64,000 nt of DNA from Tricharina praecox (lineage: Eukaryota): contig NW_026250403.1 of assembly GCF_024521635.1 (NCBI RefSeq), positions 1,798,001-1,862,000 of the forward strand. Direction: 5' to 3'. The first letter of the stretch is position 1, and each line of letters opens with the position of its first letter. The notes beneath the pieces are model-generated. The model was not told the DNA's origin. It did not search any database and was given only the letters and a program-made list of their open reading frames with translations. Below, piece by piece: positions 1-64,000 of the stretch. Both the position numbers and the translations under genes were made by a program.

Positions 1-29
1 GATTCTAAGATTCTGACTGCGCGGACAAG

Positions 30-2277
30 GTTGGTGCAACCCGTCAGCGCCGACGAGCTCAAAGTGGCAGAAGCAGTGTGTTATGTGTTCAAGCAGACAA
101 CCAATGTGTCAGCCTGGGAAGTTATCAGGAAAGTCAGTCAGCCTGTGAAGAACAGTATGTCTCCTACCAAGCACACCGCTAGTGGGACGAGCGCTTCGGC
201 AAACGAGAAATGCGATCAGGAGGTAGCACTGCTCACCGGAGGCAATCCATGGCCGTATAGCTTGGACAGCTACGCTCATCTATATTGCTTGGTTTGTTTC
301 ATGTGAGTATTCCCGAAAATTACCAGAAGCTGTTCCGCTGACTTGACCACCAGGCATGAGTGTCCATTACATAGTGAGCACCACCTTTCCAATTATTTAG
401 TCCTGAATACGGGCTTAAATTTCCACACCAAATCCAACCTGATTCCACAATCTACCTTTGCTCGCATCTCTTGACATCCTCTTCCTTTACACTTGAGAGC
501 GTGTCCTGTAATCGCTGTCATCTACAAGTACAAGTGGGATAGTTATTCTAACAGTAATCTAAGCGGTGGGCTCTGGTATTAGGGATCGCCTAGGAGCCTC
601 GCAAGAAGAAAAAGGCACAGGTAGTGATCAGGCGGAACCCAAAGAATACAAACTTTCCATGCATCTTCCCCAGTGGTCATACTCGAGCAAGCAGGCTAGC
701 AAAGATGCGTTTGCAGAAGGGGAGAATTGCTCGGCGGAATGTTTCACTATAGTGATTATTTGATTCCCCCCTCAAATGGTTTTATCCCTGCTGATAGTTG
801 CCTTAAAGGATGGTAGGTTGAAATCAGCCGTACTTGGCCGTTGGTCGAAAGCGCAGATGGAGCTCTTACGTACAACAGCTGGGGTTCTCAGGAACAATCC
901 CCGCTGTGCTTGCTTGTGCGCAGTCACCATCAACAAACCGTGTGCTGAGGTAAAATTTAACATCCCAAACGGCGTATAAATATGGAGATTGATCATTCCC
1001 CAGATTTACCTCCAGTTGAAGGCTGAAGATCTGTTGCCCGTTGATCTATCTGATGCTCTGCTAGGGGCCGCCAATCCTGCTGGCGACCAAGAAGCCGTCA
1101 AAGTTCTGAAGAGGAAGAAGACGCCTGTCGGCTACTTTCCCGGCTATCCCGCCGACATCGACAGGACTCATCTGCACGAAAGGCGAATGGAGGTGCGGCC
1201 GTGCCGTCACGAAGGCCCATGCGACAGTTCTTGCGAATGTGTCCGCTCTCGAGTTGCCTGCGAGAAAACCTGCGCATGTTCACCAAAATGTCCACGGAAA
1301 TGGCGCGGCTGTTCGTGCAAGCGTGCCGGCCGACCCTGTTCGGCGGAGAGTAAGTGCATCTGCCAGAGAGCCAACCGCGAATGCGATCCGGACTTGTGTG
1401 GTACCTGTGGCTCTTACGAGCTGTTGGATCCTTGCAACCGGAACAATGATTCCCTCGTCAGCGAAATGTGCCAGAACGTCCATCTGTTGCGGGAAGTCGG
1501 TAAGAAAACGATTCTGGGCCATTCGGTACTCGCGGGGATGGGCCTTTTCATGGGCGAAGACGTTGGCAAGAGCGAGTTTATCGGCGAATACAAGGGTGAG
1601 GTTGTTACGCAGGATGAGGCCGAGCGCCGTGGGAAGTTGTACGATAAGCGTGGTATCAGCTTTCTGTTCGACATCAACAAGTCACAGGCAATCGACGCGA
1701 CTCGTATGGGCAACAAGCTGCGATTCATCAACCACGCCAGGGAGCGCACGAACTGCGTCGCCAAGATTCGCATGGTAAACTGCGTATACAGAATTGGGTT
1801 CTGGGCCACAAAAAAAATCAAAGCCGGCGAAGAACTGTTCTTCGACTATGGGTAAGTCACCCACCTTCTCCGCTCTTGGAAATTGTGTTAACATCCCGCA
1901 GCTACGGGCGAGGGCACGCAGTGAAATTCGTCCAAATGGAGCCACCCTACATCCCGTGGAGCGACTCGGAAGGCGAAAATGAATCCGCCGCTGCTGTTGC
2001 TATGAAAGCCGAGGTCAAGCAGGTTAAAAGACGAGGGCCTCGCCGGCTTGAGTACCTCAAGGGAGGCAGGGGCACCACCGAGCGTACGAGAAAATCCGCA
2101 TTGCAGAAAACGGCAAGAAAAACGGCCCCTAAGGAGTCCTCTGGGGAGTCGTCAAATGACGACATGCCGCTGATGATTATGTCGACAAGAAAGAAAGCCC
2201 CCGCCATGCATATCCCACAGTCACCGCAGGAGGATGATGATGATGATGACGATGAGGATGACAATGACAATGATGGT

Positions 2278-2312
<35 letters not shown>

Positions 2313-2592
2313 GGATGAGGGCGATGGTGAGGATACGGACGAGGATGAGGATGAGAGTGAAGATGAGGATGAGGGTGATCAAGTTGAGGGAAAAGCCTAC
2401 CACGAAGCGGGAGCGGCGAGCGACCCCTCTTTGACCGAAGAAGAGGACGAGGAAGAAGACGAGGGCGCTATCTCAGCTCCACCTCTGAAGAAACTCCGGT
2501 GGTCGGGTGGCGGAGGTCCTTGGGGAAGTCGCCAATTCAATGTTGGAAGCAGGATTGGTCGTAATAAGTGTGCTAAAAAGAACGCATATTGA
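30..2592 (+). CDS. kmt6: Histone H3K27 methyltransferase, PRC2 catalytic subunit (EZH2/KMT6/SET-7-like); 5'-partial, multi-exon
   Basis: CXC pre-SET (PCRHEGPCDSSCECVRSRVACEKTCAC...RECDPDLC) followed by a SET domain (GMGLF, FIGEYKGE, RMGNKLRFINH, GEELFFDYG) in 989-1851. Upstream exons give CLVCFM|HECPLH. Last intron 1852-1901 (GTAAGT..CAG), then an acidic C-terminal exon ending at 2592. Intermediate exon borders were not resolved. Confidence 0.92.
2230..2378 (+). repeat. GAT/GAC/GAG trinucleotide tract encoding poly-Asp/Glu in the EZH2-like tail
   Basis: Direct reading: gatgatgatgatgacgatgag... Confidence 0.9.
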
Positions 2593-2869
2593 CAGCTTTC
2601 AGGTTGGGCGCAATATGGTTCGTTTGGCTTCGCTTTGTTGTATTAAGTACTGTTTCTCATTGCTGTTTCCCATTCATAATACCCAAATTATCATCAGATG
2701 TTTCTGCTTTCTGTCTCTACCGTGTTCTTTGTCTATGACTTATGTAATCAAACCTTCGCAGTTGAGTCTGGCCTATCATCCCGAGGTGTTGCCGTCGAAC
2801 GTCGGCATTTTGCGCCCGTCAGTCGTCGGCACGCACTGCAAAATGAAAATTGGCAAAAGATCAATTTAG

Positions 2870-2960
2870 CGACCACGATGCGACTCGAACGCACAATCTT
2901 TGGCGAACTTCTATTCCTGAGAACCGAAAACCAACGCCTTAGCCATTAGGCCACGCGGCC
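2870..2960 (-). tRNA. tRNA-Arg(TCG) with 18-nt intron, copy 1
   Basis: Reverse complement GGCCGCG TGGCCTAATGGCTAAGGCG TTGGT TT TCG G [TTCTCAGGAATAGAAGTT] C GCCAA AGATT GTGCG TTCGAGT CGCAT CGTGGTC G. 73 nt mature; A and B boxes present; T-run downstream. Confidence 0.95.
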
Positions 2961-3015
2961 GATTGATAAACATCATGTTCTTCCTTTCTCATGACCAGAT
3001 AGTCATGACCTTTCT

Positions 3016-3102
3016 GTAATGCTCACCAACTCACATTACAGAGCACCGAGCAGCCCATGGCCACATTTCGGTAATGCTCACCAAATCACATTACAGAGCA
3101 CC
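3016..3102. repeat. 32-bp direct repeat (3016-3047, 3071-3102) covering the CIA30 stop region
   Basis: gtaatgctcaccaa(c/a)tcacattacagagcacc occurs twice with one mismatch. Confidence 0.85.
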
Positions 3103-3797
3103 ATCCTGCTCCCTCTCCCCCTCCCTCTCCCTTCCACTCTCCTGGCTTCACAAGCCCCACCTCCACGATTTCCAGCCTATACCCCCCCTCCTGCTTCTCA
3201 TCCCCAAAGAAGCTACGCACCATGAAACTCAGCCTCTCGACCTTCCCCAAATCCAAGCGCGGCGCATCCGGGCCCTCCATCTCCCTTCCGCGGTAAAAAG
3301 GCTTGAACTCGGCGAAATTCGCCGCTACCGTAGAGGAGGGAGCGGGCGTGAAGTTGTATTCAAAGGATACGGTCGAAGTCTCCATACCCTCGGGTCGGCG
3401 CCCGTTGGGTCCGCGGGGCGCGGGGTCAACGGGAGGGAGGACGTTCTTGAGGACTAGAGTGTAGGTTTTCTCCTCCTTGGTGGCTATATATGTAATTACG
3501 CGCCGTCAGCGAGCGCGCCCAAACAAAGCTCACGAACGCGCGTGTGGATAACTACGCACCTCCGATTTTCACCGCGAGCCCCTCGTACCCACGCCAATCC
3601 CAGTTCTGCTCGCCAACGGTACGCACACTCGCGAACCCCGCGCCGCCAAGCGTCTTTGAGTCCAGGGTCCCGGCGAAGATTGCGGTGCCGGTCGGTGAGA
3701 CCGTCAGTGAACTCGTCGAGGATCCGCCGCGGAGACTGTCGTTCTGTGGCGTCCAGGCGGCCGCCAGCCAGGGGGGGAAGAGTAAGTGGGGTCTCAT
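3086..3797 (-). CDS. CIA30/NDUFAF1-family (complex I intermediate-associated) protein; intron 3484-3559
   Basis: WTPQNDSLRGGSSTS..GTLDSKTLGGAGFASVR and FAEFKPFYRGRE..LSFMVRSFFGDEKQEG.Y.LEI match the fungal CIA30 family; the GT-AG intron restores the frame. Confidence 0.88.
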
Positions 3798-4620
3798 TTT
3801 GGTAACTGTATGTAGTGGAGGCGAGGTTCCTGCGGAATGACGTGAATATGTACATGTAAGTGGTGGGGTGTTATCTAGTGGTGCCAAGGAAGCCTTTATC
3901 GGCCACGCGGGGACTGGGATGCTGCGGTCACGAATCTCACTCGTCTGTGGCCAGTCTAGATAGAACAACTCTCAATCCAGCGGTACTCGACACTGCTCCG
4001 AAGCAGTGCTAGAATACCCGAGGAGGATGGACGTGTGCCACAAGGTCCCCGTGGAAGACGCCGCTGAAGAAGGGAGTCAAGCTTCCGGAGCCGAACTGGC
4101 GTGTCCGAAGGGGTTCTGTGTATGCCGACTGTGTGCTGAGGGGACAAGGAAGCCGTGGCCACGGTCATTTTTTTCATTTTCTCTTTGATTCCGAATGCAG
4201 CGGCGCAGCAGCGGACCGTACGGCAACAGAGCTTCCTCTCTGTCCTCCGCACTGCGCAGAGCTGGCAGCAAAGGACGGGTAAGAGGTTCGCCATAGTCTA
4301 GACAGGCCGTATATATGCGACAATAAGTTGCTGCTCTCTCTCTTGGTGTTCGACGCAAACCATGAACGTACGCGAACGAAACTGAAAATAGAATAAAATA
4401 GACCATAGGAAGAAAGCCAACTTGCTCGTATAGAAAAGAAAAAATAGAAACAAAATAGAATAGAATTATCCTTCAGGACCAACAAACAATTTACCCATTC
4501 TCCAGGTCACTCGCACGTCACATCAGCCCAGAACTGCGGAAATCTATAGAAACGGAACAAAAAGAAAACTCAAGAATAAAGACCAACCGATCCTCGGGTT
4601 CCCAGCAAGGACAAGGTCGG

Positions 4621-5271
4621 CTAACGCCAGTTCCTCTTCCTCGATTCAATCATTCGTTGCCTGTGGACGCCAGAGTGCGCAGGGCGCCCTGTAGCCAGTT
4701 GGCGCCAGTCGATTAGGTTGCAATAGGTGCCTGGACCGTGGTTCTGAAGACAAGTCTTCAATCGCAACTATTTTTAACAATGGGTGCGGAGAAAGTACGG
4801 ACGGGATTGACTGACCCAAAAATTCAAACACTTTACCCAACAACCACAGACCGGGCAAAATGGATTGGGAATCTTCATCTGTTTAAAGAATGGTTCATCT
4901 AGCATTCCTGGGATAGGCTGCACTTCAATACGGTCTCCAGGCAGTTCAGGCGCTGCAAGCGGTCCTGGTAGAACTACTGGTGGGATTTGGTTGGCATCCT
5001 TCTTTTTTTTTTTAATCGGCTCCTCATCCGACCCCTTCTCCTCCGAGATATAGGCACCCTTCCTCCTTTTCTTTTTTATCGGCTCCTCATCCGACTCCGA
5101 AATATAGGCACCCTTCTTCTTCTTTTTTATCGGCTCCTCATCCGACTCCTCCACCTCCTCCTGCGATTCCCTCTCCTCCTCCTCCTTCTCATACCCATTC
5201 TCCGGCTCCGGTGATGGCCCCTTCTTCCTCCTCGAGGGAGCGCCAGCCCTAGAGGGAGTGGTTGGTTTCAT
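4621..5271 (-). CDS. Hypothetical protein with Lys/Glu repeats and a Cys/His-rich C-terminus; putative intron 4768-4815
   Basis: ATG at 5271; repeats EEPIKKKK.KGAYISE; GTCAGT..TAG intron joins CPVCGCWVKCLNFW to LRLKTCLQNHGPGTYCNLIDW...RNWR*. Confidence 0.5.
4996..5150. repeat. Three imperfect tandem copies of a ~50-60 bp unit (ttttatcggctcctcatccgac core)
   Basis: Core atcggctcctcatccgac seen three times. Confidence 0.85.
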
Positions 5272-5467
5272 CGTAGTTGTGGATTGTGGTTTTGCTGTAG
5301 GTATATAAAAAAAATAGGAAAAATAGAAAAAATAGGAAAGGTATGGATCAGACCAGCTAATGTGGGATTATGTATCGACCGACGGATGGATGGATGCTTG
5401 TGAAAGAAGGAGATTTTTGGGTATCCGGAAGGCCCACCGGTGAGATCCGGTAGTTATATAATGGGGA

Positions 5468-6073
5468 TCACTCGAGTTGGGTAGGACTCGACGGGTGAGT
5501 GCGAGTATGGCGAGCGAGCGTTCGTGCACCACCGCCACCAAACGAGGTCAAGTTGCTTTTTTTTTGGATAAAGCTTGTATGCCGTACATACTTGGGACAG
5601 GTTTCGCAGTTTCGAACAAAGGATTTCAACTCGGCCTGGTGTATCTTTCCGTTGCACGGCTTTGTTCTGCTGGCTTCCAGGCCGGTGGTCCGAGAACAAA
5701 GAGCTTCGAGATTCGAACCAGCAGTCAAGTCTCCCTCTCGGATTTGGCTGGTGCTGGCCAGCGGCGGGCCATTCACTGCATGGTCCACCGTATTCGAGAT
5801 ATTCTCCCGGAAACAACCATATGTAGTCCTCCCGATACGAGTATCCAGGTCCCGAGCAAGGACGTCGGTTTTCTGTGCAGCCGCTTTCACAGTCAGTGGA
5901 TCCCCAAACAACATACTACCAAACGAAGACTTCCTACCTAGAATACCTAACTGTGAGCACTCACCAGTAGCCCCGTCTCCTGTCTCCCGTCCGGCCAGCA
6001 CTTCGGTGCCAGCGTCAGCGTCAACGGCAGCGGAGTGCCACAGCCCGTCAACTCGAAGACTGGCTGGCGGCCG
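5468..6073 (-). CDS. Possible exon or degenerate ORF of unknown function
   Basis: Frame open from a CAG acceptor at about 6074 to 5468; contains ELKSFVRNCETC; no start codon or family identified. Confidence 0.25.
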   Translation of the reverse strand, partial: RPPASLRVDGLWHSAAVDADAGTEVLAGRETGDGATGECSQLGILGRKSSFGSMLFGDPLTVKAAAQKTDVLARDLDTRIGRTTYGCFRENISNTVDHAVNGPPLASTSQIREGDLTAGSNLEALCSRTTGLEASRTKPCNGKIHQAELKSFVRNCETCPKYVRHTSFIQKKSNLTSFGGGGARTLARHTRTHPSSPTQLE

Positions 6074-6625
6074 CTGACATCAATCGAGCACGGATGGGTA
6101 ACGAGCGTCTCATCCCAAGTCTGAAACGATCACTAATTCGAGCTGAGCAGCATTTCAAAGACGGACAGAAAGTACACCACGACTACCGGACTCCAGGCTG
6201 GCTGTCAAGTTGCGACAATTGATAAGATTGCTTGCGAGTTGAAAGTTGCGAGTTGTAAGTTGCGAGCTGACCCCCTGGTGTTGCGAAGGGGAATCTCGGC
6301 TTGAATCTTGGAATAGAGCAGTGTAGCTGGCTTCTTTCGAGTGATTCTGATGCCACATAGGTGATTCGAAACCAAACCTTTCGTCAAAGAGCCGGACAGT
6401 GGTAGTGGTATCGAGTCGATGGTACGCATCTAGTTGAAAAGAGCGTGGCCCGGGCGACTTGACTCGCTGGATAGAAGCGTGTTGATCGTTGGTGAGAGAT
6501 GAGGGTTGATGCAACCACAAGTAATGTAGGAAGTGCGTGGGAAGTGTGTAGGAAGGATGTGCTAATACACAAGCAAAAGGAACCGCGTGTCCAACCAGAC
6601 AGCAGAGAAAAAGTAAAAATATAAT

Positions 6626-6716
6626 CGACCACGATGCGACTCGAACGCACAATCTTTGGCGAACTTCTATTCCTGAGAACCGAAAACCAACGCCTTAGCC
6701 ATTAGGCCACGCGGCC
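6626..6716 (-). tRNA. tRNA-Arg(TCG) with 18-nt intron, copy 2 (identical to copy 1)
   Basis: 91-nt sequence identical to 2870-2960 including the intron; T-rich terminator follows. Confidence 0.95.
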
Positions 6717-6925
6717 CGATTATGCTGTTCTATCTTTCTGTACTATAATGAGCTAATTTTTGGCAGGATATCTCACATGCCCCACCATGCCCACCAACGT
6801 TGATGCCACTACCAAACACATATCATTCGTTTACTCCCGCCGACAGCACTTGCTTCACTCCCTCATCTCGCCGACAGCTCCTCCGTCACAACAGTGTGCA
6901 ATCTGCGGCGAGGCAGACCTGATAC

Positions 6926-7010
6926 TGTAGGAATGCATATGTAGGAAGGCATCTGTAGGAAGGCATATGTAGGAAGACATCTGTAGGAAGGCATATGTTG
7001 GAAGGCATAG
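6926..7010. repeat. 14-bp minisatellite (tgtaggaaggcat[a/c]), about 6 copies, just downstream of the AlkB gene
   Basis: Direct reading. Confidence 0.85.
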
Positions 7011-7057
7011 GAGAATAAGCTGTACTGGCTGTAGGAAGACCAGGTGCGAAAGGTTTA

Positions 7058-8392
7058 CTAATCTGACTTGACTCCTTTGTTCCGCACTGGCTCCCCATCC
7101 TCATCAAATTGCGCCCACTCAAAGAAGCCGCAACCTTTGCCATCACCCGTGTCTGCACGGTACGGCGCCGCACAGTTCCAGAAGTAGCGGCGGGGAGCGT
7201 CCGCATCTGTAGGGTCGGGCGAAAACACTGCGCGTAGGGTCATCGGAAGATTACATTTACCTATGATCGCCACGGTATCAGCTAAATATGTAACCTGCCA
7301 GCAGAGTGGGGAATAGGGAGGCAAACATCTTGGCGTCAACTCGGGTTTTAAGCTCCGCCGATAGCATCGATACGTGATATTGATCCTGACATCCGCCGAG
7401 ACCGGATGTAGATCTATCGCCCTCACGGGATGCACACAATGCTTCCACGCCTCCTGCATACCCGCATGCATGATAACGAGACTATTATGCGGCAGATGAA
7501 CCGCATATGCGCCCTCACCCGGATCTTCTTCGTCATCTTTCGAAGCCCTCCGAACGCGGAACTCCCGCTCCACACCCAAACTCAGCCCAGCTATCACCGC
7601 CATGGGACCGAGATACGTGACCTCGTCTGTGTGCCATCCAACCGCTTGTTTCGCGCCCTGGTAGCGGTTCACCAGTGCCGCGTTGGTGCTCCACGGAATG
7701 GGACTGAGACCCCACGGCTTCTTCTGGCCCTCGTAGCGCGCCGTGATTGCTGCGTTCACCGCATCCTCAACTAGTTTGGTGGCGGTGCGCATGGACGGTG
7801 TGTACGCTCTTGCCATGAGCGGCCGAGATTGGTAGGAATGGTACTGCTCTGTGTCTTCGGCGGGATTGCGAAGGAAGAAACCGCTGGTGTGCGGGCTGGT
7901 GACTTCGCGGTCGAAGAGCCGGAAGGATAATGGCGGTGGGAAGGTGTTGGATTCTTCAAGGAGCTCGCGGAGGAGAGAAATTGCCAGGGATGGTGGGAGG
8001 AACGATTGGATGAGTTCGACAGGACATGGCGCGTAGGCAATGGACGCGGGAGTATATAGATGCAGTGTCTCGCCTTTCTTGGGCGGGCGGACGGGTTTGG
8101 GTGCTACGTTACTGGTAGGCTGGCGGAGAAAACATGAGAGAGAGGATTGCTGGCGGGCTTGTTTGGTGGGTCGCCTGGGAGGCGAATCGGAAAGAAGCAA
8201 CGATGCGGTATGGACGGAGCCATTGCTGGCGAGGAGTGTCTCCAACAGTGTGGTTAGCGAGACGGTGGGGTGGAGGGATAATAGGAGAGCGAGTTTGGTA
8301 TCGGTGCTTTCTTCACTGTCTTCAGCATCGGCAGGCAGAAGTGGGGATGAGAGCCGCCGTTTCTTCGTGGGCGGTGGTGATGGATCTGCCAT
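7058..8392 (-). CDS. AlkB-family 2OG-Fe(II) oxygenase with N-terminal CUE-like region and C-terminal GRF zinc finger; in-frame intron 7261-7326
   Basis: NAALVNRY..VGWHTDE (HxD), IAGLSLG, LPHNSLVIM..MQEAWKHCV, RINITYR; after splicing RCKC..M.LR..RYFWNC..KGCGFFEW (GRF-type). Confidence 0.9.
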   Translation of the reverse strand: MADPSPPPTKKRRLSSPLLPADAEDSEESTDTKLALLLSLHPTVSLTTLLETLLASNGSVHTASLLLSDSPPRRPTKQARQQSSLSCFLRQPTSNVAPKPVRPPKKGETLHLYTPASIAYAPCPVELIQSFLPPSLAISLLRELLEESNTFPPPLSFRLFDREVTSPHTSGFFLRNPAEDTEQYHSYQSRPLMARAYTPSMRTATKLVEDAVNAAITARYEGQKKPWGLSPIPWSTNAALVNRYQGAKQAVGWHTDEVTYLGPMAVIAGLSLGVEREFRVRRASKDDEEDPGEGAYAVHLPHNSLVIMHAGMQEAWKHCVHPVRAIDLHPVSADVRINITYRCYRRSLKPELTPRCLPPYSPLCWQVTYLADTVAIIGKCNLPMTLRAVFSPDPTDADAPRRYFWNCAAPYRADTGDGKGCGFFEWAQFDEDGEPVRNKGVKSD

Positions 8393-8846
8393 TATGATTG
8401 TTGGTGGGTGGTGTTGCGGGGATTCCGGGGACTCGGGGAGACGTGTAAAGTAATATATACTGGCACGCGTAAATTAGGAGCAAGATTGGCTTGGCTTAGC
8501 TAACATGTGATGCCAAGAACCCCCGCAATACTCAGGGACCAGTTTCGTCCGAAGTTTTAGTCCATCCAAAGAGAAAGGACCGTCTCTTCGACTGGACGAC
8601 CATTAGCAAGACTGACCAACCCGAGTCGAGCTGAGTCGGTCCGAAATATCTCTATGACCGAATATTCGATTCAAAAGATCATGGCACACATCCTTACTGC
8701 CTTTTCGTACGTCTGCCCTGCATCGTTAAAAGCCAATCCGCGAGCGCCCATCCGCTGAAACCAAATGTCCGGATATATTCTTTCTGCCTGAAAAACAACA
8801 GATAAACGCCACTAAAACGCCGCACCCACAAAGAATCTACCGCCAG

Positions 8847-9910
8847 TTACCGACTCCCGATCGTCCCGCCCACGTCCCACACCCATACGGTCTCATCCCA
8901 TCCGGTACTCGCAGCCCAACCCTCCCCACCAAAGAGACACCAATCCACGCCGGCCACAAACTCGGTATGCCGATCCATCACCCCCATCATCTTCCCAGCA
9001 CCAGTTGGCGCCGCCATTCCGCCGACCCCACCGTCCGCCGACCCATCCGACCAAACGCGGACACTCATATCATAGCTGCCACTGAGCAGGACATCCTGCC
9101 AATGCGGGCTCCACGCCACTCTCCTGACAGCATACTCATGGCCCGCCAGCTGCGTCTGCACCTGCCCGGGCATCTTCAGATCCCAGATGCGGATGGTGCG
9201 GTCCACGCCCGCAGTGGCCAGGACGGACGGGCGGTACTTGTTCCAATCCTGCGTGAGCACCTCGCCCGGCGACACCCGCGTCTTTGCGATTTCCGCGGAG
9301 GGCTCGGGCGCGCGCAGGTCAAACACGCGCATGAAACCGTCGCTCGAGACCGCGCTCAGCACTGTCGGCGAGCTCGGCTGGAAGGCAACGCTGTATGTGC
9401 AGCTGCCGATGTAGATTGTTCGCAGACTCGTCGGCGCCATGGGGTTCCAGATCTTGATGTTGCCATCCCAGCTGCTGGACGCGAAGGTGTTCTTGTCCAC
9501 GAGGTTCCACGAGAGTGAGAAGACTTCGCGCGTGTGTTCGCGCCATTGCTGCACGGGGAAGTCGTTTAGAGTCGCGTCGTAGAGCTTTATGCTGCCGTCG
9601 CCTGAGGCTACGGCGAGCTGGTTGCTGTTGGATTCGCTGAAGGCGACGTCGAAGAGGGAGTCTTGCGTGTCATACCTTTCATCATCGCGAGGCTTTTAGC
9701 ATGGAAGCTCGGAAGGTGGAGTACGAACGCGGGGGAGAGGGCAAACCATTTTTCAGCAACGATTCCTTGTGGCGTGAGTGCAAGGATGTAGAGACGGCCG
9801 TTCCCCACAAGTCCAAAGTTCGCCGACGCGGCGCAGGCGATGCGAGAGTCGAAGAAGGGCGAGTACTTGACGGCGTAGCCGTTGTAGCCCGTGGTGCGGA
9901 AGCTGAGCAT
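8847..9910 (-). CDS. PEX7: Peroxisomal targeting signal 2 receptor (WD40); intron 9676-9746
   Basis: MLSFRTTGYNGYAVKYSPFFDSRIACAASANFGLVGNGRLYIL, DWNKY, GHEYAVRRVAWSPH, HTEFVAGVDWCLFG. Confidence 0.96.
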
Positions 9911-11100
9911 CGAGAGGACGGCGAGCGGGATTTCGGATTAGAGGTTCGGTGTAAGGAGCATCGCTGCTAGGGGTGCTGCACGTTCGGTGGTGGTGGTGAT
10001 GGTACCTCACATGGGTTGCCGAGGCCGAGGGTATGCGTCCTCCCCCGCAATGTCGCACAGTGCTTGCCGCTATACAGTTACGGGTGGCGATGATGCATGT
10101 GCCGACGACGCTAAATTAACGGTCTGTAAATCACTCGTGCCCATTCGATGTAAACAAGATATTCTCATCCTCTCGCGCAGGAGTTCTTAGGCAATATCGA
10201 CTTCGGCATGTATCACATATGCCCAGGAGAGAGACCATTACCTTTCAAAGTAAAGGAAGGAATCCCTCGTATGCCCAACTTGCCGGATTCTGGGCGGAGA
10301 GGTGGAATGAAGTTAGGAAAGAAAGCGTACATAGCACCTGCTACCGATGAATGGAAAAGGTGGTTACAGTTATTGTGGGCTGAATAGAGGGTTAGAGGGG
10401 ATTTTTTGGGAGATAATCTACGGGTCATATTGCCCGACCAATCGCCATTCATGGGAAATCACTGGCTCAATGTGGCCGACCAACCAACGATCAGGCTGAA
10501 TGAATCCTTCTTCACCGAGGGGAAGATGGTTCCAAGCATGCCGACGAAAGAGCCAATGAGCATGCGCAAGCACCACCCGTACGGACCACGGAAGAAACTG
10601 CGAGCAGATCCAACGCCGGCGATAGAAGTTAGCAAAGCGGTGGCCTCGCGCACGCCATCTTCATCACGAACTGACAAGGCCTAAACCGTGAAATCAACTA
10701 CAATTCAAGTGATCTCCTCCCAACCACGCCTCCACTCTCCACTCACAGAAGATATCCGCAGACGGTCAAAGCAAATCGACAAGCGCCCCAATGCAATCCC
10801 AACAAAGTGAATGACAAAAGGAGAAAAGGAAGAAAAAAAAAGAAATCTCAAGTGACCAGACGCCATGCCATGCACCCTCTAGATATCATTCAGTTCCCAG
10901 CCTTCTGGTCCTCGTCCGCCTTTTCGTCCTCCTCGTCCATCGGTTCGGGTATGTAAAGTATCACAGCGCAAATCATCAAATAGGGTGGCCACCCAAGAAA
11001 AAAACATTGCTTGTATCCTCCTCCATTAGTCGCCTCCGTCGAACTTGGCTATCTATGTATGTACTAATAGCATGAGAACTGCCACTCTTCTATGCCATAT

Positions 11101-14084
11101 CTAGAATTCCGGACTAGTCGAGGGTGACTTTTTGATCGGTTTAAAGCAATCTTCGACGCCCCATTCCAATTTTCCGGTAGTGTATCCCTTCTCCTCGAAC
11201 CGCGTGTACGCGGTATAGGCATCCTTGATGGACAGAAACTCGAGCTTGACGTCTCGGACCATGGAACCAGGGCGGTCGGCACCGGGACGCTCCAGGCTCT
11301 CTTCGATCCAGCAGACTGGGGCCTTCCTCGCCGCGCTGCATGCGTCAACGATGGTCAGGGACGTCAGTTCCACATTCACTTCTCGTAGCAGGAGAACACG
11401 TGTCCATGATTCGTGCTGGATTCCCTTCACGATATATAGCTCTAGTGGTTTGATTTTTATGTCGGCCCATTCGAACTGGACAGTACATCGGCGGTACGAA
11501 TCGGTCGGATCCACAAATGAGCGTTTTCCGTTGAGGTTTTTGTAGGCGTACGCCATGAAGTTATGGGCATCCGACGGGTACACAAAATCGACGTTGGCAA
11601 ACCGGGTGGGGTTGTCCACCATTCTGAACATCTCGACTGGCCCGCCTTGAATGATCGAAAGGAACAAATGGGGCTGGGGCATAAAGTTGCCGATGAAGCG
11701 GCAAAAGAGAGATCTAGGTTCGGTCCGTGAAAGCTTCAGGAGACGTTCGATCCGACTCTCGATCATCTTCATGTGTTCCGCAGGCGATTGAGCGGACGTC
11801 TGCACTGGGCTTGCCTTCCCGAACAGTGCGCGTTTTGGAAGGTCAGGTCGCCTTCCATCCGGGAACGTCACTCGCTCAAACAAAGATCGTGGTGACTGTG
11901 AATATTCTTCACGGGGAGGCATAGGCGGGCGCACCATCGCATCAACCGTAGCACCTAGGGCGAGTGGCGTATAGCTCATCTTCAGCTGTTGAGAAGTCGG
12001 TTTCTCTTGTCCCTCAGCGGCGAGGTATTTACAGTCCATGATACCGTGGTGCGTCAGCCTCTCGTCGTGGCAAATCAGACAAGTCGTGCCTGAACCGGCA
12101 ATGAGGGTTGCATACACGCCGTTCGTGACCTGGATGTGCTTCCTAAACTCCCTGGGAGCCTCGGCAAATTTAACCACATATTGCTCGGAGCCATTTGGCG
12201 CTGTCTTGAACACTCTACGCAATTCTTGAACTTTCGTTCCCAGCGAGGCAAGGGCGGCAGCGAGTGCCGAAACATTGACAAGAACGGGCATCTCAACCAC
12301 ATAAACCGCGCCCTTCCGCTTGAACGGTGCCACTAGAGGCGTGCCGTCGAGCTTTTGGCGTTTCTCGGTCTTAATGTCGGGGGTAGTGGGCCGTTGAGAG
12401 TGTTTGGAGTCGTCCCACCGTTCGCGGAGCTCAAGTGTTTCTGTTGCCTTTCTCTTGGTTCGTTCTCTGGATTGCTCGGTTCGTTCTCTGTATTGCTCCG
12501 TGTTCGGAGACACCGTATCGAAGCTATGTGTGCTCATTGCAGCATCGGGTGTCCTTGCCATGGAACGAGGTTTACGATCGCCGGTCGCAGCCTCGCGGGC
12601 ATTACAGGGTTGCGCATGTTTGAGCCTAGTCTGAAGAACTTGCACATCTCCCTGTAGCTTCGTGCATCTCTTGCTCGCCTCGTCGTATCTCCAGCTCACG
12701 GTTTCGTAATTCCTGGTCATATCTGAGAGGTCTCGGCCCGCAACGTCGATCTTTACGCGCAGCTTGTCGTTCTCGGCCAATAAGTTGCGCTTGTGTTCCG
12801 TCAATCTTCGATTATCCTGGATCAAATCTGCTTTGTCGTCCTGAAGCTCTCTCTTCTGCCTTCGGATGTCGATCAGTATGTCTTGTCGAACCTGTAGTTC
12901 ATCGTCCTGTCTCTTGATATCATCCTGCAGCGCATCGATCTTCTTTAGCAGTGCGTCGATTCGGTTCTTGAGGTACTTTTCGCTGTCACTGAATGGGCCT
13001 TTCTTCGACTCCTGCAGAGCTTTGATTTCCGCCTCAAGAGCAGTCTTGTTTTCGAGTAAACCGTTTTTCGTGATTTCGAGAGAGACCTTCTCCTTTTCAA
13101 GTCGATATTCCTTTTTCTCCAACATCGAATTTGCATCTGCAATCACGTGGTATTTGTTGATGAGATCTTTGTTCTCGGCTGCGCTGCGCTCAAGACGGTC
13201 TGTCAGCTCTTGATTGGCCTTCTCCAGCTCGGTTGTCCTCGAAAGTTGCTGTCGATTCGTTCCGAAGAGCTGCGTGTTCTGCTCCGTGAGTCGCGAAAGC
13301 GAATCTTTTTGCTGCTGTTTCGCCTTGGTATTGGCGTCGTTCTCTACTCGCAAGGTATTGTTGTCGGTGACAAGTCGCTCATTCGCCTCACTCAGTTTAT
13401 TATACCGGGTATTAAGCTCGGCCATCTGGGTGTCGATTTCATGCAGGGCAGCAAGCTCCTTATCCGACTCATCCAGCTGCGACTTCAATCGTGAGAGATC
13501 TGCCTGCAGTCTTCCATTTTCCCCTTGGAGCTTAATCTTCTCCTTCTGCCAGACATCCTCCGCCGCCGTCGTCACGAAGGATTTTCGACCGATCGTAGGA
13601 CTAGCCAGAGGTTGCTTCTGCAGTTTGCCGACCTCGCACTGGAGTGTTTTGGTCTTGACTTCCAATCCCTCGACAGTCCGGGTCAAGTTGAAATTCTCCT
13701 GTTCAAGGGCAGTGTATTCTCGTTCGAGATTGGCGACCTTCGTGCGTTGAGTCTCGGCATCGATTTTCGCTAGTAACCCCGACTGTTCTTGCCCGTCGGG
13801 GAGTGGTGTGCTCGATAAGGTTCGCTGCTGTTGGTGTTGCAGTTGTTGCTCAAAGAGTTGATTCTGTTTTTCGGCGAGTTGAATCTGTAGGCTCGTGACC
13901 TGGGCAAGCAGCGTGTCATGCTGGGCACGCGGCACAAACACTAGTGACTGGAAAGAAGTGTCGAGTATGTCGGCGGGAGTCGCATCGAGGAAGCTTCGCA
14001 GCGATCGGGGAGTCGCCTGTTGTCGTGTAAGCTAAGCACGTTTCGTCGAGAATATCCGTAAAGTCGCTGTGGAGATATTACCAT
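11101..14084 (-). CDS. Large coiled-coil protein with possible RRM-like C-terminal domains; first exon is the ATG alone (intron 14017-14081)
   Basis: 946-aa open frame extends in frame to the acceptor at 14017 (ATPRSLRSFLD...). About 400 aa of heptad-rich sequence; C-terminus GGPVEMFRM..FANVDFVYPSDA and TRVLLLREV..VKLEFLSIKDAYTAY resembles fungal RRM-like repeats. Confidence 0.8.
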
Positions 14085-15050
14085 TGTTGCAATCGTTGTC
14101 GTTGAAATGGGAAGGCGCGTCTGTGTCTATGTTGAGCAGCAATCTGAACCCCCACTAGGTATCACCTACCTGCAGAAGATGTGATGGAAAGACAAAAGAA
14201 GATGTAGGGGATTATGGAGGAGGATATTAGAACGACAATTGACCCACGGCCATTGCGTAGTCGGAGATGAAGAAAATTGAAGCAGGGTGAACAGTGTTGA
14301 GGATGAGGAGGAGGAGGAGAAGGAGAAGGAGGAGGAGGAGGAGCGGGGGAGAGGAGTTACCGTATGGCACGAGAGGAACTACCCTAGTAACTATTACGCG
14401 CTAGCGCCAAGTTTTGTGGGCAGGGATGTGATCCGGTAATATAGAAAGCCGTTGTGCGAACCCTACGGCAACTACCCTACGTGAGTCGTGACTAGACATG
14501 TAGAGAAATCAGCCGGCCGTAGATACTACGTAGGGGAACCCGAATGACATGTGTGGAAGCGCAGTCAGAAACTACTCGAACACTATAACTCTCTGTATCC
14601 TCGGATTTTGGTGGAGCCGGACAATCCCCAGCTAAAACTGAGATCAAACATTCTCGGCTGCGAGGGGACTATCTTCTGGTATGTACATGTCCATCTACGC
14701 ATAGCATACGTAAAGCTAGCTGACAATGACTTGGACATCGCTACTTTAAACTCAATTCAGATCGAGAGTGCAGGAAGTCGCATGGCATGTGCACTAATTA
14801 TCACTCGCAACACGGGGGATGCCGCTTTCACATGCTTGCGATATTTCCGTCCTGCAGGGGAAACTCTGTCTGACATGAGATAACGCCGCCTGCATTTTTT
14901 GCGTTTAGATATAGGGCTCGACGCCCCTCTGCTCTGCTTGAGCTTAAATTCAAATCCTCCAGCAGAACCACCGGTCTGCCATTGGTCATTCGACTCTGCT
15001 TCCTGCACTTCTCTGTCGTCAGCCCATCTCGCAATAGCACTTCAGTAGTC

Positions 15051-15944
15051 ATGGCTGTCACAGTTCTCGATGCATCGCGCTCCCGGCCTGCTACTCTCGT
15101 CTCCCGCCTATCCGCCTCGACTCTTGCGGCCACCGCTCTCCAGCAAATCCCCAGCAACTACCTCTCCCTCGCCAAAAGCCTCCTGGCCATCGCAGCGAAT
15201 AACATACCGCTTCTCTCCGCCCCCACTCCCTTACCCGAAGCAGAAGAAGTCTTCACCTTAGACGCCCCCGATTACTTCAAGAGCCGACAGGCGCCGCAGG
15301 AAAACGACCTCAGCAGCAACACACTTCCACCACCCAGCTACGCCACCTCCCCACCAACACCCACACAACCGACGGAACCAACGTCCCCCTCGCAGACCGT
15401 CCACTTCTCGCACCCATCCTCACTCTCGCAGGTGGTATCGCAGGCATCCAGCAGCAGTACCGGCCGCTGTCCCTCCTGCTCCCAGCTGCAGCTCCAGCTG
15501 CACCTGCTCACGCTGCAGAACGAAGCCTATCTCGCACAGCGGGACTACCTGCTGCAGCACCAGCAATCACCCGGCTGCACTGCCGCCTCCCCCGGGTCGC
15601 AAGGGCTGCTGGCGCTGGTCATCGCCAACGCGATCCGCGCGCTGTTCCTTGTGGCGTTTCTGCTGTGGCCGTATGTGGTCCGGCTGTCGTGGAAGGCTCG
15701 CGAGTGGGAGAACGAGTGGGAGATTGGGGGGCGCGTGAGGACCTGGGGTTGGAGGTGTGTGGGCATGGCTTGGACGGTTGTTGCCAGTGCCGGCAAGGAG
15801 CGGCATATTGGCGTTGGAAGGAGGGCACAGGCCGAGTGGGAGGTGTGGGCTATGAGAGGGATGGAGGAGGTGGTCAGTGGTGTCGGGCAAGGTGTTCGGG
15901 AAGGACTCGGCCTTTGGGGCGTAAGAGTCGAGGGGACGATGTAA
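15051..15944 (+). CDS. Hypothetical membrane protein
   Basis: ATG at 15051, 297-aa ORF, Ser/Pro-rich middle, hydrophobic stretch LLALVIANAIRALFLVAFLLWPYV, conserved-looking tail GVGQGVREGLGLWG. Confidence 0.7.
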   Translation: MAVTVLDASRSRPATLVSRLSASTLAATALQQIPSNYLSLAKSLLAIAANNIPLLSAPTPLPEAEEVFTLDAPDYFKSRQAPQENDLSSNTLPPPSYATSPPTPTQPTEPTSPSQTVHFSHPSSLSQVVSQASSSSTGRCPSCSQLQLQLHLLTLQNEAYLAQRDYLLQHQQSPGCTAASPGSQGLLALVIANAIRALFLVAFLLWPYVVRLSWKAREWENEWEIGGRVRTWGWRCVGMAWTVVASAGKERHIGVGRRAQAEWEVWAMRGMEEVVSGVGQGVREGLGLWGVRVEGTM

Positions 15945-16502
15945 CGATGGCGCCTAGCGAATGATGAGAGACGGCGTCAACGACAACCGAGATTTATGAT
16001 TACCACACGGCACGACACGACATACGGATTGGAGAAACACATGGACAGAGCATAGATTTCTTATTTGCATATTTGTTTATAGAGCAAGTCGTCTTCAAGC
16101 AACATTCTATATGGAAAAATCCGCATACTGCCTGTTGATATTATGCTATTGCCTGTTCCGGTGTCACTGGTACTTTTCTATGTCCTTTTGCATCGTCGCA
16201 TACAGCCCTCATTTCCTTCGTGGCTTCTTAGAATTGTCCCTGACTTCTCACCAGAATCAGCCTCCTTACGCCTTCAGGTCCCTAGCCCAAATCCGACACA
16301 ATTCTCAACAGCCACGAAGGAAATGAGAGTAAAAGGACAGTGGAAAGCAGTAGTGACAGCGTAACAGGCAACAAGACGCATTGTGTCAACACTGCCCGTG
16401 GTCGCCATACCGAGTGACCTCCCATGTACGTCGTGGCTAAAATCGACGCCTCAACAAAAACAAAAGCAGTTAACTTAACCCAAGAAATGGCAAAAAGGTG
16501 AA

Positions 16503-16574
16503 TGACCCCGACGTGATTTGAACACGCAGCCTTCAGGTCTGGAATCTGACGCGCTACCGTTGCGCCACGGAGTC
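16503..16574 (-). tRNA. tRNA-Trp(CCA), intronless, with an A31-C39 mismatch
   Basis: Reverse complement GACTCCG TGGCGCAACGGTAGCGCG TCAGA TT CCA GA CCTGA AGGCT GCGTG TTCAAAT CACGT CGGGGTC A; 72 nt; TTTTT follows. Confidence 0.92.
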
Positions 16575-19500
16575 TTGAATGACATAAAGCCGGCGGCCGT
16601 CTCTGTAATCGGTGCACACTGAGTGCTGGTGTGGTAATATTAAGCATCGAAACTTGAAAGCTGTCGGGCTTTATTCGCAGACGGTAAACAAGATACCTGG
16701 AGTGAGTGTGCCTGTCGTTGGAGCCGATATATAGGCACATCTATCTGGCTGCAAGATCAAAACAGGCCCGTTAAAGATTACGAAACGAACAACAAAACCT
16801 ATTGACGGCGCAGTCGGGACTTGAAATATTCCGATAACGACGACAACGACGGGCGTGTCGTGGAATTCGGGTTTCATGCGACATCACTCGGGTATCCGGG
16901 TATACCGAGCCCGATGGTTGGACCCCACACCCCACACCCCACATCCCGCACCCCGCACTGGGAACATGGGAAGCAGTACAAGAGCATGCATATGTAGAGT
17001 ATATAGGGTTGATTATTGCGCTTCTGCGAGCCGTATACCTATGACAAACGTTAATCACCTCTGCGACGCTCGCTCGTCGCATGTGTGTCCCTCTGTTTGC
17101 TACATACCGGTCATACACCCGCACATGGGTGGTGCGGCCAACGCTCCGTCCGGCCGTAAGGAGAAACCGACTTCAATTCCCGAGGGGAGCGGGGCACGTG
17201 TTGCGTCGTCGAAGCGGGGAGGGAGGAAGGGAGGGGCGAAAGGCGGGGCTAGGGAACCCACATATCTAGCACAGATGAGTTCGGTACCGCCGGCGGTGAC
17301 GGGACTACTGGTAGCGGGCATGCCCTCATCTACATAGAGCATCCGCGCAGTACAAGCTCTAGTGGGCTGGAACTTGGCAACTTCTTCAGTGGAGTCTGGA
17401 CGAGGCTTCTAGTCGTCGTGGACTCCGAGTCTGTACCTACCTCACACCGGTACTTAGGTAAGTGCATAAATGTCCAGGACTAGGATGAGCGCACCCTCCG
17501 TTGCTCCTCACCCCTCTCACCCCCCTCACCACCACACGGATCAGCCCCAATGATCGGACCCAGCAGTGACAGGTTTGTGGTTAAGCATAACACGACTTTC
17601 GGATAGGCACCAATGTGGGAGGTCCGGGGGCAGAACCCGTCGATATGTATCCACAAGCAGCGGCCGGACTACCCGATACATACGAGCGGCAAACATCGGA
17701 CATCCGGTGCGCGTGTAGTTATCCAGGAATCGAGGTCAACTATCGAATTATGTAGTGCTTGAGCAACTAGTGCAAAATCTATGCAGGTCTGGTTACAGAA
17801 CTGCCCAAGTCGAGTAACAATCGTTACCCGACAAATTAGCGGCCTAGATACATACGCCAAGCGGAATGGGAGGGAGGGGGAGTAAATCAAGGGCTAACCC
17901 ACGGGCTAACTCAAGGCAGATATATACCAACAGGCTACATACGAGTCGCACTGCCCTGTCCTGGACAAAATTGTGCGTAACAGATAGAGTCTAGACAGCC
18001 GGTATTTTTCTTCTCAAACCCGGGTCGGTACGCATAGAAGCTGGCACTGACATGTGTCGGTGTTTCTGGGCGGCCCGGGGGGGGGAATATGCACTAGTAG
18101 TAGTACCCATCCGGTGTCAGGTAGACAGGATACGGTACGGTACCGTATCCATCCGTACGTACAGACAGTGGTAGTTACGGATAGGATTGCACCATGGGCG
18201 TTTTCATCGTTGCCGAAGAGGGGGGCCCGGCCAACCGGAATGCAGGTTTAATGTAGGTAATCGACCATGAGCTAGAGTAGCAGGAGTCCTGGGCTATGCT
18301 ACCCAAGAGGTAGGTACCTGCCGTATGTAAGCTCTCAGCTGTCGCGATCTGTACCAAAAACTCGGGCGGTTTGCCTATTCGGGCATATAGTACTAGTTAG
18401 TAGAGTAAGCAGGTCAAGCACGCAAATAAAGACTGGGCCCATGTTTAACAGCTATGTAGCTCACACATCGTGTCACTCGGGACTTTATGATCCCGACAAG
18501 GACAAGCAAAGTGAGCAGTGGTCCCGCTCGTTCTCACTTGTGTGTGTCCCCCTAGCTGCTGCTTGATTACTTATCTACTTTCCCTTCGGTTCTAGCTGAG
18601 AAGCAAAGTACCGAGACCAATATTGCGCACACGACGAGACTCCAAGACAAAAGACATGCCTCGCTGACCCCCACTCCCCATTCCCCACCCCCCACATCGG
18701 AGAGGAGCGGGGGGCTAGTTAACCGCCACTGTCAGATCCAGGTACTGAGCACGCTCTTCAGCCGCCCGTTCCTGCATACATAAAAACTTTAAACATGCGC
18801 GTATGTACATCGGTAGGCGGTATGTGGGCCGTACCTAGAAATTAGATTCTATGTAGATATGTTGCCGTACATAGGATGAGGATCCTATCTGGTCCGAAGA
18901 AGTGGTCTAATGGGCAGTGCTAATGGGGGATGACGGAATTCACCTCATGAAATGCCTGCTTATCTTTTATTTTTTATTGTAGAGCTCGGTTATAGGACGG
19001 TGGGAGATGGGAGATGGGATGATTTCCGGGCCCGTTTCGAACCGAGTTGTCTAGATTCCGATGGCGATTTTTTTTTGGTTCGATCCCATGCGTGACCAGC
19101 CTTGCAGTGAGTACTAGGTAGTACTCCAAGTAGAGAAACACGGCGATTGAGATTATGAGATAAGAGAACGAAAACGAGGCAACCCCGAGGCCGCCCGATC
19201 ACCAGAGAGTTAGCCACTGCCATTCTAGGGAATGGCCAGCGTGGGGTGCCGAATGGCCATTGTGCTCGGACGATGGGCTTTGCACTTTGCCACCACATGC
19301 ACCCCTCGTAAATAAAGCCCCGAACGACGGCGGTGATGTCGTTTCCTCTCTCAGCCTCAATGGTAGGTACTGTAGATATTTCTGCTGCAGATGTCGACCG
19401 GTGGGGTGGACTTTCGTCGTTGTGGAAAAAAGCTCGTGATGCACTGATGCTTCTTTCCCAGGGGCATCGGGACCCGAGCCACGGTTCGGAGCCCCCTCGG

Positions 19501-19855
19501 ACCCCGAGACCGAAGAGCCAACCTAGACGGTCTCATGGATTGGTGGGACCATGTGCCCCCATTCCCACGTACGATCACTCGCCCATGGTACATATGACGC
19601 GCATGGGGGGCAGCTGCCGACGGCCGTGCCCAACCCGCCCGCACAGGAGATATCATATCATACCATACCAAGCTGTTTGTTTTCCAGCGACATTCCAGAA
19701 GCAGAAGCGAAATGCTCGGTAGAAAGTAGGAAGCTTCTAGCTCCTTTCTGTCTGATCTTCTTCCCCGCATCACACACCTTCGCAGATCCCTTCCGCATAG
19801 TTAGTTGCTAACCACCGGCCCACCCCACCACCACCATCATCATCATATGTATGTA

Positions 19856-19857
<2 letters not shown>

Positions 19858-19887
<30 letters not shown>

Positions 19888-19896
19888 ACCCCCCCA
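19858..19896. repeat. Poly-C homopolymer (~30 nt)
   Basis: Direct reading. Confidence 0.9.
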
Positions 19897-21455
19897 CGGA
19901 TTCAAATCACCATCTCGATTCTCGTTCCGTCCAGACTGGTCACTGATCTGTGTTTTGCTGACTGGGGTTCATATTGAAGTGCATATGTACTGTACATATA
20001 GTATGTATAGTACCTATGGCGGCTTGGGGAAGGAAGATTGAGAGAAAAAAATGGGACGGAAGGATGGTTGACCGTGGCTACCCATGGTTACAATCGGCTG
20101 GATATTTGCATGCATGCTCTCCAGTCTCCGGTGTGTATGCATGTAGGTATGTGTATTTGTTGTGCAGTGTAGGTGCGGGGATGTCTCGTCCGTAATTTCT
20201 CTGTCTCGATACCCTCTCCTCCTCCTCTCCACTCCCTCTTCTCCTCCAATCCGTCCCTCTTCCCCTCCAAATCGCACCAAAAGCTACAGCTGCAGTATGT
20301 ATCGGCGCTTCAGAGTGACCGCCGCTCCAAACGGTTGCCAATGCCGATCTAGCCCCGCCCTCGAGCTCGTTGGAACTTGGCGTCCGAAGCACACCTACCT
20401 GTATCCTACTTACCTACATAGCAATGCGCGAATAGTCTACTATAGACGGCTCGAAAGATGCGAGATGCAAGATGAACTGCCACCACGATCCAGGATACTA
20501 GGTACGGTAGAAGGTATACCCGGAAGCTTTTCGGACCGGCGACGAAAGAGCAGCAGGAGGGAAAGAGCAGAAGGAGAGGAAGAGATAGGGATCGTCCGTC
20601 CGTTGCGGTAGATCTATTATCGTACATATCATACATATCGTACATATCAACACGGCCATGTGGTCGGTGTCGGTGTTGGAACTTGGTGAATCCGGACGGG
20701 ATGATGGATCGATCCATGCCATCACTACTACCTAATACTTCGACCATCTACCGCCGCCCCCATGGACTGCCGCCGCAGCAGCCAGCCAGCCAAGGACGAG
20801 ATGTTCGGACTTCCCACCTTCCCAGATATACCCATGTAAAGAGGGTCATGCCCGGACATATCGTACACTGGCTGGGCGCGCACAGAATTCATGCCCCACC
20901 CCTCCATCCATCCAGCCAGCGAAAGGTTAAATAAACTCCTTCTGCATGTACGGTGAGGTGCATGAGGGTACGTAAAAACATCGACTTCCCCCCTGGGCGC
21001 TGCAGACTGCAGTAGGTGGATCTCAGAAACTAACTTGGTATATACCCCCTCTTCTGGCCATGTCCTGGGGGCTCGGTTACCCCATCACCTTGTCCGTAAC
21101 AGAATACCGGTTCGTGTGATCTCAGTATGTATGGTAAGTAAGCCGAAGAGCTCCCTCAAGGCTCAAGCTCGGAAAGCACCGATCAAGAATTGCTTATTCG
21201 TTCAACCACTAGTTACTCTACTGTACCTGACGGAAAGCAGGAGTCGATTAGCCAACCGGTCCGATGCCTATGTACATATGATATGATACATCATCTTCAC
21301 GGCACGGCCGAGACAGACGCCGTGGGAATGTCTCGTATGTATCCCGGATGACGGGCGACTCGGATTGCTGTGGGCAGTGGGCGCGAGCACTTGTTATGTA
21401 CCTCTAGGTACATAGTCCGTCATCGAGCCGGGAAAGAGATGACGGGAGAGCGCGC

Positions 21456-21478
21456 GGGGGGGGGGGGGGGGGGGGGGG
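21456..21478. repeat. Poly-G homopolymer
   Basis: Direct reading. Confidence 0.9.
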
Positions 21479-22467
21479 CGGAAGTGGGTACATACCTCAT
21501 ACCGTACATACATGGCGCTTCAGACTCTCTCGCATGAGCGAATAACCGCAAAGCAACATCCCTTGTGTGTGGCAGCTCGTTACCATGTTTTCCGTATCGT
21601 CTAGATGCATGGTAGAACGAGTAGGCAGGCGGACAGGCTGGCAGGCTGGTAACACGGACAGGACAGGCCAGACCAGGCCAGGCGTGAGTGTATGATTCGG
21701 GCTTTGGGGGACTCCGACTCGACTTCCGACTCCAGGAAGCGCTTAATGCCTACTCTCTACCTGTTTAGTCTGCTATGTACGATGCATGCGGGTCTCTCGA
21801 TCAATATCAATCTCGTCTGCGAGTGTCGAGCGACATAGGTACGGTAGGGCTCAGACGAGCTGGCGGTGAGTATCATATAACATAGTATAGCATAGTATCT
21901 AGAGTATCTCCCTACATACGGTACATGTCCACTCTATCGCATCTCTCGTGGTGGTGGGGCGGGTAGGCACCACCGATGTGCTGATGATACTCCACCTATG
22001 TACTCCAGATACGGTACTAGTAGCTTGTTTTTCTTTCTTTCTTTCCTTTCCAGAACGAAGAGGAAGCTCACTGAGTACTATCACAGAGTATGTAAGTCGG
22101 ATAATTCTAGACATGATTCTCTCTGTTCGTCTCAGTTCGTTCCTGGGTACGATGTCATGAAATCCGCGAGATATGGAGAGTGCGGTGAGCTGCTAGATCG
22201 GGACGTATCTGCAGTACCCTGCAATTAAGCTGTAGTCGCCGTTGAAAGAACGTTGGAACAATCTGCCAATCATATCGGTTGCGGGTCAGCTACCGGGATC
22301 ATGGGCAGATTGTAGAGTATCATAATATCTGTCGGACAATTGTGGTGGAGCTAGAATAAACACCCTCGTTCCTATGCATACCGGTACCTCCCTCGAACGC
22401 TGTGGTGTGTACGGTGTACCTGGAAATCCAGAGAGGGAGCGGCAAGGCTTCTCTCGGGCATACTCGC

Positions 22468-22513
22468 CTTCTTCTTCTTCTTCTTCTTCTTCTTCTTCTT
22501 CTTCTTCATCTTC
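22468..22513. repeat. (CTT)n microsatellite
   Basis: Direct reading. Confidence 0.9.
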
Positions 22514-22917
22514 TCGGCCAGATTGGGCTTTCTCTCTCTGGCACACTTTCCTTCTTCTTGGCCCCATCGCAGCTTCACGACACCGACATACAGTACATAC
22601 ATGACGACAGGATTGGCCCCCATCTCGTCCCCTCTCTCCGCCGGAGAACGTCACATGGCTTCTGTCTGTACTTAATGCACATCCATCCCAATTCCAATCC
22701 CAAGAGCGGGGAAGCCAAGTATGTATGTCATCCTGTTGGATTCTCCCAAGAGAAGCCTTTTACGGTAACGCTCCTCCGCTGCTGCTGATGCCATGTACGG
22801 CGCTGCACTGCACTGCGCGGATATATATGTACCCTGGGTCAATCAAAAACTGACCTACCTAACTCGTGTGTCGTTTCGCGCAGGTATGTATGTAGGTCGG
22901 ATAGGCACCTACGATAT

Positions 22918-23002
22918 GCTGGCTGGATGGATGGCTGGATGGCTGGATGGATGGCTGGATGGCTGGATGGCTGGATGGATGGCTGGATGGCTGGATGGCT
23001 GG
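22918..23002. repeat. Compound (GGAT/GGCT)n tetranucleotide repeat
   Basis: Direct reading. Confidence 0.9.
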
Positions 23003-26000
23003 CGGTAGGCGTGTCGGCGGTACAGAGGTGTCTACTCTAGAGTTCAGAGGTCGACCGGGAGTGCAGCCTTCTCGGAACTTCACATGCTTCCGTCGGAGAA
23101 CCATCGGTACGGTTGGCTACCGTACTGTACACTAGTGAAGACCGGGATTCCCGGCTAAAACCAAAAGAGAAAAGAAAAGGAAAAGAAAGAAAAAAGACGG
23201 CGCAGCGCCTTTGCGGGGCAGGCAGGCGGCAGGCCAGCGATGTCTGGCGGTGGACTGGAACGACGCTGCGACGACAAGCGCGAAATTGGAATTGGACGGA
23301 CATCAGCTGCAAACCTGCGATCCCCTTTCGAGGCATTCTCTCCGGCCTAGATGAGGCTGTAAGCATCGCCTGTAACTAACTTGGAGTCGATGCAGCTCCC
23401 GACACATGCGTGGGCGCGTTAGAACTTCGAACTCCAACCCCCTCCCCCACTCAACCCAGCCCAACCCAATTGCGACGGGCTGGGACACTGGAAGCTTTGG
23501 CTGTTTGGCAAGAAGACCCTGGATCACGGTAGTTATAGGCTGGTACCTATGGCAGTCCGTGGCCAGGCACAGACGACAGGTAAGAAGTCCGGACTTCGAG
23601 AGGTTTGATGGTGGCGGTTTCGGCGGATAGACAGCTGAGTGCCGGGTGAAGAGCAGGTAACCAAGTGTATGTAGGAACTCCAGCATCGTTGAGCCGATGA
23701 CGGTGTCGTGTGCTACGGTACCAACTCGAGTCCCCCCAGCTGCAGACTGCAGTGGCGTCAACCGCGGTATGTATTCATGTACTCTACATGCCATATATGT
23801 GTAGGCGGTTCGCTGCGGACGTTTCTCCGCAAAAATCTACGAAGTTACGAAACTCCATCATCAGCCATAAGCCATAAGCCATAAGCCATCCGCCGAATTC
23901 GAATTCGGTGTCAGCGCACCCAGCCCTCCCACGGAGCTGTCACTGAACTCCACTGCAGCCTGTGGGGTGCAAGGGAATGAATTGAATAAGGCTGCCACGA
24001 TGGCCGTTGGCCGTTGTTCGTCCGGAAGGTTTACCATGTACATACGTGCTCTAGGTATTCGGTAGGGGAGTGGAAAAGGCACATGATGGCTGATATCCTC
24101 GTGTCACACCGGCGTGCCTATTGACAGACTTGCTACGGAATTGAGGCCTACGTAACCACAGGATTGGGCTGGGCCGAGTATAATACCGGTACCTGTCTCC
24201 GGATGGGAGGGGGGGTTTGTGTGGCTGATATAATAGTTGAAACAGTTCGAGGGGTGACGATCCGCGCACATCCAATCGAAGTTCCCGTATAGGTAATAGG
24301 TAAGACAAGAGATACTTGCAAGCGCCAGCTGGGTCTCTGGGTGGGGAAAGTGGAGGGAGTGACACGGTGACAGGAGGGGCCGATGGAATCACGGAACTTC
24401 GGGGTGACGATCTCTTGGGAAGCTGGGGGAGTCTTCGATGCATAGGTACCCAAATACATACCTGGGTATTCCGTATGTATCGTAAGGAGCCAGTAATCCG
24501 ATCCTCAAACCTCCCTCGAGCCTCCCTGGCCATGTCGACCATCCGCCGTCGGGTCACGGCAGATATCTCGATATAGATACATACTGCAAAGGTCCATGCA
24601 TCCATCCGCTCAATCGGCGGCCACTGGTCAGCCTGCATACCTGCATCCAGCGTCCGATGGAAGGGTGATCCGTGGTTGGTATACTTGGGTACTTCTGGAG
24701 TAAAGTAGTAGTGCCCCGGGATCTCAAGATCCCAGGTCCTGAAGGGGCGAGAATAGCGTAGAGTAGAGTACCGTTACGGTAAACACGGGGGGTTCATCAG
24801 CATGTGGGGGTACCTACACTGTACCGGTCGTCCAGGTCGACGGTAATGGCGTATGTGCCTATTATTGCCCGTGTGCCTTCGAGGTTAGAACAGATACCGG
24901 TACAAGTTGCTACATACCAGCCTACCAGTTACCTACTCTAGAGTACCTACGGAGAAGCCCACCTGCTCAATCGGGGGCTTCTTATCAATTCCTAGATGCT
25001 CGTCAGCTACTTTTACCTACATCAAGGGGATCGGGAAGCAGCGCGGAACACGAAAGCGATGGCAAGAGAGAGCGCGGTTTCCTTTCCTTTCTTTTTTTGT
25101 TTTTTTTTTAATGTAGCGCTTCATCGCTGCGTGCCTTGGATCGTCAAGTGAGTGCGCCGAGTGCTGGACACCTGCCAGTCGAGTAGAGTATATCCTCTGG
25201 CTTCCCCGTCGTGATGGTTACTCGGCCCAGAAATCGAACCGAATAAATCTCCAAGTACGTATTTTATACACTCCACGGAAAACGCCAGCCCCATCATTGG
25301 CCACGATAAAGAAACACAGAGAGATCCTTTGTCCTGTCCTGTTTTTACCCACCACCTCACACAGCACACGGTACACAGAACACCTGCCATACAGACCGAC
25401 ATCCGAGCTTTACTTCGGCACAGAAACCACGGCCAGACTGCAATAACAACGATTTCAGGTGCTGCTGCTGCTTGCTGGCCGCCCTCGAGCTTTCCGTTCA
25501 CAGCCGCCGCCCGCAGTCGTCGCCGCCGCTCCGCCGCCGCCCTCGCCGCCGCCACTGCCGGATATATAAGCAAGCCGACAGACGCCGTGAGATCGATCGC
25601 AATCCTAGCCACCTCGATATCTGCTGCATGCTGTTTCTTCCGGACTTCCCTACCTCGCCGAACATCATCCTGCAGGACGCAGCGCCACTGGCTGGTCATC
25701 CATTGACCGAACTACTGCTACTACCGCCGCTGCTGCCCCACTGCAATTATTTCTTCCCCCCAAGAACCCAGCACAATCAGAAATCAGATCTCGCTGTGTC
25801 TCTGATTCCGTAACCATCAGAGTACTGGAGCCCTGCTACTGCTACATACTACGTACATATAGGCACTCCGCCAGAAGCTTGCATTTTTGAGTTTTTCGTG
25901 GGATATTTCCCCCCACTCACTCATCGCAGCAAACCAACCCCCCCAACGCCAAAATACACTCCTTCACCCATTCCCCGCCGGGCCCAGTTACTCTACCCCA

Positions 26001-26202
26001 TTTCACGGGTAGCGGTATTAGCGGCTTTGGTGAATCTCCGTACTCGCACTCGCTCCCTCCGCACTATCTCCACCCACACGAACTCGCGCCGCAACAGCGG
26101 CTGGCGTGCCGAGGCGCCTTGCTCTTGAATGTGCCTACATCCCCGGCCGACGGCACAAGTAGCAGCAGCAGCGTCTTCATCTCTTCACCTCCGCCTCCGT
26201 AC

Positions 26203-29200
26203 ATGCCGCTACCGCCGAACATGATCTCCAAATCGACGTCGCCGTCCTCCATCGGCACCCAAGGAGCGCCCAAACGCCGAAGAAAGACGACCACCGACGA
26301 AAGCTCGCTTCCCCGGTTAGCGATCGACTCTTCGCTCGGCGGGAATGCTTCTCCTACGGCGGCGGCGGCAGTAGCGACGCCGCAGAGCGCGGGTGGAGCG
26401 AGCGCGGGTCCCGGAACTGGCAGCAGCAGCGGTGGCAGTGGTGCTTCTTCGTCGTTCAGAAATGTCTCAGCATGTAACCGATGTCGCCTGCGTAAGAATC
26501 GCTGCGACCAGCGATTGCCAGCCTGTATGAGTTGCGAGAAGGCGGTATGTAGGCTTTTTTTCTTCTCTTGAGATCTTCTACCTCCCCTCGACTTTCCTGT
26601 CTATCGTGGCTGCTGCCTGCGCGCAAACGACTTGAGCCTCACCGATCTATTCTTCCCTTTTCTCTCTCTCTCTCTCTCTCCCTCTCGTGTATTCTGCCAG
26701 CGCTGAACAATTTTCTCTCAAGGGTGTGCGATGTGTAGGTGTGTAGCCCTTCACGGTTCCCTGTCTGCAATATCTCTGCGTTTCCCCCGCCCGTTCGTTA
26801 TCACGCTTGCTGCACTGCTATCTATACATCGCAATCGCGGGGATGAGGCTCGGCACTTGTGTGCTCCGGGAGTGTCCAGCGGCTGAGATTGTGGTTGACT
26901 GACATGTCGTCCCGCAATAGGTTACGACCCTATAACGAAGAGAGAGATCCCGAGGAGGTCAGTGCCGTCATTTCTTTTGCGACCCCTCCATGTCCCGATC
27001 CTGCGGTTCGGCTGGGCCGGGTGCTGGCGAATATTCGATCTTCGGGTCGGGATGTCGCAACCCAATCCAACCCCCCACTTGACTCCCTGGTATCTGTCGC
27101 GTTGGATGTGACCCGTCGATTCTGACATCTCCACAGCTATGTGCATTACCTGGAAACCCGAGTCGCGTACCTCGAATCGCTATGCACGACCAATAACGTC
27201 GCCTTTCCGCCGGCGGATGACTTCCCCGATCTGCCCCCTATTCAAACGTCCTCCGCCATGTCCGCACCGCCGACCGCGACGGCCCTCCATGCTCCCCCGC
27301 TACCTGGCGCGTCGTCGCCAACGGGCACACCCATCGACCCTGCCCTGAACGAAAGCGGGCGTCCATCACCGAGAATCAAGCGTGAGTCGTCGGAAGGCTT
27401 GGAAGGGAAGAAGCTCGACAGCTTGGTGTCGGATATTGGACTCGTGTCTTTTGCCGGCGCAAGCGACCCCCGCTACCTCGGTTCCGTATCGGGCATCTCG
27501 TTCGCGCGGGTGGTTTTCGCGGCGGTCAAGAGCAGCGCGCCCGGCTCGGGCAGCTCCAACGAACAGAACGGCAGCGAGCCGCAGAAGGGCCGTGGTAAGC
27601 GGATCAGGTCCAACAGTCGCGTTCGCGGTTCGAGAGGCCTGGGAATGGGCGGTGCGGCAACGAAGGAGAACCCCGAAGTTGAGGTTGACGCCGATACGCA
27701 AATGAGGGATTCGTTCTTCGGACTCCACACCAAGCCTACGATCTTACCGGCCCCGTTCCCGACTCGTCCTGTCGCCGAGCGTTTGGTGCGTCTCTACTTC
27801 GAGCATGCGAACCCGCAGATCCCGTCGCTTCATCGTGGGGAGTTCAACAGTGTTCTGGAGGCCATCTATGGCCCAATCGAGGCCACAATGAATGGAGTTT
27901 CGGACTACGGTGTACAAGGCGAAGGTCTCGGTGGATCGGCGCGAGAGCGCTATCTTCTCAACATCGTGTGTGCTATCGGCGCCGGAATCTTCCTTACCGG
28001 CCCCGAGGAATCGCCCGAATCCGATGACGAGGAAGAAGGTGAAGATGGACCGAGAAAAAAGCAAAAGGTAGACTCGAAAAATCGCAAAGAAAAGAAGAAG
28101 CAAAGCGAGCCAGAATCTTACCACGCGTCGGCGATGCTTCACCTCGAAGCATTCCTCAGCCAGAGCAAGGGAGGGCTTGATGAGCTCCAGGCTGTTTTGC
28201 TGCTAGCCGGCTACGCACTTCTCCGGCCGGTGTCTCCGGGCCTCTGGTACATCGTGGGAGTCGCAGTGCGGCTGGCGGTGGACTTGGGCTTGCACTACGA
28301 GGACGCAGATATGGAGACCAAGAAGCCTGTGAAACAAGAACCCAAGACGGAAAAGGAGGGGAGGAAAGAGTGGGTTCGGGATATGCGGAGACGGCTCTGG
28401 TGGTGCGTATACAATCTGGATAGGCTGGTCAGCACCTGTGTTGGAAGGCCATTCGGAATTGCCGATGAAGTCATCAGCACCCAGGTACAGTGGACGATCC
28501 GACATCACAACTGCTTACTTTACCGTTCTGACTTTTTCATCATTAGTTTCCTTCCATGCTGGATGACGAGTACATTCACCCGACCAAAGGGCTGATGCAA
28601 CCCCCTCCCGGAGAGAATCCGCCAACATATAAAGCCATATCTCATCATTATACTCGCCTTCGCCTGCTACAATCCGAAATACTTCAGGTCCTACAGCAAC
28701 AATCGCATGCATTCTCATTCGCCTCAGCATCCTCGGAAACCGCCTTCAAGAAGGACATTTACAAGGGCAAACAAAATTATCCTCACCACCACCCATATCA
28801 TCTCCAGACGCCATATCTGAGCGGCCATAACTCGCTGCAAGCCTGGCACCGGGACGTTGATCGGAGATTGAAGGAATGGATAGATACTGCGCCCAAGTCG
28901 ATTGCCGAGACCGGTGTCGAGTTCTCCCCCGAATTCCTCGAGTTGAACTACTGGCAGGCAAAGATCATGCTCTATCGACCTTGTTTGTCGGTTCCGGTGC
29001 TCTTGGCCGGCGAATTGGGTGCTAGCAGTGGCAACGCACGTTCGCGGGCTGCCGAGAGAGGCCTGGGAGAAGGTGCTGCGGTGTTGCACGGGCGACGAGA
29101 AGACGAAGAGCGGGTTTACATGATCGTCGCTGAAGCGGGAAGCAAGGTTCTTCGGATTTATAGGCAGCTGCATCGCGTGCATCAGGTCAACTACACTTTC

Positions 29201-30172
29201 CTGGCCACGCATCATCTGTTTATGGCTGGTAAGTGCTCCCACCGGATATCTGATTTGGAGTTTTCGTCTGATCTTTCTTTTTTTTTAGGGATTTCTTTCC
29301 TTTACGCCATCTGGCACTCTCCGTTGGTTCGCTCGCGTCTAACCATGGACGAGGTGGACTTCACCATTCTTGCAGCCACATCCGTCTTGGGTGACCTCGT
29401 CGATGTGTGTCCCCCGGCAGCGGCTTGTCGTGATGCATTCGAGCGCATGTCTAGGGCTACAGTCCAGATGTGTCTCGGCAGTAAGCGAGGCCCAACGTCG
29501 GCAATAATGCCGAGTGGAATCTACCAAAACTCAGCGGCCGCCGAGCAAGTAGACCGGTCTGTCGTCGATGAAAACAACGCCATGCTAGTCCAGCAACAGT
29601 ACCGCCCTGTCTATCATACAACGCAATCCTCCCAGTCTCTCCCCACCATTTCTCCCACGCAGAATCAGTTGATGCAACGTCCGTTGAGTCGTTCCAGCAG
29701 CACCGATTCTTACACCCATCAATCCCATTCGCAAAGCCAAGCGGAAGCCCGAAGGCGACAACCTGTTCACTTCGATGATGGCTTCCGGGAGTTGTTCACC
29801 TCGCCCCGCCAACCCCACATCTCGCCACCAGCATCATATCCACCGCAGCAGCACAATGCATATGTGCAATCACCAACGACGCCAACCGAAGGAATGCAAT
29901 ACAACCCCTCGGTCTACGCGCACACCCAGCATCCGCATCAGCAAAACATGTATCAGGGACAGGGACATGGCGACATGATGATCGATCCGGCCCTTCAGCA
30001 CCGCGGATACCCGGCACCCGCGCCGAACACCCCCGGTGACTGGGCTCACATGGATATGGCGCAACTGGGAATCCCCGAAGTCGAGATGTGGGAGCACGAT
30101 AGCTGGAGCGACGAGGGCAATTCGGGCCAGGTCGATTTGTTTGATGGGTTCTTCTTCGGCAATAGTGGTTAG
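26203..30172 (+). CDS. uaY: Zn(II)2Cys6 positive regulator of purine utilisation (UaY/PPR1 family). Exons 26203-26544, 26723-26738, 26921-26957, 27137-28484, 28547-29228, 29289-30172
   Basis: The spliced product reads FRNVSACNRCRLRKNRCDQRLPAC.SCEKA|GVRCVG|YDPITKREIPRS|YVHYLETRVAYLE; also DPRYLGSVSGISFARVVFAAV and the fungal TF domain RRRLWWCVYNLDRLVSTCVGRPFGI. All junctions are GT-AG and keep the frame. Confidence 0.93.
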
Positions 30173-30521
30173 GTGGGAGTCGTCTGGCTCGCCAATCCGT
30201 TGCTGTTGCTATTGCTGTTGCTGTTGCTGGTTTTTTCTTTTTCCCCTTTATTCTCGTGGGTTTTTAGCTGGAGTCCGGGTGCGGTTTGTAGATTCCATGT
30301 TCTGTTTGGTCTCGTTTATTTTTTTTCTGCTTACGGGGCGGGGCGTGTGGGGGTCTTCTTTGTTTGCTTCTTGTGGTGATCTTTGTCTTATCTTTTTCAT
30401 CCCTTCTTCTCCTCTCGCGATCTGGCGTTTTTTGCTTTCCGCTTGTACTTGTGTGTATTTTCAGTGTCCTTTCCTTCTTCTTTTTCATTCATCAAAATTG
30501 GGATTCGTTCGGTGGGCCGGT

Positions 30522-30555
<34 letters not shown>
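30522..30555. repeat. Poly-G homopolymer (~34 nt)
   Basis: Direct reading. Confidence 0.9.
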
Positions 30556-30556
<1 letters not shown>

Positions 30557-30621
30557 GTGTGCGTGGGATGGGCAAAAGTTTTTTTCGTTTGTTCGGTCGG
30601 TCGTTCGGTCTCAAAAAGGGC

Positions 30622-30696
30622 AACGGAAAAGGATAACGGAAAAGGATAACGGAAAAGGATAACGGAAAAGGATAACGGAAAAGGATAACGGAAAAG
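30622..30696. repeat. 13-bp tandem repeat (AACGGAAAAGGAT), about 5.8 copies
   Basis: Perfect units read directly. Confidence 0.92.
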
Positions 30697-31670
30697 TTGT
30701 GTGTACGAGCTAAGCTGACTTTGGTGGGTGGTGGAAAAGGTTCGATGGCGATGAGCTGGCGGTGGAGGCTGGCGATGAGATGGCTGTATCTTGCTTGCTT
30801 GCGTGTATGTAGCTGTAGCTGTAGTTAGTTGTGGTTGTGGGCGGGGTTGGAACGAGAAGAGATGAATAGGATGAATAGGATGAATAGAATGAATAGGATG
30901 AATTATGGACAGACTCCGAGTGGACTCGTGCCGGTGGAGTATGGACAGTGAACTGTGGCTCTAGGAAGGAGGGGCATTGAGCCCGAGACAACCGGGTGTG
31001 CGAGTGACTGCACATTGCATATGTGCACGGATGGTCGGAGACAGCTCAGACAGGTGCTCGATATCGAGATGGCTGCTAACTGTGGTGAGCGAGGACGCCG
31101 TGCCATGCGGTATCTGTATAACATGGCGACGTGCTATTTACTCTCCGTCCTGTGGGAACGAGTGTGTTCTTTCTGTGAGTAGTCCACTGGCCGTTCGGAC
31201 GACCGGTGGTGGGTGCTTGGAACATTCGGTGCGGTAGCGGGTCCAAGTTCTGTTTACTTTCTCTCTCTATTTCTCTCTCTCTTGTACCTGTAGCTCCTAG
31301 ACATGAACATACCACTTCTCTCTATCTCGATCGTTCCAGTAATCACCTCGACGAGTCCTTCTAACACGTCCGTGGCGTACTCAGGTGTCAATCACACAAA
31401 TTCACTAGCTTATCCTAGGTACATCATAGGATGAAAATTGTAGGTGCCAGTGTCACAAATAATCACTCGCGCTCTGATGATCCGATGGAAGATGGAATGG
31501 GCATAAAACGTGCTTCACATTCATTCATGCATAAGTAACGATTATGTTGGCATCTCCATACCCCATCCATTCTGTCCGTCCGCCAGTTCTCCAAGCAAAG
31601 AAGATAGGTAACAATAGAACATAATCCAACACGTCTATCCACCGATCCCATGGATGTTGAAGCCAAACCT

Positions 31671-32491
31671 TTACATGCGGACACGGCGTCTGCGGCGAGC
31701 GGCCGGAGCAGCAGCAGCAGCAGCAGCAGCAGCGCCAGAGCCAGCGACCGGTGCAGGGGCAGCAGCGCCCGCAGCTCCGACCATCTGCACCGGAACGCAG
31801 CCGCCGAATGGACCAGCAATCGCCGTGTTCTGGCAGCGGACGATGCACACGCCCGTCATGGCACCAGAGGTACCTGTGCACTGCATACCCGCGGGCATAG
31901 TTGCGATGAGGGGCTAGCATTACCACAAATCAGTCGCCATGCATCATCGGATGACCGATGGAAGGAAGGAAGGAAGGGAGCACAAACAAAGTCCGTCGCG
32001 CCATTTCCAAAGCTAAGTCCCGCACGGCCAGGGACATTAGTATCGACCTGCATGGGCACAAAGTCTTGCGCGGTGCCGTCGGCATTGACCATGCACGCGT
32101 ACGGCCCCGCGCCGTCCGCATTGACCTGGTGCAGCGTCATGCTGACCTGGCCTCCCTCGGTGACCTGCGGGAGCCCGCCGTTCTGGCTGACTACGTCCGC
32201 CATGGCGGACGGAACGTCGATGGCGCCGCTTTGGGCCGTGCGGCCGCACCCCGAGGCGCTGGCGGCCCCGCCCCGCTGTTGGCGCCCGAAGACGGTCGTG
32301 TCCTGCTGGAAGGGCGTGCGCCGCGTGCCGTCGCGGGGAGTGGCCGCGTCGATGCCGAGCGCTGTGCCTTGCCCGCCGGCGTCGCCGGTGGCGGAGACGA
32401 TGGCGCCGTGGGCGGTGACGACTGGGAGGGTGGCGGTGAGAAGGAGGAGGAGGGTGGTGGAGGGAGTAGGCAGGCTGAGGGTGAAAAGCAT
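31671..32491 (-). CDS. Secreted Egh16/GAS1/Mas1-like protein (DUF3129); intron 31914-31987
   Basis: Signal peptide, then HGAIVSATGDAGG.GTALGID..TPRDGTRR.PFQQDTT, LPQVT.GGQVSMTLHQVNADGAGPYAC, CTG....VCIVRCQN.A.AGPFGGCVPVQM. Confidence 0.92.
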
Positions 32492-35145
32492 GGTGATGAT
32501 ATAGGTGTTATTCTGTTTAGCTGTTTATGCAAATGTCAGAAAGCCTTGCACGGCCAGAGATCAAGAGGTGGACGCCCACAGTTAGGTAGTTGGTTTAGAT
32601 ATGATTAGAACGGTCAACGTTTCTAGCAGGATCAAATGATGATTTTGCAAGGCAGAAATAAAATAGGGAGCTATCCAGTAGCTGTGAAGATAAAATGCGA
32701 GGAAGAAGAGAGGAGAGAGGAGATGGGAACCGGGATGCTACGATTTAGTGGGAGATGCTATTGTCGATGATTTCTTCCAGAATGGGGTCGCATCACAGGC
32801 CCTTTATACAGCAGCAGCTCACGATGTCCACAACTATTGCCGTAGTCCGTCACCGTTCCCGTAGCCCAGCACAGCCCAAAGCCCCGCTCGACAAAACATC
32901 TCCAAGTGCACGAGGTCTAGATTCGCGTCTGAACGATCTCAGCACCACGCAGGAATCACATGGGTTGTTCCTCGGTTCAACTTGTAGGAGTCACACGCCG
33001 AATCCGCTTAAGACCTCCGTCTCACTCGTCGAAGAACACCAGAGAGCCCATGATGACATATCAACGTGAAGTATGTAGTATCCGCTTTACACAGCCACAG
33101 CCCATTCCCGGTTGTGCACGACGTAGTAGCCGGTGCTGGGAACAGTTTCGCTGTCTCGGATCACCTGAAATTCCATCTACCTGCCGTTTTTTCCAGAGAG
33201 TATGTACCTGTTGGTCGAGACTCCATCCGGAGCGTTCGTGCTTGGAGGCTTTTGGAACAGGAAGCTGGTTTCCAAACCGGGGCCCGGAGCAGAGTGGAGA
33301 TACCGGTACTCAGCGTAGGGCGGAGACCGGTGCAGATACGATGTAACCGACATCGCTAAATCGCGGGGTTGATGCTGGGCCTGGGGGAACTCCGTGTACC
33401 ACTGGGCGATCGGGGTGTAATGGTGGAGTTTGGGATCTACCGGGATAGCACGGACCACGCGCGCTTGTTCGTATCCCACCACAGCTGTTGCGGCGATTGT
33501 GTTCCTGGTAAAGACATGTCAGCAAACATTGGGAGCCTAAGGGATGTATGAGGGAGGGACGGAAGAAGGTTCTTCTCGACGTCGCACGTAGAATGGGTTC
33601 CAGGGGGAATGACCGTTATCCTTCCCATGGGCAATATATGCAAAGCAGCTGCAGGAACAGCGGCTTCCTGGGTGACATATGTACGTGGTTCGTGAAACAG
33701 AACGGAGGATTGTCGCGAAATTCGATTCGAGAGGGAGTGGTTTGGATGGCTGAGACTCGATTTCCGTTGGCGGGGGTGGATTGAGTGTGGTGCAAGACTT
33801 GATCTTCCAGAGTGCCGGCTCCGTGGCTCTGGGACTTTCCCTGGATCCGCAGACTGTGGGCGACACGCTGCGTCGGATAGAGAGGCAGAACAAGAGTCAC
33901 CTGCCCGCAACTCCGGAGTCCGGTCCACGAGGGTTTCTCTCCACGAACTTGTCGTGATGTCGACAGGGCCCGCGCAGGGGCCGCGGGGCGCTTGGGTGTT
34001 GTCCTCGCAATGCGATTACCAGTTGCCATTGTTTCATAGCTAGAACGTTCAAGCCCCCCAACTTCCAAGTCCAAGTCCAAGACTCCAAGTCCAAGCCGTT
34101 TCTTCGCTCTTGATTCCGTTCTGTGTTGGTTCCCACGATGTTCCAAATACTTCACGAGTTGTGTTCACTCTCAAACACCATACTCCCGCGCTATTTTAGG
34201 GACATCCATTGTCATTCTTCCTCACGCATGCACCCCATGTTCTGCAGGTGCATCATGATCGCCTTTATCCGGAACGACCCTTAGACTCGACTTTGTGTAG
34301 CAGCTCCCGACAACTCTATCGTTCCCCTGGGATCCGCGACCGGCACACAGTATCCGAGCTCAGCCAACCGTCAAACTCCCAAATGCCGACTCGATCCTCC
34401 TCGGGTATTTACGTGCATTACAGCATTGTGAGATTTCACGATCGAAGCTCCGCATGTACACTAAAGTAACCCGAAACAAAACGGCTCGACGGAGTAGACT
34501 CTAGATTCGCCATTGGCGGCGCTTGAATTGGCTCTTCCGACCATTACCGACACCGGCCTTCCTTTCTGGATTTTGTGTCGGCTTGTGGCGGTGCCACTCT
34601 TTGCGGGACGCGGTGTTATGTAAGAGGTCTGTCACCAGTGAGTATCGATCTCACCTCCGCCGCCTGGGTACTTCGCGCTTGTTGGGGTGTATAAGAAGAC
34701 GACCAGGCCGATTACCAAGACCATCCATCGGCAGCTTTGCTTGCCCCAGAGTTCCATGGGTGGAAGACTTTGTTTCGTGGTTTCTCGAGAACAGACGGTA
34801 TCGTCTCACAGACCATCACTCGCACAGTCATCGAATCATGTGAAAATGGTGAGCTTATTTCTTCGATTGGATTTCAAAATACAGCGAATGACTAGCAAGA
34901 TATACCAGAAAAAATAAGAAACAGGTATGAAAATAAACAGGATTCTTGAGGCGTGCAAATATTACCAATATGACCAATGTGTAACTTCTTGGATGTGGCT
35001 TAATGAGTGACTTGTCGAGTGAGAATCGCAACATCATGACTTTTCCAACGTACATGCAAACTCAAAACTAAAAATCAAATGACCTCCAAAAGACTGACTA
35101 AGTAAACACTCCCTCCTCTCTCTCCTCCACTTCCGCCGGCCTCGC

Positions 35146-35758
35146 TCAACCAACAGTAACCACCAACCCCCCACTCGGAAGCTTCCAAAACACCGCATCA
35201 TTATCGCCGGTGGGCACGGCCTCAAAGTAGAGGGTGGTGCCGCCCTTAGGACATAGGAAAGACCTAGCGGTGCTGTCGCTCCAAGACGCAGTGCCCGGAA
35301 GACTTGCCTTGAACGTTCCGACGTGCTGATTCCTGAACGGACGCTCGTTCCAGGTCTCGCCGCCGGTGACGGGGCCGCCGACAGTAAACAGCTGGATTCC
35401 CCGCGTGCCGTTCACGTAGTATGGGTCCTGGAAGTTGAGCGTGCACGTCTGCCCCGCGAAGCCGTCGCGGATCGTGATGGCTATGAGCGTGTTCGTGTTG
35501 GAGCCGCCGTTGACCTGGGATTGTTAGTATGGGCGGGGAGGGGTGGGATGGGACGGGGCCGGGTGGGGCGGGGGGGGTGGGGGGGGGACTAACCCGCTCG
35601 ACGCTGCCGGATTGCAGACAGCCGGAGTATTCGTTTGGGTAGAGCTCCGTGATCTCCGCGTGGCACGTGTTGTAGCTGGCGACGGTTGCACGCTTCTCGA
35701 CCGGTGAGGCGAGGGCGAGGGTGGTAAGGAAGGGAAGGAGGATGGCGGTGAACTTCAT
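35146..35758 (-). CDS. Small secreted protein, But2 C-terminal-domain-like; intron 35515-35593
   Basis: Signal peptide MKFTAILLPFLTTLALA, then SPVEKR; exon 2 TCTLNF..GTRGIQLF..TWNERP.R..HVGTF..SFLCP.G..LYFE. Confidence 0.8.
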
Positions 35759-36759
35759 CTTTGCTTTGTTTGCCTTAGCTGGCTGGCTGTGTGGATGTTT
35801 GGCTGGATGTGTGGATGTTTGGCTGGCTTGTTCTGTTTGGATAATAGTGAGGGAAACCGCTGGTATTTATACACAATTCTCCACACAAGAAACCAGTCTT
35901 CACGTAGGCAAGCTGAATCACGAAGATGGCGAGAACTACGGCATCATGGGACATGGCTTGGTCACATCCGTGAAGATCCGCAGAGGCGGAGATGGAACTT
36001 CGTTGTAGAAGCCTATGTTAGTGACACAAGGGACCTTACAAAGTCACGCGAGTGACACGAACCTCGTATTTTCCGTGCGTGGCTGTACGACGCTCAGCCC
36101 TGTGAAGTGCACAACATCCGATCGGCCCGTGCTATCTATCTCGATAATGCGGGGGAGAGACATATTTTCAGATCAGATGCTCGCACGGTACCTATATATG
36201 GCTCTTCCGACAGATTTCTTCTCCACGCGGCTCCCGTTTAGGGCCAAGTGGGTAACTGGTGATGGGGGGTTGTTTTTGTCTGATATTGTAGACAGGACAG
36301 GTACGATGTCGGCTTCCATTCCCATTTCAAATCACTCGCCGCACGAGTCCACAGGTACTTCTACCGAGCAGCCAGATCGATGTGCCAAATATATCTGCCC
36401 GGAAGGGCTGAGTTAAGAGGCGCCTGATGATTGATCGACTCTTGGAACCCGTTCAGGGCCCAGGCCTCAGCCTGGCCTCAGCCTGCAAAGGGGCAAGTTC
36501 TTTCAGAATACTAGACCATCTGACTATGCAGGTATGTAAGCCAAAAGCTGAAAACCAAGCGAAGTGTCAAAAGCCTAACTGCGCCAGGGAGATCATAAAT
36601 GTCTTACAACATCGCATCACGTGAAAGCACTCCTCCAGCTCGGTAAAATGTGTGGATTACCTTGGGGAGCTCTCAAGGTTAGAGATCTTTTTGATTGAAG
36701 TTCGGCATACCCTCGAGGTCGAAGGCCTTTTGTATGGTGTTATCAAAAGTCCGGTGCGA

Positions 36760-36795
36760 ACCACCACCACCACCACCACCACCACCACCACCACC
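36760..36795. repeat. (ACC)n microsatellite
   Basis: Direct reading. Confidence 0.9.
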
Positions 36796-37010
36796 GTTGG
36801 GTCATTGCAACTTGCAAGTAAGTATCATAGGAAGTAGCCATGAGAGGTTATTTGCTTCCATGTAGATGAGTCTGCCTGTGCGAGCTGATTATTCGAACAG
36901 GAAGCCTGTTTTCCTGACATACACGAAAGTGCAATGTAATGGTAGATGTGGAGAAAGCACCGCCCGATTGCTCAGCACAAGTAAAGGGTGTTGAACACAA
37001 CTAAAAGGAC

Positions 37011-37329
37011 CAGGCCCGGGAATCGTCCGTCCAGTTGGTTCTGGGCTATGCCCCGGCGGACGGGACCGAATTTGTCGGGCCCGGAATATCAAGGACTGTA
37101 GGAATCGGATGGAAAATATTCACCGAACTAAAGGATGAAATTTCGGGTTTCCGGTTAGCCGATACCGCACCAAAAAAACTCCGGACCCTACGGGGCCCCA
37201 GTCGGGCGCCGAGCATTTTGGACTTCGGACTGCACCGGACTATAGTAGTCCGGCAAATCCTCGCCCCGGATCGGACCGCGTCGCCAGGCCCTAATAGTCT
37301 TCCGTCCGGACGGACTATTCCCAGGCCTG
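37011..37329. mobile_element. Non-autonomous hAT-type MITE, 319 bp
   Basis: Left end CAGGCCCGGGAATCGTCCGTCCAG versus reverse complement of right end CAGGCCTGGGAATAGTCCGTCCGG (21/24 match); perfect 8-bp TSD AAAAGGAC at 37003-37010 and 37330-37337. Confidence 0.9.
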
Positions 37330-37462
37330 AAAAGGACCGCCAAAGAACCCATCATGATCAAAAAGTATTGCCACCGAGAAGCTGAAACTAACACACCAAT
37401 GACCGACTCTCCGAAAACAAAACGCAACAGAAATACAATGCCAGCGGGTCGCGGGCTGTCAA

Positions 37463-38385
37463 TCACTCCGTATTCTTCATCAATATAAGCTGACCATCGA
37501 CGATGCCAGCAATACACCTTCGCATTTGGTCCAAACTGAAGACGTTGCACATCTCGATTTCGATGTGCTTGAGCATCCAGGCGAACCTTGTGAAATTCTT
37601 CACACTTATCATTCGGACAGGAATAGAGCAGCTGGGCGTGCCAACTTGACTCCTTGGGGTGGATCTTGAGCTAGGCTAAGCTGTGAAACTTCCGGTTGCA
37701 GAGGCAGCACTCGAAGCCGAAGCCGTTCCAACTTCCAAGATTCTTCGGTAGCAAAGATTTCGTCCACCGTGTCTAAGTTGTAATAGTTAGGCAAATGATT
37801 CGTGAAGACTCCCTCCGCATCCTTGTTGTGGACAAAGCGGCAAAATGTATCGCAGTTGATACCATCGACACAGTCGCCACTCTCGAGCTGGCTGGCAAAG
37901 TGGCTAGCCAGCATGAATTTCTCGTGGCACCAGGGTCCAGGGACATGCCATGAACTTGCCGAGGTAGCCTCGGGAGACCAGAGGTGCTGGAAACACCGCT
38001 CTTGTCAGCGATGGAGCCGTCTCTAAAAGCGGAAAGCTGGACATGAGACGAAGTGGTATGTGGAGTTACAGTCGAAAGTCTTGTTACATGGCTTGCAGAA
38101 GTTATCCGGGCCGAAATGGCCAATGGCGGCCATGTGCGACTGACATCCCGCTTCGGTCGTGAGGGTGCGGTCGCAGGTATCACATCGGAAGGACGCTATG
38201 GGACTGGCCTTCAGATAACTGACAGCTTCTATGTGCGCCTTGCATGCTTCTAAGGTCGGGAAGAGCCGGATGTTAGAGGGTCCTTCTCCAGGGGGTTGGT
38301 GAGCCTGGTTGCCGTTGAAGTGATCCATGAGTCTATCCGCATTGGCGAAGCGGCGATCGCAGGGCCCACAGAAAACCGTTACCAT
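37463..38385 (-). pseudogene. Multi-C2H2 zinc-finger pseudogene
   Basis: CGPCDRRF..H...H, CDTCDRTL..H, CKPCNKTF, LESGDC; then a frameshift at 37726-37738 into WNGFGFECCLCNRKFHSLA*LKIH..YSCPNDKC..F..HIEIEMC with an in-frame TAG at 37671-37673. Confidence 0.8.
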
Positions 38386-38835
38386 GGCGATCGTGATTGC
38401 TGGTTGGGTGTGGGATGATGGTTGGACGGTTGAGTGATCGGGATGGAACCCGCTATTCTTTTCTGAAGCGCCAGCCCAGCGCTTAATGTACCTAGACCAT
38501 CCTAGATAACAAGAAAAAAGTGGATCGTTCTAGAAATTATGAGTCGAAAAGTGGTCTATCCTAGATAGATCCCGATTCATAAAATAATCACTTGGTGACT
38601 CCCGCTCAGCCAGGAGAGTTGAACGGGGAGCAATATGGAACCGGTAGCGAGCTCGCGGCCAGCGGTCGGTGACAGCCGGGTGGAAAAAGATACTTCTGCC
38701 ATTATCTCCTGGATACATTGATGAAATTTTTTAAAAACGAAACAAAAACAAAAAACACCTGCTCAATTCCCCCGAAAGATTCCACCAGCCACCGCTCAAT
38801 TCCCTCCGGCGGTATGAACCAGCGTATCGCCATCA

Positions 38836-39168
38836 CTATCCGGCTACCTTGGTCTTATGCCGCTTTTCAAATGACAAAACAATCAAAACACCAACCACAA
38901 AGAGGACCAGGCCCACTCCTATACACCAAGAAAAGGCAACACAAGCGTTAATTTTCTTCACTTCCACAAAGCGCACAACTGCGTAATAGGAGGGAGGATT
39001 GCCTCCAGGAGTGTACGGAGGTGGTAGAGCTGGGTTGGGCGGCGGAGTTGGCGGTGACGGCTCTAGTTCATTTGTTGAAACGGTTCGAATTGGTGTCTGA
39101 ACGGCTGTGGGTGGTGGAGGGCGGGGAAGACCCATCTCCAGGTCGATCAGAGCGTTCTCGTGCGGCAT
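38836..39168 (-). CDS. Small Pro-rich single-pass membrane protein with PPxY motifs
   Basis: MPHENALIDLEMG...PPPYTPGGNPPSYY..., C-terminal hydrophobic segment CIGVGLVLFVVGVLIVLSF followed by basic residues. Confidence 0.55.
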   Translation of the reverse strand: MPHENALIDLEMGLPRPPPPTAVQTPIRTVSTNELEPSPPTPPPNPALPPPYTPGGNPPSYYAVVRFVEVKKINACVAFSWCIGVGLVLFVVGVLIVLSFEKRHKTKVAG

Positions 39169-39693
39169 TGCTGTTAAACCTGTGTAATCAATCGATAGTG
39201 GTGAGATCTTGATAGTTAGATGTTTGGTGGTGAAATATTTTGTGGGAGTGTCTTTTGCAGGCAGTAGTGAGGAAAGATGACTGAGAAGTTCAGCCAATAT
39301 ATATACTTACTTTCATGCTTCAATGGTAATCATGGTTGTGGGGTTTCAATATTGTGACGATGGTGATGGACGGTATGCCGCCCATAGACCCACTAATCAA
39401 ACATTCATGGCTTATACCGAAGAGAAAGATCACGAACAACGTCAACTAGAAAGCTGAGAAAATATTGTAACATATGGTATATCTCGATTTTCCCCATGCG
39501 CATGAAAAATCCCATAGACACACCCGTCCACACCTCGACACAAAAAAACGATGCGTAAATTCCTCCCCGCAATGACTCCGCAGACCGCATTAACCGAAAT
39601 CCATTCTATACCTTAGAAAATAAATACCAAAGAACTACCTATCTTCCAGATGACGCACCGAAAACTCCCATGTCCGACACAGCCGTGGCAGCT

Positions 39694-41028
39694 TTACGAC
39701 CTCTCCCCACCGCCCGCATTTTGTTTCGCCTGATGCAAGTCTTAATTAGTATCGAGAACATGAACGTATGGCAGGGGTCCGTCATACCTGAAGTTTCTGC
39801 AGAGTGAGCAGAGACGTATGGTGGTTGTCTTTGAGCCTCTGATTTTCCTTCTCGAGCCTCTCCGCCCTCGTTTGCGCCTCCTTCCGCTCCGCCTTCTCCT
39901 CTAGTAACAGCTTCTCCAGCGTCTCGTAGCAGCTCCGGGGCACAAAATCTCGATAGAATTGGTATTGTGATTCCGAGGGCGGAGCGAACACACCCATACC
40001 GTCGTTGCTGATGGTTGGGGTCGGGGGAGGGCCCCTTTGCCTGATCGTGGAAACAGGTGCCTCGATGCCCATGCTTGACCGACCCGCCGGCGTGTCGCTG
40101 CCCAAGCCAAAAGGATCCATAACCGAGTAACTACGGGGGGCCTGTTGGGCTGCAGAGGGCGTTGGAGCGGGACCTTGAGCGATCTTCCGAACGCCGGCGT
40201 CGTGGTCGCTCTGCATATCGTTGCCGGCGTCGACTGTCATTTGCTGTCCGTGCGAGTCGCCAACCCGATAGCCGGTGGGCATAGCGTCCGGGGAGAAAAG
40301 GGGTTCGCGAGCGGGAGTGGTAGCGATACCGACGGCATTCGGTCGCGTCGAATTGACCGAAACCATCCTCCGTGTCGGATGTAAAGCGCTGCGTGCAGAC
40401 ATGGGTTCTTCCCTGTCACATAAGACGACAATATGCATCTCCTCGATAGCTCTCTGGAGCTCGTAGGCACGGATAATGTTCGGCGGACATGTTGGGTCGG
40501 TGGCTGGGTCGCAGAAACTGAGAAGATTGGCGAAGTGTTTCCGCAGGAATTTGAAATCACGGTGCTTTCTTCCCGCGCACGCCTCGTCGCATCGCCGGTT
40601 GTACGCAACCTCGACCTAAAAATGATGCAAGCGCGTCAGTGATATTTTTACTGAATGCCGGGGGATGACCGTACTGTCCGCCAGATGTCACCCATGTGAT
40701 GGCCGCTCGTAACCGTTTCCCCGACGGAATTTAGCATCCGAAGCTCATCGGTCTCGGTAAACTTCTGTGCTCCTTTCGGCTTGCCTCCGCGCTTCTTCTT
40801 CGGCATTGGGGGAGCATTCTCGGGCTGAGACGGATAGAGACCGTTGTGGTCGTGGCCATCAGCGGTAGAAGCATCGTCAAGAGTTGACTAATTTTGCTCG
40901 AAAAAAGGTTGTCAGTTCGGTTTACCTCGACGAGAGTGCACGGTGGAGAGCTAACTGAGGCGTACCATAGCTTCTTCCTGACTTTTGCGCTTGGTGCCGC
41001 TGGACCGAGTTACTGTCGTGACGGCCAT
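39694..41028 (-). CDS. Multi-exon protein with a Myb/SANT-like DUF6818-like domain and C-terminal coiled coil (3' end approximate)
   Basis: Spliced exons: MAVTTVTRSSGTKRKSQEEAM | ..KKKRGGKPKGAQKFTETDELRMLNSV..DIWRT | VEVAYNRRCDE..RKHRDFKFLRKHFANL..PATDPTCPPNIIRAYELQRAIEE; donors GTACGC, GTACGG, GTATGA. Confidence 0.7.
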
Positions 41029-43477
41029 ACGGAGCTGCCCGGAAGGCAGAAGTGGTGTGGAAGTGAGTTTCGATTGAGGTGGGAGAGTGCTTTCTTCTCG
41101 TGCCTAGCCTCGCGTCCGTTTGTCGTGGTGAGAGTTCGCGACTGGACAGAAATATTCGCTGGCTTTTACGCGGCGGCTGGGCGCTCGAGAAAGGAACGGT
41201 GGTGAACGACTAGTCTATTGCCCTTGGCTACACAGAGGCTAAAGGTCAGGTTAGAACCGCGACCCACGCAATGTCGAGAACCGGCTTCTATGGCGCGTTC
41301 TATGTTTTTTTCGACGCGAAGACGCTTTGCTTATGCATGCCTTTTCCGAACGAGCACGCGTGCCACTTTCGCAGGCGGCTTGGCTGTGGTCGAGATAAAG
41401 TTGGCTTGGCCGGGATTAGTGCTGTTGTTCTTCTAGGGCGATCGGCTTACATGGCTTGTCTGAGGAATTCCAATCAAGCGATACTTGAGGATAGTTGAAT
41501 GTGTGTCAACGAGAGTTCTAAGGCTGAAATGGCAGAGCACGACGGCGGCCTGGACACATCATATCAAGGTAGTTGCAATTGCTCATAATATATATATACA
41601 TACCGGCATATACCTACACCAGGCGTACATACGTTGACTCACCACAGGTCAGTAATTCGTATGCGTTGTGGTTGTGAGCATTGGTCCAGTTATCGAGGAT
41701 CTGATAGACCGTATGCGGACACGTCAGCGTGGACGATGATTTGTGTAACCCATTAGTTTCGTGCCCTTTCGGAGGCCGCGACCTGATCCTCCAAGTGGAA
41801 GTGGCCCTGTGGCAAACGACCAGGCCTTAGACACTTCTCCAGAAGCTAAACCTCGCCTACTTGCTAAAATTCTCTCCGTAGTAAAATGTAAAAGCGCATA
41901 TGACTCTAATGAGGCTGAGCGGTTAAACGATCCTCCTACCACGAGTGGCGTGTTTACATGGTGAGAAAGCGGAATATACGCTGGTCCAGACCTCTAGCCG
42001 TTATATCTCGAGGCACAACCGAGTCATTTCGACTTTTTCCCAGTTAGTATGTAGCCGGCAGGAAATCCCGATTGGTAGCAAGAGAGATAGTCTCATGAGT
42101 GTCATTGGAAGAAGACCTTGGCAGCGTCATCCCCGAAATTCCAAGACTTCAACTTGCAGAACTGGCACCTGGGTGCTGTGTCTTCGCATGAAAATTCTCA
42201 ACCGTTATACGGTAGTCCTGCTCTAGTCGGCCCCATTTCAAGCAAGTCATCTCGGGATCCGTTCATTCGCTCGTGGGTAGCATGGAAAATTTAATGTCGA
42301 CAAATTACCGATCAATGTGGCGATCAAGACGACCTCAGGTTTGAGTTACGCAGATAATTATCCTTCCATTTATTTACAAGCCAAACCACACGCACTACCT
42401 ACCGGTAGGAATACCCTCTTACTAGCTACCAAGCGCGACTATGCGGTATGAGAGCGGAAATTATCGTCAACTGGGAATTCTGCACCATGCGCCAGGTAGG
42501 TATAGGTCTTCTTTTCAATCGCTCCTGACTATGGGGATCCGCCACTGCACATCTCCATGTTGACATCAAAACCCAGCTTCTCATGATTTCTCATGTTGAT
42601 TATCACGCGTTTATTTCACTGTTTGTCACTCGATCGTTTCGCTGATTTTCTGTGTTTGTTTCACTGTCATGTTTTACTGTGGTTGGTAGGCACCGGCGCA
42701 GCAACGGGCCGTGGCGGTAGAGCTTTCTCTCTACCCCACGGAGCTGGTAGGAAAGGTCGAGAAGTTGGTGGTCGCCATTGTCTAGCAAGGCCGCATAAGA
42801 ATAAATTGATGTTCTCTCTCTCTCTTATGTTCTACTGTAAAAAATATTGTGTCTAGGCGGTATGTATCTTGGTGCCTATAAAAGTACTCTCCTTTCGTAC
42901 CAAGCCATCTCTCTATCTCTTACATAGTAATTATTAGAATACATTCTTACTTTCTTCACCGATGTTTCTAACATCTCACTTGAAGCGCGAGCGAGTGACT
43001 GCGGGGTGGCATTATCCTTCCAAGACTCTTCAAATGTAGCCGAACAGCTGCTGTCGCTTGAACCTGTTCTTTCACGGCGGCTTGCACCATACTATCGGCC
43101 AGGCATGAGAGCTGCTAGCCAGCTGACGTTGAAAATATGCCGCCGCAGGCAACATTTAGAAGCGCGGAGCGTACACAAACCCCTTCTATTACCTTCACAG
43201 TTGGAGAACCTCCGGGCCCGAGAAGTCAGTACTGCGCCCTTGAAGGGTCGTGACCTTTCGCATCCTTCTATAGAGTGAGATCGAAGCATAAGTAGGGCGT
43301 GCGGGTCCCACATCCCCCCTCCCTCCCTCATTCCAGCAAGCAAAGAATCCAGGGATCCTAACGAGAAAAAGAACTGAATACAAACTTCAACCTTCCATTG
43401 ACCAGCAATACGAACGACCTCACCTTAATATCAATCAGAAATACGAACAACTTCACCGAAACACACTACCTATCACA

Positions 43478-44212
43478 ATGTCTCAAGCACCTACCGGTTC
43501 CTCCGCGAATCCCGCGGAACTCCCGAACGGTATTCCAGACCACCGGGCAATGCCACCACCAGCACCTCAAGTAGAACAAGTTGCGGACAAAGGTGCGCCG
43601 GCTACGGGCGACCAGCCAAACCTCGACCAGCCCAACATCGACCAGATCATGCAAGACCTCACCTCGGCTCCGGATGGCGACCCTCTGCCGCTCGAGCAGA
43701 TACAAGCCTGGTTTCAGCAGCAGATCGACATGGCAGAAGCCTATAATCAAGCGGCAGAGCAGGCGGAGCACGCGGCCGAAGTCGAGCGTCTACAGCGCGA
43801 GGTCAATCGGCTCCAACACGAGGCCAACCCAGAGCAAGCGGCCGAGCTCGAGCGTCTACGGCGCGAGGTCAATCGGCTCCAGCAAGAAGTCAATCGTCTC
43901 ACCGAAGACAATACCCGCTTGCATTTTCAGCAAGGGGTACTTCTTATGCCGCCGATCAACCAGGGAATCCAGATCCCTATGCTGGAGCAGCAATTGCAGG
44001 TGGTGGCACAACAGCGAGACGTGTATCGCGCGAGATTTGAGGCATCGGTGGTCCGGATCAGGAATTTTGAACAAGAATATCGGATGAGTAGGGCCATGCG
44101 TGAACGCATGGTCCAAATCATTCGAAATTTACTGAGGCAGTTGGGGGAGGGAGATGATCTCCGTGGGCGTGGTGGGATTGGTATGGATTACTACTTTCGG
44201 AGGCACCTGTAA
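43478..44212 (+). CDS. Hypothetical coiled-coil protein with an internal repeat (AEVERLQREVNRLQ x2)
   Basis: 244-aa ATG ORF in a good context (CACAATG). Confidence 0.65.
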   Translation: MSQAPTGSSANPAELPNGIPDHRAMPPPAPQVEQVADKGAPATGDQPNLDQPNIDQIMQDLTSAPDGDPLPLEQIQAWFQQQIDMAEAYNQAAEQAEHAAEVERLQREVNRLQHEANPEQAAELERLRREVNRLQQEVNRLTEDNTRLHFQQGVLLMPPINQGIQIPMLEQQLQVVAQQRDVYRARFEASVVRIRNFEQEYRMSRAMRERMVQIIRNLLRQLGEGDDLRGRGGIGMDYYFRRHL

Positions 44213-44492
44213 GTTTTTTCGGATAGAGCAATTTTTACTTGTGGAGATTTGTCAATGCCTTGGTAGCTGAAATCACTGTCCTGTTGTTGTTATGAGGGAG
44301 TGGAAGTATTCTTAACAAGAAGATCGATTCATCTGAGTGATAGGTAACTAAACACGCCAACCATTCCCAAACTTGCATCCTAATTCCAAGCAGGCTTCTA
44401 GCTGATCTTACCAGCCACATTTAAAGTTGTCACAAAAAAAATGGTATTTTCATAGAACCTCAACACCTACGGAGGGGAAGCAAAAAAGAGAT

Positions 44493-44576
44493 CGACCATG
44501 ATGCGACTCGAACGCACAATCTTTGGTGAATTTCGTTAACCGAAAACCAACGCCTTAGCCATTAGGCCACACGGCC
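44493..44576 (-). tRNA. tRNA-Arg(TCG) with 11-nt intron, copy 3 (isodecoder)
   Basis: Reverse complement GGCCGTG...TTGGT TT TCG G [TTAACGAAATT] C ACCAA ...CGCAT CATGGTC G; 73 nt mature; TTTTTT follows. Confidence 0.95.
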
Positions 44577-45090
44577 TCTTATTTACAAATTTCCAGAAGT
44601 ACAGACTTTGAGCAGAATTCTTCTGGCTGCAAACCTACACAACGATGGAGGAATTGATGTTCCGCTAGCTCACCTTCTACTCGCCGACCTCTCTAGCATA
44701 AGAAGGTATGCACGCATTCTTATATCCAGCTCACAGGTCTAGATTGGACAAATCTCGAAGTCTTGGTCGTGGCTAAGTTACTCTACCGTGGGTGAAACGT
44801 TGTCCTGAAACTTCACGGTTCAAAGTTTACAGTCTACCATTAATAAGTTTAGCACATTCATGATGATTCTAACTTAGGTGTTCAATATATGCCCAATTCT
44901 ATCCGCCCCGGTCAACTTGTAAATTTCAATTCGCACCACTGAAACTTTTCTCGAGTGAGCACATAAACCCCCCACAACCCGTAACTTCACCGTGTCCCTA
45001 GCTCTTCCGCACCATTCACCATCCACCATTCACCACCTTCCTCCACCTCCAATTCTACCATCACCTCCACCAACAACCAAACATATCACA

Positions 45091-45462
45091 ATGCGTCCCA
45101 AAGGCACATACAAAGCGGCGCACTCGCTCGCGGCGCGCGCTACCGAGGCCGCGCAACACCGGGCGCGCTACACACCACCGCGGGTTCCGGTGATGCTCGA
45201 GCACGCGCGGAGCACGCAGAGGCATCGGCTGGAGCTAGTCAGCTCGGTGTTTCTCTGCCCGCCGGACCTGCGGCTGTCCGAGTTCATGTACAATGTCCGA
45301 CGCAAGACGAAGATGCCCGCGAATATCGCCGTGTTCTTGATGGCTGATGGACTGCTGGTTTCCCTGGCGACGACGATGGGAGAGCTGTATCAGCAGGCCA
45401 GAGATGATGATGGGTGGTTGTATATCGTCTGGACTGAGGAGAGTACTTTCGGCTGCGCTTAG
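45091..45462 (+). CDS. Divergent Atg8/GABARAP/LC3-family ubiquitin-like protein, intronless, 123 aa
   Basis: Colinear with Atg8: YKAAHSLAARATEA..HRARY, RVPVMLE, FLCPPDLRLSEFMYNVRRK, AVFLMAD, TMGELYQQARDDDGWLYIVWTEESTFG-CA. Confidence 0.88.
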   Translation: MRPKGTYKAAHSLAARATEAAQHRARYTPPRVPVMLEHARSTQRHRLELVSSVFLCPPDLRLSEFMYNVRRKTKMPANIAVFLMADGLLVSLATTMGELYQQARDDDGWLYIVWTEESTFGCA

Positions 45463-46743
45463 GGGAGGAAAGTGGCTTTCTGGAGTTTGTTGTTGAGCGA
45501 GGGAGAGGAAACTTCGGTATATGATGAAGGGGGGGGTTTTTTTATTGGGTTGTTAGTCGATTTCCAGCGAAATTTGTAGGTATTCTACTTATGCATACAG
45601 GCCTTTTGTATCTACTATGGCGGGCTCCAGGATGGTGACCAAGTCTGAATGGCAATGCCGATGAACAAGCCGCAAGTGTCTAAGCATCGGTGAGACGGCG
45701 TGCATGTTCTATCTAACTCTGCATCAAGAAGTTTAACTTTTGCATTTAAAACTCTGATACCGCCGGAAACATCGTTGACTTACCAGAGACAGAGTCTAGA
45801 ACTTGCAAACGCAACACACGCCGGTGAATAGAGTGCACCCGTTCTTCGTATCATCACTGTGAAACGGGTGTCCCTGCCGATATGCCCGTATTCTCAGTAC
45901 CGTCCATCTCGAGGTCTCCTTCGAGTGCCAATGACCGACGATTGACTGGGCGTGTTCTTGGACGGAGCTCGTTGCGTTTTTCTACATCTCAACATATCCG
46001 AGCTGGTACCGTGTGCCATATCGCACTTACCGGCCCGTCCTTCCCCAGCAATCATCTCGAAATCTTCCCAATCCAGCCCGCTCAGGATCTGCACATGTGA
46101 CATGTCCGTAGAACTGCCGCCGGATTTCGATTTGTTGGTCGGGCTCGGTGCTTTGTTTCGTGATGTGGTGGAAAGAAGATGCATGTGAGACGGAAATCTT
46201 GACGAGACGGGAATCTTGTCGAGATGCAGTCAAGTAGTACAGGTGAGAACCAGAATCCTGTGAATGGTAGTTAGCCGCCGATTGGTCGCCAGCCCACGCC
46301 AGACTCGCAGCCCGTCCTGCATACAACCTTATCGGGCCGCATGTAGAGTCTGCAACCCTGCCATCCTGCTGACTCGACGCGACCCTGCATGAGCATAAAG
46401 ACAAAATGGGAATGGCTACACCTGCCAACTTCATGTAAGGCTCAATTGGAATACATGTTGCCAAGGGCAAGTAGCTGCTACCGATCTAAAAAGGACGGCG
46501 GAAATCCTCAGCCTGGCCAGCCTGGGAGGACCCCAAGATATGGGGAAAATCGATCATAGCCGGGTGTCAACGAGTGATAAAATATGGATGAGTATGCAAC
46601 CCGATTGCCCGACCAGGCTAGGAGTCTCCAAACCAAACTTTTGCAATGCAAGATGAAATTGAGCTACAGCAAATCATGCAGTTCCTAGTAATAAAATCAA
46701 CCGAACAGTTGCTTTTACCACCTGCAAACCTGCCAAGAGCCAC

Positions 46744-47520
46744 TCACTCCCGCTTTTCCAAAACCCACCATCTCTGAATCTCGCCATCCACAACCTCGCT
46801 AACCCTCAATCCCGCCTCCTCAATCTCCGCTCTCCACCTCTCATCATCCCACCTGGCCAAAATACTCCACTGACATTCCCCCCTCCACTGCCGCTCGCCA
46901 CCCACCCACCTCTCAACCACAAACCGATCTGTCCTCACATCGCCCGCCCACGTCGCCGTCGTCGGCGTCTTCTTATAGACGATTCTATCCTCGCTCTGCA
47001 AGGCGAGCACCTCTGCCTGCGCTCCATCCCCCTCCCCATTCCCCTCTTCCTCGTCACGGAGCACACTAACAACCGCCACCCCACCCTGTCTCAACACCCT
47101 CGCCAACCCCTTCAAAAACGCCTTCCTCTCCTCCCTATCAACGAGATGCCCGACCCCGCCCGCTGCAGACACCGCAAGGTCCACCTCCACCTCCGGCAGA
47201 CTCGCAGCACTAGCACACACCCAGTGTACCTCCCGCTGCGTAGTCTCCCTCGCGCGCGCCAGCATAGCCTCGGAATGATCGACCGCCCAGATTTCCGCCC
47301 CATTGGCGGCAGCGGGCAAGGCGCGGATCACGGCGCCAGTGCCAGTGCCGATGTCGAGGATCTTGGGGGAGGGAGTGTGAGGGAATAGTCGGCAGAGCAG
47401 AGGCGAGATGGCGTCCGCTCCAGTGCCGAATAGTGACGTTACCCAGAGGTCGTAGAATAGGGGGAAGTACGCGTGCGTGTATGCGTATGTGGTGGGGTGC
47501 GTGCGGAGTTGCGAGTCCAT
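46744..47520 (-). CDS. Class I SAM-dependent methyltransferase
   Basis: Motif I KILDIGTGTG, WAVDHSEAMLARA, LARVLRQGGVAVV; likely start MDSQLR at 47520. Confidence 0.88.
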   Translation of the reverse strand: MDSQLRTHPTTYAYTHAYFPLFYDLWVTSLFGTGADAISPLLCRLFPHTPSPKILDIGTGTGAVIRALPAAANGAEIWAVDHSEAMLARARETTQREVHWVCASAASLPEVEVDLAVSAAGGVGHLVDREERKAFLKGLARVLRQGGVAVVSVLRDEEEGNGEGDGAQAEVLALQSEDRIVYKKTPTTATWAGDVRTDRFVVERWVGGERQWRGECQWSILARWDDERWRAEIEEAGLRVSEVVDGEIQRWWVLEKRE

Positions 47521-47974
47521 TTTGTTCTCGTGTGCAGTGATGCGGGGCGGGGATGGGAGGGCGGGAAGGCGGTTTATGTACACAGTGCACACTGAGCGGA
47601 GTGTTGCACGATGCGGGATTCGGAAAATCATACCCTCCGACGGCTGAGGTTGGCCCACAAAAAGCAATTATCACAGCTCAATCCGGCGGGCGGAATTGCA
47701 TGATTTGTTTTTCTTGTGCAGTCAGATCACGGTCGAGCGATCTAGATTATGATAGGATAACTGCGCACTGTTTTGTCTGTTGCTGTTGCATCGCACGTGC
47801 GCCGTCAAAAAAAAGAAAACTAGGGAAGAACCGAGTGATAGCTGTATTGTGCATCCAACGCGATGAGTTAACGATACATGTACGTATAAGAGGTATGAAT
47901 ATATCCAACAAATTACGCCCAAGACAAGAAAACTATGGAGTAGGTATATGGATAGACAATTCCAGCCTTGCGAA

Positions 47975-49203
47975 TCAACTCCGTAAAAAAACCAGGCTTC
48001 TAGGTAGCCAACCATTATACCCTCCCCCCGCCTTGACAGCGGGCATTTCCCCCTCCTCCATGGCAGTAATGCTCATCGCAATCCTTTTCGCCATCTCCGC
48101 CTGTTCCTCAAGGGGGATCGGATTCTTAATATCCTTGTAGCCCCTCTTCCTACCATACGCCCACTCTCCGCAGCCATCGTCATCATCATCAAGCAAGCCG
48201 GAGTCTTCCGTCGTCCACCACGGATTGCCGACCTGGCCCTCGGGTTTCGAGGCTTTGGGCTTCCAGTAGTAGTCGTCGCGGTAAACCATCCACCGCAGGT
48301 GCGCTGGGATGGTGAGCGTGTCGAAGAATGAGTCTGGGCGGGTGATGCGGGTGGTGGGCTTAAGTACGAAGGCTGCGGACTTTAGCTAAGGAATATGGGT
48401 GGGCAGGAGCGGGAGGCATACGGTTTTTGGGCGGGGCGGAATCCGAGCGCATAAGCATTGCGAGCTGTCTCGCGGGGCGGAACGCCTGGTAGTTCTGTGG
48501 GGCGGCCTGCGCAGCGTCCACCTCGCGAGCGAGAATCTGGCGACGGGCGTTGTAGCGGCGGACCGGGGCGCTGGTAGCGACGCCTGCAACGACAGGGAGT
48601 AGCTGGGTGCGCACTCGCTTCTTTAGCGGCATGTAGCTCGGGTTCGCATCCGGGCTGCTAGACGGTGGGGTAACGACCGGCGAGTTAGTCGGTTCGGAGC
48701 TCTTCCCCAACGGCGGTGGCGGCGTCGAAACCACCTTGTTGCCAGCGCGCTTCCGCTTGTTCCTCACGCCCTTGCCCTCGAACGTCTCACCGGCCATGAT
48801 GCGGCGCTTCGTCTCCTCCCAGTCGAGGCCGGCCTTCTTTGCGGCGGCGCAGCTGCCGACATGCATTCCCGCGAGCGTGATCGAGTCGATGTGTGTGGTC
48901 CCGCAGACGCACAGGTTGCGCCGCGGCGCGAATTTGTGGTGCGACTCTGTGTGCCGCAGCAGTGCGGCGCGGTCGCTATTCATGTGATCGCAGTTCTTCC
49001 AGAAGCACAGGTCCGATAGGTAGGAGGGCGGTATGTGCGCGCTCTGCATGTGGAGCTGTGAATGGGCGGTTAGGCGGCAAGTGAATCGAGAGACTGAAGG
49101 ATGGACTCACCTGCAGCTGCTCGAACCAGTCGAAGACTTCGTTGCAATCGCGCCAGTGGCAGAAGGTCTTCCGAGGCGGCTTGGGGAGGATGTGGCGCTG
49201 CAT
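47975..49203 (-). CDS. C2H2 zinc-finger protein; introns 49056-49110 and 48373-48421
   Basis: CHWRDCNEVFDWFEQLQ|LHMQSAH and CFWKNCDHMNSDRAALLRHTESHH; the second intron (GTATGC..GCTAAA..CAG) joins to PFVLKPTTRITRPDSFFD...WMVYRDDYYW. Confidence 0.72.
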
Positions 49204-49708
49204 GATGATTTTGGTGATGTTGGTGATGGTGACGATGTTGGTAATGCTAGTGATGCGGGTGATACTAGTGAGTTTGGTGATGTTGAGTTTGGTGATGATG
49301 TTTGCTGACTGTCGTGAGGTAAGGTGTTGAGTCAGGATGAGCGTTGAGCAGCTGCAGGAGGACAAAGAGGGTTTGATTGTTTGAAGGCCGTTGTCACTTC
49401 AGAAGCGAAGTTTCCCGACGCCCCACCGTTCAACTCTTTGCTTCTTGTTTCCCCAGTCATCTCGTGTGACAACACGATAATCTCGACTTGGAACGTTACG
49501 AGAACCTAACCCTTACCTGGAGTGATATCTAATGAACCACACCTCACGATCACTCGGCTCGCCTTCACCGTTCAATTCGAGCGAGGCTCGACTTCACTTC
49601 AATCTTGTTGGATGACTTTTTCTCTAATTCAACCTCGTCGAGCCGGTCGCGAGATGATCATCACTCTACGTATTACTACCGCAACATTCACGCCCGCCGA
49701 CTCCCACG

Positions 49709-50965
49709 ATGTGTTTACCTTCAGCGGGCGACAAGCTGTCTAGTCTTCAGACCATCAACCAAAACGGACAGCTAACTAGCGGCGCTGCCAGAGGAGCCAC
49801 CAAGAAGAAGCGGTGGTCAAAAAAGCTACTTCCGTCGCTGTCGGAACCTGCACCTCCACCAGCACACGGCAGTAGGCGCATTTCCGTCAGCAACGCTCGA
49901 ATGCCCGCTGAAAACTCACCTCCACCAGCACACGGCAGCAGGCGCAAATCCGGCAGCAGGCGCAAATCCGCCAACAGCGCTCAAATGCCCACCGAAAACC
50001 CACCTCCACCAGCACACGGTAGCAGGCGCAAATCCGGCAGCAGGCGCAAATCCGCCAACAGCGCTCAAATGCCCACCGAAAACCCACCTCCACCAGCACA
50101 CGGTAGCAGGCGCAAATCCGGCAGCAGCTCCCGAATCCCCGCTGGAAACCCACCTCCACCAGCACACGGCAGCAGGCGGAAGACCACCAACAGCGCTCCA
50201 ATCCCCGCGGAAACCATCCCCCACGCCGTAACCGCCACAATCATGTCGCCCTCCAACCAACACATGCAGAACCCACCCCCTCGGTCTTCCGTTCGGCTGC
50301 CGTTCACCAGCGCCTCACCTCCTCTACCGGAGACGCCGTTCTCGACCAGCACGCGCGACTCCATCAAGACGCCAGACAAGACACCCAACACGCCGTGGCT
50401 GGGGCCCGCCTCGAGCATGCCTCCGCCACCGCCCGCGCACGGCAGCCGCCGCATCATCTCCGGCATGCGCGCGCCCAACGCACCGCCGAACGCACCACCG
50501 CATCACGTCGAGAACCAGCCGCCGCTTGCGAAGTGCTTCAAGGTGATCAACCGCATCACGACCAATCCCCAGCCTGGCAAGAGGAGGCCGAGTGATGAGG
50601 TCCTCGAAATGCAGCTTACCGTGCTAAAGAGGGAGTATCTCGGGTTTGCGGGTAGGGAGAAGGAGGCGATCGGTAGGCTTAACGCCTTGCATGCCTTTGG
50701 TGAGCAGGCGGACCAGGCGGAGCGTGACAGGTGCAGCCGCGAGGTCAAGGTTTGCTGGGAGTGGAGGAAGGAGTGGAAGAAGCGCATCGATGAGTTGGAG
50801 GCCAGGCTCGACAATAGGAATGCGAAGGCGCAGAAGAGGATGGCGGGGATTTGGAGCACCGATGAGGAAGAACCAAGCACGCCGGACGAGACGGCGGCAG
50901 TGGAAGATGCCATGCTCTCACTCGAGCTGGGAGAACGTCTTCCGAAGGGGGGGGATGAGTCTTGA
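49709..50965 (+). CDS. Hypothetical protein with tandem PPPAHGSRRK repeats and C-terminal coiled coil (start uncertain; first ATG at 49901)
   Basis: 418-codon open frame; C-terminus WEWRKEWKKRIDELEARL. Confidence 0.65.
   Translation: MCLPSAGDKLSSLQTINQNGQLTSGAARGATKKKRWSKKLLPSLSEPAPPPAHGSRRISVSNARMPAENSPPPAHGSRRKSGSRRKSANSAQMPTENPPPPAHGSRRKSGSRRKSANSAQMPTENPPPPAHGSRRKSGSSSRIPAGNPPPPAHGSRRKTTNSAPIPAETIPHAVTATIMSPSNQHMQNPPPRSSVRLPFTSASPPLPETPFSTSTRDSIKTPDKTPNTPWLGPASSMPPPPPAHGSRRIISGMRAPNAPPNAPPHHVENQPPLAKCFKVINRITTNPQPGKRRPSDEVLEMQLTVLKREYLGFAGREKEAIGRLNALHAFGEQADQAERDRCSREVKVCWEWRKEWKKRIDELEARLDNRNAKAQKRMAGIWSTDEEEPSTPDETAAVEDAMLSLELGERLPKGGDES
49845..50200 (+). repeat. Coding minisatellite, about five 63-81 bp units (ccacctccaccagcacacggcagcaggcgcaaatcc...)
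   Basis: Direct reading; a sixth degenerate unit lies near 50425. Confidence 0.9.
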
Positions 50966-51771
50966 TGAGAGAGGTAGCAATGGGGCGGGCTGGAACATGT
51001 AGCGTGCTCCATATAACACTGTGCCACTTACTAGTGCTGTAGGATACGGGGGCTGAAAGAGGGGCACTCGTGCTATTGTGTTGGTTGGCTGCTTAATAAA
51101 ACCTCCATCTTCGGCAAAGTTACAGCTTTCGTATGTAGCTCTTCGCTTCAGCTGAATACTCTGCCCTCGTCACACTCACTCCGACCAAGGCCGTCCTCGT
51201 CACGCTCCAACTAAAGCCCGCCCTCGTCACACAGTACCCAATCCCTTCTTTGTGACACGATACACTCACCACGTAGCCCCCCAAATTCCTCAGCCGCACT
51301 GCTGTCTCACTTGTGCGACACTGATGATTGGTGCAACGAGCGAACAGTGCCCGTCGCACAACCTTAAGTTCGCCCACTCTGTGCCTGCAAGGCCAGCGAG
51401 ATCCATCTGCCATTGGATGACGGAGGCGATTCAGAAGCGCTGTGTGTCACGTGGGTTCTAGGCCCCCGTCGTACATAAGTGTAACTTCGTTTGTTGTGTG
51501 CTACCCAATCCGCTACAGCCGTGGATGATGAGTCGATTCTGTACGTGTGCAACTGTTGGGAGGAGAAGGCTGTGTGTGTGTGTGCCTCAGTGAAGTGCAG
51601 TGTAGAGATTGGCAGATAAGTGGTGCCCTGGGGATATGGATTACTACATAAACCCCCGGGATACGCTCCTCAGTTGGATGCTCTGATCGATACCGCCCAG
51701 GGTCCTTCGTTCCTGACACGATCTCATCCCTTCTTGCCCGCTTTCAGCTTTTTTTGCCTCGCACACAGAAA

Positions 51772-52980
51772 ATGTGAGCCGCCCTTCCTACCCCTCTCCA
51801 AGCGGATTGAAACTGACAATGAATCCACAGGCACGGCCTACGAAGTCTTTCGGCGTTCACCCTACTCACTCCCGTACTCGCCCAATCCTGCTCTTCCCCG
51901 AACGCCACCTTCGGAGCTGGTGGCGGCCGCAAGATCGCCCTGGTAATCGACAGCTCTGGCTCGAACGACTGGACGGACCCAGAGGACCTCCGCATAACCG
52001 CCGCGCAGGCCTTCACCTACCGCCTCACGGCATCCAGCGAAGCCAAATCTGGCGGCCACGGTGCAGCAGACCTCCTCGCCGTGATCGATTTCGACGACAC
52101 CAGCAAAGTCGCCTACCCCCTCGGCGACCCGGGAAACGCCGCATTCGACACGATCAATGCCTTCGGCGGCACCTTCATCTCTGGCGGCGTGGACCTAGGC
52201 CTGGCCGAACTACAGCGCGACGGCAGTCCTCTCGGCAACCGCACCGGCATGATCGTGCTCACGGACGGCGAGGACGCCTACCTGGAGACGCTGATCCTAT
52301 CACTGAACAACGCGACCGCCCTCGGCGTGCGCATCAGCTTCGGCTTCCTGCAGACACCGGGCAGCCCCGTCACTCCCCCCGCGGGGCTCGTATCCGCGAT
52401 CCTCGCCACGGGCGGAACCTTCTCCACGATCGACTCCGCCGCGGCACAGCAGTACTTCATCGACCTGATCATCGCGAACGGGCCGACGCCCGTCGACGTC
52501 GGCGGCGGCGCCACAGGCCCCAACGGCGAAACGTCGATTCTCCCCGGCCTTGCCGTCGCCCACAAGCTCGCGCGGGACCCAGGCGTATACACGTACAACG
52601 CCGTCGCTGGCGAGCGCCTCAACTTCACGGTGCAGAGCCTTACTAACCAGTCGCTTGCTGTGGCACTGAGCGGCCATGGAGGTGCCGATCTGCTCACTGC
52701 CACCGAGGGCCCGTCGTGGATCGCGAATGTCCTCTTCACGCCCGCGAGCGATACCGCGTTGAAGTTGACGGTAGGACTGGCCGCTAATGGGACCGGAGAG
52801 ATCAATGGAACTTATACAGTCGGGCTGAATTCCAGCCTGGCGGTCTTGAACTGCACCGTCGGGGCAAATAAGACGAAGACGAGCGGTGCGTCCAGGGCAG
52901 TGGGAGAGGTGACCGGGACGGTGGGGTTGACGGTGGCGATGTTGAGTGCGTTGTGGGTGGTTGTCGGGGCGGTATTCTAG
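51772..52980 (+). CDS. Secreted, probably GPI-anchored von Willebrand factor A domain protein; intron 51774-51830 splits the ATG
   Basis: AT|G CAC GGC gives signal peptide MHGLRSLSAFTLLTPVLA; MIDAS motif IALVIDSSGS, GGTFISGG, IVLTDGED; hydrophobic C-terminus. Confidence 0.85.
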
Positions 52981-53735
52981 GGCAGAGCGGTATTAGGGCC
53001 GGGGGGGTAGACAGTAGGATCGTGTGGCATGTGCTAGATGGGCAAACCTCGAAGGCGAAGTCTTTGGATATGTGGATATGGACAGTGACGTTTTATGATC
53101 GTGCGGTGGCTTAATTAATGTATGTACTCGATGGGTTCGAAGGAACGAACAAAAGGATTTTTATTGTAATATTCTCATGATCCACGCGAGCAGATCACGG
53201 AGATGGGTCGGGCGTATGTAACTTGTCCCAATCCTGTCTTCCTGCCATGCGTACAATGGGCCCGTGTGGGGTTTACTCAAGTCTCAATAGAGGAAATACA
53301 TACTCATGCACATCATCGGTACGCTTACGTATGGCAATAGCACTCGTGCCCTATCATTGAGGTACCTGCGTCTTTAGTGTCACTGAATATCACTCGGTAC
53401 TCTCCGTTCGAGGATACTCCGGAAATTTCCATTCAGCGGTGTGGGAGATGGGAGTAGCGGGGAGAGCAGCAGGGTAGGTCTGGGGATGTTCCGTGAGAAC
53501 TACCTACGGGGCAGTTTCCTCGGTGCGCTACCAGTGTATGTAAGAGTGGGACGCTCTTGTACAATATCGTCGAGTACTGTGATTATCTTGTTTTCCTTTG
53601 GTTTTATTGTATGGCAAAGTTATTATCTGTACTGCAATTTTCGTGAAGAATTTATTTCATGATAGTTCCTCGTGATGCTTCACGATTCAATTCTATTCTC
53701 CTCTCCTACATATTCCTATGCCACACCATCTAATC

Positions 53736-54488
53736 CTACGCCTTCACGCCAAAAACCCCATCCTTCCCAGCCGCCTTAATTTCCTTCATAGCCTTGACAC
53801 TGTCCCTCTCGCTCAGGCGCTCATACCAGGCCCTGACGGCCGAGAACCTCTCATCGCTCTTCCACGCGCCGCCGCCCATAGTCGGCCAGTCCAGCACGAT
53901 GAGCCACGTGACGAACGACAGATCAGCATAGCTGACCCTGTTCTCGACGAGGTACTCCTTGTCCGTGAGGACATCGTTGAGCACGCCGAGCACGCGGTCG
54001 ATCTCCTTATCGTAGCGCTCGATGGCCGACGGGATCGTCTCCGCGTGGAAGTTCTTGAACCACGCCGCCTGGCCTGTTTGTTTGTTTGTTGTTAGCCACA
54101 CACTCTCCCCCGGCACCGCAAAAGATAGTTACGTACCGAAATATGGTCCCTGCCCGCTCATCTGGAACATGAGCCACTGCTTGGCGGTAGCATTACTCTC
54201 GAACTTTGCGAAAGCCAGCTTTGAGTCCGCGCCGGCGTCGTATTTCTCGACCAGGTACAGGATGATCGCGCCGGACTCCCACACGACGAAGTCGTTGTTG
54301 CTGTGGTCCACCAGCGTCGGCATGCGCCCGTTCGGGTTCAGAGCCGTGTAGGGCGCTTTCTTTTGGTCGCCCGACTTGGTGTCCACCGTGATCGTGCGGT
54401 ATGAGAGACCGAGCTCCTCGAGGATGATGATCACTTTCCACGGGTTCGGGCCGCTGTGGATGTAGATGCTGAATTGGGGGGTGGCCAT
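53736..54488 (-). CDS. Glutathione S-transferase (Ure2p-like class); intron 54074-54136
   Basis: GPNPWKVIIILEELGL, LNPNGRMPTLVD, WESGAIILYL, QWLMFQMSGQGPYFG|QAAWF, SYADLSFVTW. Confidence 0.95.
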
Positions 54489-57400
54489 TGTGGAGGTGGT
54501 TTTGGTTTTTGGTCGGGTTTTGGTGGGGATGGGGGTGTTATGGATGATGCTGCTGTTGATGTTGTTGTTGATGCTGTCGATGGTGTGATGGCGAGTGAAA
54601 TCACAACATCGAGGGGAATGGACGGGTTTATTTTATATCCTCCTCCACTGTCCCCTCCGCCGTACGTCCCCCACGCAATTCCCCCGCCATCCCACCCATC
54701 CCACCCATCCTATCCCATTCACATCCATCCCGTCCCGTCCAGCCCCACTAGGTACCCCGTAACCCCGCAGCACGCCTTGACGGCATGGTTTCCCCGTATG
54801 TACGTATTGCCGAAACCCAGCCACGCATCCGCCGGCACGACGATCACTGGTGACTGAACCATAACTAGCATGATCCATCGGCCAACATCTAATCGATCCG
54901 TGCGCCCCACGACGGATGAGCTCCGGCGATTTGAAATCACTTTCTGCGTGGACGGATGTATGTATAACGCTAGTTATGCACGGCGGCGCGTGCCTGCAGA
55001 TCATGATGGCTCGGTTAACTCCGGCTGGCAGGGACTGTGCTACATACGGACCCTGGAGTCTGCACACAAATACATATCACGGCTTCGAAAGCATTCGCAT
55101 GCCAAGATCCACCCTCGAGATGTCTCATCTGATTACTTCTGGTTAGTTAGAGCAATATCTTCACCGGTGGGGTCCATACCGCCGGGCATTTGTCATCGCT
55201 GTAGTTACTGCGGACTTAAACGGGGGTGACCAATCACGCCGACCCGACCGGACGAAGTTGAACTCCGATGCAGTGCCGTTCGAACTCCGATGCAGTGCCG
55301 GAATCATTACCGATCACGGATTAGAAATTTGGTCCCGTATTCAGGTCCGCGGAAATGCGGGTGAGTGTAGACTGTAGGATTACTGGGACTGGGAGGCGGA
55401 GGTGAGGAGAGAGGAGCCAGGATCACTCCTGCCGTTGAATGTCCCTCCCCGCACCCTCCTTCATGGCAATGATGGTATCTCTGATGAAGAGGTAGGATGC
55501 AAGGTGGAATAAGGAACAGAAGCTGTTTTTTCCTAATGTTTTTTCCTTAGTGCGCTCCGCTTTTATCGTTGGGACGGGCCGGCGCGCAGGATAGGGAAAG
55601 CCACATATATTGGGCCGTTCGATGAAAGTCGAGTTGGACTGTGGCGTGGAAACGGGGGGACGCCATACGGGCAGATATCGCCATAATCTAGCAATGTCAC
55701 ATGCAATCGATGATTAAACAAAAATAAAAAAAGACTACGGTATTACTATTAGGTGCGAGGCCTACCTGCATACGTGGGGAGCCCATGAATCGGTGTACGG
55801 TATGCATGGGTACACGAGACGGTCATTGTTCCGTGAAACGTTCCGTCGGTTTCGCCGACATTCTGCAGGATTTCATCGGAGCAGAGGACTCCATACTAGA
55901 GGGAACGACGGAATTAACTTTGGCGGGAGGAACATGCTAGTTGGTAGAAGTATAGAGGACAATCGAACTGCGTGCAAGCTGTGGACTGGTTTCGGTTGGT
56001 TTTGACCGACAGGTGCCTGGTGGAATAGTTGGTCCGGTCCATTTATATCTCCACCAGTTAAGCTTTTGAAACTTGAAACAGCCATAGATACCGGAGTAGG
56101 AGCTCCGAGATCGTGAGGGCTTGAGTAATGAGTTGTATGCACGATTGGCGCCTGCTTTTGTTTTTCTCACATGCCACCATTCCGCATGAAATCAATTCAT
56201 GACGTCTCCGAGAAGCCCTACATACCTCCGTTTACCAGGTGTTGGATGATGCTTGCCCGTTGGAATCCCTCTAGTTATTCCTCCCTCTCCTTATCCCTCC
56301 CCTGAGAATCTCAACGATGGTCCATACCGGTAGCTGACACTCGCCAATTGCAATCTCATATGTACACGAAATTCGAATCAGGACGAGTGCTCCGCTGTTA
56401 GTGAGATAATTCAGATGGAAAAGCCAGACACCGTACCACAAAAAAATTGAGAAATGACTATGAGGATGCTCGCTCTCCAGTCAACGGTTGTAGGGGGAAG
56501 CAAGCGAAGTCGAAAGCGGAGGGGATTTTAACCCTCAGACATAGGAATGATGAAGGAGTATCATAACAATCCGGAGTTCTTCGATCCGGTCGTAAATCAT
56601 AGTTGGCCGTTCTGTGATGCCTGGCGGATGGATAAATGGCTGAGGTTCTCTACTTTTCCAGCAGCGCGCTTGTCTCTTGGTTGAGGATTCTCTTCGGTTA
56701 ATTGAGGAATGCTAATCGACTTTTCCCTCTAGTTGCGGCTGGCCATTGGCCTCAACTGATCATTCCGTGCGGTAATGGAGGTAACCGAGCGAGATTGCTG
56801 GCCACAGACGGAAAGTGAAGTTTGACAGCATCAGCAAATGATAAATCTACACATCGCAGTTCCTAGGGCAGTGGGTATGTTAATAGTCACGTCACTTTCT
56901 TGCTGCTCCTGCGTCGACGATCGTGAACAGCACTTGCGGCTCGTTCTTCCCCTACAGCTGACGGTGATCTGAGATCTTATGATACATGTATGTATGCACT
57001 CGGGAGGCGCGACTCGGCGCGTACGATACGGACCACGCTAGTCCTACACACGCCACAGAATCCTCACCAGCCAGATAAGTAGAGTACCCAGGAATAGTAC
57101 CGCCAGAGCCCGGTCGTACGGTAGGAAGTCTCAGACAACAGGCACATGCATGCTCAGGCACCCAGTTACCTACTTGGGTATTTACCGCCTGTCTGCTGCC
57201 TGGTGGGAATCGTTTTCGGTCTGTTGGCGTTAGGCGCAAATCACCAACAGTCGGAAAAAGTTTAGCGGTTGTAGCCGATAGGCGGGGATTCAACCGCTGA
57301 GACACAGTCTACAGTGCGGGTGCTGCTACGACAAGGCGATAAGCTCATCTAAGGGGTACATACTGTTTACGCGCTTACGAGGTGCGGATTTATTTGCCGA

Positions 57401-58364
57401 ACACCTACTGGTAGTACAAGGTGAGGCGAAATCTACCAAGGGGATATTGCTATTATCCACGCCCAACCATCGTTGCTACACCGTGAACACCTGTCTTGGT
57501 TGAGCTGGTGATGCATTCACAGTGCGTCGTTACTCAATCATCGTAGAAAACTATGCGCCTATCGTCAACGATAGTGCTGGTACAGTCTTAACCTTCATTG
57601 TTCTCTCTCCCTGGTTCTGTACAGTAAGTAAGAAGGCACCACGAATTCCAAACAACCCTTTCTAATCTCGGAAAGTGTGCAAATATCTTAAGCGGTGCCC
57701 AAGGCTTCTTCTCCGCTCTGCAGAGGTCCAAAGATGCCTCGCCGGTGAGTTTATACCCTTTGTTATTATTGGTTCCGTATCATCTTGTGTGCTTTCCCGA
57801 TGATGGAAAATGGGTCGACACGACAACTCGCCCATCTGGCTATGAATGAGATTCAAACTGGCGGGCGCTACTATTGCATTTTTCTGCCTGAGTTACCGCC
57901 GCTGTAAGGGACCTTTAGTATCTACTCTGCTGCCGCCGCGCTAGATCTGTGCTGCCGAGGGAGGGGCATCCTGGCGCTAGCGCTTGACCGGTTAAGCTTC
58001 GCTGGTTAGCTCTCCGTTCGGTCTGCATCGCCGCACTACCTATTTCGGTGCGCTCCTATATGCGGTGGGCGAAAACAGCTGTGACTGGAAGTAGGAGAAT
58101 GAGGCAAAGACGAGACATTCCATATATGTTCGTACACCTATAGATATATTGAAGCCCTTCTGCTGCTGTTTCGACTCGATTCATTCCTTCATTCTGTCTA
58201 CTATTATTTTCTTTGTATATGCTTTTTTACCGTTGACCGGTTTCTGTGTTACTTTCTCAGCATTCGTTCTTTTTTGCCTTGTCGCTCGCACAGCACAGCA
58301 CCTATTCCATTTAATCTACGGCAGGTCCGTTTTTGTCATTTCTTCTACTCCAGGACTTGAAAGG

Positions 58365-61300
58365 ATGGCGTCCCAGACTGGTTCTGCTACTCCGGCCTCC
58401 TCTTCCCGGAAGAACTCGTTGCCCTCCCTCTTCTCCGTAGCCGTCACGAAGCGCCTCAGCAATCGCCTCACGAAGCCCAACCGGTCCCGCAAGTCCCTCC
58501 TCGCCTCGGCCGTACATACGCCGACCTCGTCCAGCGCCGAGTCAAAAACCAAGGCCCTTCAATCCTCAGTCTCCTCCAATGTCATCGAGCTACCCCCAGC
58601 CCACCGATACCGTAGCTTCGGCGAGATCCTCTCCTCGTCGGGCAGATCCATCGCCTCCGTCCTCCCCAGCCGCACACCCCGCATCAATGGCCTCGCCATC
58701 GCCAGCCCCCAAATCTCCAGCCTCTCGACGGCGATCGGGATCGAAGGGCCGCTGCCCAAGACCGATTCGCTGCGCGAGGGCGCGGTTCTCGGCGGTGACG
58801 TAGCACTATTCGGCAGCGGCATCCCAGCCAAGATCTACAAGCTTCTCGGGACCGCCCATCTCGGCGGCGTCAAGGAGCTCGTGCAGCTCACCGGCGATGT
58901 TGCGTTGAAGGAGCTGCTTCCGGGCTTCGCGGGGGAGATCATGCTGGCCGATGTCAGCCTCGTCTACCGCGCCGAGATCGCGGGGCAGGAGGCAGGCGTG
59001 TGGTTAAGGGCTTCGACTCGCTTCGAGGGCGCCCTGGAAGGCGTCGGTAATGCGGCCTGTGCGGTTTTTGGGCTCAAGACCGCCCGCGCGGATGTGAGCG
59101 GGTATTTGGGCCAGGAGAGGGATTGGAAAAAGCCGTTGAGGCCAAAGAGGTTTAGTATGCAGAGCGTGTTGGGTGGTGATACGCAGGTGGATCGGAGGAT
59201 CTGCTTTAACAAGATTGGCGTTGAGGTCTCCGGAGCGCGGGATGGGAGGCGGACGGCGTATGATGTCTTGATTCATATGTTTGGGGAGGTGCTTTTGACC
59301 TTGCCCGGCAGTGGTCAGCATCTGAAGATGGAGTGGACCATGAAGGAGGAGACGCCTGGAATGCTCACGTTGAAGGTCGACAAGTGCAAAGAGGAGGTCG
59401 TGGGTATGGTTGGGTACAAGGGATTGAGGGTACGTGTGTCGATTGGGAGTGGGCGATTCGTGATGCTAACGGAAAATAGATCTCGGACCTTCGGTTGGTT
59501 GCCAGTTTTTCTGTCGCAAAGCCCATCCAGGAGATCACCTTCGATTTCGAGGCAACGATGGCTTTCGGTAACGGAACGCTACTCTTCAAGGGTGTCTACA
59601 GCGAAAGCGAATTCTGGGTGGAGGCAAAAGTGCCTAAGTGCACTCTTGTGGACATCCAAGCGCTGTACACATCCATGACTGGGCGAGAGTTGGAACCGTT
59701 CGATCACTCGGTTGAACTTGAAGACATCGCTTGCCGCATTGACGCCAACGGGCTACAGTTCCGGGGTCAGATCACAGTTGACGGCCATCGGTCAGTATCG
59801 GGTACGATATCGATTAAGAGGGACGGTGTGGCTATCACTGGAGTCCTGCAGAACATCAAGCTAGGTCACGTTACCGTCGAGAAAGCTGCCCTGGACATTT
59901 TTCTCGGAAGGCCGACCAAGAACGAGACTTCTAGGGAGAGCGGCTTCGCCATCACCGGGAAAGTATCCTTCCATGATATCGATATCGACGTTGCTGTATA
60001 CCTCACTGTCACTGAGCATCAAGGTGTTCAATGGACGGTATACGGCGAACTTACCGGGAATGTGATGAGATTGCAACGGCTTGCTCCGGAGGTTAAAGAT
60101 ACCTGGTTGGATCTCGAGCTGAAACAGATGGCTTTCATCGCCAGCAATATCGATTCCCCACAAGGCGACTACAATGACTTTGATTATCCTATCCGGTCGG
60201 GTGTCCAGTTCTGCGCAACCATCGAACCTGTCCAGCCGCTGAACCATGTCACGAAAACCAACGTTCGCGAACTCGCCCTCCATGCAGTTTGGAGTCCAGA
60301 CACCGGTTTCAACTTTGGATTGATCCTCCCTACCCCAATCGGCATCCATCTGACCAAGAAAATCACCTCCGGTCCAGTATCAGTCGAGATTGGCTTGTCC
60401 CCAATGCCACATATTCAGGTTACAGCCGAACTCAACGTGACCCCAACGAGACAAAGCCAGCCTCTAGTCTTCAGATTCGGGCTCAAGGCAGATATAATCG
60501 GGGCCCAGGGATTCGGAGAGATGAACAACTACTGGGTCAACCCTTTGGGCATCAGCGAGAAGGTGAAAATCGGGCCGACAATCGCGCTCGAGCTTGGAAT
60601 TAATTACGCCACCCTCGCAGCCACCGGTACACCCTCATTCATTGGCTTCTCTGCGGGAATGGCCATCGGAGATGTGGAAGCGCAGGTTGCCATGGCGATC
60701 TCGGAGAATCCGGGGGATGAACTGATCAAGGCCAGCCTAACTAAGCTATCGGTCCAGGACTTGGTCAAATTTGCTTCCGAGATCTCTGGGCAGGAACTCG
60801 CGCTGCCGCCGCAAGACTTACTCGGCTTCAGGGATGTATTGCTATACCTTTCGACAGGAGTTACGATCGGGACAACACATTATCCTAGCGGGGCGACAAT
60901 GAAGGGAGAGATGGATTTGTTTGGCCAGTCTACCGACCTCGAGTGTACGATCGGTGCCACCACCAGGATAGCGGCGCAGTTCGGGGAGCTCGAAGTCGGG
61001 CCGCTTATTGTTAGTGGCTCAAACGGCGGTGGTCCTAGTGCAGTCATCGAACTCGGCGTGTCGAAGCAACACATCCTCATCGATGGTGCTGTCAAGATTA
61101 TGGATCTTGAAGCATCAGTTCGCTTCGTCTGTGATATTCTACCGAGTCCTGGGATGGAATTATCCCTCCGCCTCGCATTTGCCGACGCACTCGAGATCAA
61201 CCTAGACGCGAAATTGATTGGCATAGCAGATTTCAAGAACCTCTCAGGAGCAGACTTCATGGTGCATGCGGTCGTAGAACAGGATATCCTACAGTACTTG

Positions 61301-62684
61301 GCCAGACAGATCAGGCACTATCTGTCTGCCCTGCTGGTGTTGCTGCAGAAGGGCATCGAGGCTGCGCAGTACTTTATCGACGAAGCCCAAGAGGGGATTG
61401 AGAGTGCCATTGAGCTGGCAAGCAGCGCTCTGGAGAGCGCCAAATCCGTCTGGGACGAGACGGAGGCAGCTGTGGACGCCGTGCTGGACGAGCTGCAAGA
61501 TGACTTCCAGCGGGGGCTTGAGTCGCTTGAGTTGAACCTATTCACGACGCAACAAGAAGCTGAGGACGCCATTTTTGAGGCTGGCAAGGAACTGGAGCAG
61601 GCAAAGATGATCAGCGCTACTACCATCGCTGCAACCATCACCGTCGTGCGGAAGAAGAAGGCCGAGATGCGAAAGGGCATCACCACCAAGTTGCAGGAGA
61701 TTCGCGAGGTCAAGGAGAAAACCAAGGCGAAGTTTGGAGCGCTCGAGGAGAAGATTAAGCACATCGAGGAGAAGGTCAAGCATGCACAGAGTACGTACTA
61801 TCCCACCCATATTGTAAAACCTATTCGTTAACGATGACTACTTAGTTTGGTACGACACATGTAGTGCCCACTTCCAGGCTGCCGAGCAGACCGTCGAGGA
61901 CGCGCCGTTCTATCGCAAGATCGACCTCTCTTTGCCGGTGCATAGGTGGCGCCAAGTTAGAGACGACGCCTTAGCGGAACTCACCATACTGAAGCTACAG
62001 CTCAGTCAAGCGATTACGTCCTCCCAGAGTCCCGAATACAACGAACTCCGCGCTCGAAAGGCAGCAATGAAAGACGATCTCCGCCAAACCCGAATGATCT
62101 CGGAGAAGACAATTGCCGATGCCGAAGCAGACCTAGAGGCGGAAAGAAAAGTGCAGGAGGCCCTCGTCAATTACCACGAGGCCAAGGTTGTCAAGGAAGC
62201 GGTGGCTGGCTCGCAGAACAATATCAAGGAGAAAGAGCGGGCGATGCAGCGGTTCAAGGAGGAACGCGAGACGGCTGTCCAGGAGGCACTCGCCCGCAAG
62301 GAGGCGCTCGCCCAGAGCCGCGAACGCGAGCTGCTCGACGCCGCAAGGGACGAGTTCAAAAAGGCCACTATCGCCAAGGTCGACGTAGCCGCGGCCAAAT
62401 CGGCGATCGAGAAGATCCCGACAACTATCTCGGCCGACTGGCTCGAAACTCTGGTCGACGGCATCGACGACGTGCTCGACATCAAGCGCGTCGAGGTCTC
62501 GGGAAGCTTGAGGGATCTGGTTCAGCACGGAAAACCGCTCAAAGCGGAAATTACTATGGTGGTTGCGGGGAAGGAGATGGTCTTTGCTCTGGATTATGGC
62601 GTCGCCGATGCTGTCGGGTTTGTGGGCGGTGTTTTGGAGGGCGCGTGGGATGCTGTTTGTGAGGTTTTCGATGGGGAGGAGTAG
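58365..62684 (+). CDS. Large (~1400 aa) uncharacterised protein: long beta-strand-rich region plus C-terminal coiled coil; introns 59430-59479 and 61791-61845
   Basis: Three long ORFs are joined in frame by GTACGT..AG introns (GLR|ISDLRL and HAQ|IWYDTC). Confidence 0.82.
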
Positions 62685-63582
62685 GGTGGTGGTTATCGTG
62701 GTGTTGGAGTTGTCATTCTGCGAGCATAGCATAGCATTGGAAGGCGTTATTTATTATAGTGGGCATGGACGGAATGGGTTATGAGCATGGAGTTGGAGTA
62801 TCAATGGCAGTCCTGACAATTCGATATCGCTTGGAAGTCTGAACATCTGAGCATTCTGGAATCGTGAGGGATGAAGCATGACTAAATGACGGTAATGCAA
62901 TGGATAGATCGGCGAAAAGATGAGTTTGATACTCTGAAAGCACCATAACTCAAGCAGAGACGAGTGATATCTCAAGAACACCACAGGAGCCATAACCACA
63001 CCCAAGCCGTCCGCTATCTTACTCTATCCTCTACTATGGCGCCTTAACTGGTCATATGTGCACGGTTGTTCAAATTACACCCAATTCAACAAGTAAATTA
63101 TTTCCATACTCAAGAGCTAGTGAGTGAGATTCCATGAGTACACGCAGCCAGCAGTGCTCCATTGTACTCACCGTACTCTCCGCATGATGCATCCCACTCC
63201 CGATTACCGCGTTGTTACCTCATACCTCATACATCCGCGGCACGGACTGCTTACCTAGAGATTTTCACATGATCGTCGTCACGAACTCATATTGACGTCA
63301 ACGCCCCTCCGCTGCTCAGCTCAGTCGACTGTGCACAAAACCCGGTCCTCCTGCTCCTGCTGCTCATATTCCGCAGCCAGAAATCCACTCCAACCCACAT
63401 CACACCGCATCCCATACGAGAGAAACCAACCCATAGAAGCCAAAATTGATTTCCCCTCCCTCCTCGAGCAGCAGCAGCAGCCCCGGCGGTCTTCGCGCGC
63501 CAGCACCACCAGCAGCAGCAGCACCACCACTACCACCAACTGCGCCACCACCACCAGCATCAACAGCAGCACAGCCCCCGCA

Positions 63583-63995
63583 ATGTCAGACAAGCACATG
63601 CTCGACATCGCGCACGCGGCCGAAAAGGACCTGAACAGCTACGACGCCAAAGTCGGCCACCCTCGACGCAACAAGAGCGATTCCAGTCCTCCCCCCCTCC
63701 CTTCCCCCCACCCCCTTTCTTCCCCTCCCCCTTTTATCCACCCAGCTGACACTGCTGCTGCGTAGCCAACGAATCCGGCGTGGACAAAGGCGTAGAGAAC
63801 AAGTTCTCGGGCGCGCACGTGACGTACGGGGCCGCAAGCACGGGCCGCGTCATCCCCGCGCAGGAGGGCGGCGATCAGATCGGGAAGGGAGGGGGCAGGC
63901 CGACCGTAGATAGGGACTTTGAAGGCCCTGGCGGGCCGGAGGATAAGGCTGAATTGGCGAGGAGGGAGAGGCCCGGGGATGATAGGGTTGAGTAG
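63583..63995 (+). CDS. Small hydrophilic conserved fungal protein; intron 63686-63765
   Basis: IAHAAEKDLNSYDAKVG..SDS|TNESGVD..VENKF.GA.VTYG...IP..EGGD...DFEG.GGPEDK, a pattern I recognise from uncharacterised ascomycete proteins. Confidence 0.75.
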
Positions 63996-64000
63996 GTAGC

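Follow-up and report, generated by a model that had tools for sequence, protein, structure and literature searches.

Ascomycetes are, to our knowledge, generally held to carry one nearly invariant Atg8. A stretch of 64,000 nucleotides from Tricharina praecox, hereafter the window, raises the question whether this species carries a further, functional gene of the Atg8 family and, if so, whether its product would still be attached to membranes and still be read by the usual receptors. An initial annotation had proposed here a second, intronless Atg8 with an intact scissile glycine and a remodelled receptor-docking strand, belonging to a non-canonical pathway. In yeast a single Atg8 is described (PMC7564214).

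The gene and its product

An open frame of 123 codons on the plus strand of the window (45091-45462) encodes a 123-aa protein, P0001, which ends T119-F120-G121-C122-A123 before the stop codon. In an ATG scan its start at 45091 was the sole ATG within 44901-45093. The gene and the features inside it are as follows.

45091-45462 (+): intronless divergent Atg8-family gene encoding P0001, 123 aa (Pfam, PDB alignment, model, dN/dS 0.19)
45241-45261 (+): strand beta-2 of the AIM/LIR docking site, codons 51-57 (alignment on canonical ATG8; model strand 53-56)
45292-45294 (+): N68 in place of V63, hydrophobic pocket 2 (alignment; pocket residues as given in PMC7564214)
45415-45417 (+): W109 in place of F104, hydrophobic pocket 1 (alignment)
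45448-45462 (+): F120-G121, predicted Atg4 cut and lipidation site, then C-A and stop (sequence; residue roles as given in PMC12005411)

The Pfam ATG8 family (PF02991; curated cut-off 27 bits) matched P0001 at 80.1 bits (E = 1.6e-22) over model positions 2-104 of 104, and 112 PDB chain sequences matched at E <= 0.001. P0001 is collinear over its full length with the GABARAPL2, plant ATG8 and yeast Atg8 chains, leaving no gap that an intron could fill; the closest solved structures by sequence are GABARAPL2 and plant ATG8f, ahead of yeast Atg8. The clean 123-aa frame, its end-to-end alignment with Atg8, its TFG-CA terminus and its lack of introns, all part of the initial annotation, were confirmed by translation, Pfam and PDB alignment. 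An AlphaFold2 model of P0001 from a 50-row alignment (pLDDT 88.6) has two N-terminal helices (residues 6-10 and 13-26) and a ubiquitin fold with a beta-strand at 53-56, and it matches GATE-16 (Z 18.5, rmsd 1.7 over 116 residues, TM 0.85) and canonical fungal Atg8 structures (Z 17.5-18.4). From eight rows of the clade described below alone, the best pLDDT was 81.6 and two of five models failed. The Atg12 family (PF04110) gave no match to P0001 at E up to 1; for this reason, and because the N-terminal helices are present and the genome's Atg12 lies on contig C13, Atg12 was rejected as its identity. We conclude that P0001 is a member of the Atg8/LC3/GABARAP family. Its database annotation is a truncated 89-aa model (P0002) only.

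Atg8 copies and conjugation enzymes in the genome

The Tricharina praecox assembly (38.4 Mb, 104 contigs) contains three Atg8 loci, the same three being found with the ATG8 family model and with three protein queries. The canonical ATG8, on contig C8, has three GT-AG introns (78, 113 and 67 nt, after CDS nt 8, 90 and 323) and encodes a protein 98-99% identical to five other proteins in the comparison. P0001 is 30% identical to this protein and does not group with ascomycete ATG8 in trees, so it was rejected as the ascomycete ATG8 orthologue, the true orthologue being the C8 gene.

The third copy, P0006 (C1:1197627-1198295, plus strand; L002:1204-1872), is a single open frame of 222 aa, recorded in the database as a 92-aa fragment (P0171) only. 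Over the Atg8 domain it shares 36% identity with P0001; its beta-2 region is shortened, with P30 and P52 missing, and a Thr/Ala-rich arm precedes the domain at the N-terminus. The first 26 residues of P0006 and of its counterpart P0170 (77% identity) make a strongly amphipathic helix (moment 0.42); a moment as high was reached in one of 5000 shuffles for P0006 and in none of 5000 for P0170. Three 11-residue repeats follow the helix in P0006; at this period, 15 of 27 positions are identical. Such 11-residue repeats are reminiscent of the membrane-binding helices in perilipin and synuclein. A candidate fourth copy, L024 (E = 0.04), had no Pfam match and was not counted. The proposed second Atg8, additional to an intron-bearing canonical gene, is borne out insofar as P0001 is an extra copy, but it is in fact one of three and lies within a multi-genus clade.

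Profile searches of the genome placed Atg4, Atg7, Atg3, Atg10 and Atg12 at one locus each (a single Pfam model covers both Atg3 and Atg10, whose two matches were told apart by score and by the Atg3 translation). No dedicated conjugation enzymes for P0001 were found among them, each enzyme having one locus, which speaks against a separate non-canonical pathway in the sense of a pathway with its own enzymes. Atg3 (L014:1489-2514, minus strand, contig C39) is apparently a single uninterrupted frame of 342 aa, in which a long insert rich in Thr and Ala directly precedes an AIM-like W-E-Q-V motif (residues 302-305). A predicted complex of P0001 with the AIM-like Atg3 segment 283-314 (score 0.02, mark 0.34) was uninformative either way.

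Relatives of P0001

Three word-index searches and one full phmmer search returned a small, specific set of relatives; these searches rest on gene calls and shared words and say little on other Pezizales. Identity to P0001 is 68-69% for P0003 and P0005, 52% for P0156 of Sphaerosporella brunnea and its fragment P0010 (auto-named Atg8-domain protein), 50-52% for the two compared members of the five-protein P0161 cluster, and 40-43% for P0013 and P0162, both of which terminate at the conjugation glycine. The set also includes P0170, the counterpart of the third copy. No close relative of this glycine-ending subgroup was found in the Tricharina praecox genome. P0010 and P0156 are nearly identical, have close accession numbers and lie on a contig of equal length, probably reflecting a recent local duplication. 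The clade members with species names come from Tricharina praecox and Sphaerosporella brunnea (Pyronemataceae); the former name is also carried by a fragment identical to P0006 and by a cluster mate of a window protein. Among 171 proteins compared, a clade profile was clearly preferred over a general Atg8 profile only by these relatives.

The eight core rows grouped in trees with support of 99/92 and 97/89, and the ten rows made up of this core and two third-copy rows (P0006 and P0170) with support of 95/97 and 99/95. The third copy and the core clade share G-T-Y-K, D-G-W-L-Y, E111 and E59; the joining of the third-copy rows to the core may be long-branch attraction. The first tree had 63 rows; left out were fragments, near-duplicates, partial alignments, proteins with tandem domains and, of the lower-ranked matches, two out of every three. 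Later trees did without another 22, 24 and 21 rows that were long or redundant, and the bootstrap of the last was not settled. P0163 and P0062 were left out of the clade as ordinary Atg8s, L017 was rejected as a canonical-type viral Atg8, and a 20-residue bacterial match, L031, was taken as chance; no match was found in plasmids or phages. Loci L007 and L008 are 99.9% identical and were counted once. P0007, P0008 and P0012, among the top phmmer matches, contain two to four tandem Atg8 domains. Full-text searches of the literature, which covered subscription papers thinly, turned up no account of such a divergent clade among ascomycete Atg8s; tables in surveys of ATG gene evolution may list these copies.

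Neighbourhood, selection and transcription

A metagenome locus, L007, carries P0005 as the syntenic orthologue of P0001, in one open frame. Two neighbours of the gene in the window serve as reference points.

44493-44576 (-): tRNA-Arg(TCG) with an 11-nt intron, syntenic marker (Arg(TCG) identity, RNA contig, L007 copy)
43478-44212 (+): coiled-coil ORF of 244 aa with an internal repeat, belonging to no known family; syntenic neighbour (28% identical ORF in L007)

The tRNA gene, correctly noted at the outset as adjoining, lies 515 nt upstream of the Atg8 gene, and a 95% identical tRNA lies 846 nt upstream of the orthologue in L007. The upstream order in L007 is that of the window, comprising the coiled-coil ORF and a 76% stretch that matches window 40837-41156. 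Nucleotide matches to L007 were obtained in 4 of 30 window segments (400 nt, 40-52 kb), all at conserved elements. Downstream, the order is not conserved within the available 3.9 kb of L007, where retroelement fragments lie. The genome contains 140 reverse-transcriptase matches, none of them in the window, and GC around the gene is ordinary. With no reverse transcriptase, ordinary GC and the order of tRNA, coiled-coil ORF and 40.8-41.5 kb segment kept in a relative, the description of the region as accessory-looking was abandoned.

Several further observations were made in these regions. ARAGORN called 44493-44576 as tRNA-Glu(TTC); this was rejected for Arg(TCG) with an 11-nt intron because the gene is 83-86% identical to the window's two other Arg(TCG) genes and an RNA contig lacks the 11 nt. 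The three tRNA-Arg(TCG) genes of the window (2869-2960, 6626-6716 and 44493-44576 on the minus strand) have introns of 18, 18 and 11 nt. The coiled-coil ORF had no Pfam match over the cut-off and only atlas matches below 0.9. Window 40837-41453 has 72-76% nucleotide identity to L007, and the one frame examined there had no Pfam match. Non-LTR retroelement fragments (RVT_1, RNase H, zf-RVT) flank the orthologue at L007:1492-2431 and 9122-10000. Ordinary genes of the window encode a SET/CXC methyltransferase (1187-1855), a 2OG-Fe(II) oxygenase (7058-8392), a WD40 protein (8847-9440), a fungal transcription factor (27258-28595) and a small-molecule methyltransferase (46744-47631).

The coding sequences of P0001 and its L007 orthologue differ at 102 of 372 nt (28, 18 and 56 by codon position) with no indel. 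For this one pair, dS was 1.10 and dN 0.21, with a dN/dS of 0.19 (bootstrap 0.10-0.30). When neutral evolution was simulated to the same distance, the frame remained open in 28 of 5000 runs and 67% identity was reached in none of 5000. A comparison of dN/dS among orthologues, suggested in the initial annotation as a check, thus finds them intact, and we conclude that the gene is under purifying selection. It is very probably functional.

RNA was another check suggested, and contigs from three of four runs (X1, X2 and X3, from three studies) match the gene without mismatch: X1 at 45189-45717, X2 at 44991-45210 and 45215-45531, and X3 at 45015-45168. X3 is recorded as RNA-seq, whereas for X1 and X2 an RNA origin is a guess; the contigs carry neither strand nor level. 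These contigs delimit two flanking features.

44991-45090 (+): probable 5' leader, C/A-rich, without an upstream ATG (X2 contig from 44991 and X3 from 45015, no mismatch; strand and start are not shown by the contigs)
45463-45717 (+): probable 3' untranslated region (one X1 contig, 45189-45717, no mismatch; contig strand unspecified)

X4 had no matching contig. None of the four runs covers 43000-44358 or 44661-44962; missing contig cover is not informative. Matches of 32-33 nt at 45040-45072 (X1, X2) came from other, deep contigs and were ignored. A spliced joint in X1 with GTAAGT/CAG ends defines a 157-nt GT-AG intron at 45874-46030 on the minus strand, and this spliced RNA converges on the 3' end of the Atg8 gene; the adjoining ORF at 46027-46434 had no Pfam match. 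Because the contigs are strandless and antisense RNA heads towards the gene, transcription of the P0001 gene is likely rather than proven.

Conjugation face and docking site

The clade was aligned with the canonical C8 protein and a reference set of 52 other Atg8 rows; a residue counted as kept if three or more of the 52 carry it. Papers supplied the docking set as well as R65, F77, F79, F115 and G116. Y106, E112 and T114 were added as what we take to be conjugation-side residues, and the yeast-numbering equivalents used for E17, I21, P30, I32 and F104 are presumably correct. The pocket residues follow the LC3B list of the review PMC7564214, converted to yeast numbering through the pairs in PMC7564214 and PMC3686597. 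Across the eight core members, 63 of 64 cells were kept at R65, F77, F79, Y106, E112, T114, F115 and G116, versus 61 of 112 at the 14 docking-site positions, with the qualification that the site sets are author-chosen and that cells from related sequences are not independent. This difference upholds the combination, annotated initially, of an intact scissile glycine with a remodelled docking site.

On the conjugation side, the F and G of the cut site are kept in all 10 clade rows, and the residues after the glycine vary freely. The Atg4-recognition sites R65, F77 and F79 are R70, F82 and M84 in P0001. R65 is reported to be required for ATG4B cleavage, and LC3B to have L at the F79 equivalent (PMC3686597); F79 is one of two aromatic residues said to enter the membrane (PMC12005411). 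M replaces F79 in all eight core members and is found in 3 of the 52 other rows.

At the docking site, I21, V63 and F104 were kept in none of the eight core members and K48 in one; E17 departs in six (it is kept in P0001) and K46 in five. I21 is replaced by H, Y, C or L, V63 by N or K, and F104 by W in seven members and Y in one; W at this position occurs in 9 of 10 clade rows versus 0 of the 52 other Atg8 rows. In P0001, I21, I32, K46, K48, V51, V63 and F104 have become H23, M35, S51, V53, C56, N68 and W109. Its beta-2 strand reads S51-S52-V53-F54 versus the canonical K46-K47-K48-Y49, the loop before it is two residues longer, and Y109 is also replaced. Since P30, Y/F49, P52 and F60 are kept in all eight core members, and L50, V51 and I64 mostly, the docking scaffold stands and its lining has changed; P0161 keeps K48-Y49. 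By a sequence criterion, which is not a binding assay, P0001 departs from the canonical AIM/LIR site in both pockets and at K46/K48. H38, M84, W114 and E116 are fixed in all eight core members, which points to new constraint, not decay alone. The Y49F change was rejected as a sign of remodelling: F stands there in 9 of the 52 other rows, and as F52 in LC3B (PMC7564214). Of the docking-strand changes first described, the lost lysines and F104 to W (DGWLY) stand, but Y to F is ordinary; the telling positions are I21, K46/K48, V63 and F104.

Proposed role and alternatives

Atg4 is described as using the aromatic residue ahead of the glycine and cutting after the glycine, which Atg7, Atg3 and Atg12-Atg5-Atg16 then attach to phosphatidylethanolamine (PMC12005411). 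Atg4 would remove C122-A123 of P0001, and the shared Atg7 and Atg3 would join G121 to phosphatidylethanolamine; the kept F120-G121, R70 and F82, the free variation of the tail and the two members needing no cut argue for lipidation by the single shared set. The Atg7 C-terminal tail is reported to bind Atg8 at both hydrophobic pockets and at the neighbouring basic residues, and the K51A change in LC3B (K48 here) to lower or abolish LIR binding (PMC7564214). Because the Atg7 tail docks in the altered groove, loading of P0001 on Atg7 would probably be slower or conditional, and less efficient than that of canonical Atg8; the remodelling may even block lipidation instead of merely slowing it. Lacking K46/K48, and with H23 and W109 crowding pocket 1 and the polar N68 in pocket 2, membrane-bound P0001 should bind ordinary acidic W/F/Y-x-x-L/I/V motifs poorly, although some AIM binding may be left in the clade, since the pocket scaffold is kept. 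P0001 would then be a membrane coat that ignores canonical cargo receptors, or one that recruits a lineage-specific partner via the newly conserved surface. The whole chain, a functional old ATG8 paralogue with lipidation by shared machinery and changed receptor specificity, is on balance probable from the sequence comparisons.

The same protein might instead be a stage-specific but ordinary Atg8, lipidated and AIM-binding, whose differences reflect relaxed constraint on a back-up copy. The kept scaffold (P30, F49, P52 and F60, and mostly L50, V51 and I64) and the K48-Y49 of P0161 are consistent with this, a dN/dS of 0.19 is well above that suggested by the near-invariant canonical protein, and two Mucor circinelloides atg8 genes are described as alike on overexpression (PMC13300868). 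Member-to-member variation at I21, E17, K46 and K48 also fits plain relaxation. We nevertheless consider an ordinary back-up unlikely, as the changes cluster on one face (61/112 vs 63/64), a polar or charged residue occupies V63 in all eight core members, and W occupies F104 in seven of the eight and in none of the 52 other rows.

Unlikely too, in our judgement, is a regulator that is never lipidated and has retained its Atg4/Atg7-facing surface and F-G tail to serve either as a decoy that occupies these enzymes and damps canonical lipidation or as a soluble ubiquitin-like adaptor. G116 is invariant in 10 of 10 rows while later residues vary, and P0013 and P0162 end at the glycine, which is the pattern of a conjugated terminus. 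Such a regulator would fit a remodelled surface that is the very one by which the Atg7 tail catches Atg8, the replacement of F79 by M in all eight core members, and the description of some trypanosomatid ATG8 paralogues as having no clear autophagy role (PMC10104450).

Origin of the gene

The three introns of the parent gene have no counterpart in P0001, P0006 or the L007 orthologue, each an uninterrupted frame, a difference that also fits intron loss or a foreign source. Between the P0001 gene and canonical ATG8 no nucleotide similarity is left, and GC3 is 0.76 versus 0.79. A search of 45463-46000 for a poly(A) relic found no run of five or more A; survival of such a relic past dS >1 is not expected. 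In free trees a long branch leaves the clade without a settled place, apart from ascomycete ATG8; AU tests did not reject trees constrained to put the two side by side (p = 0.265 when the third copy was included, 0.459 when it was not). Retroposition is favoured because all three introns are lost, the genome holds its 140 reverse-transcriptase matches and GC3 is host-like. The P0001 gene is thus most likely, on sequence grounds, an old paralogue of the native ATG8, born by retroposition in the ancestor of Tricharina and Sphaerosporella (Pyronemataceae).

An intronless founder of the same protein could also be foreign, acquired horizontally from another eukaryote or from a giant virus. Atg8 is common in giant viruses (193 viral relatives), the gene lacks introns, the clade is apart from ascomycete ATG8 in all free trees, and the structures closest by sequence are GABARAPL2 and plant ATG8f, not yeast Atg8. 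Against these points, among 71 distinct proteins from the best 80 of the 193 viral relatives, none preferred the clade profile and none had the DGW or W-x-E-E motif of the clade; none of 19 viral Atg8s joined the clade in a tree, and no clade member turned up when viral sequences were scanned three times with clade queries. Because the viral set was chosen by likeness to a canonical-type query, the profile and tree comparisons sample divergent viral forms too thinly. Given also the host-like GC3 and a native origin that the AU tests did not reject, transfer appears quite unlikely. That the gene is a decaying processed pseudogene without function, as its 30% identity to the parent, its lack of introns and its truncated 89-aa database annotation might suggest, is scarcely credible in view of a dN/dS of 0.19, the lack of any stop or indel across a dS of 1.1, intact members down to 40% identity and exact RNA contigs.

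Discussion

P0001 shares with canonical fungal Atg8 (S. cerevisiae, PDB 3vh3 and 6wy6; Magnaporthe MoAtg8, 9j5g; the C8 copy) its fold, R65, F77, Y106, E112, F115-G116, a short post-glycine tail and one conjugation enzyme set. It differs in its 30% identity, in having no introns versus three in the C8 copy, in evolving much faster, and in the replacement of K46/K48, I21, V63, F104 and Y109. As in animals (GABARAP, GABARAPL2 and LC3; PDB 1eo6, 1gnu) and plants, several Atg8s in one genome share one cascade, and LC3B is like P0001 in having F at position 49. Plant ATG8h/i, like some clade members, are described as terminating at the glycine (PMC7301642). In the model-organism paralogues treated in PMC7564214, pocket residues and two key lysines are conserved, whereas they are replaced in the P0001 clade.

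The closest conceptual parallel is found in trypanosomatids, for which lineage-specific extra ATG8 families are described (Leishmania ATG8A/B/C, T. brucei and T. cruzi ATG8.2; PMC10104450). These belong to an unrelated lineage with up to 25 copies versus three in Tricharina, and the likeness lies in the extra, lineage-specific families, some of them with no clear part in autophagy (PMC10104450). Mucor circinelloides atg8-1 and atg8-2 offer a fungus with more than one atg8 gene, although in Mucoromycota and with similar phenotypes, the comparison being one of description, not sequence (PMC13300868). Giant-virus Atg8s resemble P0001 as divergent single open frames, some of them glycine-ending, but none of those sampled has the clade signatures or joins the clade in a tree.

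A conserved, selected family in which the conjugation face is kept and the AIM/LIR groove rebuilt would show that fungal Atg8 has diversified too. Because the groove is rebuilt here and kept in the reviewed animal and plant paralogues, this would be a different mode of Atg8 diversification. Since the conjugation glycine is already the last residue in the P0013/P0162 subgroup, its members would not depend on priming by Atg4. With clade proteins one could probe to what extent loading by Atg7 and Atg3 requires the docking site, and which role lipidated Atg8 plays on a membrane in the absence of cargo receptors, a matter relevant to non-canonical Atg8-ylation. A wider and rather doubtful possibility is that Pyronemataceae possess a second, receptor-orthogonal layer of Atg8-ylation driven by the shared enzymes, with at least two lipidated subfamilies unreadable by canonical AIM receptors: P0001 would present a new surface for binding a lineage-specific partner, and the third copy (C1:1197627-1198295) would be aimed at lipid droplets or stressed membranes by its N-terminal amphipathic arm. 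If this were true, these proteins would be natural separation-of-function forms of Atg8, in which membrane coating is split from cargo capture.
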